Notes under the pieces: model-generated | Databases searched by the model: none | What the model saw: the letters and a program-made list of their open reading frames with translations, nothing else | What the model was told of the DNA's origin: nothing | Origin: an uncultured delta proteobacterium | GTDB lineage: Bacteria; Desulfobacterota; Syntrophorhabdia; Syntrophorhabdales; WCHB1-27 | NCBI GenBank assembly: GCA_963810935.1 | Contig: CAWEPK010000012.1 | Span: 192,001 to 256,000, forward strand | Length of the DNA: 64,000 bases | Reading direction: 5' to 3' | Part shown: positions 1 to 64,000 of the stretch, piece by piece | How positions within the stretch are numbered: position 1 is the stretch's first letter | Layout: every line of letters begins with the position of its first letter | Program-made: the position numbers and the translations under genes

Positions 1-561
1 CGGATACTGACGGCCTGCTACGAGTACCTGCCTAACCGGACCCTCGCCAAAAAGGGCGACGAGCTGGTGAAGATGCTCGGTGCGCCTGCCTTTACGGCCG
101 AGGAGCAGCAATTCGGCGCAAGCGTAATTAAGGCCATGGGAAAGAAAATCGAAGGGGACCCGTTCAGCACGAAGGTCGCGTCGCCCGATTTCACCCGCAA
201 CTTCCCGGATGTGCCGGTCAGTAAAGGGTCTTCGGACGTTAACTTTAGCTGGAGGTTCCCGTCGGTAGAGTTCCATGCGGCAGCCATCGTCCAGACGACC
301 CCTCTCCACTCGTGGCTCGCGGTCTGCCAGACGGGGACCGAGCCCGCGATGAAGGCGGGAATGCAGGCGGCCAAATATATGGCGGCCTTCGGGCTGACTG
401 CCCTGTCCGACCCGAAGCTCATAGCAGACGCATGGGTCGAGCTTCGCGAGAGCGTGGCCCGCTTCGGATACGCCGAGCCGGTACCCAAAGACGTCAAAGT
501 CCCGACGTTTACGGACCTGTACGGCATAGACCCGAGCGCGGTTCCGGGTGTGGGAAAGTAA
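1..561 (+). CDS. M20 amidohydrolase (AbgB-like), C-terminal part, truncated by window edge
   Basis: Frame open from base 1; GSSDVxxxSW..P and TPLHSW motifs typical of AbgB-like C-termini. Confidence 0.7.
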   Translation, partial: RILTACYEYLPNRTLAKKGDELVKMLGAPAFTAEEQQFGASVIKAMGKKIEGDPFSTKVASPDFTRNFPDVPVSKGSSDVNFSWRFPSVEFHAAAIVQTTPLHSWLAVCQTGTEPAMKAGMQAAKYMAAFGLTALSDPKLIADAWVELRESVARFGYAEPVPKDVKVPTFTDLYGIDPSAVPGVGK

Positions 562-567
562 TAACTT

Positions 568-1644
568 ATGCCTAAGCGTAAAACCGGCCAGACGCACCGA
601 ATAGCGGTGATACCGGGGGACGGCATCGGCAAGGAGGTCGTCCCGGAAGGCATCAGGGTCCTGGAGGCTGCCGGCCGCAGGTTCGGCTTCAACTGGACCT
701 GGGAGACACTGCCCTGGAGCTGCGAATACTATACAGCCACGGGCCGGATGATGCCCGAGGACGGCCTCGACATTTTGAAGGGCTTCGAGGCAATCTTTCT
801 GGGAGCTGTAGGCGCGCCGGGCGTAGAAGACCACGTGTCGCTCTGGGGCCTGCTCATCCCTATAAGGCGCACTTTTCAGCAGTACGTAAATCTCAGGCCG
901 GTAAAGAACATGAAGGGCGTGGTCAGCCCCCTGCGGGGGGTCAAGCCCGGCGATATAGACTTTTTCGTCGTCAGGGAGAACAACGAGGGCGAGTACTCGA
1001 ACGTGGGCGGCATGATGTACGCCGGGACGGAAATGGAGTTCGTGACGCAGGAAACCATCTTCTCCCGCGTAGGCATGGAGAGGATCATGCGGTTCTCCTT
1101 CGAGCTTGCCCGCAAAAGGAAAAAGAAGCAGGTCACATCGGCCACCAAGTCGAACGGCATCATCTTCACGATGCCTTACTGGGACGAAACGTTCGCGCGC
1201 ATATCACGCGAGTACCCGGACGTGTCGGCCGAGCAGTTCCATATCGACGCCCTGGCCGCCCTCTTCGTCCAGCACCCGGAGCGGTTCGACGTAGTGGTGG
1301 CAAGCAACCTCTTCGGGGATATACTTTCGGACCTGGGCCCCGCAGTCGCAGGGGGCCTCGGCATCGCCCCTTCGGCCGCCCTGAACCCCGAAAGGAACTA
1401 CCCGTCCACGTTCGAGCCTGTCCACGGGTCCGCCCCGGACATAGCGGGCAAGGGGATAGCAAACCCCATCGGCCAGATACTCTCAGGCGCCATGATGCTC
1501 GACCACCTGGGCCACCCGGAGGCTGCGGCCGCAGTCGAGAAGGCCGTTGAGGCTACGGCGGGCGACAAGGGCATCAAGACGCGGGACCTGGGCGGCACTG
1601 CGTCGACGCAAGATGTGGGTAAAGCGGTTGCTGATTATCGATGA
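568..1644 (+). CDS. dmlA: Tartrate dehydrogenase / D-malate dehydrogenase (decarboxylating)
   Basis: IAVIPGDGIG, DHVSLWGLL, KSNGI, NLFGDILSD, FEPVHGSAPDIAG motifs. Confidence 0.88.
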   Translation: MPKRKTGQTHRIAVIPGDGIGKEVVPEGIRVLEAAGRRFGFNWTWETLPWSCEYYTATGRMMPEDGLDILKGFEAIFLGAVGAPGVEDHVSLWGLLIPIRRTFQQYVNLRPVKNMKGVVSPLRGVKPGDIDFFVVRENNEGEYSNVGGMMYAGTEMEFVTQETIFSRVGMERIMRFSFELARKRKKKQVTSATKSNGIIFTMPYWDETFARISREYPDVSAEQFHIDALAALFVQHPERFDVVVASNLFGDILSDLGPAVAGGLGIAPSAALNPERNYPSTFEPVHGSAPDIAGKGIANPIGQILSGAMMLDHLGHPEAAAAVEKAVEATAGDKGIKTRDLGGTASTQDVGKAVADYR

Positions 1645-1744
1645 CGACTAATTCAAAGGCGCACGAACGGTCTACCTGCCAGGGGCCAGTTGATTCTGAG
1701 ATTCTAAGTGAGAAAGCAGACAAATAGCGACCAAGCCGCTTAGT

Positions 1745-1895
1745 CGTAATTGTCCGTTCCGGCGGACAATTACGGTCACGCGGCTAACTCAAACAATAAA
1801 GGGTTTATTGCGTTTTTTCCGGCGATAGCCGGCAGTAAAGATTTGCTGATTCCGACCATCCTATCACAGCAATTGTCCGTTCCGGCGGACAATTG
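1745..1895. repeat. Two identical 24-nt palindromic hairpins AATTGTCCGTTCCGGCGGACAATT (1748-1771, 1871-1894)
   Basis: Read directly; stems extended by different but complementary flanks (CGT..ACG, C..G). Confidence 0.85.
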
Positions 1896-1912
1896 ATGTC
1901 GTGGACGGAGGA

Positions 1913-2035
1913 GCCGCATGGAGGATGCTTCATATGCGGATGCAATGTGAGCCGCGTCGGCCGCAGGCGTACATGCCGTACGCCGGAGGGCCCGCGGCGA
2001 GCAGGGCGCCGCAGAGGGAGTATCCTCCATGCGGC
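1913..2035. repeat. Long palindromic (MITE/REP-like) element
   Basis: Arms GCCGCATGGAGGATGC (1913-1928) / GTATCCTCCATGCGGC (2020-2035), 15/16 complementary; central GCGTAC-N5-GTACGC hairpin. Confidence 0.75.
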
Positions 2036-2099
2036 GAGTCCAAGTCACCCACACACGCCGTTTTGTATTTTTCACACCGCACGTGCGGTAGACACAACC

Positions 2100-2834
2100 C
2101 TAGTACTTGACTTCCCGCAGAAATAACCCATGCGGCGGCGCAGTCGGCCCTGCTTCTTCGCGCATCCCCGACTCCATCGCCGCCTTCAGGCCCTCCGGCT
2201 CCATCCTTCCCTGCCCCACTTCCAGCAGCGTCCCCACGATATTCCTCACCATATACCGCAAAAACCCCGTCGCCTCGATCATGACGTAGACCATATCGCC
2301 CCGCGTCGCGATCCCCGCCCTCTTTACTTCCCGCACCGTGCTCTTATACGCCTCGTCCTTCTTTTTGAAGGCCGAAAAATCGTGTTCCCCGACAACTGCC
2401 CGGATGGCAACCTTCATCGAGCCCATGTCGAGGGAATGCGGTAAATGGAGCACATATCTGGACAGGAAAGGCGAGTTGTCCTGCCTGTTGAGGATGCAGT
2501 AGACGTAGGTCTTGCTCTTAGTGGAATACCTTGCGTGGAAGGTCTCGTCCGCGTCGGCCGCGTCGAGCACCCTGATATCGCGCGGGAGCAGGCTGTTCAG
2601 GCCGCGCCGCAGCGAGGTGCAGTCGATCCCCTTCTCCGTCCCGAAGTTGACCACCTGCCCCATGGCGTGGACGCCCGCGTCCGTCCTCGCGGCCGCGCTC
2701 ATCCGGACCTCGTGGTCGAGTATCCTGCCTGCGGCCGCACCGAAGGCCTCTTCCACGGTCAGCGCGTTCGGCTGGCGCTGCCACCCGTGGTAGCCCGTGC
2801 CGTCATAAGAAACGGTAAGGCGGAGGTTCCTCAC
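2100..2834 (-). CDS. truA: tRNA pseudouridine(38-40) synthase
   Basis: YDGTGYHGWQRQ, ARTDAGVHA, GEHDFSAF, GFLRYMVRNIVG, GPTAPPHGLFL. Confidence 0.95.
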   Translation of the reverse strand: MRNLRLTVSYDGTGYHGWQRQPNALTVEEAFGAAAGRILDHEVRMSAAARTDAGVHAMGQVVNFGTEKGIDCTSLRRGLNSLLPRDIRVLDAADADETFHARYSTKSKTYVYCILNRQDNSPFLSRYVLHLPHSLDMGSMKVAIRAVVGEHDFSAFKKKDEAYKSTVREVKRAGIATRGDMVYVMIEATGFLRYMVRNIVGTLLEVGQGRMEPEGLKAAMESGMREEAGPTAPPHGLFLREVKY

Positions 2835-2837
2835 GGC

Positions 2838-3191
2838 CTATATCGGGGGTTGCTGTCTTTTGTAAGGCTGCGGGGCTTCACTTTTGGGCTTCGGCTTGTC
2901 GTTCCTGCCCTGCCCGTTCAGAGGCTGGTCCTTTTTCTGCGGCAGTGCCTGGGCCTTCTTCTGGGCGTCCGCAGCATCCCCCGGGGCGGAAGCAGCCCCG
3001 GCAGCTTCGTTCTGACGGCCGGCGACGTCTTCCAGCTCCTTCTTCATCCCTATGATCTCGGCCTTCAGGTAGTTGTTCTCCTCGCGGAGGAGCTTAACTT
3101 CGTCCTTCAGCCTGTTGTTCTCTTTCTCACAGGTATTGCAGGAGACAAGAAGAAGCAGAAGGGGCAAACAAAGGATTACTAAACGCTTCAT
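2838..3191 (-). CDS. Hypothetical coiled-coil lipoprotein
   Basis: MKR + hydrophobic stretch + LVSC lipobox, then heptad coiled coil. Confidence 0.6.
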   Translation of the reverse strand: MKRLVILCLPLLLLLVSCNTCEKENNRLKDEVKLLREENNYLKAEIIGMKKELEDVAGRQNEAAGAASAPGDAADAQKKAQALPQKKDQPLNGQGRNDKPKPKSEAPQPYKRQQPPI

Positions 3192-3276
3192 GGCCACTAT
3201 TTTCCACCCTGCCGCTCCAATTGTCAACGCATTGTTCTTATGGTAGAGTATTGCTCACCGAAAGACAAGGAGAGTT

Positions 3277-5695
3277 ATGCCTACTGCTACTGTGATACCG
3301 ATAGAAAACGAGATGCGCAGGTCCTATCTGGACTATGCGATGAGCACGATCATAGGCAGGGCGCTGCCCGATGCCCGCGACGGCCTCAAGCCCGTACACC
3401 GCAGGATCCTCTTCGCCATGTACGAGCTGAACAATACGCACGACAAGCCGTACAAGAAGTCTGCCAGGGTCGTCGGAGACGTTATAGGCAAGTACCATCC
3501 GCACGGCGACCAGGCGGTCTACGACGCCATCACCAGGATGGTGCAGGACTTCTCCATGAGGTACCCCCTCATCGACGGCCAGGGCAACTTCGGCTCCATA
3601 GACGGCGATGCCCCGGCTGCCATGCGTTACACGGAGGTGCGCCTCTCAAGGATCGCAGAGGAGATACTGGCCGACATAGAGAAGGACACCGTCGGTTTCA
3701 AGGTAAATTACGACGAGTCCCTGAAAGAGCCCATCGTAATGCCCTCGCGCATCCCCAACCTGCTGATAAACGGCTCGTCCGGCATCGCGGTCGGCATGGC
3801 CACCAATATCCCGCCCCACAACCTGACCGAGGTGGTGAACGCCACGATAGCCTTCATCGACAAACCGGATATCACCATCCCCGAATTGATGGAGCATATA
3901 CCCGGCCCCGATTTCCCCACGCAGGCATTAATTTACGGCAGGAAGGGCATCAAGGACGCTTACGAGACCGGGCGCGGCCACATACTCCTGCGGGCGACCA
4001 CGAACATCGAGAAGGGGAAGAAGGACGGCCGGGAATCGATCATCATCACGCAGCTTCCCTACCAGGTGAACAAGGCGCGCCTCATCGAGAACATCGTCGA
4101 GCTCGTCAACCAGAAGAAGATCGAGGGCATATCGAACATCCGCGACGAGTCGAACCGGGAAGGCATCCGGGTCGTCATCGAGTTAAAGCGGAATGAGATG
4201 GCCATGCCCATACTCAATAAGCTCTATAAGCAGACGCAGCTCCAGACGACATTCGGCATCATATTCCTGACCATCGTCAACAACCAGCCCAAGTACCTGA
4301 CCCTGAAGGAGATGATAAGCCACTTCGTCAACTTCAGGAAGGAAGTCGTAACCCGCCGCTCCACCTTCGAGTCTGAACAAGGCCCAGGACCGCCTGCACA
4401 TACTCGAAGGGCTGAAGATCGCCCTCGACAACATCGACCAGGTGGTCGCGATCATCAGGCGCGCGAAGAACACCGAAGAGGCGAGAAACGGTTTGATGAG
4501 CGCCTTTTCCCTCTCCGAGAGGCAGGCACAGAGCATCCTCGACATGCGCCTTGCCCGCCTCACGTCGCTCGAGCGCAACAAGATAACCGACGAGCTTGCA
4601 GCCGTCACCGAAGAGATAAAGCGGCTCTCGGCCATCCTGAAGGAAGAGCGCCTTCTCATGGAAGTCATAAAGAAGGAACTTACCGAAATCAGGGACAAGT
4701 ACGGCGACGGCAGGCTGACGGACATAGTGGACGAGCTGCCCGAGATTACGATCGAGGACATGATAAAGGAAGAAGAAGTCGTCGTCACGATCACTTACGG
4801 CGGCTATATAAAGAGGACCCCCCTCGACCTGTACAAGCAGCAGTTGCGCGGCGGCAAGGGCAAGATAGGCATCGCCGTGCGGGATGACGATTTCGTCAAC
4901 CAGCTCTACATCGCCTCGACCCACTCATATATTATCCTGTTTACGACCGCCGGCAGGGCGCATATCAGGAAGGTCCATACCATACCGGAAGCCCATCTTA
5001 CCGCGAAGGGAAAGCCGGTGATAAACCTCATCAAGGCGGAGAAGGACGAGAAGATCACGGCGGTAACGCACGTGAGGGATTTTCCGGAGGACAGGTACCT
5101 CTTCATCGCGACGAAAAAGGGCCGTGTGAAGAAGATCAGCATGGCCCTGCTCAAGAACGTGCGGCAGCCGGGCATAAAAGTGATCGACCTTCCCGACGAC
5201 GACCACCTGATGGACGTGCTTCCCGTCAACCCCGGCTCGGACCTCGTCCTCGGCACGAAGAAAGGCATGACCATCAGGTTCAGGGAAGAAGACGTGAGGC
5301 CGATGAGCAGGATAGCTTACGGGGTCATCGGCGTGCGCCTGCGCAAGGGCGACGAGCTTGTCTCCGTGGACGTGATGAACGACGCCTGCTCGCTCTTTAC
5401 GGTTACTGACAAAGGGTTTGGCAAGCGCGTAGACTGCAAAGAGTATAAGAACCAGGCCAGGGGCGGCATCGGCCTCATAAACGTGAAGTGCGAGCAGAAG
5501 AACGGCGAGGTGGTCGGCGCCAAGAGCGTGGGCCCCAGCGATGCCGTTATACTGGTGACGAATACGGGCAGGACCATAAGGTTCAACTCCGCCGAGATCC
5601 CCGTCCACTTCAGGGGCGGCCTCGGCGTGAAGCTCATGGGCCTGAAGGACGAGGAAGAAAGAATCAGCGGGTTCGGGATTATAAGCGAAGACTAG
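3277..5695 (+). CDS. gyrA: DNA gyrase subunit A (apparent frameshift near 4372)
   Basis: [28 protein letters not shown], GyrA box QLRGGKG; removing one T at about 4372 joins the ORFs ([16 protein letters not shown]). Confidence 0.95.
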
Positions 5696-5715
5696 AGCGC
5701 AATGGAAAGCCCTAA

Positions 5716-5791
5716 TGCCTCTTCCTTTTCATGAGGGGGAGGCTCCGGCGGCTGATGCAGCCGGAGGGGGCGACGCGAGCCCCGATAATTG
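5716..5791 (+). repeat. Family A two-hairpin REP-like element, copy 1
   Basis: GGGGGAGGCTCC-stem-GGAGGGGGCGACGCGAGCCCCGATAATTG; flanked by duplicated gyrA 3' end. Confidence 0.85.
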
Positions 5792-5824
5792 TGGTTCGGG
5801 ATTATAAGCGAGGACTAAGACAGA

Positions 5825-6817
5825 ATGAACCTGGCGGTAATCGGCGCAGGGGCATGGGGAACAGCCTTCTCGATGCAGCTTGCCTCCGCCGGCCACAAAG
5901 TCCTTCTCTGGGTCTATGAGCCGGACCTGCTTGAAATCATACGGACAACAAGAGAAAACACCTACTACCTGCCGGGCGTCCCACTGCCGGAAAATATCGA
6001 TTTCACGGGCGACCTCGAAGCTGCCGCCACATTCAGTGACGATATTGTTATAGCCACGCCTTCATTCGCCCTGCGGCCGGTGGTCGGCGCCATAGCAGGG
6101 GCGCTTTCGGCCAGGCGGCTCCTTGTGATAACCAAGGGGCTGGAACGCGCTACGCTCTTTACGATGAGTCGCATTGTGGCCGACGTCGAAGGTCAGGGCA
6201 CGCAAGTCGCGGTCCTGTCCGGCCCCTCGTTCGCACTCGAAGTAGCCAGGGGCTGTTTCACCTCCGTAGTCATAGCATCCGCAGACAAATCGCTCGCGCG
6301 CCGCTTCCAGGAGATAAGCCACACGGGCGCTTTTCGCGTCTACACGACCGACGACACGGCCGGCGTGGAGCTGGGCGGGGCGCTCAAGAACGTCATGGCC
6401 ATAGGGGCGGGCATCATCGAGGGCCTGGGCCTCGGAAGCAACACGCTTGCCGCGTACATGACGCGGGCGCTGGCGGAGATCAAGCGCCTCGGGGGCAGGA
6501 TGGGAGCGCGGGAGACGACGTTCATGGGGCTTTCGGGCATGGGGGACCTGATACTCACCTGCACCGGCCCCCTGAGCAGGAACAGGACATTCGGCATCGA
6601 GCTGGCGAAGGGAGGCGTCCCCGCCGCCCTGATCGCGTCACGCAAGGCCGTAGTCGAAGGATATTACACGATTGCGGCCGCACAGAGGCTTTCGCGCGAG
6701 GTAGGCGTGGAGATGCCCATCACGAGCGAGCTGCACCAGGTACTTTACGCAGGCAAGGACATAAGGACCGCCTTCGAGGACATAAGAAAGCGGGACACCA
6801 AGGATGAAGACGCCTGA
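5825..6817 (+). CDS. gpsA: NAD(P)H-dependent glycerol-3-phosphate dehydrogenase
   Basis: GAGAWGTA, LSGPSFA, GVELGGALKN, GMGDLILTC, SRNR. Confidence 0.95.
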   Translation: MNLAVIGAGAWGTAFSMQLASAGHKVLLWVYEPDLLEIIRTTRENTYYLPGVPLPENIDFTGDLEAAATFSDDIVIATPSFALRPVVGAIAGALSARRLLVITKGLERATLFTMSRIVADVEGQGTQVAVLSGPSFALEVARGCFTSVVIASADKSLARRFQEISHTGAFRVYTTDDTAGVELGGALKNVMAIGAGIIEGLGLGSNTLAAYMTRALAEIKRLGGRMGARETTFMGLSGMGDLILTCTGPLSRNRTFGIELAKGGVPAALIASRKAVVEGYYTIAAAQRLSREVGVEMPITSELHQVLYAGKDIRTAFEDIRKRDTKDEDA

Positions 6818-6835
6818 TCGGCGTCACCGGCCCGT

Positions 6836-7309
6836 CTATTCAAACGAAAAATCGAGGAACAGCTTCTCCGGCCCGTTGTCCGTCTCGAAGGTGAACGACA
6901 GGGAGATTACGGGCAGCTTCGTTATGAAGTTGATCTCCACGTTCTGGCCGATGATGACCGTCGGCAGGGCCGCCTTGAGATTGAAGCCCAGCTTTTCGAT
7001 CTCCAGCCTTGTCTGCCCGGATATGATGTTCGTAAGCTCGCCGATCGCGTCCACTACGTCGGGGGTCACCGACGCCGCCTCTTCGTCGACAAACCTCTTG
7101 TAGATGTAAGCCGCGCCTTTCTTGCTGAACGACAGGCTGAACGTGCCCTTCCTGTCCCCGGCAAAGCCGATCACGCCGGTCACGTCGCCCGAGCTGTAAT
7201 TGTCCTTCTTCAATACCGGCTTGCCCATCACGATATCGAGGGACAGCATCTTTTTGAAGACGTTCTGGACGGCTGCCAGGTACGCGTTTACAAATCCCGC
7301 TTCCATCAT
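6836..7309 (-). CDS. cheX: Chemotaxis phosphatase CheX
   Basis: DVTGVIGFAG and DAIGELTNIISG (ExxN) motifs; overlaps cheY. Confidence 0.88.
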   Translation of the reverse strand: MMEAGFVNAYLAAVQNVFKKMLSLDIVMGKPVLKKDNYSSGDVTGVIGFAGDRKGTFSLSFSKKGAAYIYKRFVDEEAASVTPDVVDAIGELTNIISGQTRLEIEKLGFNLKAALPTVIIGQNVEINFITKLPVISLSFTFETDNGPEKLFLDFSFE

Positions 7310-7695
7310 GCCGCCTGCCGGCTCTTGGCCTTCGCCACGGCCTTCTGGATGGCCTCCTGAAGCCTGTCGGGCGTAAACGGCTTGACAATATAGTTATCGA
7401 CGCCGTTCTTGATGGCCTCCATGACGCTGTCCTTCTGCGCCTCGGCCGTCACCATGATGAAGGGGATATTCTTGACCGCGTCGTCTTCCTTGCATATTTT
7501 TAGGAACTCTATGCCCGTCATCTCGGGCATGATCCAGTCGCTGACGATCAACTCGAAGCTCGAGTCTTTCTTCAGTATCTCGAACGCCTGACGGCCGTTC
7601 TCCGCCTCCGTCACATCCGTGATGTCGATCTGCCTCAGCACGTTCTTAATGATCTTCCTCATGGTAGCAAAATCATCGACTACCAGCGTCTTCAT
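7306..7695 (-). CDS. cheY: Chemotaxis response regulator CheY
   Basis: VVDDFATMRKII, SDWIMP, MVTAEA, YIVKPFT; AGGAGG RBS before ATG 7695. Confidence 0.9.
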   Translation of the reverse strand: MKTLVVDDFATMRKIIKNVLRQIDITDVTEAENGRQAFEILKKDSSFELIVSDWIMPEMTGIEFLKICKEDDAVKNIPFIMVTAEAQKDSVMEAIKNGVDNYIVKPFTPDRLQEAIQKAVAKAKSRQAA

Positions 7696-7788
7696 AGCTC
7701 CTCCTGTAACAAGCTCGCTATTAGCGGGGATAGGCAAAACAACCGCCGCCATCGTCCTCCCCGCTCCCCTAACCCGGCTCTAAGTGAT

Positions 7789-7815
7789 TAATCGGCAAAA
7801 AGGGAGTATTACTTA
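7789..7815 (-). promoter_or_regulatory. Sigma28 (FliA)-type promoter for cheY-cheX
   Basis: Minus strand TAAG-N15-GCCGATTA versus consensus TAAA-N15-GCCGATAA. Confidence 0.7.
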
Positions 7816-8024
7816 ACACCTTTCACTAAAATCGGGTATTTTTACCCAGGCCCCAGTTTTAAGGGGGGAAGGGCGCTATGAACAGGCAGCGGTTTCTTAT
7901 AATTGTCAAATAAATTTGTTCGTGCTATCATCGTATTATCTTCATACTGCTGGGGCAGTCCACTAAGCTAATTAAACCCGTTTCTGTGAGAAGCAAAGTC
8001 TTTTGACAACGGAGAGACGCGCCT

Positions 8025-8414
8025 ATGGCGGAAACTTCATCCTCCGATAAAGAGCATATCCTGTTGGTAGACGACGAACCCGATGTCTTGGAGACTCAGG
8101 CACAGGTTCTCAGACGTATCGGATACTCTGTAGAGACGAGCGCAGATCCCATCGAGGCGATCAGTGTCTTCGAGGAAAACCCGAACCGATTCAAACTTGT
8201 AATAACGGACGAGATGATGCCGCATATGCGCGGTACAGGGATGGCAGCCCGGATGAAGGCTGTGCGCCCCGATCTCCCCTTCATTATAGTCACTGCCGGT
8301 CTTGACCTTGAAAGGACTCTAAAAGAAGCGGAAGCCATGCAAATCGATCACGTCCTTATGAAGCCGCTAAACATGCTATCCTTTGAGGCGGCTATCAAGA
8401 CGATCCTATCTTAA
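8025..8414 (+). CDS. Single-domain response regulator
   Basis: ILLVDDE, ITDEMMP, IIVTA, MKP. Confidence 0.85.
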   Translation: MAETSSSDKEHILLVDDEPDVLETQAQVLRRIGYSVETSADPIEAISVFEENPNRFKLVITDEMMPHMRGTGMAARMKAVRPDLPFIIVTAGLDLERTLKEAEAMQIDHVLMKPLNMLSFEAAIKTILS

Positions 8415-8432
8415 AGCAATCAGAATATCTTG

Positions 8433-10382
8433 TTATCCGTCAAAAGCCTTCTTCCGGCTGTCGAGTACCTGCCGCACCGTCTTTGCCAGTTTGCTCGCAG
8501 CCACAGGCTTCATGAGGAATTCGGCAATACCCGCTTGCTTTGCCTTCTTTGGCGACAAAGTGTCGCTATAGCCGGTAAAAAGGATTATGGGGAGATCGTT
8601 CCTGACCGCCACGATCTTCTCGGCGAGCTTCACGCCCGTCAGTTCGGGCATCACGTGGTCGGTGACGACCAGATCGAAGGCTCCGGGCTTGCTCTTAAAC
8701 TTCTTCAACCCTTCTCTTCCATTCTTGGCTGTAGTCACCTGATAGCCGAGACGTTCAAGTATCTTAGAAAGCATCTCGACGACGTCCGGCTCGTCGTCAA
8801 CGATTAGCACCCTCTCGTTGCCTCTAGGAAGGGAGCCTTCTTTGGCCCTTTCCTCTTTGGCTGCTCCCTCGTGCAACGGGAGAAACACCCTGAAGGTCGA
8901 GCCTTTGCCTATTTTCGTATCAACGGTAATGCCGCCGCCATGGCTCTTGACGATGCCGAATACGACCGCAAGCCCCATGCCCGTTCCCTTACTCTTGTCC
9001 TTCGTCGTAAAGAACGGCTCGAATATCCTGTCACGAATCTTCCTGGGTATGCCTGTGCCTGTGTCGCTCACGGTAAGGACGACGTACCGTCCGGACTGCA
9101 TGTCCTCATCAGGCTTCGGGTCGTTCTGCCCTATGGTGACATCGGATACGCCTATTGTAAGGACGCCGCCGTCTTCTCTCATTACGTGATCGGCATTGGT
9201 CGACAGGTTCATTATAACTTGCTGCAATTGAGAAGGGTCGGCTAGGACGGTATCAAAGTCGGTTACGGCATCGACCTTGATCTCGATGGTGCTGGGCAGC
9301 GTGCCTCGTAGCATCTTGGTGGTCTCTTTTACGAGAGGGATTAGACTGAACGGTCTTTTTGCCCCCTGTTGCTTCCTGCTGAAGGCCAGAATCTGCTTCA
9401 CAAGGTCGCTCGCCCGGCGAGATGCCTTAAGTATCTGATCAAGTTGATGCCCGATCCCGTTCATGCTGTTGCCTACCTCATCATGAGCAAGCTCGGCATT
9501 GCCCATGATGACGGCAAGCATGTTGTTGAAGTCATGGGCTATGCCTCCGGCGAGGGTGCCGACGGCTTCCATCTTCTGAGATTGCGCTAACCGTTCTTCT
9601 ATCTGCTGCCGTTGTTTGGTCTCTTCTATCAGTTTGTCGTAGGCATCCCGTAGCTCCACGGTGCGATCCTCAACCCGTTGTTCAAGCTCGTCACGGGAAC
9701 GACGGAGCTCTTCTTCTATCCGCTTTCGCTCCGTGACGTCTATCTGAACGCCGATCATGCGGACAGCCTTCCGCTGCTTGCCCTCTCCCTGAAAGTAGAC
9801 CTGTCCTTTACCCAGAGTCCAATGGACGGAGCCGTCGTCCCATATGATACGGTATTCACCCTCGTAACGGCCGTTCGCACCGGGCGTCAAAGATTCCCTG
9901 ACAGACTGCCTGAGCCGGGCGCGGTCGTCGGGATGAATACACTCTATGAGCCGGGCATAGTCAAGTTTCTCGTTTTCGCCTACGTCCCACATCCGCCGCA
10001 TGTTTGCGTCCCATGCTATCTCACCCGTGACAACATTGTAATCGAACGTGCCTATCTGAGCAGAATCGAGTGCAACGCGAGACCGCTTTTCCGTATCCCT
10101 AAGCACCTTCTCAAGTTCTCTTTGCCCGGTAATGTCTTTGAACAGGGCATGCAGGAACTTTCCGGTCGCAACAGTCTCCATTGATGAGGAGACGAGAAGG
10201 AAGAGCAGGGAGCCGTCGTCAAGGACAATCTTCATCTCCTCGTCCTTGACATACTCTCCTTTCAGGAGAGAGCGCATAAAGGGCCAGTCATCTGCGGCGT
10301 ATTCGGTTCCGTCGGTACGGAAGGCTTTGAATTGAGTGAACTGGGCAAAGCCGGCGAGGGGCGAGAACTTTGTTCGAAACAT
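8433..10382 (-). CDS. PAS-domain hybrid sensor histidine kinase/receiver (start uncertain)
   Basis: PAS/PAC, H-box [10 protein letters not shown]1/F/G2 boxes, C-terminal receiver. Confidence 0.9.
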   Translation of the reverse strand: MFRTKFSPLAGFAQFTQFKAFRTDGTEYAADDWPFMRSLLKGEYVKDEEMKIVLDDGSLLFLLVSSSMETVATGKFLHALFKDITGQRELEKVLRDTEKRSRVALDSAQIGTFDYNVVTGEIAWDANMRRMWDVGENEKLDYARLIECIHPDDRARLRQSVRESLTPGANGRYEGEYRIIWDDGSVHWTLGKGQVYFQGEGKQRKAVRMIGVQIDVTERKRIEEELRRSRDELEQRVEDRTVELRDAYDKLIEETKQRQQIEERLAQSQKMEAVGTLAGGIAHDFNNMLAVIMGNAELAHDEVGNSMNGIGHQLDQILKASRRASDLVKQILAFSRKQQGAKRPFSLIPLVKETTKMLRGTLPSTIEIKVDAVTDFDTVLADPSQLQQVIMNLSTNADHVMREDGGVLTIGVSDVTIGQNDPKPDEDMQSGRYVVLTVSDTGTGIPRKIRDRIFEPFFTTKDKSKGTGMGLAVVFGIVKSHGGGITVDTKIGKGSTFRVFLPLHEGAAKEERAKEGSLPRGNERVLIVDDEPDVVEMLSKILERLGYQVTTAKNGREGLKKFKSKPGAFDLVVTDHVMPELTGVKLAEKIVAVRNDLPIILFTGYSDTLSPKKAKQAGIAEFLMKPVAASKLAKTVRQVLDSRKKAFDG

Positions 10383-11140
10383 CTTGCTGGCAGTATTAGT
10401 AACACTGAGATACTTTGTATCGCTCCTAAAGAGCAGGCTACCTGTTCGCAGGGCCGGGAATCGTTCGGCGCTCTCAGAGGAACTTACAGGGGGGGGAGCC
10501 TTCTGGTGTCAAAGGGTTGTCCCTATTCTTTGCTGTGGAGGATTGCCTGTCAGAGGGATCGGTTCTTCTCTTTCTCATGCCCTGTCCTGTTATATTAATC
10601 GTTGTGAGAAGAGACTGCGCAAGGAAGCCGTGGCGTCCGTATGGGCCGGCAAAACGGCTGGTCTTTTCACGAATAATTATACAGAGCCGTTTGAAATCCG
10701 TCAAGGATAGCAGATGTTTAGCATTTTCTGTACGTCGGTGGTCTATTCCCGTACAGGGGCTAAATGTTTCGAGGATGGAGCGGCAGATATCCTCTGGGCA
10801 CACCCGCTTCTCGGCATTATTTGTTTCACTACAGGCTCGCCCGGCTCTTTGATAGAGTTGCGGGATCGCTGACATGAGGCACCGACAAGATAGCACCCGG
10901 TAAGCAGGTTATAAGCACCTTGTTTTTGCTGATATTTCAGCAACACAAAAATAAGCATTTTAATATCGGTGCATCAAGGCCGGTGACCTTGCCTTCATAA
11001 CCCTGAGACATTACTATGTTTATACGTCTGTCCGGAGGGCCAATGGCCCGGATGCCGGATCATCCCATTAAATTATCCTCCGACCTGTTGTACGAACTGG
11101 CAGTCAGGGAGTGCCGTCGGAGGAAAGGGAGCAGGTGCCC

Positions 11141-11539
11141 ATGAAAGAAAAAGTATGTCTCGTCATCGTAGTCGATGACGAAAAAGAGGTGGAGGAGTGC
11201 CTACAAACAGTACTCGGAAGGCTGGGTTACGATGATGTCTCCTTCTACGATCCCTTGAAGGCTATTGAATACCTGCGTGACAGTGACGGGAGCATCGATC
11301 TTATCCTGAGCGATATAGCCATGCCCGGAATTGACGGAATCGAGCTAGCAAGAAGGGCGGGGGAGATAAAGCCGGATGTACCGGTTATCCTTTTGAGCGG
11401 CTATTCGGAAAGATTCCCTGAAGCAGCCGCCCTTCCAAATGTGAAAGGCGTCCTGCACAAGCCCGTTCTCAGGGCTGATCTTGCCGAAGCAGTCGAGAAT
11501 GTCATCAAGGGTTGCGGACACCGGAATAAGAGAATATAG
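11141..11539 (+). CDS. Single-domain response regulator
   Basis: VVDDE, LSDIAMP, LLSGY, HKP. Confidence 0.85.
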   Translation: MKEKVCLVIVVDDEKEVEECLQTVLGRLGYDDVSFYDPLKAIEYLRDSDGSIDLILSDIAMPGIDGIELARRAGEIKPDVPVILLSGYSERFPEAAALPNVKGVLHKPVLRADLAEAVENVIKGCGHRNKRI

Positions 11540-11624
11540 AAAATTAGCCGGCGCCATAGGCAACGACCGTGGCCTTCGAAGGTTCTCCCTTGAACTATCG
11601 CTATAGCAGGTCTACTATTTATTC

Positions 11625-12011
11625 ATGGGCTTCCCGCAGCTTGTGATGGTAGTTGACGACGAGCATATGATTGAACAAATGATCGAGGCCCACCTTAAAA
11701 AAAAGGGCTATGAACATGTTTCATTCCACGACGCCCTCGCAGCCATGGAATTTTTTCGTGACAACTATGACAACATCGGTCTCGCCATCATCGACCTTAC
11801 CATGCCGGCCTTAAACGGCGATGAAATGGCGGCGCGGATGCGCGTATTAGCTCCCAAACTGCCTATCATAATCATGACGGGCCACTTGGACATTCAAAAC
11901 ATCGACCACAATGTCAACATGTTCCTATCCAAGCCCGTAGAGAGAGCAGACCTCCTCAAGGCAATCGACGAGTTAATTGGCCCGGCCTGTCGGTCGGAGG
12001 ACAATCGTTGA
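11625..12011 (+). CDS. Single-domain response regulator
   Basis: VVDDE, IIDLTMP, IMTG, SKP. Confidence 0.85.
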   Translation: MGFPQLVMVVDDEHMIEQMIEAHLKKKGYEHVSFHDALAAMEFFRDNYDNIGLAIIDLTMPALNGDEMAARMRVLAPKLPIIIMTGHLDIQNIDHNVNMFLSKPVERADLLKAIDELIGPACRSEDNR

Positions 12012-12317
12012 GATAGCCCTCTATTCCCTCGTTTCTTTCGCTCTCTTTGTCTTTAAAGAATACACCTGCTTTCCTCGGTCGGCGTCGTCATGGCGCGACA
12101 CCGGGGCGACGTGTTCGGCCCCTATCATCCCCATACACTGTTGCAATTACAGGGGATACAGGGTTTCACTATGCGGGCTTGAATCCCGCCGGATCGAAGG
12201 GTTTTGCTCGGCCGGATATAGTGTGAAACGGACTTATGGAATGCTTATACTGTACAACAGGTGGCGGTGACGGGCGTAGAATCCTCTCTTGACATTAAAA
12301 TGAGCTGTGGAGGAAGC

Positions 12318-12626
12318 ATGAAAGACCTGCACGAGATATTTACGGTCTTCAAGAAAGACTTTCCGGCTGTCTATGAAGAGTACGAAGCCTTTGGCAAGGT
12401 AATACATGAACAATCAGGACCGTTGCCTGAAAAGGTCCGCTGGCTGATCAAGATAGCCGTCTCGGGGGCCAGCGGCCACAGACTTGCTCTCGAAACCCAC
12501 ATAGCAAAGGCGAGGGAGGCGGGGGTAAAGGAAGACGAGATCAAACATGCCTTGCTTCTGATCATACAGACAACGGGATTCCCCATGTTCATGGAAGCCT
12601 ACTCCGTTTATAAAAAGGTGAAATAG
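12318..12626 (+). CDS. Carboxymuconolactone decarboxylase (CMD/AhpD-like) family protein
   Basis: GPLPEKVRWLIKIA...HIAKAREAG..EEI pattern; GGAGG RBS. Confidence 0.8.
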   Translation: MKDLHEIFTVFKKDFPAVYEEYEAFGKVIHEQSGPLPEKVRWLIKIAVSGASGHRLALETHIAKAREAGVKEDEIKHALLLIIQTTGFPMFMEAYSVYKKVK

Positions 12627-12726
12627 CCGGGCCTTTTTAAATACGGCCTTCCTGATCGCCCCGTTCGTTCTGTTCGCTTTAGCAGTTTCTACCTCTTAGC
12701 TTTTTATCCAAAACGCGATAATGGAA

Positions 12727-13782
12727 TTAAACGATCACCCCGCCGCCAAGCACCCTCTCGTGATCGTACAGCACTACCGCCTGGCCCGGCGCTATTCCCC
12801 ACACCGGCTCGCGGAACGTCACGTCCAGCACGCCGTCCCGCAAAGCATACTCGCACGGCTCCTCCTTCTGCCTGTACCGCACCTTCGCCCACGCCTCCCC
12901 CTGCGCCGGCCCGCCGAGCATATTCACGTCCTCCGCCGTGAGGCGCGTCCGCAGCAGCGCCTCCCTGGGGCCGACGACCACCACGTTCTCCGACGCCCTG
13001 ATGCCCACCACGTACAGCGCCTCTTTGTAAGGCACGCCGATCCCCCTTCTCTGCCCGATGGTATAAAGGTGCGTCCCTGCGTGGGCCCCCACTTCCCTGC
13101 CGTCCGCTGTTACGATGGGGCCCCTCTTGCCGACGATGCGCTCCTTGAGGAAGGCCCGGTAGTCGTTGCCGGGGACGAAGCAGATGTCCTGGCTCTCCAC
13201 CGGCGCCTTGCAGCCGCCTTCCGCGCCGAAGGCCGCGGCAAAGCCTGCGCGCACCTCGGCCTTCCTGTAGGAGGCCAGGGGGAAGACGAGCCGGGGGAGG
13301 TCTTTTCGCCGGACCGGGTAAAGGAAATACGACTGGTCCTTCAATACGTCCTTACCCTTTTTCAGGACATGCCCCTCGGGCGTTGCCTCCACGGCCGCGT
13401 AATGGCCGGTAGCTACGAGGTCTGCGCCCATCGCAGCCGCCTTATCGAGGAACGAGCCGAACTTGACGTACCTGTTGCAGAGGATGCACGGGTTGGGCGT
13501 CCGCCCCGCCGCGTAGTCGTCCACGAACGGAGCGATGACGTGCGTCTCGAAGGCCTCGCGCATGTTCATGACGTAATGCGGGATAGAAAAGGCGTCCGCC
13601 ACCTTCCGCGCCCTGTCCATCTGGACGGCCGAGCAGCACATCCTGGGGTTGGACGCGCTCCTCATGCCCGACGGCAGGAGGTCGAACGTAATGCCGACCA
13701 CGTTTAGGTCGCTGCCTTTCAGCAGCCAGGCCGCATACGAGCTGTCGATGCCGCCGCTCATCGCCACGAATACCGTTTCCAT
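12727..13782 (-). CDS. mnmA: tRNA-specific 2-thiouridylase
   Basis: VAMSGGIDS, TPNPCILCN, ATGHYA, KDQSYFL, ESQDICF, YTIGQRRG, APGQAVV. Confidence 0.95.
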   Translation of the reverse strand: METVFVAMSGGIDSSYAAWLLKGSDLNVVGITFDLLPSGMRSASNPRMCCSAVQMDRARKVADAFSIPHYVMNMREAFETHVIAPFVDDYAAGRTPNPCILCNRYVKFGSFLDKAAAMGADLVATGHYAAVEATPEGHVLKKGKDVLKDQSYFLYPVRRKDLPRLVFPLASYRKAEVRAGFAAAFGAEGGCKAPVESQDICFVPGNDYRAFLKERIVGKRGPIVTADGREVGAHAGTHLYTIGQRRGIGVPYKEALYVVGIRASENVVVVGPREALLRTRLTAEDVNMLGGPAQGEAWAKVRYRQKEEPCEYALRDGVLDVTFREPVWGIAPGQAVVLYDHERVLGGGVIV

Positions 13783-13912
13783 ACCTGAATATAACATTAT
13801 TTTAGGCGGAGGCGACGACCAAATCATGCCCGCTTCCCTGCCCGCGCCGCAATCCGGGGAAGCAAATCTTTGCCCTGCCCCTTGAATCCGCGACAGAAGC
13901 GAATGACAATAA

Positions 13913-14020
13913 ATGACCCTGCTGTACACAGCAGGGTAACCAGGCCACGAGCGAAAGCGAGTTTTTGAGGGGGAGGCTCCGCGAGCTTTGCTCGTGGAGG
14001 GGGCGACGCTAGCCCCCAAC
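13913..14020 (+). repeat. Family A element, copy 2 (long subtype)
   Basis: Core plus 5' extension ATGACCCTGCTG..CAGCAGGGTA..CACGAGCGAAAGC shared with the copy at 42054. Confidence 0.85.
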
Positions 14021-14081
14021 TTGAAACTAAGCGAAATTTCTGGTATTATGAGTTTGGTTTTCCATAAGGAGGTTCAAACTC

Positions 14082-15434
14082 ATGGGCAAAAAGTTACGGT
14101 TCTCGTTAGGGATCCTCCTGACGGTCATTTTCGTCCTCGGCTTCCTGGCCGGAGCGCACGGGAACAAGATAGTCAGGAGCGCCCAAGGACAGGAGGTGTA
14201 TGAATACCTGAAAACACTCTCCGACGTCCTCGACATAGTAAAGAACAACTATGTCGATAAGGTAAATGACCGAGACCTTATCTACGCGGGCGTGAAGGGG
14301 ATGGTCGAGTCCCTCGACCCGCACTCCTCTTTTCTGACACCCGACATGTACAAGGAAATGCAGACCGAGACCAAAGGGGAGTTCGGCGGCATCGGTATCG
14401 AGATCACGCTAAAAGACGGTTTTCCGACGGTAATAACGGCAATAGAGGACACGCCCGCTTACAAGGCCGGCCTCAAGTCCTCAGACCAGGTCGTAAAAAT
14501 CGATAGCAAGCCTACGAAAAATATGGGTCTCGTCGACGTCGTCAAGCTCATCAGGGGCCAAAAGGGCAAGTCGGTAACGCTGACAATAATGCGCGAGGGC
14601 TTCAATATACCCAAGGATTTTCAGGTCAAGCGCGATATTATCACCGTCAAGAGCGTCAAATACAGGATGCTCGACGATAACTACGGCTACGTGCGCATCA
14701 CCCAGTTCCAGGAAAGGACGGGGAAAGACCTGAGCGCAGCAATCAAAGAGCTTACAAGACTGGCCAAGGGCGGCAACCTGAAAGGCGTACTCCTCGACCT
14801 GCGGAGCAACCCGGGCGGGCTGCTCGACCAGGCGGTGGACGTTTCCGATAAGTTCCTGAGCGACGGCCTCATCACCTACATAGAGGGCAGGAAGCCCGAA
14901 GAGAAGGTGAAATTCTCGGCGCACAACAACAAGTCCGATTACACGGGGCCGCTCGTAGTCCTCGTGAACGAGGGGAGCGCCAGCGGCTCGGAGATCGTGG
15001 CCGGAGCGCTTCAGGACACGAAAAGGGCCATAATCGTAGGGACGAAGACCTTCGGCAAGGGGTCCGTGCAGACGATCATACCCCTGCCGGACGGCTCGGC
15101 GGTGCGCCTCACGACGGCCAAGTATTACACACCCGCAGGCCGCTCGATCCAGGCGGACGGCATCAACCCGGACATCGTGGTCGAGAACGACCTGACCCGG
15201 ACGAAGGGCGAGAAATATACGCCGATAAAGGAAAAAGACCTCGACAGGCACCTGGAGGGCGCGAAGAAATCGGTGGAGCCGCAGGTGGAGCCGCCTAAGC
15301 TGGAAGAGAAGAAACACGAGGAAAGCGCACCGGCCGTCGACGGCCTGGGGCTCGCAAAGACGGATGAAGACGATATCCAGCTTGCAATGGGGCGCCAGAT
15401 ACTGAAGAGCTGGCAGGCACTCAGGGGCAAATAG
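14082..15434 (+). CDS. ctpA: Carboxyl-terminal processing protease (S41A, PDZ)
   Basis: LDPHS, FGGIGI, DLRSNPGGLL, SASGSEIVAGALQD, FGKGSVQ. Confidence 0.92.
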   Translation: MGKKLRFSLGILLTVIFVLGFLAGAHGNKIVRSAQGQEVYEYLKTLSDVLDIVKNNYVDKVNDRDLIYAGVKGMVESLDPHSSFLTPDMYKEMQTETKGEFGGIGIEITLKDGFPTVITAIEDTPAYKAGLKSSDQVVKIDSKPTKNMGLVDVVKLIRGQKGKSVTLTIMREGFNIPKDFQVKRDIITVKSVKYRMLDDNYGYVRITQFQERTGKDLSAAIKELTRLAKGGNLKGVLLDLRSNPGGLLDQAVDVSDKFLSDGLITYIEGRKPEEKVKFSAHNNKSDYTGPLVVLVNEGSASGSEIVAGALQDTKRAIIVGTKTFGKGSVQTIIPLPDGSAVRLTTAKYYTPAGRSIQADGINPDIVVENDLTRTKGEKYTPIKEKDLDRHLEGAKKSVEPQVEPPKLEEKKHEESAPAVDGLGLAKTDEDDIQLAMGRQILKSWQALRGK

Positions 15435-15504
15435 AGAAACGCAACCGGGATACGGCTTTTACGGAGAACCAACGAAGGGGTGATGTTAGCCCCGGTATTT
15501 GAAA

Positions 15505-15580
15505 ATGCCTTTTCCTTTTTATGAGGGGGAGGCTCCGCCGGCTTTGCCGGGGGAGGGGGCGACGCTAGCCCCAGTAATTG
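15505..15580 (+). repeat. Family A element, copy 3, overlapping the thioesterase 3' end
   Basis: TTCCTTTTTATGAGGGGGAGGCTCC..GGAGGGGGCGACGCTAGCCCCAGTAATTG. Confidence 0.85.
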
Positions 15581-15971
15581 CACCAACGGGGGAGGCGACG
15601 AGCCTCCCCTTCCATTCTGCCGGAATGCGCCTGGGCTTCCCCGACGCATCGACACAAACCATCAACGTCTCTCCGTCGGCGATCGGCCTGCCGCCCTTGG
15701 ATACAGCGTGGTGCAGGGAAAACTGGGCGTTCTTAACCACAACGACGGACGTCTCCAGATCGACCTCGTCCCCATACCGCAGCTTTTCGTTCAAATCCAC
15801 CCGGGCGGACTTGACCATAAGGTAGACGCCTTTCTCCTCCCATTCAGGCAGCGAAATGCCGAGGGACAATAAATGCTCGTACCAGGATTTTTCAAAGAGC
15901 TTAAGATAGTTGGCGAAGTAAACAACGCCCCCGGCGTCGGTGTCCTGGTAGTATATCCGCGTGCGGTACAT
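15519..15971 (-). CDS. YbgC/FadM-family acyl-CoA thioesterase
   Basis: RIYYQDTDAGGVVYFANYLKLFE hotdog motif; last ~20 codons come from the repeat. Confidence 0.85.
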   Translation of the reverse strand: MYRTRIYYQDTDAGGVVYFANYLKLFEKSWYEHLLSLGISLPEWEEKGVYLMVKSARVDLNEKLRYGDEVDLETSVVVVKNAQFSLHHAVSKGGRPIADGETLMVCVDASGKPRRIPAEWKGRLVASPVGAITGASVAPSPGKAGGASPS

Positions 15972-16464
15972 ATGTTGTGAGACGATAGCATGTGTGGAGG
16001 CGCGGGGTCAATCGGCGGATGAAAAATCGGTGGGTAGAGAGTGACTGCTTTTGATACATCTTGCTTCCATGAAGGTCCCCGCCGTCTTTTGCATACAATG
16101 CCGCCGTTTTCGGGGTAATCATACGATGCTGGGAGGTTGTAATCTACACACATCGTCGTCGCTTCGCGCCCGTGAGCTTCCTGTAGTCGAGGTTTTGGTA
16201 TTTTCCTTGAGAATGCAACATTTGAAATGCAAATCTTCAATTTGTGCTTGAAAACCGGGGCTATTTCCATGGGCAAGTTTCCACTTGACTCTCCATTCCC
16301 AAAAGAGTATTTTTCGATTGTCAGATTCCACGTGTTTCTGATTAACCCAGCACGCTAGCCTCAACTTTTATTGCGTGTCGTAGAGAAAGAGCTTCAGAAG
16401 GTGCCCAAGTGGATGAAAACGAAGGCAATCACCTATCGCCTGCAAAAACCGGAAGGGGAATGAA

Positions 16465-17790
16465 ATGGCTCTAAGCATGAAGGACCGGCTGGATGGTTTA
16501 CCGCTGTCCCGCTGGCATTGGAACGTGATGCTGATATGTTCACTGGGATTTTTGTTTGACGGTATGGACAACATGATGATTTCATTTGCCCTTCCGGTAT
16601 TGATCAGTACCTGGAAACTTACTTCCCGACAAGCCGGGATAATCGGAAGTGCCGGCGTTGTCGGTATGGTGATAGGATCGTTCGTTTTTGGAATTTTGGC
16701 CGATTACCGGGGCAGAAGATATGTCTTTCAGACGACTATACTCGTGTATAGTCTTTTCACTGGCTTCTGCGCATTATCTGCGAATTGGGTAATGCTCATT
16801 GTCTTTCGCCTGATTGTCGGGACTGGGGTTGGAGGCCTTATTCCGGTTGACACCGCATACCTGACAGAGATGACTCCTCCCAAATACCGTGGAAAATTCC
16901 TTAGCCTCTTTAACGGAGCATGGCCAATTGGAGCCGCGGTCGCGGGTCTCCTTTCTTATTTTTTGGTTCCGGTTTTTGGTTGGCGGATTCTGTTCGTAAT
17001 AGGCGTATTGCCGGCCTTGATAGTTTTTTGGATCCGAAGATCCCTTCCCGAATCTCCCCGTTACCTTGTAAGCAGGAAGAAATTTGAGGAAGCCAAAAGA
17101 GAAATCTTTAAGATTGAAAAAAGAGTGCTGGGCAAAACGTCAGAAGAGGAAATAGTTTTTGATACGAACGTAGAGCAGCCCCCCCGCTCCAGTTTTGCAG
17201 AACTTTGGACCAGGCGCTTGCTAAAATCTACAATCGTCTCGATGATTCTCTGGTGGTGTCTGTCGTTTGCCTATTTTGGTATTTTTATTTGGTTGCCCAC
17301 TTTACTGACCAAAATGGGCGTACCTGTGGCCCGAGGGTACCTTTTAACAACCATCACCCTTCTAAGCGCAATTCCCGGTTTCGTAGCCGCCGCCTATTCC
17401 GTGGAGATCTTCGGGAGGAAAAAGACCCTTGTCGTATCATTCATCCTTTTTGCCTTTTTCACTTACATGTTTTTCCATGCAACCACCCAGGGAACGGCGT
17501 TAGCTGCTTTAATGCCACTCTCTTTCTTCAACGAAGTCGCCTGGTGTGCAGTATACGCTTATACTCCGGAATTATTTCCGACGCGAGCAAGAGGTACGGG
17601 AGGGGGTTGGGCTTCCACTTTTGGCCGTACGGGGTCGATTATCGCTCCATCTATTGTCGGCTTTTTTGTTGATATAAGCCGGACCACAGTAATGTGGGTA
17701 TTTGTCGGCGTGCTGATTCTTGCTGCCGTAACTACCTTGGTGGGTATCGAAACAAAAGGTAAACGTTTGGAAGACCTTTGGCCGGATTAA
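16465..17790 (+). CDS. MFS transporter (aromatic acid/metabolite:H+ symporter-like)
   Basis: GILADYRGRR, LPESPRYL, YTPELFPTRARG; many TM segments; visibly lower GC than flanks. Confidence 0.9.
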   Translation: MALSMKDRLDGLPLSRWHWNVMLICSLGFLFDGMDNMMISFALPVLISTWKLTSRQAGIIGSAGVVGMVIGSFVFGILADYRGRRYVFQTTILVYSLFTGFCALSANWVMLIVFRLIVGTGVGGLIPVDTAYLTEMTPPKYRGKFLSLFNGAWPIGAAVAGLLSYFLVPVFGWRILFVIGVLPALIVFWIRRSLPESPRYLVSRKKFEEAKREIFKIEKRVLGKTSEEEIVFDTNVEQPPRSSFAELWTRRLLKSTIVSMILWWCLSFAYFGIFIWLPTLLTKMGVPVARGYLLTTITLLSAIPGFVAAAYSVEIFGRKKTLVVSFILFAFFTYMFFHATTQGTALAALMPLSFFNEVAWCAVYAYTPELFPTRARGTGGGWASTFGRTGSIIAPSIVGFFVDISRTTVMWVFVGVLILAAVTTLVGIETKGKRLEDLWPD

Positions 17791-17904
17791 CAGCCTGACC
17801 TAACCGTTCTGATTGTTATTGACGCACAGAATGATTTTTGTGCTACATCAGCGACAAGGAAAAGTAGATCGAACGAAATACAGGCGGGAGGAAGCGGAAG
17901 ATGA
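17791..17904 (+). pseudogene. Isochorismatase/cysteine hydrolase N-terminal relic
   Basis: Translates TVLIVIDAQNDFC right after the MFS stop; no start codon and no remainder of the domain. Confidence 0.55.
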
Positions 17905-19247
17905 TAGATGACTTGAGAACCCAACTGGAAGCCGTGGAAAACTGGGGAGAGGTGTTGCACATCCGGAAGGAGGTAAACCCCCGGTTTGAGCTTCCGGCGA
18001 TTTGCAAGAAACTCGAGGCGGGAAAAGCAGTGATCTTCGAAAAGGTAAAGGGATATTCCATGCCCGTGGTGGTGGGCCTGGACAACAGCCGTTCCCGAAT
18101 GGCCCGCGTCCTGGGCACCGATGACTTCGGCCTGACTCCCCGATATCTGGAGGCGATCCGCAATCCCTTACCCCCGGTGGTCGTGAAAGACGGGCCCGTC
18201 AAGGAAGTAAAGATTACACGGGACATCGACCTCCTGAAGACCCTGCCGGTCATCACCCACTACGAAAAAGACGGGGGACCCTATATCACCGCCGGGGTGG
18301 TCATAGCCGAAGACAAGAACCGGGGCGTTCGCAATATCTCCTACCAGCGGATGCAAATCACGGGGAAAGATGAGATCGGGCTTCTCATTCAGCCCCGGCA
18401 CCTCTGGAAGCTCTACACGGACAGAGAAAAAGAGAACCAACCTTTAGAAGTGGCCGTGGCCATCGGGCTGGATACCGGCATCCGCCTCGCCGGGGCGACC
18501 TGGGGTTCCCTGATCCCCCTGGGTTTCGATGAACTCTCCATTGCCGGAGCCCTGAGACAGAAGGCCGTGGAGATCGTACCCTGCGAAACCGTGGGGGTCA
18601 TGGTCCCCGCCCGGGCGGAGATCGTCCTGGAAGGAGAAATCCTGCCGGGGACGCGAAAGACCGAAGGCCCTTTTGCGGAGTTCACCGGGACCTACGGTGA
18701 CGTCTGGGAGAATCCCGTTCTCCGGGTGAAAGCCATAACCCACCGGAGGGAGCCGATCTATCAGGACCTCTTAACCTTCACGCCCGAACATCATCTGCTC
18801 CTGGGCGTCCCCTATGAGCCCGTGGTCTACCAGGCAGTCAGGACCTATGTCCCCGGAACAAGGGCGGTGCATATTACCCCGTCCGGTTGTGGCAAGTTTC
18901 ATGTCGTAATCTGCATCCGGAAGGAACATGAGGGAGACGGCAAGGACGCGATCCTGGCCGGCCTCTACAGCGTCCGGGACATCAAGCTGGTCACGGTGGT
19001 GGATGAGGACGTGGACCCTTTTAACCCCCGGGACGTGGAGTGGGCGGTGGCCACGCGATTTCAGGCAGACAGAGACCTGGTTGTAATTTCCGGGGCCAAA
19101 GGTAATGAGCTGGACCCGTCCTGCCCCCAGTTGGCCCTGACAGCCAAGATGGGGATTGATGCCACCAAGCCCTTAGCCCGGAGCGAGCGGTTCGAGAAGA
19201 TCCGCATCCCCGGGGTTGAAGACCTCAAGGTCCAGGATTATTTATGA
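17901..19247 (+). CDS. UbiD-family prenylated-FMN (de)carboxylase
   Basis: EKDGGPYIT, RNISYQRMQ, AEIVLEG, EGPFAEFTGTY, VVDEDVDPFN, KMGIDATKP. Confidence 0.92.
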   Translation: MIDDLRTQLEAVENWGEVLHIRKEVNPRFELPAICKKLEAGKAVIFEKVKGYSMPVVVGLDNSRSRMARVLGTDDFGLTPRYLEAIRNPLPPVVVKDGPVKEVKITRDIDLLKTLPVITHYEKDGGPYITAGVVIAEDKNRGVRNISYQRMQITGKDEIGLLIQPRHLWKLYTDREKENQPLEVAVAIGLDTGIRLAGATWGSLIPLGFDELSIAGALRQKAVEIVPCETVGVMVPARAEIVLEGEILPGTRKTEGPFAEFTGTYGDVWENPVLRVKAITHRREPIYQDLLTFTPEHHLLLGVPYEPVVYQAVRTYVPGTRAVHITPSGCGKFHVVICIRKEHEGDGKDAILAGLYSVRDIKLVTVVDEDVDPFNPRDVEWAVATRFQADRDLVVISGAKGNELDPSCPQLALTAKMGIDATKPLARSERFEKIRIPGVEDLKVQDYL

Positions 19248-19295
19248 CCCGGAGGCCATTCATTCCGTAACCATGACCGGTGCTTCCGACGCCGG

Positions 19296-19350
19296 GCGGG
19301 GAGGCTCCGCAGGCTTTGCCCGTGGAGGGGGTGCTGAACCCCAATAATTG
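19296..19350 (+). repeat. Family A element, copy 4
   Basis: GGGGGAGGCTCCGCAGGCTTTGCCCGTGGAGGGGGTGCTGAACCCCAATAATTG between convergent genes. Confidence 0.8.
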
Positions 19351-19351
19351 T

Positions 19352-19756
19352 TTACTTCGGCTCGGTGGGATAGCCCGCTTTTACCCAGCCGGACCACCCG
19401 CCTTTGAGGGCATAAACTTTTGAGTAACCTTTTTTGGAGAAGAGGAGCGCCATACTGGCGCTCGTCGCTTCGTGGAGTCAGTCGCAGTAGAAAACGAGCG
19501 TCTTGTCCTTTGGGACCTTCTCCATCATGGCCTTGGCGCTCGATGGGTTCAGCCTGACCGCCCCTTTGATCTTATTGGAGCTATCGTTCCATTCACTGTC
19601 TATCCGGGAGTCGAGAATGACTACGTCCGGATTTCCCAACATGGACTTCAACTGTTCCGCAGTCATGCGCGGCACCTTGTCGGCCGAAGTTATCGCCGAC
19701 ATGGCGATACCGGCTGCTACAAGCCCCGCGACGAGTATAATCGCAAGCCATTTCAC
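19352..19756 (-). CDS. Exported rhodanese-like selenoprotein (Sec at TGA 19478-19480; alternative start 19783)
   Basis: LVFYCD-TGA-LHEATSAS...GYSKVYALKGGWSGWVKAGYPTEPK*: rhodanese signature continues in frame after TGA; N-terminal signal/TM. Confidence 0.85.
19445..19463 (-). promoter_or_regulatory. Putative bacterial SECIS hairpin (rhodanese)
   Basis: GAGCGCCA-GTA-TGGCGCTC stem starting 14 nt after UGA; G in loop; extendable GAAG/CTTC lower stem. Confidence 0.7.
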
Positions 19757-19901
19757 GACACTAACCCCACTCGCATGTGTCATATTATAAGTGTAAGTGC
19801 GGCTGATGTCAGGCGCAAGCGGGAGCGGCTGGAAAGGACAGGTCCGTCCGGTATAGACTATGGCGCCGGGCGGGCAAAAACAAACGCGCAAGGAGACGAC
19901 C

Positions 19902-20870
19902 GTGAATACCGATATATGCAGCTTCGAGACGCTGGCTCCGGAAGTGAAGAAATTCCTCAAGCTGATGAAGGATATCCCCCAGCCGCCCATATCGATGAAG
20001 ACCTACAAGGCCATTCGCCAATTCATGGCGTCCACGGTCAAAAACGTTGAAAGGCAGAGCTTCTCCGGCACCGTGGAGGACATAACTATACCCGGCCCCG
20101 CAAGACCCATCCCGGTCCGCGTCTACCGGCCCGATTCAGCGAAAGATCCCCTGCCCCTCCTGCTCTATTTCCACGGCGGAGGGTTTGTCCTGGGAGACCT
20201 AGATATGGAAGAAGACACTTGCATTGCCCTTGGCTGGCAGACGCCGTGTGTCGTCGTCTCGGTCGATTACGCCCTGGCGCCTGAGCACCCATCCCCGGCC
20301 GCGCGCGAGGAAGCTTACGCAGCCCTCCTCTGGGCAGCCGGACACGCAGGCGAGATAGGGGCGGACGCAGGAAGGATTGCAGTCGCAGGCCAGAGCGCGG
20401 GGGGCAACCTGGCGGCAGTCATCTCCATCATGTCGAGGGACCTGGGAGGACCGACTATCGCCTTCCAGGCGCTTTTCTATCCTGCAACGGACCTCGCAGC
20501 CGGCGCCAGCCCGTCGCGTCGCGATTTCAGTAAAGGGTTTTTCCTGGACGCACGCGATATGGAAGGGGTCGTTTCCATGTATGTCCCTGACGAGAAGGAC
20601 CGCCTGCACCCCTATGTCTCACCGCTGCGCGTCCAGGACGCCTCCCGCCTGCCCCCTGCCCTCGTGGTAACCGCAGGATGCGACCCCTTGCGGGACGAGG
20701 GGGAGGCATACGCAAGAAGGCTGTCCGATGCAGGCGTAAAAGCGGAAATCTTCCGGCTCGGCGACATGATCCATGCCTTCCTTTACCTCTTCAAATCGGC
20801 CGGCAGCACCAGGCGCGTAATCGAGACCACAGCCGCCCGGCTGCGGGAGGCATTCGGCCCCCGCACTTGA
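19902..20870 (+). CDS. HSL-family alpha/beta hydrolase (esterase/lipase)
   Basis: HGGGF, GQSAGG nucleophile, DPLRDEG, HAF; AAGGAG RBS before GTG. Confidence 0.92.
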   Translation: MNTDICSFETLAPEVKKFLKLMKDIPQPPISMKTYKAIRQFMASTVKNVERQSFSGTVEDITIPGPARPIPVRVYRPDSAKDPLPLLLYFHGGGFVLGDLDMEEDTCIALGWQTPCVVVSVDYALAPEHPSPAAREEAYAALLWAAGHAGEIGADAGRIAVAGQSAGGNLAAVISIMSRDLGGPTIAFQALFYPATDLAAGASPSRRDFSKGFFLDARDMEGVVSMYVPDEKDRLHPYVSPLRVQDASRLPPALVVTAGCDPLRDEGEAYARRLSDAGVKAEIFRLGDMIHAFLYLFKSAGSTRRVIETTAARLREAFGPRT

Positions 20871-20886
20871 GCCGCAATGATTGTAA

Positions 20887-20962
20887 TAAAGCAAGCGTAT
20901 GCGCCGAGCCGAGCGGGGTGGCTCCGCGAGCTTCGCTCGTGGAGGGGGCGCTGAGCCCCATT
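20887..20962 (+). repeat. Family A element, copy 5
   Basis: Core with TAAAGCAAGCGTATGCG 5' extension similar to copy 6; followed by a 32-bp duplicate of the esterase 3' end. Confidence 0.85.
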
Positions 20963-21218
20963 GATTGAGACCACAGCCGCCCGGCTGCGGGAGGCATTAG
21001 GCCCGGCCTGAGATCCAAGGCCGAGGTCGCGTCTTGTCGGGCGAGACGCCTGTCTTTCCACTCAAGACTTCTGTCTTCCGCCGTAAGACCCGCCCTGCTC
21101 CGCTGCGCCATCTTTAGGCGCTTTTTCGCCGCTGTAACCATATGGGGCGAAAGGCACGCTTCTTGTAACAAGTCAGAGGATCGCACAAATAAAACCGGCC
21201 GGCGCCTAGCAGGAGAGC

Positions 21219-22061
21219 ATGCGGGTCTTCACTCGTCAGGGACGGAAACGCATTTTCGGAAGCCCGACGTCTTGCGCGGCAGCGGCCTTACTCTCTTTTC
21301 TCTTTGCCCTTCTTTCATGCCTTTTTTTATTTCCCACTCCGGCAGGCGCGGTCACAGAGCTCGGCCCTCCCGAACCGATGGCGCGCTACGGGAACTGGTC
21401 GGTCGCAGTGGGGGGCTTTTATTACGAAGACAAGCTAATCACGAAATCGCCGACCGTCTTCGAGAATACTAAAACGGTGCAAAACCGCCTCTACTTCGAA
21501 TACGTTGAAGCAACCTACGGCTTCCTGCCCAACTGGGAGGTTTACGCCCAGGCGGGGGACGTAGATGTGCGGGTCAAGCGCGCCTTTGAATACGAGGACT
21601 TCCAGGACACGAAACGTCCCTTCGGCCTGATGGGCTTCAGGGGGTCGGTTTACCAGAACGGGCGATTCTCGTTTGGGCCTTTTATCGAGGCGACCATCTA
21701 CAGCGATTACGACAGCCGCCTTTCAGGGATAGGCGCTGTCAACGGCCAAAGCGTCAACTTTACGGCAGACGTCCACTACCAGAACCCGTGGGACGCGACA
21801 GCAGGCGTAAGCGCCGTGTACAGAGAAAAGCGTTTCGCCGTGTACGGCGGCGCTTTTGGCTACGTGTACAGGGTAAGCATCACGGGCCCGGTCCAGAGCA
21901 CAACCTTCAACGGCAACCTCCACATCGACTACCAGGAAGAGACCAACGTCGGCGGCTACGTCGGCGTGCGCCTGCTGCTGCCGGAGGGCTTCAGCGCGGG
22001 CATCGAGGCCCAGTACAGGGAGAGGTATTCCTTCGGCGTCTCCCTGCATAAATCGTTCTGA
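21219..22061 (+). CDS. Predicted outer-membrane beta-barrel protein
   Basis: Signal peptide, alternating beta strands, C-terminal Phe; paralogous to 31911-32653. Confidence 0.65.
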   Translation: MRVFTRQGRKRIFGSPTSCAAAALLSFLFALLSCLFLFPTPAGAVTELGPPEPMARYGNWSVAVGGFYYEDKLITKSPTVFENTKTVQNRLYFEYVEATYGFLPNWEVYAQAGDVDVRVKRAFEYEDFQDTKRPFGLMGFRGSVYQNGRFSFGPFIEATIYSDYDSRLSGIGAVNGQSVNFTADVHYQNPWDATAGVSAVYREKRFAVYGGAFGYVYRVSITGPVQSTTFNGNLHIDYQEETNVGGYVGVRLLLPEGFSAGIEAQYRERYSFGVSLHKSF

Positions 22062-22153
22062 CCGCAAAAACTCCTCCTTCTTCCGTTCCGCGCCTTTCGG
22101 CCTTCCTATTGACAACCGCCTTTCGGCCGTGAAACACTACGACGAGGGTGTGC

Positions 22154-23429
22154 ATGCACTATGCGTGGGTCATAGCCGGCGCCGGGGCGGTCATCGTTCT
22201 CTTCGCGCACGGCCTGGCAAGGATGTCCTACGGGGTGATCCTTCCGTTCATGAAGGAGCAGCTCGCCCTCAACTTACACCCAGATCGGCCTGATTGCGAC
22301 GGGCAACTTCATAGGCTACCTGCTGTTTACAACGTTCGGCGGCTTTCTGGCGGCCCGCTTCGGCACCCGCAAGGTCATAACGATATCGCTCTTCATTACG
22401 GGTTTCTTCCTGTTCATCACCGGCTTCGCGAATTCTTTTTCATTCGCCTTCGTCGCCCGGCTGATAACGGGTATAGGCAACGGCGGCTGCTTCGTGCCGA
22501 TGATGAGTCTGCCCGCCGCCTGGTTCGTTGCGAGGAAGCGCGGCATGGCTATGGGTATAGTCAACATAGGGGTATGCATGGGCCTCGTCCTCTCCGGGTT
22601 CTTGCTGCCCTCCTGCATAAGCTTCTTCGGCGCCGAAGGGTGGCGCTGGGCGTGGCGCTTCATAGGCATCGGCGTCGTCGCCTGCGCCTTCCTTTGCTGG
22701 GTAGTCATAAGGAACAACCCGGCCGAGAAAGGGCTTTCCATGTACGGGGCATCGGCCGGCGACGCGCAGCCTCCCCAAGTGTTGACGCTTTTCGCCGCCT
22801 TCCGCCGCGTAGTCGGTGAAAAGGAGGTCTGGAAGCTTAGCTGCGTCTATCTGACCTACGGCTTTTCTTACATCATCTACGTGACGTTCTTCGTAGCCTT
22901 CCTTACGAAAGAGGCGGGGATGACCACTGCCCAGGCGGGCGCCATCTTTGCGACGATAGGCGTAATCGCCATTTTCGGCGGGCTCCTTACCGGCATGCTT
23001 TCAGACGTCATCGGCAGGCGGTATGCCTGCATCTGCGTTTACCTGACCCTCGCTCTCGCCTACGCCCTGCCCGCCTTCTTCAGCGGGAAGGCGATCTTTT
23101 ACGTGTCGGCGGTGCTGTTCGGCCTCGCCTTCTCCGTGCCGGTGCTCATGGCCGCCGCGGCGGGCGATGCGGTTGGCGGCCGGCTCGCCCCGGCAGCCCT
23201 TGGCCTCACCACGCTCGTTTTCGCCATCGGCCAGATATTCGGGCCTTACGTGGGCGGCTACATCAAGGACGCGACAGGCACGTTCACATATTCCTTCATG
23301 CTTTGCTCCGCCGTTGCCGTAGCAGGGGCGCTCTTCTCTTTGCTCCTTAAAAAGAAGGCACAACCGGAGACCGAAAGGGGCCTCGCCAAAAGAGGGCCGG
23401 ATGAGGAGAAATCGCCATCTTTGGCTTGA
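22154..23429 (+). CDS. MFS transporter (YbfB/YjiJ-like), frameshift near 22272
   Basis: HYAWVI..GLARMSYGVILPFMK N-terminus joins the ORF with LAARFG and LSDVIGRR motifs. Confidence 0.85.
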
Positions 23430-23500
23430 CATTCCGTCTTGTTTATCCTACCGTCAAATAATAACGTCCACATTTTCCGAAAGAAATAACGGGGGGAGCC

Positions 23501-24520
23501 ATGGACAGTAGCAGAAGGGATTTTCTGAAGGGCGCGTGCGCCGTCGCAGTCGTGGCAGCGTCGCTGGGAGGCGTAAAGCCGAAAGAAGCGCACGCCGCAC
23601 CCGAAGCAGGGTCCAAAAGCGGACTGGCAACAGGCCTGACGCTCCTGACGATGAGCCACAGCGACGAATACCGCCTGGGCGCCAAAACTGAAAAGGGTGT
23701 CCTCGACGTGCACAAGGCGGCCACGCTGCTCCGTATGCGCGCCCCTGTCACGATGGACGATATGCTACAGAACGAGGAAGGGGCAGCCGTGAACGCAGTC
23801 GTGGCGGCAGCCCTCAAGTCGGAATCCGCGCGGACTGCCTTCGCCCCTGAGTACACCGTCGGTTACGGACCGGTAGTTACGCGGCCGGAGAAGATCATCT
23901 GCGTCGACCTCAACTACAGGCGGCACGCGGCGGAAGTCGGCGCGCCCATACCGAAGGCGCCCGTTCTCTTCAACAAATACAATACCGCCCTCAACTGTCA
24001 CAAGGGCTTCATAAAGCTGCCGGTGGAGGTCGCGAAGAAATTCGACTACGAGTGCGAGCTGGTCATCGTAATGGGACGCACGGCGAAGAATGTAAGCGAG
24101 GCGGACGCCCTGTCATACGTCGCCGGCTACTGCACGGGTAACGACTTCACCGCCCGCGACCTCCAGAACGAGATGGGCGGCCAGTGGATGCTCGGCAAGA
24201 CGCCGGACCAGTTCGCCCCGCTCGGGCCTTACCTCGTCACTGCCGACCAGGTCGACCCCGATAAGCTGAAGGTCGAGCTGCGCGTCAACGGCGAGCTCCG
24301 CCAGTCGTCGAACACGAGCGACATGATCTTCAACACCCGGAAGATAATCAGCTTCATCTCCCGGTATATCACAATGAAGCCGGGGGACATCATCTTCACG
24401 GGCACGCCGGAAGGCGTGATCGCGGGCAAGCCGCCTGCCCACCAGGTATGGCTAAAGCCCGGCGACAAGATCGCGTGCAGCCTCGAAAAGCTGGGCGAGC
24501 TGCGGTTTGACCTGACATAG
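23501..24520 (+). CDS. Fumarylacetoacetate hydrolase-family protein with Tat signal peptide
   Basis: SRRDFLK..AHA signal; LNYxxH, DYECEL, NDFTARD, GDIIFTGTPEGV. Confidence 0.88.
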   Translation: MDSSRRDFLKGACAVAVVAASLGGVKPKEAHAAPEAGSKSGLATGLTLLTMSHSDEYRLGAKTEKGVLDVHKAATLLRMRAPVTMDDMLQNEEGAAVNAVVAAALKSESARTAFAPEYTVGYGPVVTRPEKIICVDLNYRRHAAEVGAPIPKAPVLFNKYNTALNCHKGFIKLPVEVAKKFDYECELVIVMGRTAKNVSEADALSYVAGYCTGNDFTARDLQNEMGGQWMLGKTPDQFAPLGPYLVTADQVDPDKLKVELRVNGELRQSSNTSDMIFNTRKIISFISRYITMKPGDIIFTGTPEGVIAGKPPAHQVWLKPGDKIACSLEKLGELRFDLT

Positions 24521-24668
24521 GGAATCGATCACCGCTTAGGTCTGTTTTGCATCTTTCCGGCGCAAACCGGCATGGAAAGTCACGTCAGGTTGCAGCCGGC
24601 CTTCCGGGTAATTACACTTAGACAAACAGCTACGGTCTTCATATACGTCCGACAACGGAGGTCGCAAG

Positions 24669-26099
24669 ACGGCTTCACCCTTCAGGCTGCTCATAGTCCG
24701 CCTGCCATGCAGGAAAATCTATCCGGTGGGGCCGGTCTACGTCGCATCCGCGATCCGGCGGGCCGCGCCCGACCTGCCTGTACGCCTGCTCGACCTGGCG
24801 GCAGTGCAGGCTGCGCCATCAGCCAAAAGGCGTCTTCTTGCTACGGTGATACGCGAATTCCGGCCGGACGCGATCGCCTTCTCCTGGCGTGACCTCCAGG
24901 TCTTTGCCCCACAGGACATGGACCACGGACTAAGGCACGCCTTCACGTTCTTTTACGACCCGTCGCTTACAAGGAGAGCCGCCGCAGCCGTCGCGGGCCT
25001 CGGCGACATCATTCATTACAAAAGCGCCCTTTCCGAAGGGCTTAGCCTCATGCGGGCAGCCTGCGCAGCAGCCCCGGCAGCGCAAATTGCCGCAGGCGGG
25101 CCGGCGATAACAATATTCGGAGACCAGCTCAAGCCGCGCGTGCCCGCGCAGGTACGCCTGATCTCCGACCTGCCGGAGCTCTTCCCTTTCCTCGGCCTTA
25201 CCCCCCCGGACGACCCCTTCGAGCCGATGCTCGACCTTTCGGCGATCGAGCAGGTCTTCCCGCAGTGGACCGCTTATACGGACAACGAGATAGGCGTGCA
25301 GACGAAACGCGGCTGCCCACAGCATTGCCTGTACTGCCTCTATGGCTACCTCGAAGGCAGGCAGGTGAGGCGCAGGCCGCCGGAGCGCGTCGTGCAGGAG
25401 ATCGCCGGCTACTGCGAAAGGTGGGGTACGCGCCGCTTCTGGCTTGCGGACGCGCAGCTCCTCTCGGGTCCTGCCGATGAAAACCACCTGTCGGAGCTTC
25501 TCGGCCGCGTCATCAGTCGCAGGCTCGACCTGACGTGGTCCGGCTATATCAGGGTCAACGGATTGAAAGAACGACTCGCGCGGCTCATGGTCGAATCGGG
25601 CCTGTGGGACATCGAGGTAGCCCTCAACTCAGGCGCACAGGGCGTGCTCGACGAGCTTCGGATGGGCTTTTCCGCCGATGACGTAATTGCGGGGCTCGCC
25701 GCGCTTGCGCAGGCAGGCTACAGGGGGAAGGTGAAGCTCGATATCTCCCTGAACAGCCCAGGCGAGACGGAAGATACGCTCCGCGAGACGATAAGCGTCG
25801 TCCGGAGGATAAAGGCAATGTTCGGCCCGGACCGCGTACTCCCCGTCATTTTCTTCCTCGCAGTCCAGCCGCACACCGGCCTGGAGAAGAGGGCCCTCGC
25901 GGACGGCGCGCTGAAGGCAGGATACGACCCGTTGAGCGTCTGGCCCTGGGACGTGCGCAAGCTGATCTACAACCCCCCGCCGCTCGATGCCGTCATAGGA
26001 CGCTCGTGCGCCCTTGCCTTCCGCAATCAGGCGTCCGAGTGCGGAGACGTTATCATGCAAAACCTGGAAGCGGCCCTTTTCGGCCAAGGAGGTGCTTAA
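24669..26099 (+). CDS. B12-binding radical SAM protein, cyanobacterial Slr0320-like
   Basis: RLLIVRLPCRKIYPVGPVY, FSWRDLQVFAP, VQTKRGCPQHCLYCLY (CxxxCxxC), LIYNPPPL; conserved N-terminus lies upstream of the called GTG. Confidence 0.8.
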   Translation, partial: TASPFRLLIVRLPCRKIYPVGPVYVASAIRRAAPDLPVRLLDLAAVQAAPSAKRRLLATVIREFRPDAIAFSWRDLQVFAPQDMDHGLRHAFTFFYDPSLTRRAAAAVAGLGDIIHYKSALSEGLSLMRAACAAAPAAQIAAGGPAITIFGDQLKPRVPAQVRLISDLPELFPFLGLTPPDDPFEPMLDLSAIEQVFPQWTAYTDNEIGVQTKRGCPQHCLYCLYGYLEGRQVRRRPPERVVQEIAGYCERWGTRRFWLADAQLLSGPADENHLSELLGRVISRRLDLTWSGYIRVNGLKERLARLMVESGLWDIEVALNSGAQGVLDELRMGFSADDVIAGLAALAQAGYRGKVKLDISLNSPGETEDTLRETISVVRRIKAMFGPDRVLPVIFFLAVQPHTGLEKRALADGALKAGYDPLSVWPWDVRKLIYNPPPLDAVIGRSCALAFRNQASECGDVIMQNLEAALFGQGGA

Positions 26100-27021
26100 A
26101 TGCCGGGCACAGGCATTGTCGCCGGTAAGGTAAAGGTCTATTTCGGCTTCTCGCGGATGTCCCATTCGGTGCTCGATATCGGCCACCCGGCAGTGGCGGC
26201 GCTGCTCATGCTTGGGCGCATGGCCGCACTACCCTACGCTCATACTCGGCCTCGTCGCCGCCTTTTCCGGTTACACGGCCGTCTTCGCCCTCAACGACCT
26301 GATGGACTTCAAGGTGGACACTGAACGGATCGAGCAGGCGCGCAGGGACTTCACCGCCTTCGACCTGGACGTACTCGGCGTCCGCCACCCCATCGCGCAA
26401 AAAGTGCTCACTTTCCGGCAGGGCCTTGCCTGGGTGCTCTTCTGGGGCATCATCTCCCTCGCCGCCGCCTTCATGCTCAGCCCCCTTTGCTTCCTCATGC
26501 TGCTCATCTCTATCGGGTTGGAGATGACTTACTGCGCCCTGCTGCGGTTAAGCCACTGGAAGGCCGCGCTCTCCGGTCTGATGGTGGGGGCCGGGGCGCT
26601 CGCGGGCGTCTTCGCGGTCGACAACACGCCGTCTATCTCTTTCAGCTTCCTGATATTCATGTGGTCGTTCTGCTGGGAGGTAGGGGCGCGGAATATCCCG
26701 AACGACTGGACCGACCTTGAGGAGGACACGCACCTGGGGATAAGGACGTTCCCCGTTCGCTACGGCCGGGCAATCTCTGCGCGGGTATCCTTCTGCCTAA
26801 CATCACTTGCAGTGCTCGCCAGCGTCCTGCTCCCCGTCTACGGCTCCTGTTCGAACCCGGTGCTCTACGAGGCCGGGGCCCTTGCCGCCGGCGCTTTCCT
26901 GATGGTGGGGCCTGCGCTCAAATGGCTCCGCGAAGGCACGGTAACAAGCGCCATAGCGCTGTTCAACCGGGCGTGCTTTTATCCGGCGGCCATGCTGGGT
27001 ATCGCGATAATAGCTATATAG
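26100..27021 (+). CDS. UbiA-family prenyltransferase, frameshift near 26215
   Basis: FALNDLMDFKVD, RHPIAQ, NIPNDWTDLEED Asp-rich motifs; ATG immediately after the radical SAM stop. Confidence 0.88.
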
Positions 27022-27174
27022 CAAGTATGTGAGGGCGGCCGGGATTAATTTCGCGCCTTTCGCGTCGTTTTCCCAGGCGCGAGCTCTCACTTGCCACCCG
27101 CCCGACCGCCTGGCGATGCCGCAAGCTTGGAGCGCGGGTACCCGGCTACCGTTTTATATGCTCCGGCTCGCTTC

Positions 27175-27202
27175 CTCGAAAAGCAACACGAAATCCATCG
27201 AA
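27175..27202 (-). repeat. Truncated family B palindrome arm
   Basis: GATGGATTTCGTGTTGCTTTTCGAGG versus GATGGAATTCGCGTTGCTTTTCGAAGG near 35325. Confidence 0.55.
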
Positions 27203-27461
27203 AATCTCCCGTCTGCCGAAGAGTTTGGCACCTCTTACACCTACGAGGCGTTGAGTTGGCGGTTAGGCTGGAACAAGGATTACCGCAGGAAAGGGCGATC
27301 CTCCACCGGACAGACAACATATAGAGCCAAGTCCTCATCTCCTTTGGAGTTACTTGTTTACGGCTGTCCGCTATTCCCCCCTTTCACGGTTGCTTCAGCA
27401 TGAGACTCGATTCTTCTTTTTTGGTCCGCTCTCACATGAATTTACTTTTCCGGACCCACCG

Positions 27462-27508
27462 CTGTAGCAATCGCTACAGACGCCGTCGATCTTTCGATGT
27501 TTTATAAT
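27462..27508 (+). promoter_or_regulatory. CRP/FNR-family-like palindrome and -10 box
   Basis: CTGTAGC-AATC-GCTACAG (TGTA-N8-TACA) at 27462-27479; TATAAT at 27503-27508. Confidence 0.6.
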
Positions 27509-27549
27509 ATCCATGGGATTGCAGGCCCACTATCTATAAGGAGGAACCA

Positions 27550-27969
27550 ATGTCGACGGACCTGAAAGCGTATTTCAACAAGATGCCCCGGTTGGGGTTT
27601 CTTGCCACTGCGGGCAAGGACGGAAAGATACATGCCGCCTACTTCGGATCGGCGCAGATGATAGACGAAAAAACGATATTCATGGGCTGCGGCAAGAACC
27701 GGACCTTTTCTTATCTCCAGGAGAATCCTTACGCTCTATTCGCTATTATGGAGCCCGGTCAGACCCCGCCCGAATGGAAGGGAGTAAGGATTTATCTGAG
27801 AATGACTGAGTGTCAGACGTCCGGCGAGAGGCTCGATTCTTTGAAGGCCCAGCTTAGGGCAAAAGCGGGAGAGTCCGCCGCGAACATGATGCACGCAGCC
27901 ATCACCTTTGAGGTACAGGAGGTAAGACCCTTCGCCGACTTCGGACAGGGCTGGGAGAAATCGATATAG
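27550..27969 (+). CDS. Pyridoxamine 5'-phosphate oxidase-like FMN-binding protein
   Basis: GFLATAGKDG..H, RTFSYLQENP, KGVRIY; AAGGAGG RBS. Confidence 0.8.
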   Translation: MSTDLKAYFNKMPRLGFLATAGKDGKIHAAYFGSAQMIDEKTIFMGCGKNRTFSYLQENPYALFAIMEPGQTPPEWKGVRIYLRMTECQTSGERLDSLKAQLRAKAGESAANMMHAAITFEVQEVRPFADFGQGWEKSI

Positions 27970-28201
27970 GCCAAGCCGCACGGAAAGGCGAGTCATGCCG
28001 GCCATTCTAATCGCCTATAGGATCCTGGAGAAGGAGATCGTCCATTCTCTCCCACCGGATGCCAACGAAGATCGATCTGGCCATATTTCGTGAACTCCTT
28101 TCGAACCTTCTCGACGAGACGAGCAGCAAGGCACGGGCAGGTAAGCAGCGGATAACGGTAGGTAGGTGCGGCCCTTGTGCTATAATGAAGCGGGAGGCCC
28201 G

Positions 28202-28910
28202 GTGAGAGAGAAAAAGCCTTTATGCCCTTGCACCGAGATACCCGTCTCGGGGACCAGTTCGGGGTTGTGCCTGGGGCGCGTCTGGCTCTTCGAGAGCCTC
28301 GAGCCTCCTGATTTGCAGGCCCTCATAGGTTCGGCGGTGAGGAACGTCTATGCGCCGGGCCAGCCGATTTTCGTTCAGGCCAATCCTACCGACCGGATGT
28401 TCCTCATCAAGGCAGGGAGGGTTAGGCTGAGCAAGCTCCTTGAAGACGGAACGGAGCTTACCCTCGACATAAGGAAAGCGGGCGATTTCCTGGGCGAGAA
28501 CATGCTCGGGGAAGAGACCGTCTACCCGGTGACGGCATTGTGCATGGAGGAGACCCTGACCTGCGGATTTACGAAGGAAGGGTTCGAGAAGCTGGTCCTT
28601 GGCCACCCGCGCATCGGACTTCAGGTAATGAGAAATCTGAGCAAGCGCATATCATCTCTGTCCAGCCGCATAGAGGCCATGTCCCTCACCCACCTGAGCG
28701 AGCGCCTGTACCAGGTGCTTCGCCACGTGGCGCTGGAACACGGGGTCAAAAGCCAGGCCGGTCTGGTCATAGAGTTCCCCCTCACCCATGATGACCTCGG
28801 CGTTCCTCGTTGGCGCCCACCGGGTGAGCGTCACGAGGGCGCTCAAGGAATTGAAAAGAACGGGGAGCGTCTCCCAGCAGAAGAGACGCCTGGTGGTACG
28901 GGGGGATTAA
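28202..28910 (+). CDS. Crp/Fnr-family regulator with N-terminal Cys (HcpR-like), frameshift near 28800
   Basis: CPC..C N-terminus, cNMP-like domain (GDFLGE), LTHDDL + shifted FLVGAHRVSVTRALKEL HTH ending TAA 28910. Confidence 0.85.
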
Positions 28911-28922
28911 AAAGGAGGTTCT

Positions 28923-29390
28923 ATGGGAGAAGTCATCCACACATCGCGCATCAGGATCGTGAGGGAGAAGGGCCCCACGCGGAAGGCAGTCATAGAGGGG
29001 TTCAACGAGCCGGTATACTACGGCGTCCATAGCGGCATCAAGAAGTTCTACGGCGTCGAACCGGAGAAGGAATATCCCGCCACCCTCGATCATATCATCG
29101 CCGCTACGGCCGGCTGAATGATGGGAACACTGGCCGCGGCGCTGGCCAGAAAAGAGATAAACACGAGGGGCGACCTTTACCGGGCAGAAGTAGAGGGTGA
29201 CATAGAGAACGTTAACGGAGTATTGAAGATCACTCAGATTCGAGTCGACTACCACTTGACGGCAAAAGACGAAAAGGCGCAAGGGGCCCGCGATGCCTTT
29301 GCCTCCTACATTGCCTCATGCCCTGCCGCCCAAAGCGTGATCGGCTGCATTGGTATAAAGGACAACCTGATCTTTCACGCAGAGAACTGA
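28923..29390 (+). CDS. OsmC/Ohr-like selenoprotein (Sec at TGA 29115-29117)
   Basis: Two same-frame ORFs separated only by TGA: ATLDHIIAATAG-U-MMGTL at the first OsmC Cys position; second Cys in SCPAAQSV. Confidence 0.85.
29130..29149 (+). promoter_or_regulatory. Putative bacterial SECIS hairpin (OsmC-like)
   Basis: CTGGCC-GCGGCGCT-GGCCAG starting 12 nt after UGA; G-containing apex. Confidence 0.65.
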
Positions 29391-29422
29391 CAAACCCGGA
29401 AGGGAAGAACAAGGAGACACGA

Positions 29423-30121
29423 ATGGAAGCGTTCGGCAGGAGTTTTCTCGACGAAATGAAGGCGCGGTTCGAGATTGATCTGGCTGGGGTGACGACCATC
29501 GAGAGCGCCCGTTCCCCGGAGTTGGAGAAGAGGGTTCATCCCCTCCTGCCCACTGCGCGGTCGGTCGTGGTCTTTGCCAAGGAGATATACTCTGAAGTCG
29601 TAGACCTACTGAGGCCTTCAAACGAGGCCGGCGAGGCGCACGGCGGGGTACTCCTACCCGTGCATTCGGAGTACCTAAACGGAAGGCTCAACAGGGGAGT
29701 GCATGAGCTGGCCGTACACTTCCGGCGACGAGGTTATCGCTCCCTGCCCCTTCCCGCCGTCGCCCCAACAGACCCGCGTTTCTTGGAAGCCCTTATCTCG
29801 TACAAGCACGTCGCAGAGCTCGCCGGCATGGGAAAGATCGGTTGGCACAGCCTGTTGATCACGGAGGAGTTTGGGCCACGGGTCAGGCTCGCCTGCCTGC
29901 TCACTGAGGCCGACATGGAGCCCTCGCCCCGCACCTTCGACGATCTCTGCTCGGGGTGCGGCGCCTGTGTGACACACTGCCCCGCAAAATCTTTGGAGGT
30001 TCCCGCTAATGACACGGCCTATGCCATGAACAAGTTCTCTTGCCGCGCATATCGACAGGCAGGGCTCACCTGCTCCGTCTGCATGAAGGTTTGCGATGAG
30101 GCCCTGGGCGGGCGACGGTAA
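29423..30121 (+). CDS. QueG/reductive dehalogenase-like 4Fe-4S protein
   Basis: SYKHVAELAGMGKIG, FGPRVRL, CSGCGACVTHCP and C..CSVCMKVC. Confidence 0.8.
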   Translation: MEAFGRSFLDEMKARFEIDLAGVTTIESARSPELEKRVHPLLPTARSVVVFAKEIYSEVVDLLRPSNEAGEAHGGVLLPVHSEYLNGRLNRGVHELAVHFRRRGYRSLPLPAVAPTDPRFLEALISYKHVAELAGMGKIGWHSLLITEEFGPRVRLACLLTEADMEPSPRTFDDLCSGCGACVTHCPAKSLEVPANDTAYAMNKFSCRAYRQAGLTCSVCMKVCDEALGGRR

Positions 30122-30290
30122 TGGCCTTTGCTTCTTTGTTCTTAAATTAGAGAAGTTTACCAGAGAGCCAAATCTTACTTGGCATGGGCTATATCTGCCA
30201 CCGATTGCCACTGGAACCGTTCATCTTCTCTGTTGAGGGGGCAATAAACGCCTTCAGGAAGAAGCAACTGAAAACCGCTTTACCGAAAAA

Positions 30291-30448
30291 GGGGCCGGAA
30301 GGTTTTCGTCGGGGCACCCGCCCGACGTGAGGAGGGGAGGGTCGTTCGCGTTGTTTTTCGAAGGCGCGCGGCGGAGCGTACTCTTTGTGTACGTGAGCAC
30401 GCCGCGCCAAGAAAAACAACGCGAAAGGCGCGGAAAGATCCCGGCCCC
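30291..30448. repeat. Family B long palindromic element
   Basis: Perfect 15-bp IR TTCGCGTTGTTTTTC (30345-30359) / GAAAAACAACGCGAA (30411-30425); inner GCGCGG/CCGCGC and GTAC hairpin; outer GGGGCCGG/CCGGCCCC. Confidence 0.8.
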
Positions 30449-30456
30449 CCACCCTC

Positions 30457-31877
30457 TTACCCCGGCTCTATGTGGATTACGCCCGGCTCAGACCTCTTGA
30501 CGCGCTCCTTCAGCGCCTTCTCCAGGTCTCCGTTGCCTCGCGCACTGCCGCCGCCCCTTCTTCCGGCCGCATTGTGCAATGCACCGTCACCATGAATTCG
30601 CCCGGCCCCTCTTCTTCTATCGACACTCGCGTGCAGCCGATAATGCCCTTCCTCTCCCTTACAACCGCCTGCACCGCGCGCGCGAGGCCCTTGTCCTTCC
30701 ACACGGATACGTCCCTTACCGCCCCGGTCCGCCAGTCGATATGCGTGTTGATCTCCCTGATCGCCGGGTTGTCCCGCCGTATGCGCGCCTCCAGGTCGTC
30801 GGCCATCGCGTGCGCCTGCGCGAGCGTCATCTCGCCCTCCATCTCCAGGTCGAGGTCCGCGTGCATCCTGCCTGCGTCGTCATGCACCATGATGTGGTGC
30901 ACGTTGAAGCCGCCCTGCGCGCCCACCGCCCTGATGCGCTCCACGATGTCTTCGGCCTCCTTCGGCACGGGCCGCACGGTCGCCGTGACGTCCGCGTCCC
31001 CGATATGCTCCTTGATCGTCTCCTCGACGCGCCGGCGGATCGAGTAGCCCGTCTCCACGTCCAGGTTCCTGTCGATATCGACGGTCAGGTCCACGAATGT
31101 CTGCTTGCCAGCCTCGCGGGTACGCACGTTCTCCACGTCGATCACTTCCGGCATGCCGGAGACGATGTCCTTGATTTGCTCAGTCCTGTGCGGCGACGTC
31201 CGGTCGAGCAGCACGCCCGCCGCCTTCCCCACGATGCGCAGCACCATGCGCACCACGATGACGAGGATGAGGCAGGTGGTGGCGATATCGATCACGGAAT
31301 AGACCGCGCCGTAGGCCAAGGGGGGCCGCCCCGACGCAGCAGCGTATGCGCGTGCGGCATACGTTGCAAGAACGCCCGCCAGTGCGATGGACGAGGTGAG
31401 GAAATCCGCGCTGAAGTGGACCGCGTCCGCCTCGATCGCCGCGCTTTTGTATCGTCCCGCTATTTTTGCAAGCGCGCGCGAGCGCTGCATGTCGCACAGG
31501 ATGGAGACAACGAGCACGCAAGCCGCCCAGATGTTCGGCTCGATAAGGACGGCCTTGAAAAAGAGCCTCTCGATCACCTCTCTGAGGATAAGGGCGATGG
31601 CGAAGAAGAGCAGGAGCGACTCGGTGAAGGCGGCCAGGTTCTCCGCCTTGCCGTGGCCGTAGGGATGGTCCGCGTCAGCCGGTTTCTCCGCATACCTGAT
31701 GGCGAAAAAGGTGACGAGGGTGATGAGGGCGTCGAGGGCGGAATGGAGCGCCTCGGAAAGGAGCGTCAGGTACCCTGTCGCAAGCCCGACCGAAAGCTTC
31801 AGGACCACGAGGAGAAGGGCCGTAGCCAGTGAAACGACGGTTACCCTTCTCTTTTCCGCCTGCTCGGTCATGATCAT
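30457..31877 (-). CDS. Cation diffusion facilitator with repeated C-terminal dimerisation domains, frameshift near 30520
   Basis: EALHSALD, HPYGHGKAE, ADAVHFSAD; C-terminal IHIEP in shifted frame. Confidence 0.88.
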
Positions 31878-31910
31878 TTAATGTAATCGCCGGACGACTT
31901 GCCCGCCCCT

Positions 31911-32653
31911 TCAGAAGGCATATCCGAGCGTCCCGCCTACGGACACCCGCGCCGTGAACTGCATCTCCAGGCCCAGCCGCAGGCGGTCTATCCCCATCAC
32001 GGCGAACCGCATGCCGAGGACGCCCCCGACCGGGCTGTCCGTCATTATCGAGCGGGACCATCCTGTGGCCGGCCCGTTCGCGGGGACCGTCTGCGCCTCT
32101 ATCCGCGATGCGCCGTAGTAGAGCTTCGGCCCGCCGTAAAGCACGAGTGGCACGGCAGGCGTCCATTCCCCCAGGAGCGCGAAAGAGACCGACCAGGGCT
32201 CTTTGACCTTCGTCGTGGTCGTGGGCCCGCCCGGCGTGCAGCTCACCTGCCTGAAGTCGCCCCAAGCGCGGTCCGCGTAAAGGTTGCCGCCGATATCGAA
32301 CCGGGGTCGGGCCGCCAGAAGACCGCCCTGCCCCCGATGCCGCTGTAAAGATTATAATTATCCTTGAAGCCCAGTTCCTGAATCTTAAGGTCCGTCCCGC
32401 CGAGCCGCGCAAAAATTTCCGTATCGCGGGTAGGCCGCCACGCGCCTTCTCCGAAGGTCTGCGACTGCTGGAACTTCATCCCTCCCCCGTCCTTCCAGTA
32501 GTCGTCATAGAAGAAATAGCCGGCGCCAACGGAGAACGCGCCCGCCTTCTGCTCCCCCATGCCGCCCGCCGGACCCAGCAGGCTCGCTGCATGGATATCC
32601 CCGGCAAAAACAACCATAACCATGACCACGATCAGCCCAGGCAGCCGTCTCAT
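31911..32653 (-). CDS. Predicted outer-membrane beta-barrel protein, frameshift near 32260
   Basis: Signal peptide, SVGAGYFFYDD similar to the 21219 paralogue, C-terminal GYAF. Confidence 0.6.
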
Positions 32654-32786
32654 GGAAATGTCCCGATTAGACTATTTTACACCATACGGCAGGCAAAGAC
32701 ACTTCCGCGTATAGACCTTTTCGGTCGTCTGGCAGTCCGGACAATATAACTCCACCCGCCGAAGAAAAATTATTCTGACATGCTTT

Positions 32787-32851
32787 TTGTCACCCCTGGT
32801 TGTCACCCCTCCATGTCACCTCTGATTGTCACCCCTGGTTGTCACTTTGAC
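32787..32851. repeat. Tandem array, 5 x 13 bp (TGTCAC core)
   Basis: TGTCAC at 32788, 32801, 32814, 32827, 32840; consensus TTGTCACCCCTGG. Confidence 0.9.
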
Positions 32852-32875
32852 AGGCAAATACGATCGGTATATGGT
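32847..32875 (+). promoter_or_regulatory. Sigma70 promoter overlapping the last repeat
   Basis: TTGACA-N17-TATGGT. Confidence 0.6.
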
Positions 32876-33062
32876 GTCATGACGGCGGGGCAGAAGAATG
32901 TGGCGGTGTGAACTTTTGGCCCGGTTAGAGCGACGAAAGAGAAAGGAGTAGCAGGACGTGGCGCCCGCAGTCAAGATAGAAGTGAAGGCAACAGATAACG
33001 TGACTCGCCCACTGCGATAAGGTAAGATAACATGAAGGAGTAGACACTGAGGGAGGGTAAAA

Positions 33063-35235
33063 ATGAAAAAGCTAAAGATAGATATAGAAAATTGTTACGG
33101 GATCAAGAAACTCAAGGCCAACCTGGATTTTGATAAAAAGAAAGCTAATGCTATTTACGCCCCAAATGGGGCAATGAAGACCTCCCTTGCCCAGACTTTT
33201 AAGGATATACAGATGGGGGTACCCTCGAAGGATCGGATATTCATAAATCGCGTGCCCAAAAGGAATATTACGGACGAAACCGGCCTTGATTTGGCTACGG
33301 AGAATGTCTTGGTTATATGGCCTTACCAAGATCGTGATGATATTCAGCAAACGGAAAAGACCGCAACTCTACTCGTGAATGCTCAACTTCGTCAGGAATA
33401 CACGAACCTCCACAAAGATATCGAAAAATCCAAAGAAACGTTCCTCAAGACCATGAAGAAGCAGTCGGGGTCAAAGAAGGACTTAGAAAATGAGATCATT
33501 CTCGCGTTTACGGCAGACGACCTCCGTACTGCACTTAATCGCGTACGGTATGAAATGGCGGAATTGAATGATGCTCCATTTGCTGAGATTAAATATGACA
33601 TCGTTTTTGACGATAAGAGTGTTAGAGGTTCTTGGCACGGGGGACGTTAAAACAGCCATCGAAGCGTATATAAAGAATACAACGAATTGCTGGCCAATTC
33701 GACATACTTCAAGAAAGGCGTATTTAACTATTATAACGCTCAGGCCATCGCTAGGGAATCTAGCTGACAACGGTTTTTTCACCGCCAAGCACTCGGTAAA
33801 CTTGAATGCAGACATGGAGAAGATAGAGATCAAGAGCCGAAAGCAGCTTGAAGAGATAATACAAAAGGAAAAAGACGGCATAACAAACGATCAAGAACTC
33901 CGAAGGAAATTCGACGACATTGAAAGTCTCATTCATGCAACCAAACAGCTTCGGGGATTTGAGGATTACCTGGGCGATCATCAGGACATTCTCGCAGAGT
34001 TGGCGGATGTCGATAGATTCAGGCAGAGGATTTGGAAGTCTTATTTTAAGGCACACTACGATCTTTACAATGACTTGGTTGAAAAGTATCAAAAGGCTGA
34101 GAAAAGAGAAGCTGAGATCGTCAACGAAGCTAAAAAAGAACGTACGCAATGGGAGGATGTTATTGATATCTTTAACAGCCGCTTTCTTGTCCCTTTTAGG
34201 TTAGAAGTGAAGAACAGAACGTCCGTAATGCTAGGTTTTGAGAAGATACCAACCTTGACGTTCACTTTCGTTGAAGGAGCAGAACAGGCACCTATGGAAC
34301 GTGAATCGTTATTGGCGGCTCTAAGCACAGGGGAGCAAAGGGCGTTCTATTTACTGAATATCATTTTTGAAGTGGAAGCTCGAAAGAAGTTACAGCAGGA
34401 TACGGTATTGATTATTGATGACATAGCCGATTCGTTTGATTACAAGAACAAGTATGCCATTATTCAATATTTGAAAGATATTTCCGAGGAACAATACTTT
34501 CACGAAATCATTTTGACGCATAATTTTGATTTTTTTCGCACGGTGAATAGCAGGTTCGTTGATTATCCGCATTCTTTTATGGCCGTAAAAAACAAAGATG
34601 GCGTTTCATTAGAACTGGCGACGGGCGTACATAAGCCTTTTTCTAAGGACTGGAGGCTGTGTTTCTTCGACGATCCGAAGAAGAAAATTGCCTCAATTCC
34701 TTTTGTCCGAAACTTGATTGAATATACAAAAGGTGAGGGCGCCCCTGAGTTTGTTAAACTCACCTCTTTGTTACACTGGAAGAAAGACTCTAAGAATATC
34801 ACCATACAGGAATTAGATGACATGTTTGCCGGGCTATGTTGTATGGCCCTTCCAGCGCAACATGATGGCAACGGTATAGTAGTTGATCTAATCGAGACTG
34901 AAGCTAAGAAATGCCTTACGGCCGACGAAGGCATCAATTTGGAAAACAAGATTGTCCTGTCAATCGCTATACGGATAGCAGCCGAGAAATTTATGGTGGA
35001 CAAGATCAAGGATCCTAAGTTTGTTGACAGTATAAAATCGAATCAGACAACCGATTTATTGGCGAAATTCAAGCAACTGTTCCCGAAAGATACGGTTACT
35101 ATCAAGGCACTTGATCTGGTGGCGCTTATGACACCAGAAAACATACACCTGAATTCATTCATGTATGAGCCAATCTTAGATATGTCCGATGAACACTTGA
35201 GGAAGCTGTATAAAGATGTTTTAGCCTTAAAATGA
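33063..35235 (+). CDS. ABC/SMC-like ATPase, PrrC/RloC-like architecture (putative defence); several frameshifts at 33620-33760
   Basis: Walker A-like YAPNGAMKTS, coiled-coil middle, signature LSTGEQRA, Walker B IIDDIADSFD, LTHNFDFF H-loop; AT-rich. Confidence 0.75.
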
Positions 35236-35307
35236 GAGGGTGCACTTGAGTAATCCCCGCGTTATCAAGAGTGTTTAATGTCCCGTCGCACGTGTCCTTG
35301 GAGCCTC

Positions 35308-35432
35308 GGCCTGAGTTATTTTTGATGGAATTCGCGTTGCTTTTCGAAGGCGCGCGGTAGAGTGTACGGTTCGCTACGTGAGCACGCCGCGCACTATAAA
35401 ACGACGCGAAGGCCGCCGAAAGAGCCAGGCCC
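35308..35432. repeat. Family B long palindromic element, second copy
   Basis: TTCGCGTTGCTTTTCGAAGGCGCGCGG..TACGTGAGCACGCCGCGC..AAAACGACGCGAA; outer GGCCTG/CAGGCC. Confidence 0.8.
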
Positions 35433-35433
35433 C

Positions 35434-35898
35434 TTATAACAACCCTGCCAGCTCTTCCACGAAACTCAACTGCCCCGGCTGTATCTTTTCTCTGGCTGCA
35501 TCAAGGGAGAACCACCCTGCCCTGTCCACTTCCGGAAACTCCCTCTCCATGCCTGAGCGCGGGGGCCACTCCATTATGAACGTGCTGCTTGTCAGCCGTT
35601 CCGGGTCGAAATCACCTTCGAACGCCCATGCGTAGACGGTCTTTCTGCTCTTGAGCACGACAGACCGCAGGGGCCGGTATTCCCCCGGCTTCGCCGCCGG
35701 CCGCATCCCCGTCTCCTCCTCGAACTCGCGCATCGCCGCGGCAAGCGTCTCTTCCCCTTCCTCGATCTCGCCCTTGGGGATCGACCACGCCCCCCTGTCC
35801 TTCGCTGCCCAGAAAGGGCCGCCGGGGTGGATGAGTAGCACCTGCGGGCCTTCCGGCCGCAGCCTGTACATCAATAAGCCCGCGCTTCGCTTCGGCAT
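35434..35898 (-). CDS. NUDIX hydrolase
   Basis: HPGGPFW, WSIPKGEIEEGE..AAMREFEEETG, FPEVDRA. Confidence 0.9.
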   Translation of the reverse strand: MPKRSAGLLMYRLRPEGPQVLLIHPGGPFWAAKDRGAWSIPKGEIEEGEETLAAAMREFEEETGMRPAAKPGEYRPLRSVVLKSRKTVYAWAFEGDFDPERLTSSTFIMEWPPRSGMEREFPEVDRAGWFSLDAAREKIQPGQLSFVEELAGLL

Positions 35899-35957
35899 AT
35901 GCACCCGCGAGTAAGACCGGCGCGGATGCCCCGGCCTGAGAACATGATAAGTTTTCC

Positions 35958-36979
35958 CTACCTTGAAGCCGGGCGGACAGAGACCCTGATGTTTGCGGTC
36001 TTCACGGGAGAATGGGGTTTCTCCCAGGGGCGGACGTATTCCATCGTTATCTCCGTGTTCCCCTTGCCGACTGCCAGGAAAGTGAAGACGTCCTCGCCCC
36101 CGCTGCCTACACGCCCGCCTTCAAAGGCCGCATAATCCGATTTACGAGCTTTACGATTTTGTCGTCAGGGGGAGCGGCCGGCCGCCACATGTAGCCCGTG
36201 GTCCTGTTCGAGCCGAGCCTGACTGTGAATTCCTTCCCCTCTTCGGCCATCACGACGACGCTGATCTGCTCGTTCTCCTTGCGCGTCTCCTTCTTCTTCT
36301 GGGGAAGGTCCACCCGCAGGAAACGGATGCCCATGAGCTTGCCCGCCCTGTCGAAATCGAACGAGTAAAAGACCGTGCCAAGCACCTCGCAGGCGTGGCA
36401 GAAATTGCGCAGCGTATACGCCACGATGAAGCCCTGGCCGCCGTTCGGCAGCGTCTCGATCTGTATTGGCTGCCTGGGCGGCCTGTCGCCCGGCCACATG
36501 GTGACCCTCGGGTAGCTCTTCTTTATCGACGCGTAAGTCTTGTCCTGCTCCATGCCTTCTTTGGGGAGCAGCGTTATGTCGTCAACGTCCACTATCGGGG
36601 GGTCGCCGTTGACGAGGAGCAATCCATAGTTCTCGTTGGCCCTGAAGGGATAGACGACCTGGGCGATATCGACGCGCCCCGTCTCCCGGAACTTGCGCAC
36701 AAACGCCCCGCCGCCAAAGGAGCGCGTGAAGGCAGCGGCCTCAGGAGAGGCCCCCAGCTCGCGCATCGCGTCCGCGAAGCACTCTTCCAGCTCCCGCCCC
36801 CCGATATCGACGCATTTCTGCCGCGCGAGCAGCACGGTCTGCCTGTCGGCGTTCCATACGGCCTCCGCACTGACGGCCCTCACCGGCTGCTTTTCGGGCG
36901 TAAAATCAATGGCCTGCGCAGACGATAAAAAGAGAAAAGCAGACACGATGAATAATGAAAGTATTGCCGCTACGCGCAC
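35958..36979 (-). CDS. Secreted protein with C-terminal chagasin/I42 protease-inhibitor domain, frameshift near 36140
   Basis: Signal peptide, CHAC; SNRTTGYMW then shifted VGSGG and YVRPWE, the three chagasin loops. Confidence 0.75.
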
Positions 36980-37095
36980 GATGCCTCCCACGGGCGCAAA
37001 AAAACTCCCCCTGGCACTACAAGGGGGATCAGGACAAGCGCCCGGCCATCTATTATGTGCCATAAAATACGGGTTTATTCAAGCAAAAGTTGATC

Positions 37096-37173
37096 ATTGG
37101 GGCTCAGCACCCCCTCCACCGGCATCAGCCGGATGGAGCCTCCCTGCTCGGCGCTTCGCATGCGCTCGCTTTA
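37096..37173 (-). repeat. Family A element, copy 6
   Basis: Minus strand GGGAGGCTCCATCCGGCTGATGCCGGTGGAGGGGGTGCTGAGCCCCAATG. Confidence 0.85.
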
Positions 37174-37176
37174 TAC

Positions 37177-37980
37177 TCATGCCCCCTGCGCTTCCGCCGA
37201 GGGCCTTTTCCTGCTGCGTAGGTATTTGTAGCCCATCCAGACGCCGACGCCCACGAAGACGACCTTGAGGTACCGCTCGGGAAGCAGGTTGGCCGCCTCC
37301 CCGCCGAGGTACCCGCCGATCAGCGCGCCGGCTACGAGCCCGGCCACGACGTGCGTAGCCACGTTGCCGAGCTTGTAGTGCGTGTAGGCGCCGCTCGACC
37401 CTATGAATACCATTGCCAGCAGGGATGTCCCCTGGGCGAGGTGCTGCCCCATGCCAGCGAAGATCACCATAGGCGGCACCATGATGCCCCCGCCCCCTAC
37501 GCCCATCATGCCCGATACGAAGCCCGCGAAGACTCCCGTCACGGCAAGGACCAGCGTCTTCGGCCAGAAAGAGAGGGCAAGGCTCGTGTGGATAAGGTAT
37601 CCCTTGAGAAGGAGCGAGAGGGAGATAAACATGAGGAAGGCCCCGAAGGCCCGCTTGAGCTTCAGCTCCGGCAGGGAATGGGCATAGAGGGCGCCTACGC
37701 GGGCAGTAAGGATGGCGCAGACGGCCAAAAGGAGCGCCATCTTCCAATCGACGGCGCTGTGCAGCGAATAAGACAGCGCGCCGACCGCGCCGGTGAATAC
37801 GACGGCGACGAGGCTCGTCCCGTGGGCCTTGTGCTGGCTCACGCCGGCGAGCAGCGTCATCAGCGGCACCATAATGGCGCCGCCTCCCACGCCGACGAGC
37901 CCACCGAAAAATCCGCCTCCGAGACCTGCGGCCAGCCCCACGAGCAGACGGAGGCGGGCCGATTTTTCACCTTGCATCAT
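37177..37980 (-). CDS. TauE/SafE (TSUP) family membrane protein
   Basis: Duplicated GxxGVGGG..MVP and AxGTSL motifs. Confidence 0.88.
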   Translation of the reverse strand: MMQGEKSARLRLLVGLAAGLGGGFFGGLVGVGGGAIMVPLMTLLAGVSQHKAHGTSLVAVVFTGAVGALSYSLHSAVDWKMALLLAVCAILTARVGALYAHSLPELKLKRAFGAFLMFISLSLLLKGYLIHTSLALSFWPKTLVLAVTGVFAGFVSGMMGVGGGGIMVPPMVIFAGMGQHLAQGTSLLAMVFIGSSGAYTHYKLGNVATHVVAGLVAGALIGGYLGGEAANLLPERYLKVVFVGVGVWMGYKYLRSRKRPSAEAQGA

Positions 37981-37995
37981 GAGACGCCATTATAG

Positions 37996-38071
37996 CAATT
38001 ATTGGGGCTCGCGTCGCCCCCTCCAGCGGCATCAGCCGCATGGAGCCTCCCCTTCATGAAAAGGAAGAGGA
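37996..38071 (-). repeat. Family A element, copy 7
   Basis: Minus strand CTTCCTTTTCATGAAGGGGAGGCTCCATGCGGCTGATGCCGCTGGAGGGGGCGACGCGAGCCCCAATAATTG. Confidence 0.88.
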
Positions 38072-38085
38072 TTTGGGGGTTCTTA

Positions 38086-39381
38086 TTACCCGGCCGGAGA
38101 CACGGGCGCCGCCTCGGGGACAACGGCCTGTCCCGGCCTGGCCATCTTTTTCAGCGCCAGCGCGCCAAAGCCTGATATTATCGCGGCCACTCCAATAACC
38201 GAGCAGCCGATGGTCCACCCAACCTCGAAACCCTGCGCTTTCGCATACGCCAGGGCAAGGGCCGTGATGAAGGTCGGCCCTATCATGCCGCCCACGCCCT
38301 TCGCCGTATAGACGATGCCGTAGTTCGTCGAGAGGTATTTCTCGCCGAAACGGTCGTCCGTGATGGGCGGGAAGAAGGCGAACATCGGCCCCGTGCAGAA
38401 GAAGGCCGCAGTCACCACGATCATGAAATAGTAAGGGTCGTGCGAAACGAACGGCAGGAGTATATAGAGAAGCCCGCACGCGATGAAGTCGATAAACATC
38501 GCGTTTTCCCTGCCGATCTTATCCGAGATCATGCCCCAGACAATCCTGCCTATGCCGTTTGCCGCTGCAAAAGCGGTAAAAGTGATGGTGAATATCGCGG
38601 CCGGGACCTTATAGTCGTTGGCCATCAGCTTGATGTTGGGCGTGAGGAACATGTATCCGACCGCCATAAAAACGAACATGAAGTACATAAGCCAGAACTG
38701 CCCGGTCCCCAGCATTTGCAACGGTGTGAGGCTCCTGGCCCCGGCCGCCTTCGCCTTGGCCGGACCGGCCGCCCGGCCGCCCGTGGTCTCGGGGAACCTG
38801 AGCACCTGGGCCACCAGGAGCAATATCACCGCAAACCCGATGCCCGTATAGAGGAATGCCGTCTTGCAGCCGTAATTTTTGACGAGGATCGTTATAAGCC
38901 ATCCGAAAAGGGCGGCCCCCGAGCCGAAGCCGCACGCCATGATGCCTGACGCCGTGCCCCTCTTGTTCGGGAACCATTTCAGCGAGGCCGCTATGCCGCC
39001 CGTATATATGAAGCTCGAGCCAATGCCCGCAACGCCGTAGGAGATGCACATCGGCAGGACCGTAGTGTGCGAGCCGATGCTCCCCCACCCGCCTGCCACC
39101 AGAATTGCCGCCAGAGAGAAAAAGATTTTCGTGCCGAACTTGTCCATCAGGTAGCCGGTAAGCGGACCCGCAAAGGTCATGCACGCGACGAACGTCGCAA
39201 ACGCGGCCTGGATTTCCACCTTCGAGAATTTCGGGTTCGACTTCAGGATGTCGGGGACAAAAAGAGCCCAGGCATATTGCAGGCTGGATATCATTACCAT
39301 GCCCAGGACGCCGGCTGTCAACATGACCCAGGGATTGTTCATGAAGCCTCTGTTTACGTTTTCAGCGGCTGGCTTTCCCAT
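38086..39381 (-). CDS. oxlT: Oxalate:formate antiporter (OFA-family MFS)
   Basis: ISSLQYAW, KWFPNKRG, NGIGR, NYGIVYTAKG; downstream of oor genes. Confidence 0.82.
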   Translation of the reverse strand: MGKPAAENVNRGFMNNPWVMLTAGVLGMVMISSLQYAWALFVPDILKSNPKFSKVEIQAAFATFVACMTFAGPLTGYLMDKFGTKIFFSLAAILVAGGWGSIGSHTTVLPMCISYGVAGIGSSFIYTGGIAASLKWFPNKRGTASGIMACGFGSGAALFGWLITILVKNYGCKTAFLYTGIGFAVILLLVAQVLRFPETTGGRAAGPAKAKAAGARSLTPLQMLGTGQFWLMYFMFVFMAVGYMFLTPNIKLMANDYKVPAAIFTITFTAFAAANGIGRIVWGMISDKIGRENAMFIDFIACGLLYILLPFVSHDPYYFMIVVTAAFFCTGPMFAFFPPITDDRFGEKYLSTNYGIVYTAKGVGGMIGPTFITALALAYAKAQGFEVGWTIGCSVIGVAAIISGFGALALKKMARPGQAVVPEAAPVSPAG

Positions 39382-39419
39382 TTGTTTCCTCCGTGATCGA
39401 TTCACCTCAAGGCGCCCCC

Positions 39420-39451
39420 GCAGGCCGGCTGCCCTCAGGCGGCCGGCCTGC
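39420..39451. terminator. Intercistronic hairpin between oorB and oxlT
   Basis: GCAGGCCGGCTGCC-CTCA-GGCGGCCGGCCTGC, no U-tract (possibly an mRNA stability element). Confidence 0.45.
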
Positions 39452-39478
39452 GAAGGTAAGGATATGGCGATGCCCGCC

Positions 39479-40492
<1,014 letters not shown>

Positions 40493-41686
40493 TTAAGCCT
40501 CATCCTCGAAGCCTACCCAGTAGACGTGCTGTTTGACTTTCTTGTCCTTCACCGTCTGCTTCAGGATCTTTGCCATGTAGTAGAAGTCTTCGAGTAGGAT
40601 CACGTCGCCGCCCAACCCCGCCATAAACGACGTTACGAGCGGTCTCTTGTCGAGGTCGTACAGGGAGGCCCTTACCTCGTGGATAAGGTTGCCGCCCCTC
40701 ATGGCGCCGCCGTAAGACGTGCTCGTCTCTACGCAGGCTACCGCCTTGACGTGGGCCAGCGTTTCCGCAATCTGCTTCGTCGGCCACGGCCGTACCCAGC
40801 GGGGCCTGACCATGCCGGCTTTGAGCCCCTGCGCCCTCAGGTGTCGCACCGCGTTCTTGCACGTGTTCGCGTGGGCGCCCTGGATAAAGAAGGCGATCTC
40901 AGCGTCATCGATCATATATTTTTCGAGCCACGGGTCCATCTTGCGCTTGAAGATCGCGTTGTAATCGGCCACGGCCTTCTCGATCACGGGGGGCAGGTCG
41001 AAGAACGTCGCCGCCCGCTGTGCGTCCATGGGTGCGCCCTGGTCGGGCCTTATCTGCGGGCCGTGCGAGACGGGGCAGACCGGGCTCAATGGATGGGGCG
41101 CGGCATAAGGCGGAAGGAACTCCCTCACCTGTGCAATGTCGGGCAGCACCACCTTGTCCGGTATGTGGGAGAGGAAGTAGCCGTCCTGGCATACGAACTG
41201 GGGCAGCATGATCTTCGGGTCTTCGCCCACCCTGAAGTTGATAAGGGTGTTGTCGAAGACTTCCTGCGGCGTTGACGCCCAGCCCATGAGCCATCCCTGG
41301 TCCCTGGCGGACATCGCGTCCGTGTGCTCCGAGCCGAAGTCGCCGGGCGGGTCGAGTGTCCTGTCGGCTATCGCCATCTGCAGGGGATAACGGCCGCCCG
41401 CAGCCGGGCTGTAAACCTCGAACGCGTATGTGACGCCGACGCCGGAGCTGCCCGTGTATGCGCGGGCGCCGCAGGCGGACGCGCCAAGCACCACCGAGAC
41501 CTGCGCGTGCTCGCCTTCGCCGTGCAGGAACTCGGCGTCTATCTCGCCGTTGGCGACCATCTTCGAAAGCTCCATCATGATCGCGGTATAAGGCCGGATC
41601 GGGAAGGAGCAGATAACCTCTACTTCCGCAAATTTAGCCCCTTGTGCAGCCGCTGCGCAGCCGCTGAGCATTTTTTCTTGGGCCAT
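40493..41686 (-). CDS. oorA: Oxalate oxidoreductase alpha subunit
   Basis: PIRPYT (Arg in place of the PFOR Thr), HGEGEHAQ, DRTLDPPGDFG, as in recalled Moorella OOR alpha. Confidence 0.82.
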   Translation of the reverse strand: MAQEKMLSGCAAAAQGAKFAEVEVICSFPIRPYTAIMMELSKMVANGEIDAEFLHGEGEHAQVSVVLGASACGARAYTGSSGVGVTYAFEVYSPAAGGRYPLQMAIADRTLDPPGDFGSEHTDAMSARDQGWLMGWASTPQEVFDNTLINFRVGEDPKIMLPQFVCQDGYFLSHIPDKVVLPDIAQVREFLPPYAAPHPLSPVCPVSHGPQIRPDQGAPMDAQRAATFFDLPPVIEKAVADYNAIFKRKMDPWLEKYMIDDAEIAFFIQGAHANTCKNAVRHLRAQGLKAGMVRPRWVRPWPTKQIAETLAHVKAVACVETSTSYGGAMRGGNLIHEVRASLYDLDKRPLVTSFMAGLGGDVILLEDFYYMAKILKQTVKDKKVKQHVYWVGFEDEA

Positions 41687-41697
41687 AATATTCCTCC

Positions 41698-42027
41698 TTA
41701 AAAGGGTTTTTCCAGGCGCACCACCCCATCTGGGAAATCGAGCTCGGGGGCGGCTGACAGGGCGTCCGACGGGCATTCATGTATGCATATCCGGCAACCT
41801 TTACAGAACTTCCAGTTCCATTCCATCCTGTCCTTCTTCTCGTTGAAGGACCAGCAGGCATCCGGGCACGCCGCGTAGCACGTAAGGCATCGCGTGCATT
41901 TCTTGTTGTCCAGGATGGGCCGGACGGCACGCCAGTTGGACGTCATGAACAGGTCCTGCTCCTTTACCGGAGCCGGCGTGATCGCCCCGAAGGGGACTTC
42001 TCTATCCTTGGGTACCTTTATAGCCAT
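41698..42027 (-). CDS. OOR ferredoxin (delta) subunit, 2x4Fe-4S
   Basis: TSNWRAVRP, CTRCLTCYAACP, CKGCRICIHECP. Confidence 0.85.
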   Translation of the reverse strand: MAIKVPKDREVPFGAITPAPVKEQDLFMTSNWRAVRPILDNKKCTRCLTCYAACPDACWSFNEKKDRMEWNWKFCKGCRICIHECPSDALSAAPELDFPDGVVRLEKPF

Positions 42028-42053
42028 GTGTCTCTCCTTTTCTTTAAGAATAG

Positions 42054-42166
42054 ATGACCCTGCTGCAGGCAGCAGGGTATCCAGGGCACGAGCGAAAGCA
42101 AGTCTTTGAGGGGGAGGCTCCATGCGGCTTTGCCGCTGGAGGGGGCGACGCTAGCCCCAATAATTG
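42054..42166 (+). repeat. Family A element, copy 8 (long subtype), inside the oor operon
   Basis: Closely similar to 13913-14020 including the ACCCTGCTG/CAGCAGGGT 5' hairpin. Confidence 0.88.
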
Positions 42167-42193
42167 AAGGCTCCATGCCTGAGCGTCCCATCA

Positions 42194-42832
42194 TCAGCCG
42201 CCCCACGAGTAGAGCGACCTTTCTTTGCGGAACTTCTGGAGCTTCACCTCGTTGTAGCCGCGGTTCATAGCCGCCACGTCGCTGACGATCTTGGCCAGGC
42301 TCTCCTTCTTCACCATGCCCGTCACGCGCGCCATTGCACCGAGTAGGGGGGCCGCGATGCCTGCGCCCATGCCCGACGTATCCACGCCGCCTTCCGTCCC
42401 CGAAAAGTCGATCGTGCGGATCCCGGATATACCGTCCGCGTCGACCGTCGCTATCGCGCCCAGCACGTCCAGGTTCGGGATGAACTGGAGCATGTAATCG
42501 ATGGGCCGGGCGGTATTGATGATGAGGAGCCCTCCCTGCGGCATACCCTTAAGCACGTTGATGCCTTTCACGATGGTCGGCTCTACGATGACGACCACAT
42601 CGGGATTGGCGTTCATGTAAAGGTACTTCATCTCGATTTCCTCGTCGCTGATCCGCGCGTACTTCCTGGTCGTAACCATCACGCGGTCGGGGAGGTCCTC
42701 GTAGTTGTCGAAGGACTGCACGAACTTGCCTTCGGCCTCCGCTGCCTGGGCGAAGGCGTTGGCGACGTCGCGGGCTTCCTTGTCCATCACCACACCCCTT
42801 GTCCAGACCGTTATCTCGGTCACTTTAGCCAT
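42194..42832 (-). CDS. OOR gamma-type subunit
   Basis: ITVWTRGVVMDKEARD, NYEDLPDR, GAGIAAP. Confidence 0.82.
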   Translation of the reverse strand: MAKVTEITVWTRGVVMDKEARDVANAFAQAAEAEGKFVQSFDNYEDLPDRVMVTTRKYARISDEEIEMKYLYMNANPDVVVIVEPTIVKGINVLKGMPQGGLLIINTARPIDYMLQFIPNLDVLGAIATVDADGISGIRTIDFSGTEGGVDTSGMGAGIAAPLLGAMARVTGMVKKESLAKIVSDVAAMNRGYNEVKLQKFRKERSLYSWGG

Positions 42833-43601
42833 ACCTCTTACCTCCTTTGATAAGGTTGTCGGAAACTCCGGATCGCACCGACTTCACGTTGTTCGCTTTC
42901 TTATTTCCGCTTGCCTCCCTTGCCTTCTTGAACAGGACGTCTTGCACGCCCGACAAGTGCCGGCGCATCGCCTGCCCCGCCGCCTCCTGGCTGCCTTCCT
43001 GTATCGCCGCCAGGACCTGCCTGTGCCCCTGCAAAGATTTCTGTCTCCGCTCTTCCGTCTGCGAATACCTCTCGCCGGCCTCCGCCAGGATACCTAAAAG
43101 CGCGAAGAGGAGCCTCTCCATGACCCTGTTGCGCGACATCTTGGCCAGCACCCGGTGGAACCTGGTGTTGGACATGTTGCTCCCTTTCGCCAGCTCCCTC
43201 TCCTGAGCCTCGACGATGCGCAGCAGGTCCGCGACCTGCTCCGGCCTCGCGTTCTTTGCCGCAAGCCGCGCGATCTCGGGCTCGATGATCTCGCGCACCG
43301 CAAAGACGTCGAGCAGGCTGTCTTTTTCCTGCACCAGGACGGCGGCGAGCGGCCCGACAAGCGCCTCTTCGCTCGACGCGATAACGTAGGTGCCGTTTCC
43401 CTGTCGCCTGTCCACAAGGTTCATCGTCTCCAGGGAAAGGATGGCCTCCCGGACGGTAAGCCTCGACACCTTGAACGTCTCGGAAAGCTCCTTCTCCACG
43501 GGCAACTGGTCGCCTTGCCTCAACCTGCCTTTCTCGATGAGCTTCCGTATCTGGTCTACGATGTCCTCGTAGGCACGCCTCTTCCTTACGGCCTTCAACA
43601 T
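42825..43601 (-). CDS. GntR/FadR-family regulator
   Basis: GDQLPVEKELSETFKVSRLTVREA wHTH plus FCD domain. Confidence 0.92.
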   Translation of the reverse strand: MLKAVRKRRAYEDIVDQIRKLIEKGRLRQGDQLPVEKELSETFKVSRLTVREAILSLETMNLVDRRQGNGTYVIASSEEALVGPLAAVLVQEKDSLLDVFAVREIIEPEIARLAAKNARPEQVADLLRIVEAQERELAKGSNMSNTRFHRVLAKMSRNRVMERLLFALLGILAEAGERYSQTEERRQKSLQGHRQVLAAIQEGSQEAAGQAMRRHLSGVQDVLFKKAREASGNKKANNVKSVRSGVSDNLIKGGKRYG

Positions 43602-45758
43602 GACCTGCCTCCCCCGAATTGACGGCCGTTGCCGGACTTCTTTGCAGCCGCTCTCTTTATAGCCTCTTCAAAAATCTCCTGCGTGATAAGCACCTCTTCC
43701 GGCCCTTTGGGGTCGCAGCCGTCGCCGATGCATGCAGTTATCGCCATCATGGCTGCGCTCCTGCACGCCGCCGCTATATCGGAGCCGGAGAGCCCATCCG
43801 TGAGCCCGGCCAGGTAAGCGGGGTCGACCCCCCGGCCTACGGGCCTGCCTCTCGTGTGGACGCGGAAGATATCCGCCCGGTCCGCCTCCGGCGGCATGGG
43901 GAACTCGAGGATGTAGTCTAGCCTGCCGGAGCCTGTAAGCCCCGGATCGAGCAAGTCGGGCCTGTTCGTTGCGCCGATGACGATCACCTGGGACAGACTC
44001 GCTTAAGTTATCGAGCTCGGTGAAAAGCTGGCTCGCCATGCGCTCCGCCACCGCCTCCCCCTCGGAGGAGACCGTGCGCGTCATTGCAAGGCTGTCTATA
44101 TCATCGAAAAAGAGTATGCATGGGGCCGACTGTTTCGCTTTCTTGAATATCTGGTGGAGGCCCTTCTCCGACTCGCCGAGCCACTTGGAGAAAAGCATGG
44201 AAACGCTGATGGAGATGAAATTGAGGCCCGTCTCGCCCGCGAGGGCCTTGGCCGTGAGCGTCTTGCCCGTACCCGTTGGCCCGGTAAAGAGTATGCCCCT
44301 CGGGGGCATCACCCGCGCGGAGGTGAAAAGCCCGGGATACTTGACCGGCCAGTCGATTATGGCTGCGAGCGCTTTCTTTATCTCCTTCAGGCCGCCTATG
44401 TCCTGCCAGGTGACATTTGAGCGCTCCGTCGATATCTCCCTGGTGGCGGTTGGCTCGACTGCCCTTAACCCTTTCAGGAAATCGTCCATGGTGATACGCA
44501 TTCCGTCGGCCGCCAGCTTCGCATCTACGGCGCCCCTTCCGTTTTCGAGCGACAGGTAACGGCGCACGGCCACCATGCCCGCCTCCTTGCAGAGTGCCTC
44601 GACGTCGGCGCCGACGAAGGCGTGGGTGATCGCTGCAAGGCGGCCCAGGTCAACGTCTTGCGCCAGCGGCATCCTCCGGCTGTGGATGCGCAGGATAGCC
44701 AGGCGGCCCTCTACGTTGGGGACGGGGATGACCACTTCGCGGTCGAAGCGGCCGGGCCTGCGAAGCGCGGGGTCGATAGTCTCCGGTATGTTCGTCGCGC
44801 CGATGACGACTACCTGCCCCCTGCGGACCATGCCGTCCATCAGGGCGAGCAACTGGGCCACTACCCGTTTTTCGACGTCCCCGAGCACTTCCGCCCGCTT
44901 CGGCGCTATGGCGTCGATCTCGTCGATAAAGACGACGCTAGGCGCGTTCTGCGCGGCCTCTTCGAAGATCTCCCGCAGCCTGGCCTCGCTCTCGCCGTAA
45001 AATTTGTGGATGATCTCCGGCCCGTTGATCCTTATGAAGTGCAGCCCGCTCTCCCCCGCGATGGCGCGGGCGATAAGGGTCTTGCCCGTGCCGGGCGGGC
45101 CGTAGAGAAGGACGCCTTTGGGGGCCTCGACACCCAGCTTTTCGAAGACGTCCCCGTACCTCAAGGGCAGCTCGACCAGCTCCCTGACCAGGCGCAGCTC
45201 CTTCTCCAGCCCGCCGATGTCGTCGTAAGTGACGCGCGTGGCCGCATCGGGCGCGAAGTCCACCTTCTTCAGCACGAACCTGGTCTTCTGGTTTATGATG
45301 ACGCCGCCGGCCGGGGATGTGCCTTCCACTGTGAAGAGGCGCGGCTTCCCCCCGAGGAGCGGTATGTTGACCTTGTCTCCGGTTATGGCTGCTACGCCCT
45401 GGAGGAGAAGGGCGAAATGGTGCAGGTCCTGCTCTTCGGGCAGGCCGGTCGAAGGATCGACGGGGGTAATAACGACGGTCTCCGCCGTTCTCCTGCGGAC
45501 CTTGTGGACGGTGACGCTGCTTCCCAGGTGGACGCCGGCGTTCTCGCGCGTAAGGCCGTCTATGCCGATCGTCTTCGCGCCGGAAGGCGGGAGCGTACCT
45601 GCTACGCGGGTGACGGTAGTGCGGGCGCCTGCGATCTCGACCACGTCGCCCAGGACTGCGCCGAGCAGCTTCATGTCGCCTGCCGTGAGGCGGGCTATCC
45701 CTTTTGCCACGTCGTCGGCTATCGCTTCCACTACCTTGAACTTCGCGCTGGGCTCCAT
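43595..45758 (-). CDS. Cdc48/VCP-like double AAA+ ATPase, frameshift near 43990
   Basis: CDC48 N-domain, YDDIGGL, GPPGTGKT, DEIDA, RRPGRFDRE, second GPTGTGKT domain. Confidence 0.9.
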
Positions 45759-45791
45759 AATCTTCTTATCAGGAAAGGACTTACCCCTCAA

Positions 45792-45839
45792 ACATCAGAT
45801 GATATGTTTATCTTACGTTAACGATTTTACCATTGTCAA
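45792..45839 (-). promoter_or_regulatory. Sigma70 promoter and FadR/LutR-type operator of the cdc48-fadR-oor operon
   Basis: TTGACA-N18-TAAGAT followed by palindrome TCATC-T-GATGT (45792-45802). Confidence 0.65.
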
Positions 45840-45941
45840 TAAAAAGTTTAAAGGGGGATAAGGGGGTGGTCGGAAAGTGGGGGCGGAAAGAGATAAATGG
45901 CATGAGATTGAGCGAACGGTATGCTGAAAACACTTTACCCG

Positions 45942-46592
45942 CTAAAAGAAGTACTCCTGTTTGACCTCTGCTCCATCGGTCATGACGACGAAGTCTCCTC
46001 CGTCGTAAGGGCCCGACACCAGCTTTTCGAAATACCCGAGACCGCCCTCTATCTCCCGGTATTCCTTCCCGAAGGCCGCACAGTTCTCCCGCGTCCGGCG
46101 CCTGAGGGCCTCGACGTCACCGACGCCGTTGTTTATGAGGGCGATGTGCTTGTAATGATTCAGCTCCTCTTCCATCACCCAAAGGGCAGTCTCGATCCCG
46201 TGCTTCGGCGCGTAATCGTCATGGACGATGCCGAGGGGATCCTTCTTTGCTGCGACCCATCCGGGCGTAAGGTAGTAGGTGCCGGGAGCGGAAGCAAAGG
46301 CCTCCCGGTACGCCTCCATTGAGCCGAGAAAAAGACCTATACAGTCGTGACATTTCGGGATTACCAGATCGCCCCGGCTAAAGCGTATTCCTTTTATGCC
46401 GCCCGAGCAGAGACCGTATCCGATGACGATGCGGTCAGCAGCACCGGCCCGGTCGATCCGCTCCTGAATCAGGCCGGCCATCTTTTGGGGGGTCCTGTGA
46501 AGTCCCTGGTCGAGGAAGCTCAAAGTGACGGGGCGGCCCGCCGCTACCTTCTCCAGCTCGCTCCTCATGACCTCGCAGGCAATTACAATCAT
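45942..46592 (-). CDS. DUF1638 domain protein
   Basis: IACEVM, LDQGLH, GYGLCSGG, HDCIGLFLGS, YYLTPGW. Confidence 0.85.
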   Translation of the reverse strand: MIVIACEVMRSELEKVAAGRPVTLSFLDQGLHRTPQKMAGLIQERIDRAGAADRIVIGYGLCSGGIKGIRFSRGDLVIPKCHDCIGLFLGSMEAYREAFASAPGTYYLTPGWVAAKKDPLGIVHDDYAPKHGIETALWVMEEELNHYKHIALINNGVGDVEALRRRTRENCAAFGKEYREIEGGLGYFEKLVSGPYDGGDFVVMTDGAEVKQEYFF

Positions 46593-46677
46593 CCGGTTAT
46601 CTTGCGGGGCCCGGGCTGCGCCTTTGCCGCCGGATGGCGGCGTTGCCGCCCAGCCCGGGCCCCCCCAACTTTGTTAT

Positions 46678-48054
46678 CTATCCGCTCACCTCTTCGAGGA
46701 CGCGCCCCTTGGTCTCAGGACCCAGCAAGAGCACGTTGAGCGCTGCAATGGCAAAAGAGATCGCGCCCAGCGTGAAAACCGCCTCGACCCCATAGGAGCT
46801 GATGACAATGGGAACGACGGACGGGCCGATCAGCGCGCCCACCCTGCCCCAGCCGGAGGCCGTGCCGCAGCCGGTCGCGCGCGCCCTCGTCGGGAAAAGC
46901 TCGGGAGAGTATACGTAAAGGACCGACCACATGCCGAAGAAGAAAAACTGCATGAAGGCCCCCGCAACGACGAGCTGCGATTGCGATACGGCATGACCGT
47001 AGAAATAAGCGGCGACGCCGCTCAGTGTTACGTAGCCGACAACAGCCGCCTTCCGTCCCAGCTTTTCAACGAGATACGCGGCAGAGAAGAAGCCGGGTAC
47101 TCCGAAGAGGGTCATGAACAGGACGAACTGGATCGATTTCGTTACGGCGAAGCCCTTGTCAACGAGCAGCTTGCCCATCCACGTGGTTATGCCGTAGTAG
47201 CCGAGCAGGGCGAAGAACCACAGGACCCAAACCATGATCGTCCGTCTCTTGTATTTATCGGTAAAGAGCTCCCACAATGAGAAACCCCCCGTCGCCGTCT
47301 CGTCGGCAACGCCTTGAAGGGTCGGCTCAGGCAGAGGCTTACCGTATGCATTCTCGACCTTGCCCTCGACGAAGCGCATCGTAGTCTCGGCCTCTTCCAT
47401 CCTACCCCTCGCTTCGTACCAGCGGGGAGGCTCGGGGACCTTGCGGCGGATCACCAGGACGTAGATGGCCGGAATGCCCGTGGCCAGAAAGACCACACGC
47501 CAGCCCGCCGTGGAGACCAGAAGGAGGGAGACGATGCCGGCGAGGATGAAGCCGAGGGGAAAAAAGCCTTCCAAAAGAGCTATGTACTTGCCTCGCTCCT
47601 TAGCGGGTATGAACTCGGAGAGCATCGCTTGAGCTACCGGGAACTCCGCTCCCATGCCGAACCCGAGGATAAAACGCATAACGAGCATGAACCCGTACGT
47701 AGGGGCGATCGCGCAAAGGAAGGCCGCGATACCCCACATAATCATGCTGTATTGAAAAACGGCCTTGCGCCCTATACGGTCGGCCACCATCCCTGCGATG
47801 GATGCGCCCAGGGCCATGCCGGCCAGGCTCGCGCTGCCCATGAAGCCCGTTTGCGCCGGAGACAGCGAAAAAGTCTTGCTGATGGGCGCGAGGATGAATG
47901 TCATCATCCCCAGGTCCATGGAGTCGAACAGCCAGGCCGTCGCGATGATGAAAAAGATCGAGCGTTGATAGCGCGTCATAGGAAGGCGCTCCATTCTCCG
48001 AGGCAGGTTCAGCGCATTTCTATTCGCTGCAACGTCACTTTTATTCACAGTCAT
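46678..48054 (-). CDS. MFS transporter
   Basis: ADRIGRK, GAEFPVA, YSPELFPTRARATG. Confidence 0.9.
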   Translation of the reverse strand: MTVNKSDVAANRNALNLPRRMERLPMTRYQRSIFFIIATAWLFDSMDLGMMTFILAPISKTFSLSPAQTGFMGSASLAGMALGASIAGMVADRIGRKAVFQYSMIMWGIAAFLCAIAPTYGFMLVMRFILGFGMGAEFPVAQAMLSEFIPAKERGKYIALLEGFFPLGFILAGIVSLLLVSTAGWRVVFLATGIPAIYVLVIRRKVPEPPRWYEARGRMEEAETTMRFVEGKVENAYGKPLPEPTLQGVADETATGGFSLWELFTDKYKRRTIMVWVLWFFALLGYYGITTWMGKLLVDKGFAVTKSIQFVLFMTLFGVPGFFSAAYLVEKLGRKAAVVGYVTLSGVAAYFYGHAVSQSQLVVAGAFMQFFFFGMWSVLYVYSPELFPTRARATGCGTASGWGRVGALIGPSVVPIVISSYGVEAVFTLGAISFAIAALNVLLLGPETKGRVLEEVSG

Positions 48055-48072
48055 ATCCGTTCTCCTTTAGCA

Positions 48073-49179
48073 TTACGCAAGCGGGAGCTTGCCGTGCTTC
48101 TCTATGACGTTGACGACCCTGCTCACCCGGTTGATATCAGCCTGGACGGGCAGGTTGTCGCCCATGCCGATGATGAAGCGCGTACCCGGCCTCATCTCCT
48201 CGATAAGCGCCTTCACGTAGCTGTCGAACTCGCTGTCGCTTACGGACGGCTCGAAGAGGATCGACGGTATCCCTCCCCAGATCGTCACGTTTTCCCCCAG
48301 GGCCTTGAAATCGGTCATGGTGCACTTCGTCTGCGGCGCCGGCGTGACGGCCTCCCCGATGTCAAGCATCGTCTCGGCATAAAGAGGGATGAGCCTCTTC
48401 ATCTCGCCGTCGATATGGGCCATGGAAAACTTGCCTACCCTGTGGACCTTCTCGTTGCACTCCCTGAACCACGGCGTGAAGTACTGTTTGAAGACTGGCG
48501 TGTGGATATCGTCGCTCCAGTTGGCGCACAGGTTTATGATCTCGTTGTCCGAAGCGAGACAGATATCGAGCTTCTTCCTTTCGAGGTTGTACATCGCCTC
48601 CATGAGGGCGTCGACCTCTTCGGGGTTGTCCATGTACTCCTCGTAGAACAGCTCGTATCCCATGATCTCGCGCATAACCCTCTGCGACGCACCCCACAGG
48701 CCCGTACCCGTCATCACGATGCCCCGCTCGCCCATATCTGCGTACTCTTTGGCGAACTCCTCATTGAAGACGGGGACCGTGTGGTCAAGGATGTATTTGA
48801 TCACCGGATAATCCTTCTTGCTCTTGAACAGCTTCTCATGCTCGTAGGCGAGCCACGGGCCCTCGTTGACCGACCAGATGAGCTTGATCGAGCAGGTGCC
48901 TATGGGGGTAATGTACTCGGTTACCTCATAGGGCGGCTCCTGCCTCTTCACTACTTCCATGTCGCGGTACTCCTCCCTGCAGATGGAGAAGAACCTCTTC
49001 TGCGCGGCTGCGCCTTGATCGGCTATGATGTCCGTCGATGACCATCCCTTGTATTTTTCGGGCAGGGAGTTATGGGCGAGATGGTAGTTATACCAGACGT
49101 CGATGCGCGCGCCGAAAGGTATCTTGTCCACCTGCTTGCCTGCCACTACGTCGAGTATTCTTTGTTTTTGGGTAAGCAT
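48073..49179 (-). CDS. UroD/MtaA-CmuA-family methyltransferase-like protein
   Basis: HIDG, EAVTPAP, IWGGIP, FIIGMGD; downstream of corrinoid protein. Confidence 0.75.
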   Translation of the reverse strand: MLTQKQRILDVVAGKQVDKIPFGARIDVWYNYHLAHNSLPEKYKGWSSTDIIADQGAAAQKRFFSICREEYRDMEVVKRQEPPYEVTEYITPIGTCSIKLIWSVNEGPWLAYEHEKLFKSKKDYPVIKYILDHTVPVFNEEFAKEYADMGERGIVMTGTGLWGASQRVMREIMGYELFYEEYMDNPEEVDALMEAMYNLERKKLDICLASDNEIINLCANWSDDIHTPVFKQYFTPWFRECNEKVHRVGKFSMAHIDGEMKRLIPLYAETMLDIGEAVTPAPQTKCTMTDFKALGENVTIWGGIPSILFEPSVSDSEFDSYVKALIEEMRPGTRFIIGMGDNLPVQADINRVSRVVNVIEKHGKLPLA

Positions 49180-49206
49180 ATTGAAAAAACCTCCTCCCCC
49201 GGTTTC

Positions 49207-49839
49207 TTAGCCTTCCAAGAGGCCCTTACAGACCTTTATGGCTTGTCCGCCGTCGGCCGCGTATGCGTCGGCCCCCATCCGCAGGGCAAACTCCTCCGTC
49301 ACCGGGGCGCCCCCTGCCACTACTTTAACCTTGGAGCGCAGGCCCTTGCTCTCCAGCGCCTTAATGACCGCGCCGATTTCGTGCATGGTCGTCGTGAGCA
49401 GTGTTGAAAGCCCGAGTATCTGCGGCTTCTCCTTCTCGACGACCTCGCAGAACTTTTCATCGGACACGTCCGTTCCGATGTCGATTACCTCAAAACCAAC
49501 GCCTTTCAGAAAGTTGACAACGATGTTCTTCCCTATGTCGTGCATGTCGTTCTTTACCGTGCCGATGACGATCTTCCCCAGGCTGGCAGCCTCGCTTCCT
49601 TTCATCGCCGATTTCAGGACCTCGAAGGCAAAGTTCATGCACCTTGCCGACTTCATCATGTCGGGCAGAAAATACTCTCCTGTAGTATATTTCTCGCCGA
49701 CTACCTCCATCCCCGCCTGGAGCCGCTGGATGACATCAGCCGCCTTCGCCCCGGAATCGAGGACCTCCTGGGTCATTGCGGCTATCTCTTTCCAGTCGCC
49801 CCTGATAACTTTGTCGACTAGCTCCTCAAGCTGCGCCAT
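49207..49839 (-). CDS. Corrinoid (B12-binding) methyl-carrier protein
   Basis: GEYFLPD cap, DMHDIGKNIV (DxHxxG), GLSTLLTTT, GGAPVT, GADAY. Confidence 0.92.
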   Translation of the reverse strand: MAQLEELVDKVIRGDWKEIAAMTQEVLDSGAKAADVIQRLQAGMEVVGEKYTTGEYFLPDMMKSARCMNFAFEVLKSAMKGSEAASLGKIVIGTVKNDMHDIGKNIVVNFLKGVGFEVIDIGTDVSDEKFCEVVEKEKPQILGLSTLLTTTMHEIGAVIKALESKGLRSKVKVVAGGAPVTEEFALRMGADAYAADGGQAIKVCKGLLEG

Positions 49840-49886
49840 TACCTAACCTCCCTGTTTTGAACATGACAATGCGATTTAACGATAAA

Positions 49887-49902
49887 AGCAATAACTGTGC
49901 CG
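49887..49902 (-). promoter_or_regulatory. Sigma54 -24/-12 promoter
   Basis: CGGCACAGTTATTGCT (GG-N10-GC). Confidence 0.78.
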
Positions 49903-50125
49903 CATAGCTGCCATCCCGGCGCTCAGGCCGGTGGCTTACGACGGACCTTCTCTTTTCGGGCCAAAACAGGGCAAAGCCGGGACGACACGCGTCCGCGATC
50001 AAAAAGCGGGCGACCTTTTTCGGCCGTTTTTTGGCGCTTGGGTCGTTGAATGTGATTCGAAGCGTAATCGCCCGAAAGAAGGCAGGGCAACACTGTCGGC
50101 GGCGGCAACGCCTTTTTCCGCTCCT

Positions 50126-51982
50126 TTACGTATTAACGGACGTGATTCTTTCGTGAATCGCCTCTCCGCTGTCGATGGGGCTCGCTGTCCGGATGCCGTA
50201 CTTCCGCATTTTCTTGACTACCGTTGACTGGCTGATGGCCAGCAACACCGCGGTCTTCCTCGTGCTCCCCGTCTGGCGGTATGCGTCCAGGAGCGCCTGC
50301 CTTTCTTCACGCTCGTACAACTCCCTCAGTGAGGAGAGCGACGGGCAGCCATTTAACTTAAAGCCGAGGCCGTGAAGGGCCTCCATGCCCACGCAGTCGC
50401 CCCTGCACGTGACGACGGCGCGTTCTATAGTGTTCTCCAACTGACGGACGTTGCCCGGCCAGTCATGGTTGCAAAGGCAGGCGATTGCCTCGGGGTGTAT
50501 CCATTTCCGGTACCCGTGCTGCGAGTTGAACCTCTGGAGGAACTCGTTGATGAGGGGGCCTATATCGCCTTTGCGCTCCCGAAGCGGTGGAAGGACGATC
50601 GGAATCACGTTCAGGCGGTAATAGAGGTCCTGCCGGAAGGTCTTCTCCCGGACCATCGTTTCTATGTCCTTATTGGTCGCGGCGATGATCCGGACGTCCA
50701 GGTCTATCACCTTGGTCCCGCCTATCCTCGTGATCCGCTTGTTCTGGACCGCGCTCAATATCTTCACCTGGAGGTCGAGGGGAAGCTCGCCCACCTCGTC
50801 AAGGAACAGCGTCCCGCCCTCGGCAAGCTCGAAACGGCCGGGCTTGCCTGCCTTGAGCGCGCCAGTGAAGGCGCCGGGCTCGTAGCCGAAGAACTCGGAC
50901 TCGAGGAGACTCCCCGGCACGGCGGCGCAGTTGATTTCGACGAAGGGCTTCAGCGCGCGCTTGCTCGCCCTATGGATGAGCCTGGCGAAGAGGTCCTTGC
51001 CCACGCCCGATTCGCCGAGGATCAGCACGCTCGAATCGACCTGCGCGATGTGGACGGCCAGCTCGACCCTCTGCTTCATGGCAGGGTCGTTCGTGATAAT
51101 TCTCCTGTCCGTCCTGACCTGTTGGCGCAGCTTCTCCAGCTCTTTATAGTAGCTCTTCCTGGCGGCCTCGCTTTCCTCGAGCCTCTCCTTCAGGTCGTTC
51201 AACTGCGTGGTGTCCCTGGTGGATGTCACGACGCGTATTATGTCGCCGTTTTCGTTGTACACGGGGTTGGCGGTCAGGAGCAGCTCCTTGCCGTTTCGCA
51301 CGTCAACCGTCGAGTAGGGCGCCTTCCTCTGGACCACGATATCGGAGAGCGACTTGCCGATGTATCCTTCCCTGATAAGCTCGTGGACGTGCTTGCCGCT
51401 GTATTCCTCGTCCGCTATGCCCACCATCGTTTTGTAAGCCTGGTTTACCCTGAGCACTATGCCCTTCTCGTCCACGATGACGAGTCCGTCGTCGACGGAC
51501 TCGAAGATGCCGTCAAGCTCGCGGTTCAGGGCCTTGACGCTCTCGATTTCCTGGGACAATTTCTCGATCTCCGATATGTCCTGGAAGACGCCGACGGCCC
51601 CGACAATCATGCCGCCCTGCTTTATGACCATCCTGTTGGAAAAAACCGTGTGGCCGTTGATGACCATGCGCCGGCTCGTCTCCGACGCGCCCTTCTTAAT
51701 GGCGTCCAGAAGGCCCGTGTTCGGGATGAGCTTGTCGACCCGCTTTCCAACGGCGTGGGCCTCGTCCGTCCCTATGGTCCTGGCTGCCGTCTTGTTAAGG
51801 AAAACGACCACCCCCTTAACGTCGACCGCGATGAGGCCGTTCCGGGAGAAATCGATTATACCCAGCCATTCTTCGGTCTCAAGGCCGAACCGGCCCTGCC
51901 ACTTCCTCCGGATTGCGGCCTCTTCCGGCCCCCAGCACGATCCATGCATATGTGAACCCCTTTTCCTTTCGCGGATTGTCAT
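50126..51982 (-). CDS. PAS-PAS sigma54 enhancer-binding protein
   Basis: [38 protein letters not shown], Fis HTH. Confidence 0.92.
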
Positions 51983-52152
51983 GCCGGAAGACCGGCAGGA
52001 CGAACGTTCCGGTCCGATTCCAAATGGAATCGGAAACGCTTAATCGTAACATTGCGCTTAAGGTATGTCAACGGGCCTTCAGCCCCCGCGTTTCCTTACG
52101 TATCTTTGCTTAAAAGTCCTTGCGGCCGCCGCCCGACGGCAGGTCAAATCTG

Positions 52153-52168
52153 CGGCATGCAATTTGAA
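52153..52168 (+). promoter_or_regulatory. Possible sigma54 promoter for the acsE-like gene
   Basis: CGGCATGCAATTTGAA (GG-N10-GA, imperfect -12). Confidence 0.45.
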
Positions 52169-52221
52169 AGTGAGTTAAGCGGAGAACGTCGGGGGAATAA
52201 GGAAAGCTTCAGGGAGACATC

Positions 52222-53016
52222 ATGCTCATAGTAGGCGAAAGGATCAACTCGTCGCGCAAGGCAATAAGGGAAGCCATTTTAGCGCTGGACAGGGAAACAA
52301 TCCAGGCCGAGGCGAAGCGGCAGGCCGAGGCAGGCGCCGATTACATAGACGTCAACGCCGGGACGTTCTCGGGGGAAGAATCGAAGCGGCTTAAATGGCT
52401 GATCGAAGCCGTGCAGGAAGTTTGCGACCTTCCGCTCACAGTCGACAGCCCGGACCCGGAAGTCATAAGGGCGGCGCTGCCGGGCGTGCGCGGGAAGCCC
52501 ATGATCAATTCAGTGACCCTCGAAAGGAAGCGCATCGACGGGATACTACCCCTCGTGAAAGAATACGGCGCCAAAGTGATCGGCCTGTGCCAATCCGAAG
52601 GCGCGATGGCCGACACCGCCGGCGCCAAGATCGAGATGGCGCGCCGCCTCGCCGACGAGCTCGACCGTGCGGGCATCCCCCTCGACGACTGCTACATCGA
52701 CCCTCTCGTTTACCCTTTAGGGACTAATCATGGCTCGGCGCACGAGACGATAGAAGCCTTCGCGCGCATCGCCCGCGAGCTGCCGGACGTGCATACGATA
52801 TGCGGCCTCACGAACGTCTCCTACGGCCTGCCGAACCGCAGCCTGATCAACCGCTCCTTCCTGATCGCCTCTGTGACGCACGGCCTCGATTCCGCCATAC
52901 TCGACCCCACAGACAAACAGCTATGGTCCGCCCTGAAGGCAGCCTTGCTAATCGACGGAAGGGACGACTTCTCCGCGGATTACATCGACGCGTTCCGCGC
53001 GGGCAGGCTGGAATAA
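52222..53016 (+). CDS. Methyltetrahydrofolate:corrinoid methyltransferase (AcsE-like, pterin-binding)
   Basis: IVGERINSSRK, YIDVNAG, VDS, MINS, YIDPLV, CGLTNVSYGLP, DSAILDP. Confidence 0.88.
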   Translation: MLIVGERINSSRKAIREAILALDRETIQAEAKRQAEAGADYIDVNAGTFSGEESKRLKWLIEAVQEVCDLPLTVDSPDPEVIRAALPGVRGKPMINSVTLERKRIDGILPLVKEYGAKVIGLCQSEGAMADTAGAKIEMARRLADELDRAGIPLDDCYIDPLVYPLGTNHGSAHETIEAFARIARELPDVHTICGLTNVSYGLPNRSLINRSFLIASVTHGLDSAILDPTDKQLWSALKAALLIDGRDDFSADYIDAFRAGRLE

Positions 53017-53187
53017 GAGGTTGGGGCGGAGAAATCAGGCTCCCATCAAACCCTCCAATTACCAGCACCTTTCCTTCGGAAGCAGGGTAGCAGTGTGGTA
53101 CGTGCGGGCCGTCCTAAATTTTTTTGACAAAGGGACTGGCGGTGTATACATTGCTATCAATTATGTCACCTGTGCTGTTCTGGAGGA

Positions 53188-54012
53188 TTGGGCATGACGA
53201 GAGCGTGCGCACTGCTTACAGTTGCTATGATCGTTTTCCTTGCTTGGGCGGCTCCTGCGCCCTGCGCAGACCAGGATAAAAAAACCCCGGCACCCGTGCA
53301 GACTTATAAATGGACGGGTTTCTACGTAGGCGTCAACGCGGGATATGGCTTCGGGAGTAATTCCGTTGACTTAGGCGCACCCGACTCCTCCCCCTCGGGA
53401 TTCAGCCAGGTGCTTGCGGCGGGGGGAGCGCCCTGGCCCGGCAATCTGAGCGCCGGCGGGTTTGTTGGCGGCGCGCAGGCCGGCTACAATTACCAGTTCG
53501 ATAATTATTGGGTCGCCGGGTTCGAGGCCGACCTCCAGTACGCCTCAATCCGGGACAGCAGCACTGTCACCGCGCCCCCGCCTCCGGGGTTCGTGCCCGG
53601 CATAACGACCGTCCGTCAGAACATATCGTGGCTCGACACGATCCGGCCGAGGATAGGGCGCCTTGTCACGGACCGGGTGCTGCTCTACGGCACGGGAGGC
53701 ATTGCCTTTGCCGGCGTTGACAGGTCGGCGACGCTCGAATACCCCCAGGGCGGTAACTTCAACCCGGGCGTCCTCGGGCAGAAATACTACGGCTCGTCGG
53801 GCGGCACCAAGACCGGTTGGACCGTCGGGGGCGGCGTGGAATGGGCGTTCGCGAAAAAACTCAGCCTAAAAGCCGAGTACCTTTACTACGACCTCGGCAA
53901 TGAGACCGTCGGCCTTGTCCCCGATTATCCGGGTAGCCCTCCCGGAACTTTATTGGCGCGTTTTCACACGACAGGCCAGATCGTGCGCACCGGGCTGAAC
54001 TACAAGTTCTGA
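53188..54012 (+). CDS. Omp25/RopB-like outer-membrane protein
   Basis: WTGFYVGVNAGYG, GGAQAGYNYQ, YGTGGIAF, GWTVGGGVEW, KAEYLYYDLG, GLNYKF. Confidence 0.85.
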   Translation: MGMTRACALLTVAMIVFLAWAAPAPCADQDKKTPAPVQTYKWTGFYVGVNAGYGFGSNSVDLGAPDSSPSGFSQVLAAGGAPWPGNLSAGGFVGGAQAGYNYQFDNYWVAGFEADLQYASIRDSSTVTAPPPPGFVPGITTVRQNISWLDTIRPRIGRLVTDRVLLYGTGGIAFAGVDRSATLEYPQGGNFNPGVLGQKYYGSSGGTKTGWTVGGGVEWAFAKKLSLKAEYLYYDLGNETVGLVPDYPGSPPGTLLARFHTTGQIVRTGLNYKF

Positions 54013-54100
54013 CGCGGGGAACGGGATGCCACGGAAGCGGCAGGGGCCTTGTTGGTAAGAATGGAACAGGGTAACAGACCCTCCGAATTGCCGGCTTCCC

Positions 54101-54134
54101 GCAATGGGGAAGGTCGATCGGCCTTCCCCATTGC
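54101..54134. terminator. Hairpin between convergent genes
   Basis: GCAATGGGGAAGG / CCTTCCCCATTGC perfect 13-bp stem. Confidence 0.6.
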
Positions 54135-54149
54135 CGCAGAAACGGCCGA

Positions 54150-55172
54150 CTACGGGTGGGTCTTGATATAGTCGAGGCAGAACTGAAGAGCCTCCCCGCC
54201 GGGCAAGCCCTTACCCTTCATCTCCTGGACATACTTATCGAGTACGCCTTTCATTTTGTCGGAGGTCCTCGACTCTTCTTCTTTCGTGACTTTCACCCAC
54301 TTAACGCCCTTCGCGACCGTATATGCCCTTGCTTCTTCATCCAGGGTTACCCACAATCTTGCGTGTTTCTCTATCCATTGCGCGTTGATGTTTTCGATTA
54401 TGGCCTGGTCGGTCCTGGATAGCGCATTCCATTTGTCTTTATTCATCACGACAAACATCGAGGTCATGTAGGAGACAGCGTAATTTTCCAGGCACACCTT
54501 AACGAGTTCACCGAACTTCCAGCCCTTCAACGCCTCGATGGGACCAAGCACGCCGTCTACGAGACCCCTTTGAAGCGAGTCGTAGGTCTCTGTGATAGGC
54601 TGGGTTACCGGAGCACCGCCAACGGCCCTCACGATGTCCGCGCTCTCGGAGCTTGCCTTTATCCTCATTCCCTTTATGTCATCGATGGACGATATGGGTT
54701 TCTTGACGTAAAAAATGCCCGGAGCTGCTCCGTGAATAAACATGAGCTTCACGTCGTCGAACTCTTTAGGCTTGAATTTCTGGTAGTACGCATTGCCCAG
54801 CTTTGTTGCCTGGTATCCGTTCTTGTAGCCGAGTGGGAGTTGCAGCACCTCGCTCAATGGAAGACGCCCCGGCGCATAGGCAAGGAGGGCCTGACCGAAA
54901 TCTGCTATTCCTTTCGCAACGTTATCATACGTCTGCATAGGCGGTGACAGTGTAGCCGAAGGAAACTGGGTGATCTTTACCCGGCCCTCTGTCCTCTTTT
55001 CGATTTCCCTGCACCATTCTTCGGTGAGCTTGGTTATCGCGTGGGTGGCCGGGAAGAAATTGGCGTAACGCAGCTTCATGACTTTGTCGTTAGCCTGAAG
55101 AGGTCGTGCGCCGTCGAGGGCGACAATCAAAAAAAGCGCTGCGAAGCAGATTAGATAAAGCTTCGTTTTCAT
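54150..55172 (-). CDS. TRAP transporter solute-binding protein (DctP family)
   Basis: Signal peptide, IEKRTEGRVKI, PGRLPL, DIKGMRI, YDSLQRGLVDG, MNKDKWNAL. Confidence 0.88.
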   Translation of the reverse strand: MKTKLYLICFAALFLIVALDGARPLQANDKVMKLRYANFFPATHAITKLTEEWCREIEKRTEGRVKITQFPSATLSPPMQTYDNVAKGIADFGQALLAYAPGRLPLSEVLQLPLGYKNGYQATKLGNAYYQKFKPKEFDDVKLMFIHGAAPGIFYVKKPISSIDDIKGMRIKASSESADIVRAVGGAPVTQPITETYDSLQRGLVDGVLGPIEALKGWKFGELVKVCLENYAVSYMTSMFVVMNKDKWNALSRTDQAIIENINAQWIEKHARLWVTLDEEARAYTVAKGVKWVKVTKEEESRTSDKMKGVLDKYVQEMKGKGLPGGEALQFCLDYIKTHP

Positions 55173-55199
55173 AAAGACTCTCCTTGTTCCTGAGTTATT

Positions 55200-56318
55200 C
55201 TACGATTTTCTTACAGCTTGCAACATAGCCTCGACGTTCTCCGGTTTTGCGTTTATGGGTACCGTACAACCCGAACCGAGGATAAAACCACCGCCCTCGC
55301 CTATAACGTTCACTAGCCTGCGGCAATAGACCTTCACATCCTCGACGTTTCCGATGGTAAGCCGCGTGCAGGGGACGTCCCCAAGGAGACAGATGTGTCC
55401 GTCGAGCACTTCTTTTGCCTTGAATATGTCGGTTGCTCCGTCCAGCTCAAGCACGACGCTATGAGGAGGCAATTCCTTAAAGGATTCGAGGTGAAGGGTC
55501 CAGTTGGAATCTGCATGCAGAAAGAGCACAATCCCTTCGGAATACAGGGCATCGACCATTCTCTTGAGGTAAGGCAGACAGAACCTGCGGTGCATCTTGG
55601 GCGACATGAAAGTCGCCGACCCCCTCGTGAAGCCGGTGAATATTCGCCGTACGCCGGTTGCTGCAACAGCCTTTTTAGCAAGATCGATGGCGGCGCCGGT
55701 CGCAATATCAAGAGCCTTATCGACCAATTCGGGCACTCGGAAAGTATCGAGCATAAAGGGTTTCATTGAACGGCTTAAGGACAAAAAGTCTGTCGGAAAC
55801 GGAACGAAACCGCCATATAAAGGGACCATGCCCTTCGCCGCCGCTCTTTCGTTGCACCTTACCTCGAGTTCTGATTGGAGACGGAAGGCGTCGACAATTT
55901 GCGTGCTGTTCGCGCCATGCGCCCTCCGGCAAAACTCGGCGCTGTATTCTGAGAAACCCTTGTCGAAAAGCATTTGATAATCCTGGACGGTCATAATTTC
56001 TTCTTCAACAGCCTGATAGGGTGAATCAGGCGGCAACTCCCTCCCGGGAAGCCTCGACCTGGTAATGCCGATTGTCTTCTGAAGCGGCCCATGCATCTTG
56101 ATATAAACAGCTCGATACATGTCCCAACCACCGAGCATATCAAATGACTTGTCGAGACTGTCGAGCGCGCGTTCTTCGTTCCAGAGGAAGTCTTCGTTGG
56201 AGATACCTGCCAGTCTGCCCGCGAACTCTTCTATTTTCGGAGCTACGGGAATTTGATCGACCGGCTCGCACCGGATAGCCGCCTCAAGGCGCTCATCAGG
56301 GGTCATCGTAATCGTCAC
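55200..56318 (-). CDS. UroD/MtaA-CmuA-family protein
   Basis: ERLEAAI..EPVDQIP, FMSPK, LHADSNW, CLLGDVP, GGFILGSGCTVP. Confidence 0.85.
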   Translation of the reverse strand: MTITMTPDERLEAAIRCEPVDQIPVAPKIEEFAGRLAGISNEDFLWNEERALDSLDKSFDMLGGWDMYRAVYIKMHGPLQKTIGITRSRLPGRELPPDSPYQAVEEEIMTVQDYQMLFDKGFSEYSAEFCRRAHGANSTQIVDAFRLQSELEVRCNERAAAKGMVPLYGGFVPFPTDFLSLSRSMKPFMLDTFRVPELVDKALDIATGAAIDLAKKAVAATGVRRIFTGFTRGSATFMSPKMHRRFCLPYLKRMVDALYSEGIVLFLHADSNWTLHLESFKELPPHSVVLELDGATDIFKAKEVLDGHICLLGDVPCTRLTIGNVEDVKVYCRRLVNVIGEGGGFILGSGCTVPINAKPENVEAMLQAVRKS

Positions 56319-56371
56319 GCTTCCTCCTTACCATAACTGAGCCTGCTGATCCGGTACTCAGATATATGGAA

Positions 56372-56387
56372 AGCACCAAACGTGCCT
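56372..56387 (-). promoter_or_regulatory. Sigma54 -24/-12 promoter
   Basis: AGGCACGTTTGGTGCT (GG-N10-GC). Confidence 0.7.
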
Positions 56388-56502
56388 GAGCAGAGAATTA
56401 TTACAACATGGCGTTTTTTATTAAGAAAGTAAAATGTAAGACAGAATAGGATAGAGGGTAAACTGCGACATATCGTAGAAACAGCGAAATATAGATGACG
56501 TC

Positions 56503-58063
56503 TTACCGGATGCCGAGCTTTTGCATTCGCGACCGGAGGGTGCTCGGATGAAGCCCAAGCACCGCCGCAGCTCCTTTCCTGCCCTCTATTCTCCAACGGG
56601 TCTCCGAGAGGACGCGTAGTATGTGTTCTCTCTACGTCTTGAAGCGTATCCGTCCGGTCTTCGGCGGGTCGCATATGGGCGGCGAGGTTATCGGCGAGAT
56701 GAAAGACGGGGCCGGAGGAAAGTATCAGGCTGCCCTCGATAACACTCTCCAGTTCGCGGATATTGCCCGGCCATGGATATTCCTTGAGCAGTCTCATAAC
56801 TTCTTTGGGAATTGCAGTAATCTTCTTCCCCAGTTTTCTTCCGTATCGTGCGACAAAGGCTTCTACCAGAAGCGGTATATCTTCCTTGCGGTCCCTCAGG
56901 GGCGGGATTATGATGGGGAATACATTCAGTCGATAAAAAAGGTCTTGTCTGAACCTTCCATTGCGGACTTCCTTCTCAAGGTCTCTATTGGTCGATGCTA
57001 TGATTCTTACGTCGATCTTTCTCGTTTGGGAGGAGCCAAGTCGCTCAAAGGACCCGTCCTGGATTACTCTTAAGAGCTTACCCTGCAGCTCCGTGGGTAG
57101 TTCACCAATCTCGTCCAGGCAGAGGGTTGAGCCGTGGGCAAGCTCAAACCTGCCTATCTGACTCGTGTGAGCACCCGTATAGGCTCCCTTTTCACGTCCA
57201 AACAGTTCGCTTTCGATCAGGCTGGACGGTAGAGCAGCACAATTCACCATAATCAGAGGGCGGTTTTTGCGCCGGCTCATATCGTGGATAGCCCGGGCGA
57301 TCAACTCCTTTCCGGTTCCGGTCTCACCGAGTATGAGCACCGTCGTATCCGTACCGGCCACCTGTTCTGTCTGTAGAAGCACCCATTTTAACGCGGGACT
57401 ATCGCCGATGATGTTGTCAAAGTCACGGTTTGCTCTAACCTCTTTGCGGAGATAGACGTTCTCTGCCTCCAGTTGTTCCTTCAGTTTAGTGATCTCTTCC
57501 AGGGCCCTGCGTAGTGATTCCTCCGTCATCTTTCTTGTCAGTGCATTGGCGAAGATGACCCCTATGACTTCAAGCCGGTCCATCAACTGATGGGGCCACG
57601 CGATTTCGCCCTTCGTCGTGCTTACAGCCACGGAGCCGATGACGGTCCCGCCTGCCACCATAGGTATCATGGTAGCCGATTTTATGTTGTACTTCCGGAT
57701 AGCCTCCTTATCGAGCCAAGCGTCATCAGGCAAGTCGCTGACTCTATCGAAGATTATTGATTCCCGCTCAAGCAGCTTAGAGACCGTCCAGGGCATCACT
57801 TCAGTGTCGAACCGGTCCGGAGAAGGAGAAATGCCATGCTCCGTCCAGGAATACACGCGTTCGAGCCGCGACCGGTCTTGAGCAAAGAGAAAGACGGTTC
57901 CTCTGTCTACGCCCAGGAAGTTTACAAAAGCCCCAAGACCTTTCTGCAATTCTCCATCAATCTCCGCAACCGGAATATCGATCAGCGTTGTTGCTATCAA
58001 CGACAGGAGTTTCTCAAAGCGAAGATGATCATCGAGGGATCTAATGATCCTTTTAGAAGCCAT
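56503..58063 (-). CDS. GAF-domain FhlA-like sigma54 activator, frameshift near 56615
   Basis: GAF, GETGTGKE, GAYTGA, DLFYRLNVFP; shifted HTH WRIEGRKGAAAVLGLHPSTLRSRMQKLGIR* ends at 56503. Confidence 0.88.
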
Positions 58064-58189
58064 TTGTGAGAAGATATATTAGCAGAACCAATGATGTCAA
58101 CACTTTACGTCAATACGCGCCCAAAACGTGACTACGATCGTCGGATACCTTTAAAGATATGAGAGATAGCTCCCGGGGAGGCAAGTATT

Positions 58190-60935
58190 CTACTTCGATG
58201 CGGCAGAACCTCCGCCCCTGCTGTCCAGCGTCCGCCGCACCGTCTCTGCCAGCTCCCTCTTCACGAGAGGTTTCATGACGAACCCGCTGATGCCTGCCGA
58301 TTTTGCCTTCTCCGGCGAAACGGCCTCGCTGTAACCCGTTATGAGGACTATGGGCAGGTCTTTCCTTACCTCCAGCATGTTCCTGGCGAGATCGACACCC
58401 GTGAGCTCCGGCATGGCCTGATCAGTGATGACAAGGTCGAAGCGCTCGGGGTGGTTTATGAAGGTATTCAACGCCTTGCGGCTATTTGTATTGCCGACCA
58501 CTTTATAACCGAGGCGTCGGAGGGTCTGCGAGACCGTGGCGACGACCTGCGGCTCGTCGTCCACGAGGAGTATCCTTTCGCTTCCGTGCGGGACCTCGGA
58601 AATCGTCTCGGGCTCTTCTTCTATTACCGCGTCGAAAAAGGGAAGGAAAATGGTGAAGACGGCTCCTTCCCCAGGATTGCTCACTAAGGTTACAGCACCT
58701 CCGTGATTTTTTACGATCCCATAGACGACCGCCAGGCCCATGCCCGTTCCCAGGCCGGCTCCTTTTGTCGTGAAGAAGGGCTCGAACACCCTTTTTTGGA
58801 CCTCTTCCGTCATGCCATCGCCCGTGTCCTTTACGGAGAGCTTCACGTACCTGCCCGGCTTCATATCGGCATCAGGCATCGTGTCCTGACGTAAAAAAGC
58901 GAGATCGGAAAGAGCGATCGTAAGAGTCCCTCCCCGTTCCCGCATTTCATAGACAGCGTTTGTGGCAAGGTTCATCAACACCTGCTGAATCTGGGCAGGG
59001 TCGCCAAGGATCGTATCGTTCCTGGCGTGAAAGTCGAGTTCCATTTTGATCGTAGTAGGCACCGTGCTGCGGAGTAACTTGCATGTCTCCTTGATAAGGG
59101 GGGTAAGCATCAAGGTGTTCTTGCCGGCCGCTGTCTTTCGGCTGAATGCAAGGATCTGCTTCACAAGATCGCTCGCGCGTTTGGAGGCCTTCACGATCTG
59201 CTCGACGTTCCTTCGCGGCTCGGGGCTGTTTTCCAAATCATCCATAGTCAGCCTCCGCGTTGCCCATTATAATGGCCAGCATGTTGTTGAAGTCGTGCGC
59301 TATGCCTCCGGCAAGGGTCCCTATGGCCTCCATCTTCTGTGCCTGGCGGAGCTGTTCTTCAAGGCGGGACCTCTCTTCCTCCGCTTTTTTCTCGGCGGTG
59401 ATATCCTGGACAATGGCGATGCGGCCTTCAAGGTGGTTCTTACGGTTGAATATCGGGCTTACCGAGAGCCGCCTGTAGAAGGGCTCTCCTGTCTTTATGT
59501 TACGGACCATTATTTCAAGGCCGTGAAGGGCTTCATTCCGGGATGCACTGATGAGAGATTCCATATCCAGGGGCTTTCCATCGACGGCGGCCATCTTAAA
59601 AGACATGTTGCGGACGTTCCTGAGATCGTTTTCGTCAAGCCCTACCTGGGCGGCCTGAGACCTTGCGACTGCGTTGGCCAGTACCACGCGGCCTTCGACA
59701 TCCGACACCCACACGGCCTGCGCCATGCCGTCGATGAGAGTCATCAGGCGGTCGCGCTCGTGTTCGGCTACCATAACCTCCCACCGGACCTGCTCCGTCC
59801 TTTCCTGGACCAGCCGCTCGAGATTATCACGGGAACCGCGGAGCTCCTCCTCCAACCGCTTGGCCTCCGTGACGTCCGTGGCCGTACCGAACCATTGGAT
59901 AACCCTTCCCGATGCGTCCTTCAGGGGCATCACGCGGGTCAGGAACAATCGGAACCGCCCCTCGTCCCCTCTAATAGGCAAGGTCATCTCAAAAGGCACG
60001 CCGGTGTCGATGCAGGACTGCCATTGCGTAAGGGCCTGCTCCATGGCTTCGGGGTCGTGTACGCTTCGCCAATCCCGCCCTTCCATCTCTTCCGGGGTGG
60101 TGCCGGTATAGTCATACCAGCGCTGGTTATACCAGAATACGTGTCCGTCGCCGTCAGCAATCCAGGCCAGTTGAGGGATAGCGTCGGCCATTGTCCTGAA
60201 GCGGTCTTCGCTGTCCAGCAGGGCCGTTTGCGCTCGTTTGCGTTCGCTGGCATCCAGGACAAACGCTATGCCGCTGACGCGTGATTCATCCGTCATTGCA
60301 GCCGCCATCAGCACGGAGACGCGTGTTCCATCCTTGCGCACGAAGTCCCTCTCGAAGGGCCTGCTGCTTACCCCTGTTTCCTTAAGCTCTTTAATAGCCC
60401 TCAACCCCTGTTGCCGATACTGGGGAGGGGTCATGTCTACGAGGTCAATCCGGCCGGCTGCCAAATCTGCCCTCGAATAACCTGTCATCTCCAGGAATTT
60501 GTCGTTAGCGTCAAAGACCTTTCCATCCATATCCCAGTAGACGACACCAAGCAGGCCGGTCTCATAGAACCGGTGAAGGCGGACATCGGTTTCCCGCCGG
60601 ACCTGCTCCACCCTTGCTCTTTCGAGGCGATGGGCGATAATGGCGAAGAGAATACCGCTGATGCAAAACCCGGCCACCCGGACGAGCAGCCCACCCAGAC
60701 ATATGGATTGCGGGGCAAGCAGTGCGGCAGTCACGGCGCTAAGCACCATAGCGAAAAGGGCCGGACCTAATCCGCCGAACAGGACTACGAATATGACAAC
60801 GGGGTAAAAGGTAACGAAGGGTATATGCATTTCGAAGGCGGACTTAAGGACCAGATATACACTTGCGGCAATAGCCACAAGGATAACGGCAAAGAGGTAC
60901 TTTCTGAGGTCGGGAAATCTTCGATTATTGAACAT
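58190..60935 (-). CDS. Membrane multi-PAS hybrid histidine kinase, frameshift near 59245
   Basis: N-terminal TMs, PAS repeats, GIAHDFNN H-box, HATPase and receiver in the next frame. Confidence 0.88.
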
Positions 60936-60965
60936 TGCTGAATACGATGGAACAGTCTGACAGAT

Positions 60966-61600
60966 TTAAAGAAGCGTGTAAATGGGGGTACGAAGGGGCG
61001 TAATGTGCCCGGTAGACGGGGCCGCGCGGCCGTCCGGTTCTCTATGGACGGTTACTGATTGGCAGGGAAGTAATACCGTGAAGGTAGAGCCTTTGCCGAC
61101 ATTGCTCCGGACGGTAATGGTGCCTCCATGACTCTTCACGATCCCGAAGACGACCGCGAGGCCCATGCCCGTACCCTGGCCCGCCTCCTTTGTCGTTAAG
61201 ATAGAACTGTAAAAGCTCTCCGGTTGCCTATTGTTCTTAATAAATACGTATACATGCTGCCCGGTGAGGTCCTGTTTCCGGTAACCCGTCATCCGCAGGC
61301 CGCCCCCGTTGACGTGGACGATTTCCCCTTTCGTCGACAATATCAGGACGCCTTCGGCGACCCCTTCTAGTGCTATTGCAAGCCGCCTTATCCCCCCCCG
61401 GGGGGCCTTCCGGGACTCGGTCAAATCTATAACAACGCCTCCGAAACCGATTATGCCGCCCTGTCTCTCAAGTACAACCGCCCTCAAGAAGATCGGGGAT
61501 TCACTCCCATCCTTCCGCCTCCCCGTATACTCGGCGCCCGCGCGCCTCTCACATCGAAGAATCCTGGCGCCGTTCTCCAGTAGCCGTGCATGGTCCTTCG
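60966..61600 (-). pseudogene. Internally deleted PAS histidine kinase remnant
   Basis: PAS fragment fused directly to [14 protein letters not shown]2 box; no H-box or N-box. Confidence 0.65.
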
Positions 61601-61685
61601 GCGCTATGTCTTGTCCCCATTGTCCTTGGTCACTAAATGTACATCACGTGTTGCATATCTGTAATGAAAGTGTATAATAAATGCA

Positions 61686-61830
61686 ATGCGATTCGAGTGG
61701 GATAACCGAACAAGTTCGGTTAATGCAGAAAAGCATATATACCGTTCGCCGTGAGAGAATAAGACTGATATCCGTCAGGCGAGCAAGACGCAAGGAGGTA
61801 AAGCTATATGAAAAAGAAACAACCGGCTAA
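61686..61830 (+). pseudogene. brnT: BrnT toxin with internal out-of-frame deletion
   Basis: MRFEWD..NAEKH joined out of frame to YTVR..RIRLISVRRARRKE..YE; central part absent. Confidence 0.75.
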
Positions 61831-62062
61831 GACGGCTGCTGAATTTGACAGGCGCTTCGACGAAGGCGAAGACATTCACGATATAGCCGATCTATCAAAG
61901 GCCAAAATAACGTATCCCGGCAAAAAAGTCCGTATTACCCTCGACGTCCCGCAAGTCCTTGTTAATGAGATCGACAACCTACGCCAACGAATAGGAGTGG
62001 ACCGGGGCGCCCTTATCAAAGTCTGGCTTCATGAAAGAGTCGAGCAGGAGAAAGGACGGTAA
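61808..62062 (+). CDS. BrnA/CopG-like antitoxin
   Basis: AEFDRRFDEGEDI, RITLDVP..ID..RIGVDRGALIKVWL RHH; overlaps brnT. Confidence 0.8.
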   Translation: MKKKQPAKTAAEFDRRFDEGEDIHDIADLSKAKITYPGKKVRITLDVPQVLVNEIDNLRQRIGVDRGALIKVWLHERVEQEKGR

Positions 62063-62172
62063 GGCTAACGGCTGGCACGTTCCTTCCACCGCCGGGCGGC
62101 CCCTGCCGGCGTTTGCAGGCATCGTGCCTGTTTTGCTATAATCAAGCGACATATCACTCAAGGGGGTAATCC

Positions 62173-62628
62173 ATGTCACGCAATCATATAGCCGTTCGCT
62201 GCGCGGTTGCCGCACTCTTCATGTGCCTGGCGGCGATGCCCGCTCTTGCGGCCGACGCGCCTACCGTTTCGCAGGTACTGACCGATGTGGACAAGCTGCT
62301 CAAGGAAAACCCGATGCCGGCCGGGGCGACCTCCCAGTTGATAAAGATCGCGGAGGACCCGACGGCGAGCATCTACCTGACAATCACGCTACCAGGAGCA
62401 AGCCTCGCGCCGCACGTGCACAAAACCCACGACGAGACCGAGTACGTGATCAGGGGGACGGGCAGGCTGTTCGTCAACAATGAGTGGGTAGACATAGGGC
62501 CGGGAAACGTGCACTTCAACCCGATGGGCAAGGTCCACGGAGCAATCAACAACGGCAAAGAATCGCTGGTAGTGCTAATCATGTTCACCCCGGCAATGAC
62601 GCAAACGGACAGGCATTTTGTGAAGTAG
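62173..62628 (+). CDS. Secreted cupin-domain protein
   Basis: Signal peptide (ALA); PHVHKTHDE..YVIRG and PMGKVH cupin motifs. Confidence 0.85.
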   Translation: MSRNHIAVRCAVAALFMCLAAMPALAADAPTVSQVLTDVDKLLKENPMPAGATSQLIKIAEDPTASIYLTITLPGASLAPHVHKTHDETEYVIRGTGRLFVNNEWVDIGPGNVHFNPMGKVHGAINNGKESLVVLIMFTPAMTQTDRHFVK

Positions 62629-62865
62629 GAAGTACCGGTGTCGGGAAGGCCTGACTCTCTATGCACGGCTCGCTGAGCTGCTCGGGGAGGTAACTAGTAC
62701 ACCTGCCAGTTCACACATTGTTTGGACATATTGACTTTCAAGATTACCGCTTGCAAACGAGAGAGGCCCAAAAAATTCCGAAATAAAGCGATTTATCGCT
62801 ATTCGTTGCTCTTATTTTCTGAGTTGCAATTTGTTGAGAGGACGTGCGAATAATCTTCAGCGTCG

Positions 62866-64000
62866 TCAATAAGAAACGCTATTCGGGATTCCACAAATAT
62901 CCCGGATAACACCGACGTTGGACTTATAATCGTCAATACTGCATCTCAGATAGCCCGCCGCGCTCTCCGCAGTCACTAACTTAGCGTCCGCAGCCTCGGC
63001 TACAAGACATGCGAACTTCCCCCTCCTGGAATTCGGAACTGACCTAGGCTCGAAAAAGCCGGTTGCATAATCTTCCGCGGCGGTCCACTCATCGGTTGGC
63101 TTGTGATCCTCTACGACTAAAGCACTTAACGGGATCTCACGGTTAGACGCATTCCTAACGTGATACTTAGCGCTCGTGTAACTGAGACCGAAGGTGTCCA
63201 TTACTAATCTCAAACCACTAGAGTAATTTTCCGCCGTCTTGAAAAGTCTTTCCACTGCTCTTTGCGGAGCAAGAAATTCTACCGCAAATGCATTCGCCCT
63301 TTGTTCGATATAGTTTTTTACAGCACGAGGGTCTTTTTGAAGATCGGAGTATTGATCCACTTGAAGCTTCTCCAATCTTTCATTGGAATCATAAAGAAGA
63401 TGCCCCAGTTCATGGGCCAATGTCATTCTACGCACCCACACGTTCCTGTTGTCCCCTTTTGTGTTGACGGCGATGCCCCTTACCGGACCGTTAGCAATGG
63501 TGGCTCCAGCCACGCTGTCCTGAAACTCTGTCTGAATCAAAGGTATTTCAAGTGTGTCTTCGATTAATTTTCGCATGCATTGTATGGGTGTATCTGGGGC
63601 AATCCGAAGAATTCGTCTCGCTTCTCCAGCCAGCCAATAACCATGCTTCCATGCTGGGTAATCAGGACCGCTGCCGTAGTTATCTGTGGGGGTGAATCCA
63701 ATTTCAGTAACAGAAGCTGACAGTCGAGAATTTACCCACGAAAAAAGATCGTATTGTTTTCTAGCGACCCATGCGGCCTCGCACAATTGAGACACTAATG
63801 CAGAACTGAACTGAGTTGTTCCCATATCTTTCAGTCTTGCAGTGTAGCCTTGGATCTCCATTTGCTCCCGGGACAAAAGACACTGCACGCTCGTCCAGCG
63901 CTAAGGTCTGAGCTATTTTCTCAATAATATGAATCGACGTTAAAGTCTTAGGATTCTCAGCATCTTCTACTTCTTTTTCGCTAAGGCCTGCGGCAGAGGC
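62866..64000 (-). CDS. XRE-HTH + ImmA/IrrE metallopeptidase, 5' truncated by window, frameshift near 63845
   Basis: RRMTLAHELGH, EQRANAFAVEFLAP; upstream frame ASAAGLSEKEVEDAE..IEKIAQTLALD is XRE-like; lower GC. Confidence 0.82.

Follow-up and report, generated by a model that had tools for sequence, protein, structure and literature searches.

A conserved pair of an Slr0320-like radical SAM protein and an unclassified UbiA prenyltransferase in Syntrophorhabdales as a candidate system for a methylated prenyl-benzoquinone

In the window, the 64,000-nucleotide stretch of Syntrophorhabdales DNA analyzed here, a gene for an Slr0320-like radical SAM protein directly precedes a gene for a UbiA-family prenyltransferase of an unclassified clade, which we call UbiA*. 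From the pair itself, its conservation, its neighbors and the distribution of both families, all observed directly, we infer the whole of the chemistry discussed below. With moderate confidence, we propose that the pair makes a methylated prenyl-benzoquinone resembling plastoquinone, predicted to feed oxygen reductases, and that the radical SAM protein carries out C-methylation of the ring. The original prediction was a methylated prenylquinone made by a route other than that of MenK; its quinone role is retained, while the genomic context favors a separate module linked to oxygen reductases over a methylmenaquinone of the MenK type.

In the sequence of reactions that we envisage, UbiA* would attach a polyprenyl tail to an aromatic ring precursor, perhaps one other than 4-hydroxybenzoate, and the radical SAM protein would pass an intact methyl group from SAM through methylcobalamin to free carbons of an electron-rich quinol (C5 and C6 in plastoquinone numbering). 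Methyl transfer may follow polar chemistry like that of TsrM, with Arg74 under the cobalt. The radical SAM protein would perform the job that is done elsewhere, beside the same UbiA clade, by a putative class I methylase (MT1), and the quinone product would serve the cbb3-like oxidase chain of a nominal anaerobe. A wider proposition is more tentative and somewhat less likely than not: that nominally anaerobic Desulfobacterota and soil and peat Spirochaetia possess a further, UbiA*-based high-potential quinone pathway with oxygen reductases, that an Slr0320-like protein could be its ring methylase in the lineage with the pair, and that, by extension, the Slr0320 family, including cyanobacterial Slr0320 and the LFE2124-type proteins of Nitrospirota, would provide the methylase still lacking for positions C5 and C6 of plastoquinone and methyl-plastoquinone.

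The radical SAM ORF (24669..26099, forward strand; 476 aa, a predicted ring C-methyltransferase) contains VRLPC, FSWRDLQVFAP, VQTKRGCP-CxxxCxxC and LIYNPPPL. No ATG, GTG or TTG is found at its natural start, and translation probably starts at the ACG at 24669, six nucleotides behind a Shine-Dalgarno-like GGAGGT (24657..24662, forward strand). The GGAGGT-6 nt-ACG arrangement is common to the window and four relatives (L001, L023, L076 and L015) and the ACG behind GGAGGT is retained throughout the genus; other relatives have GTG, TTG or ATG at about the same place, and the ACG is unchanged in two public runs that span the site (X2 and X3). In an RNA run (X5), contigs overlap parts of both genes of the pair, though contigs cannot show transcription. 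Conservation of two other genes of the window, an FAH-family gene beside the pair (23501-24520) and a UbiD gene (17901-19247), was seen no further than the closest relative.

As first noted, the TAA of the radical SAM gene ends at 26099 and the ATG of the UbiA gene (26100..27021, forward strand; 306 aa in relatives) begins at 26100, but the UbiA frame is broken: it stops after 74 codons and the remainder (26212-27021) lies in another frame. Relative to L001 and L002 the window has a single extra base at 26208..26212 (forward strand), which is also absent in four out of four public runs, namely three DNA runs from one study, which may include the source sample, and one RNA run from another study. 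Because relatives and runs agree in lacking this base, the break that splits the gene is most likely an assembly error, and the alternative of a true pseudogene was rejected on these grounds. In one relative (G301) both genes of the pair are split too, at other places. The intact orthologue from L001, with 95% identity across residues 38-306, was analyzed in place of the split gene.

The best of 21 NCBIfam matches to the radical SAM protein is NF045585 (rSAM_slr0320; 342.6 bits, E 3.5e-102), with the next family at 120 bits. The curated cutoff of 775 is not reached, and Nitrospirota-type and archaeal homologues likewise fall below it (399-489 bits). With the best match below the cutoff, the protein is Slr0320-like and stands outside the cyanobacterial equivalog; thus, the predicted likeness to Slr0320 stands as regards the leading match and the shared motifs, but not at the level of the curated family. 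It belongs to the wider Slr0320/LFE2124-like group by its full-length best HMM, the shared motifs, the alignment and the ESM Atlas, where its nearest clusters are cyanobacterial and Nitrospirota (0.98). The cysteines of its CxxxCxxC [4Fe-4S] motif (C216, C220 and C223; 25314..25337, forward strand) are conserved in every one of the 18 sequences aligned, and the protein matches PF04055, as expected of a radical SAM core. No HemN-type model matched the protein, which places it outside MenK/MqnK, a HemN-like family (PRK08629).

The predicted structure (pLDDT 87.9) combines a five-strand Rossmann domain, similar to a cobalamin domain and shortened according to secondary structure and alignments (24687..25193, forward strand), with a radical SAM barrel, and the top Foldseek matches are MgmA, AprD4, TsrM, OxsB, TokK and CysS. 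AprD4 is cobalamin-independent. The PF02310 profile does not match the protein and is carried by six among the 120 homologues listed. In a quick tree the pair clade forms a long branch of 31 rows (SH-aLRT 93), none of which has the G[ED]GE motif found in 20 of 20 rows outside the clade, and in the alignment the pair clade lacks some 25 residues that follow strand 5 elsewhere; CysS and TokK possess GEGE. Strands 1-5 and the strand-3 loop remain conserved in the pair clade, and neither of two alignments shows any variation at Arg74, a residue of that loop. In TsrM, Arg69 of the loop after strand 3 sits under the cobalt (PMC13331322). Because GEGE and the 25 or so residues are lost, and Arg74 corresponds to the Arg of TsrM only by topology, it is uncertain whether the pair-clade protein binds cobalamin. 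The B12-dependence assumed at the outset thus has the modeled domain and the nearest folds on its side, and the missing PF02310 match and the lost residues against it. The loss of GEGE and the high rank of AprD4 among the fold matches also count against the favored explanation.

UbiA* belongs to the UbiA superfamily (PF01040, 91.2 bits against a cutoff of 34.2), and both of its Asp-rich motifs, NDxxDxxxD and an NDxxDxxxD-type motif, are conserved. The L001 orthologue scores over no NCBIfam cutoff. The highest score is that of TIGR01475 (74.9 bits), the 4-hydroxybenzoate prenyltransferase model TIGR01474 gives 42.6 bits (cutoff 275), the MqnP models give 28-36 bits, below their cutoffs, and the MenA and CyoE (heme O synthase) models have no match at E<=0.001. 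Among PDB sequences it matches DGGGP synthase only (E 4e-4). In 20 of 20 UbiA* rows a Tyr or Phe, seven residues ahead of the first Asp-rich motif, replaces an Arg that has a role in 4-hydroxybenzoate prenyltransferases; like the low TIGR01474 score, this counts against the explanation we favor. An identical UbiA* protein is on record for a cultured species, Desulfococcus multivorans.

The linkage of the two genes is conserved, as the original prediction had it. UbiA* lies directly 3′ of the radical SAM gene in 56 of 58 evaluable loci of the short clade, a redundant set, and in 28 of 30 once loci at 90% identity are merged, with both Syntrophorhabdales and Spirochaetia, and thus two phyla, represented; evaluable loci are those not cut before the 3′ end and with at least 250 bases downstream. 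Within the order, 11 of 96 genomes have the pair, and these belong to a single family; it also occurs in Spirochaetia, and in none of 300 other sampled genomes of the phylum. Since the 11 genomes make up one family, the patterns of exclusion described below may amount to just two or three events; naive Fisher tests overstate such patterns, kin not being independent, and were not used as evidence. At two loci of the pair clade (L100 and L104), genes for a polyprenyl synthase, UbiE, the radical SAM protein, UbiA* and a DUF2231-cytochrome c protein stand together. Quinone-type neighbors of this kind, and the distribution, support the prenylquinone role that had been claimed.

The genome to which the window belongs is 93% complete. 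A profile search found no MqnA/D, MqnC or MenB over cutoff in it, and MqnP-like, MqnL-like, MenA-like and generic UbiE-like genes are present, as are six UbiD-family genes, a CcoN-like oxidase (257 bits, below cutoff), a cytochrome b5-DUF2231 protein and a UbiB-like kinase; MT1 is absent. Several features of this and related genomes count against the favored explanation. The UbiE differs from the MpqE-like type, no U32 hydroxylase was found, and there is no chorismate lyase of the PF01947 type, so that no route to the ring was recognized. No oxygen-reductase-type match was found in 4 of the 11 pair genomes, and PF00115 matches occur in 10 of 11 family members without the pair. Oxidase presence was accordingly dropped as a mark of pair genomes within the family, as it does not separate the two groups. 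No oxidase adjoins the pair in this genome or in any of six pair regions inspected over 12-16 kb. Among the three Spirochaetia pair genomes, two have a full match to an A-type oxidase and the third a partial one.

The tie to oxygen reductases comes from sister UbiA* genes (34-44% identity), present in 34 of the 300 phylum genomes, all without the radical SAM gene. Their recurrent partners are the cytochrome b5-DUF2231 protein, the 200-residue class I methylase MT1 and UbiE, the latter with MpqE as best match in four of four tested (264-269 bits, below the cutoff of 335). In nine regions (L179, L223-L229 and L230/231), picked because MT1 or an oxidase was present there, UbiA*, b5-DUF2231, MT1, UbiE and a cbb3-like or A-type oxidase lie in one stretch, and the NrfD-like genes upstream in module regions are presumably those of an alternative complex III. 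In an unselected test at E<=1e-70, 27 of the 34 sister genomes had oxygen-reductase-type PF00115 matches, compared with 10 of the 46 controls. This E-value line was set after seeing the data and removes long NOR-like matches; without it the counts are 29/34 and 14/46. MT1 was found in 22/34 sister genomes and 1/24 controls, seven of the MT1 matches fitting their own alignment by construction. It is present in all six genomes of one genus (g203) and in 8 of the 19 genomes of one family (f2), all eight of which have an oxidase. These observations point to a so far unrecognized quinone module that goes with oxygen reductases in Desulfobacterota. No pair genome has MT1 (0/11 in Syntrophorhabdales and 0/3 in Spirochaetia). 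Given 22/34 in sister genomes and 0/14 in pair genomes, the radical SAM protein likely takes the place of this putative methylase. On the flip side, both MT1 and the radical SAM gene are missing from 12 of the 34 sister genomes, three of which have a UbiG-like gene instead, and this too counts against the explanation we favor. A role of UbiA* as a plain substitute for MqnP or MenA was set aside: 17 of the 34 sister genomes have MqnC, most of these also have a separate MqnP-like gene, and MenA-like genes persist in pair genomes.

Distant Slr0320-like genes also have quinone-related neighbors. Among 30 such loci, a UbiE-like gene lies within 1.2 kb in 22 and a MenA-like gene in three, and UbiA* in none; three of six UbiE-like neighbors tested exceed the MpqE cutoff. 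At further distant loci a polyprenyl synthase or a UbiV-like U32-SCP2 gene adjoins the Slr0320-like gene, and at Hydrothermarchaeota-like loci cytochrome b/b6 genes do. With UbiE/MpqE, MenA-like, polyprenyl synthase, UbiV-like and UbiA* neighbors, the Slr0320-like family is tied to quinone genes via several partners.

A link between Slr0320 and quinones is already in print. The slr0320 mutant has slowed QA-to-QB transfer, and plastoquinone methylation was suggested there without a test (PMC8065906). In the Leptospirillum cluster mpqA-mpqC-LFE2124-mpqE, LFE2124 has ~40% identity to Slr0320; when LFE2124 and two homologues were tried in E. coli, none of them methylated 4-HP8 (PMC11874023), a result that counts against our favored explanation. 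Thus, the hint at the cyanobacterial function that the window was expected to give finds support in genomic context, but the idea is not new and its test in E. coli was negative. The same paper argues from +3/+6/+9 labeling against radical SAM methylases; cobalamin methylases retain all three deuteriums (PMC8992657), so the labeling leaves them possible. Cobalamin loading improves with co-expressed uptake genes (PMC8992657). C5/C6 methylation is demonstrated only for the class I enzyme MpqQ, which most methyl-plastoquinone producers lack (PMC11874023), and the plastoquinone methylase is described as "yet missing" (PMC12998194). Our literature search, with subscription journals outside its coverage, returned no description of the pair or of the UbiA* module, nor of the link with this UbiA clade, the exchange with MT1 or the tie to oxygen reductases.

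One alternative, which we consider unlikely, is that the radical SAM protein is a non-homologous stand-in for MenK/MqnK that makes methylmenaquinone, while UbiA* would add the prenyl tail to a naphthoate that is scavenged or already methylated. MenK was predicted to be absent, and it is: no HemN-family match was found in the window's genome, and none of its 28 CxxxCxxC ORFs has YPLM, presumably the MenK/MqnK motif. A MenK-like gene (QITYYPLM and PRK08629 over cutoff, a family that we take to be MenK) occurs in 73 of the 96 genomes of the order and in none of the 11 with the pair. This exclusion would suit a substitute, as would the MqnP-like, MqnL-like and MenA-like genes retained without ring synthesis and the MenA-like gene that adjoins archaeal Slr0320-like homologues. 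However, it may reflect a single loss, six family members without the pair also lack MenK, and UbiA* has no MenA match. Four genomes (G310, G313, G316 and G318) hold MenK with UbiA* and MT1, so UbiA* would serve something besides MenK's route. Moreover, cyanobacteria and aerobic Nitrospirota, the homes of the nearest kin, are not known to produce methylmenaquinone. We give about as little weight to the possibility that the product is a prenylquinone in whose synthesis the radical SAM protein, with its shortened cobalamin domain, catalyzes a ring step other than methylation, e.g., an oxygen-independent hydroxylation or decarboxylation. The loss of GEGE and of about 25 residues in 31/31 clade rows, AprD4 among the top fold matches, the lack of a U32-type hydroxylase candidate in the window's genome and the negative methylation test would all suit such a role, and the C1 hydroxylase of Nitrospirota also lacks an assignment (PMC11874023). 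Against it, what is missing wherever the radical SAM gene is present is MT1 and not b5-DUF2231, strands 1-5 and the strand-3 loop are conserved, and PlqH is essential in Synechocystis despite Slr0320 (PMC12998194).

Less probable again is a product that is not a quinone but a methylated prenyl lipid or an oxidase cofactor. UbiA* falls under every family cutoff and finds DGGGP synthase as its sole PDB match, and the second HMM of the radical SAM protein is the lipid-associated family TIGR04072, but the neighbors are of quinone type (MpqE/UbiE, UbiG, UbiB, UbiV and polyprenyl synthase). Such a product is further opposed by the missing heme O synthase match, by the occurrence of the module next to cbb3-like as well as A-type oxidases, and by a separate heme O synthase in G387/G389. 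That the radical SAM protein acts in cobamide lower-ligand synthesis like BzaD, with an incidental link to UbiA, we regard as highly improbable: the BzaD model TIGR04385 scores 116 bits, far below its cutoff of 450 and below the Slr0320 score, no bza or cob neighbor recurs when the ORFs around 85 loci are clustered, and members of two phyla retain the link to UbiA. The methylated prenyl-benzoquinone remains our preferred reading.

Repeated independent coupling to quinone genes, and the exchange with MT1 beside one UbiA clade, revive Slr0320 as a candidate plastoquinone methylase. The UbiA* module in Desulfobacterota is relevant to the way anaerobes deal with oxygen and to the age of high-potential quinones; a UQ pathway was found in another Desulfobacterota class in a 2025 preprint (10.1101/2025.09.17.676790). 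Compared with Slr0320 of Synechocystis and NF045585 (PMC8065906), the window protein shares the best HMM, full-length motifs and the two-domain plan, but scores 343 bits against a cutoff of 775, has a shorter cobalamin domain without GEGE, is coupled to UbiA and belongs to a non-phototrophic host. With the Leptospirillum mpq cluster (PMC11874023) the system has in common an Slr0320-like radical SAM protein and a prenyltransferase, MpqE-adjacent homologues and a context of aerobic respiration, whereas UbiA* is a separate clade with a weak UbiA score and no MpqA/PlqA match, there is no PF01947-type lyase, and the hosts, Syntrophorhabdales and Spirochaetia, lie outside the phyla that the paper names. 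TsrM, like BzaD an sp2 C-methylase of the cobalamin radical SAM fold, matches in fold and has its Arg69 in the strand-3 loop (PMC13331322), a correspondence by topology and not by alignment, with 12-14% identity and scores under the cutoff; BzaD provides the third-best HMM, also under its cutoff, and in both comparisons the substrate of the window protein is predicted to be a lipid. MenK/MqnK, class C radical SAM methylases of menaquinone, share with it membership of the radical SAM superfamily and a proposed methylation of a quinone ring, and differ in having a HemN fold where the window protein has a cobalamin-domain fold, the two distributions within the order being complementary.

The Slr0320-like radical SAM gene of the pair probably starts, judging from the sequence, at an ACG codon lying 3′ of a strong GGAGGT motif throughout the genus (window 24657-24671; relatives L001, L023, L076 and L015). 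The GTG at 24726, chosen as the start by gene callers, is 19 codons too late. Single-base shifts appear to split further genes at 22148-23429, 28166-29032 and 33063-35235 of the window and at 189282-189999 of contig C12 of its own genome, G000, and these apparent frame splits are in line with an error-prone assembly. In Spirochaetia, a DUF445 gene lies immediately 3′ of the pair in L003, L004, L005 and nine more loci.

Other quinone-type genes are found in G000. On contig C13 (551-6039), an ABC transporter permease and an MqnP-like prenyltransferase share one frame, followed by an MqnL-like UbiD. Since the frames are long in several relatives too, their sequences suggest a real fusion that may serve precursor scavenging; the family in which this frame occurs has no MqnC (0 of 21). 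A small cluster on contig C5 (258565-261165) holds a polyprenyl synthase, a weak UbiE-like methylase and a possible divergent UbiA-like ORF. Across the order, 73 of the 96 Syntrophorhabdales genomes carry a MenK-like gene (PRK08629), and in some genomes of family f2 the match is limited to the first 270-290 residues inside longer frames.

Across Desulfobacterota (L179, L182, L194, L223-L234), the unclassified UbiA-family clade UbiA* forms a four-gene module with cytochrome b5-DUF2231, the class I methylase MT1 and an MpqE-like UbiE, adjoined by cbb3-like or A-type oxidases. No description of this module was found in a literature search covering sources outside subscription journals. At L190 (4508-10921), UbiA* is adjoined by UbiG-like, UbiB-like, 3-dehydroquinate-synthase-family and TIM-barrel genes, and the cluster is flanked by cydAB-like and cbb3-like genes.

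More distant Slr0320-like genes occur in Hydrothermarchaeota-like loci (L144 575-9841, L147 and L148), with the row cytochrome b/b6, methylase, Slr0320-like, MenA-like, second methylase, TIM-barrel isomerase and oxidoreductase. The tandem at L149 (1819-5205), comprising a UbiV-like U32-SCP2 fusion, an Slr0320-like gene and UbiE, is a candidate oxygen-independent benzoquinone route.
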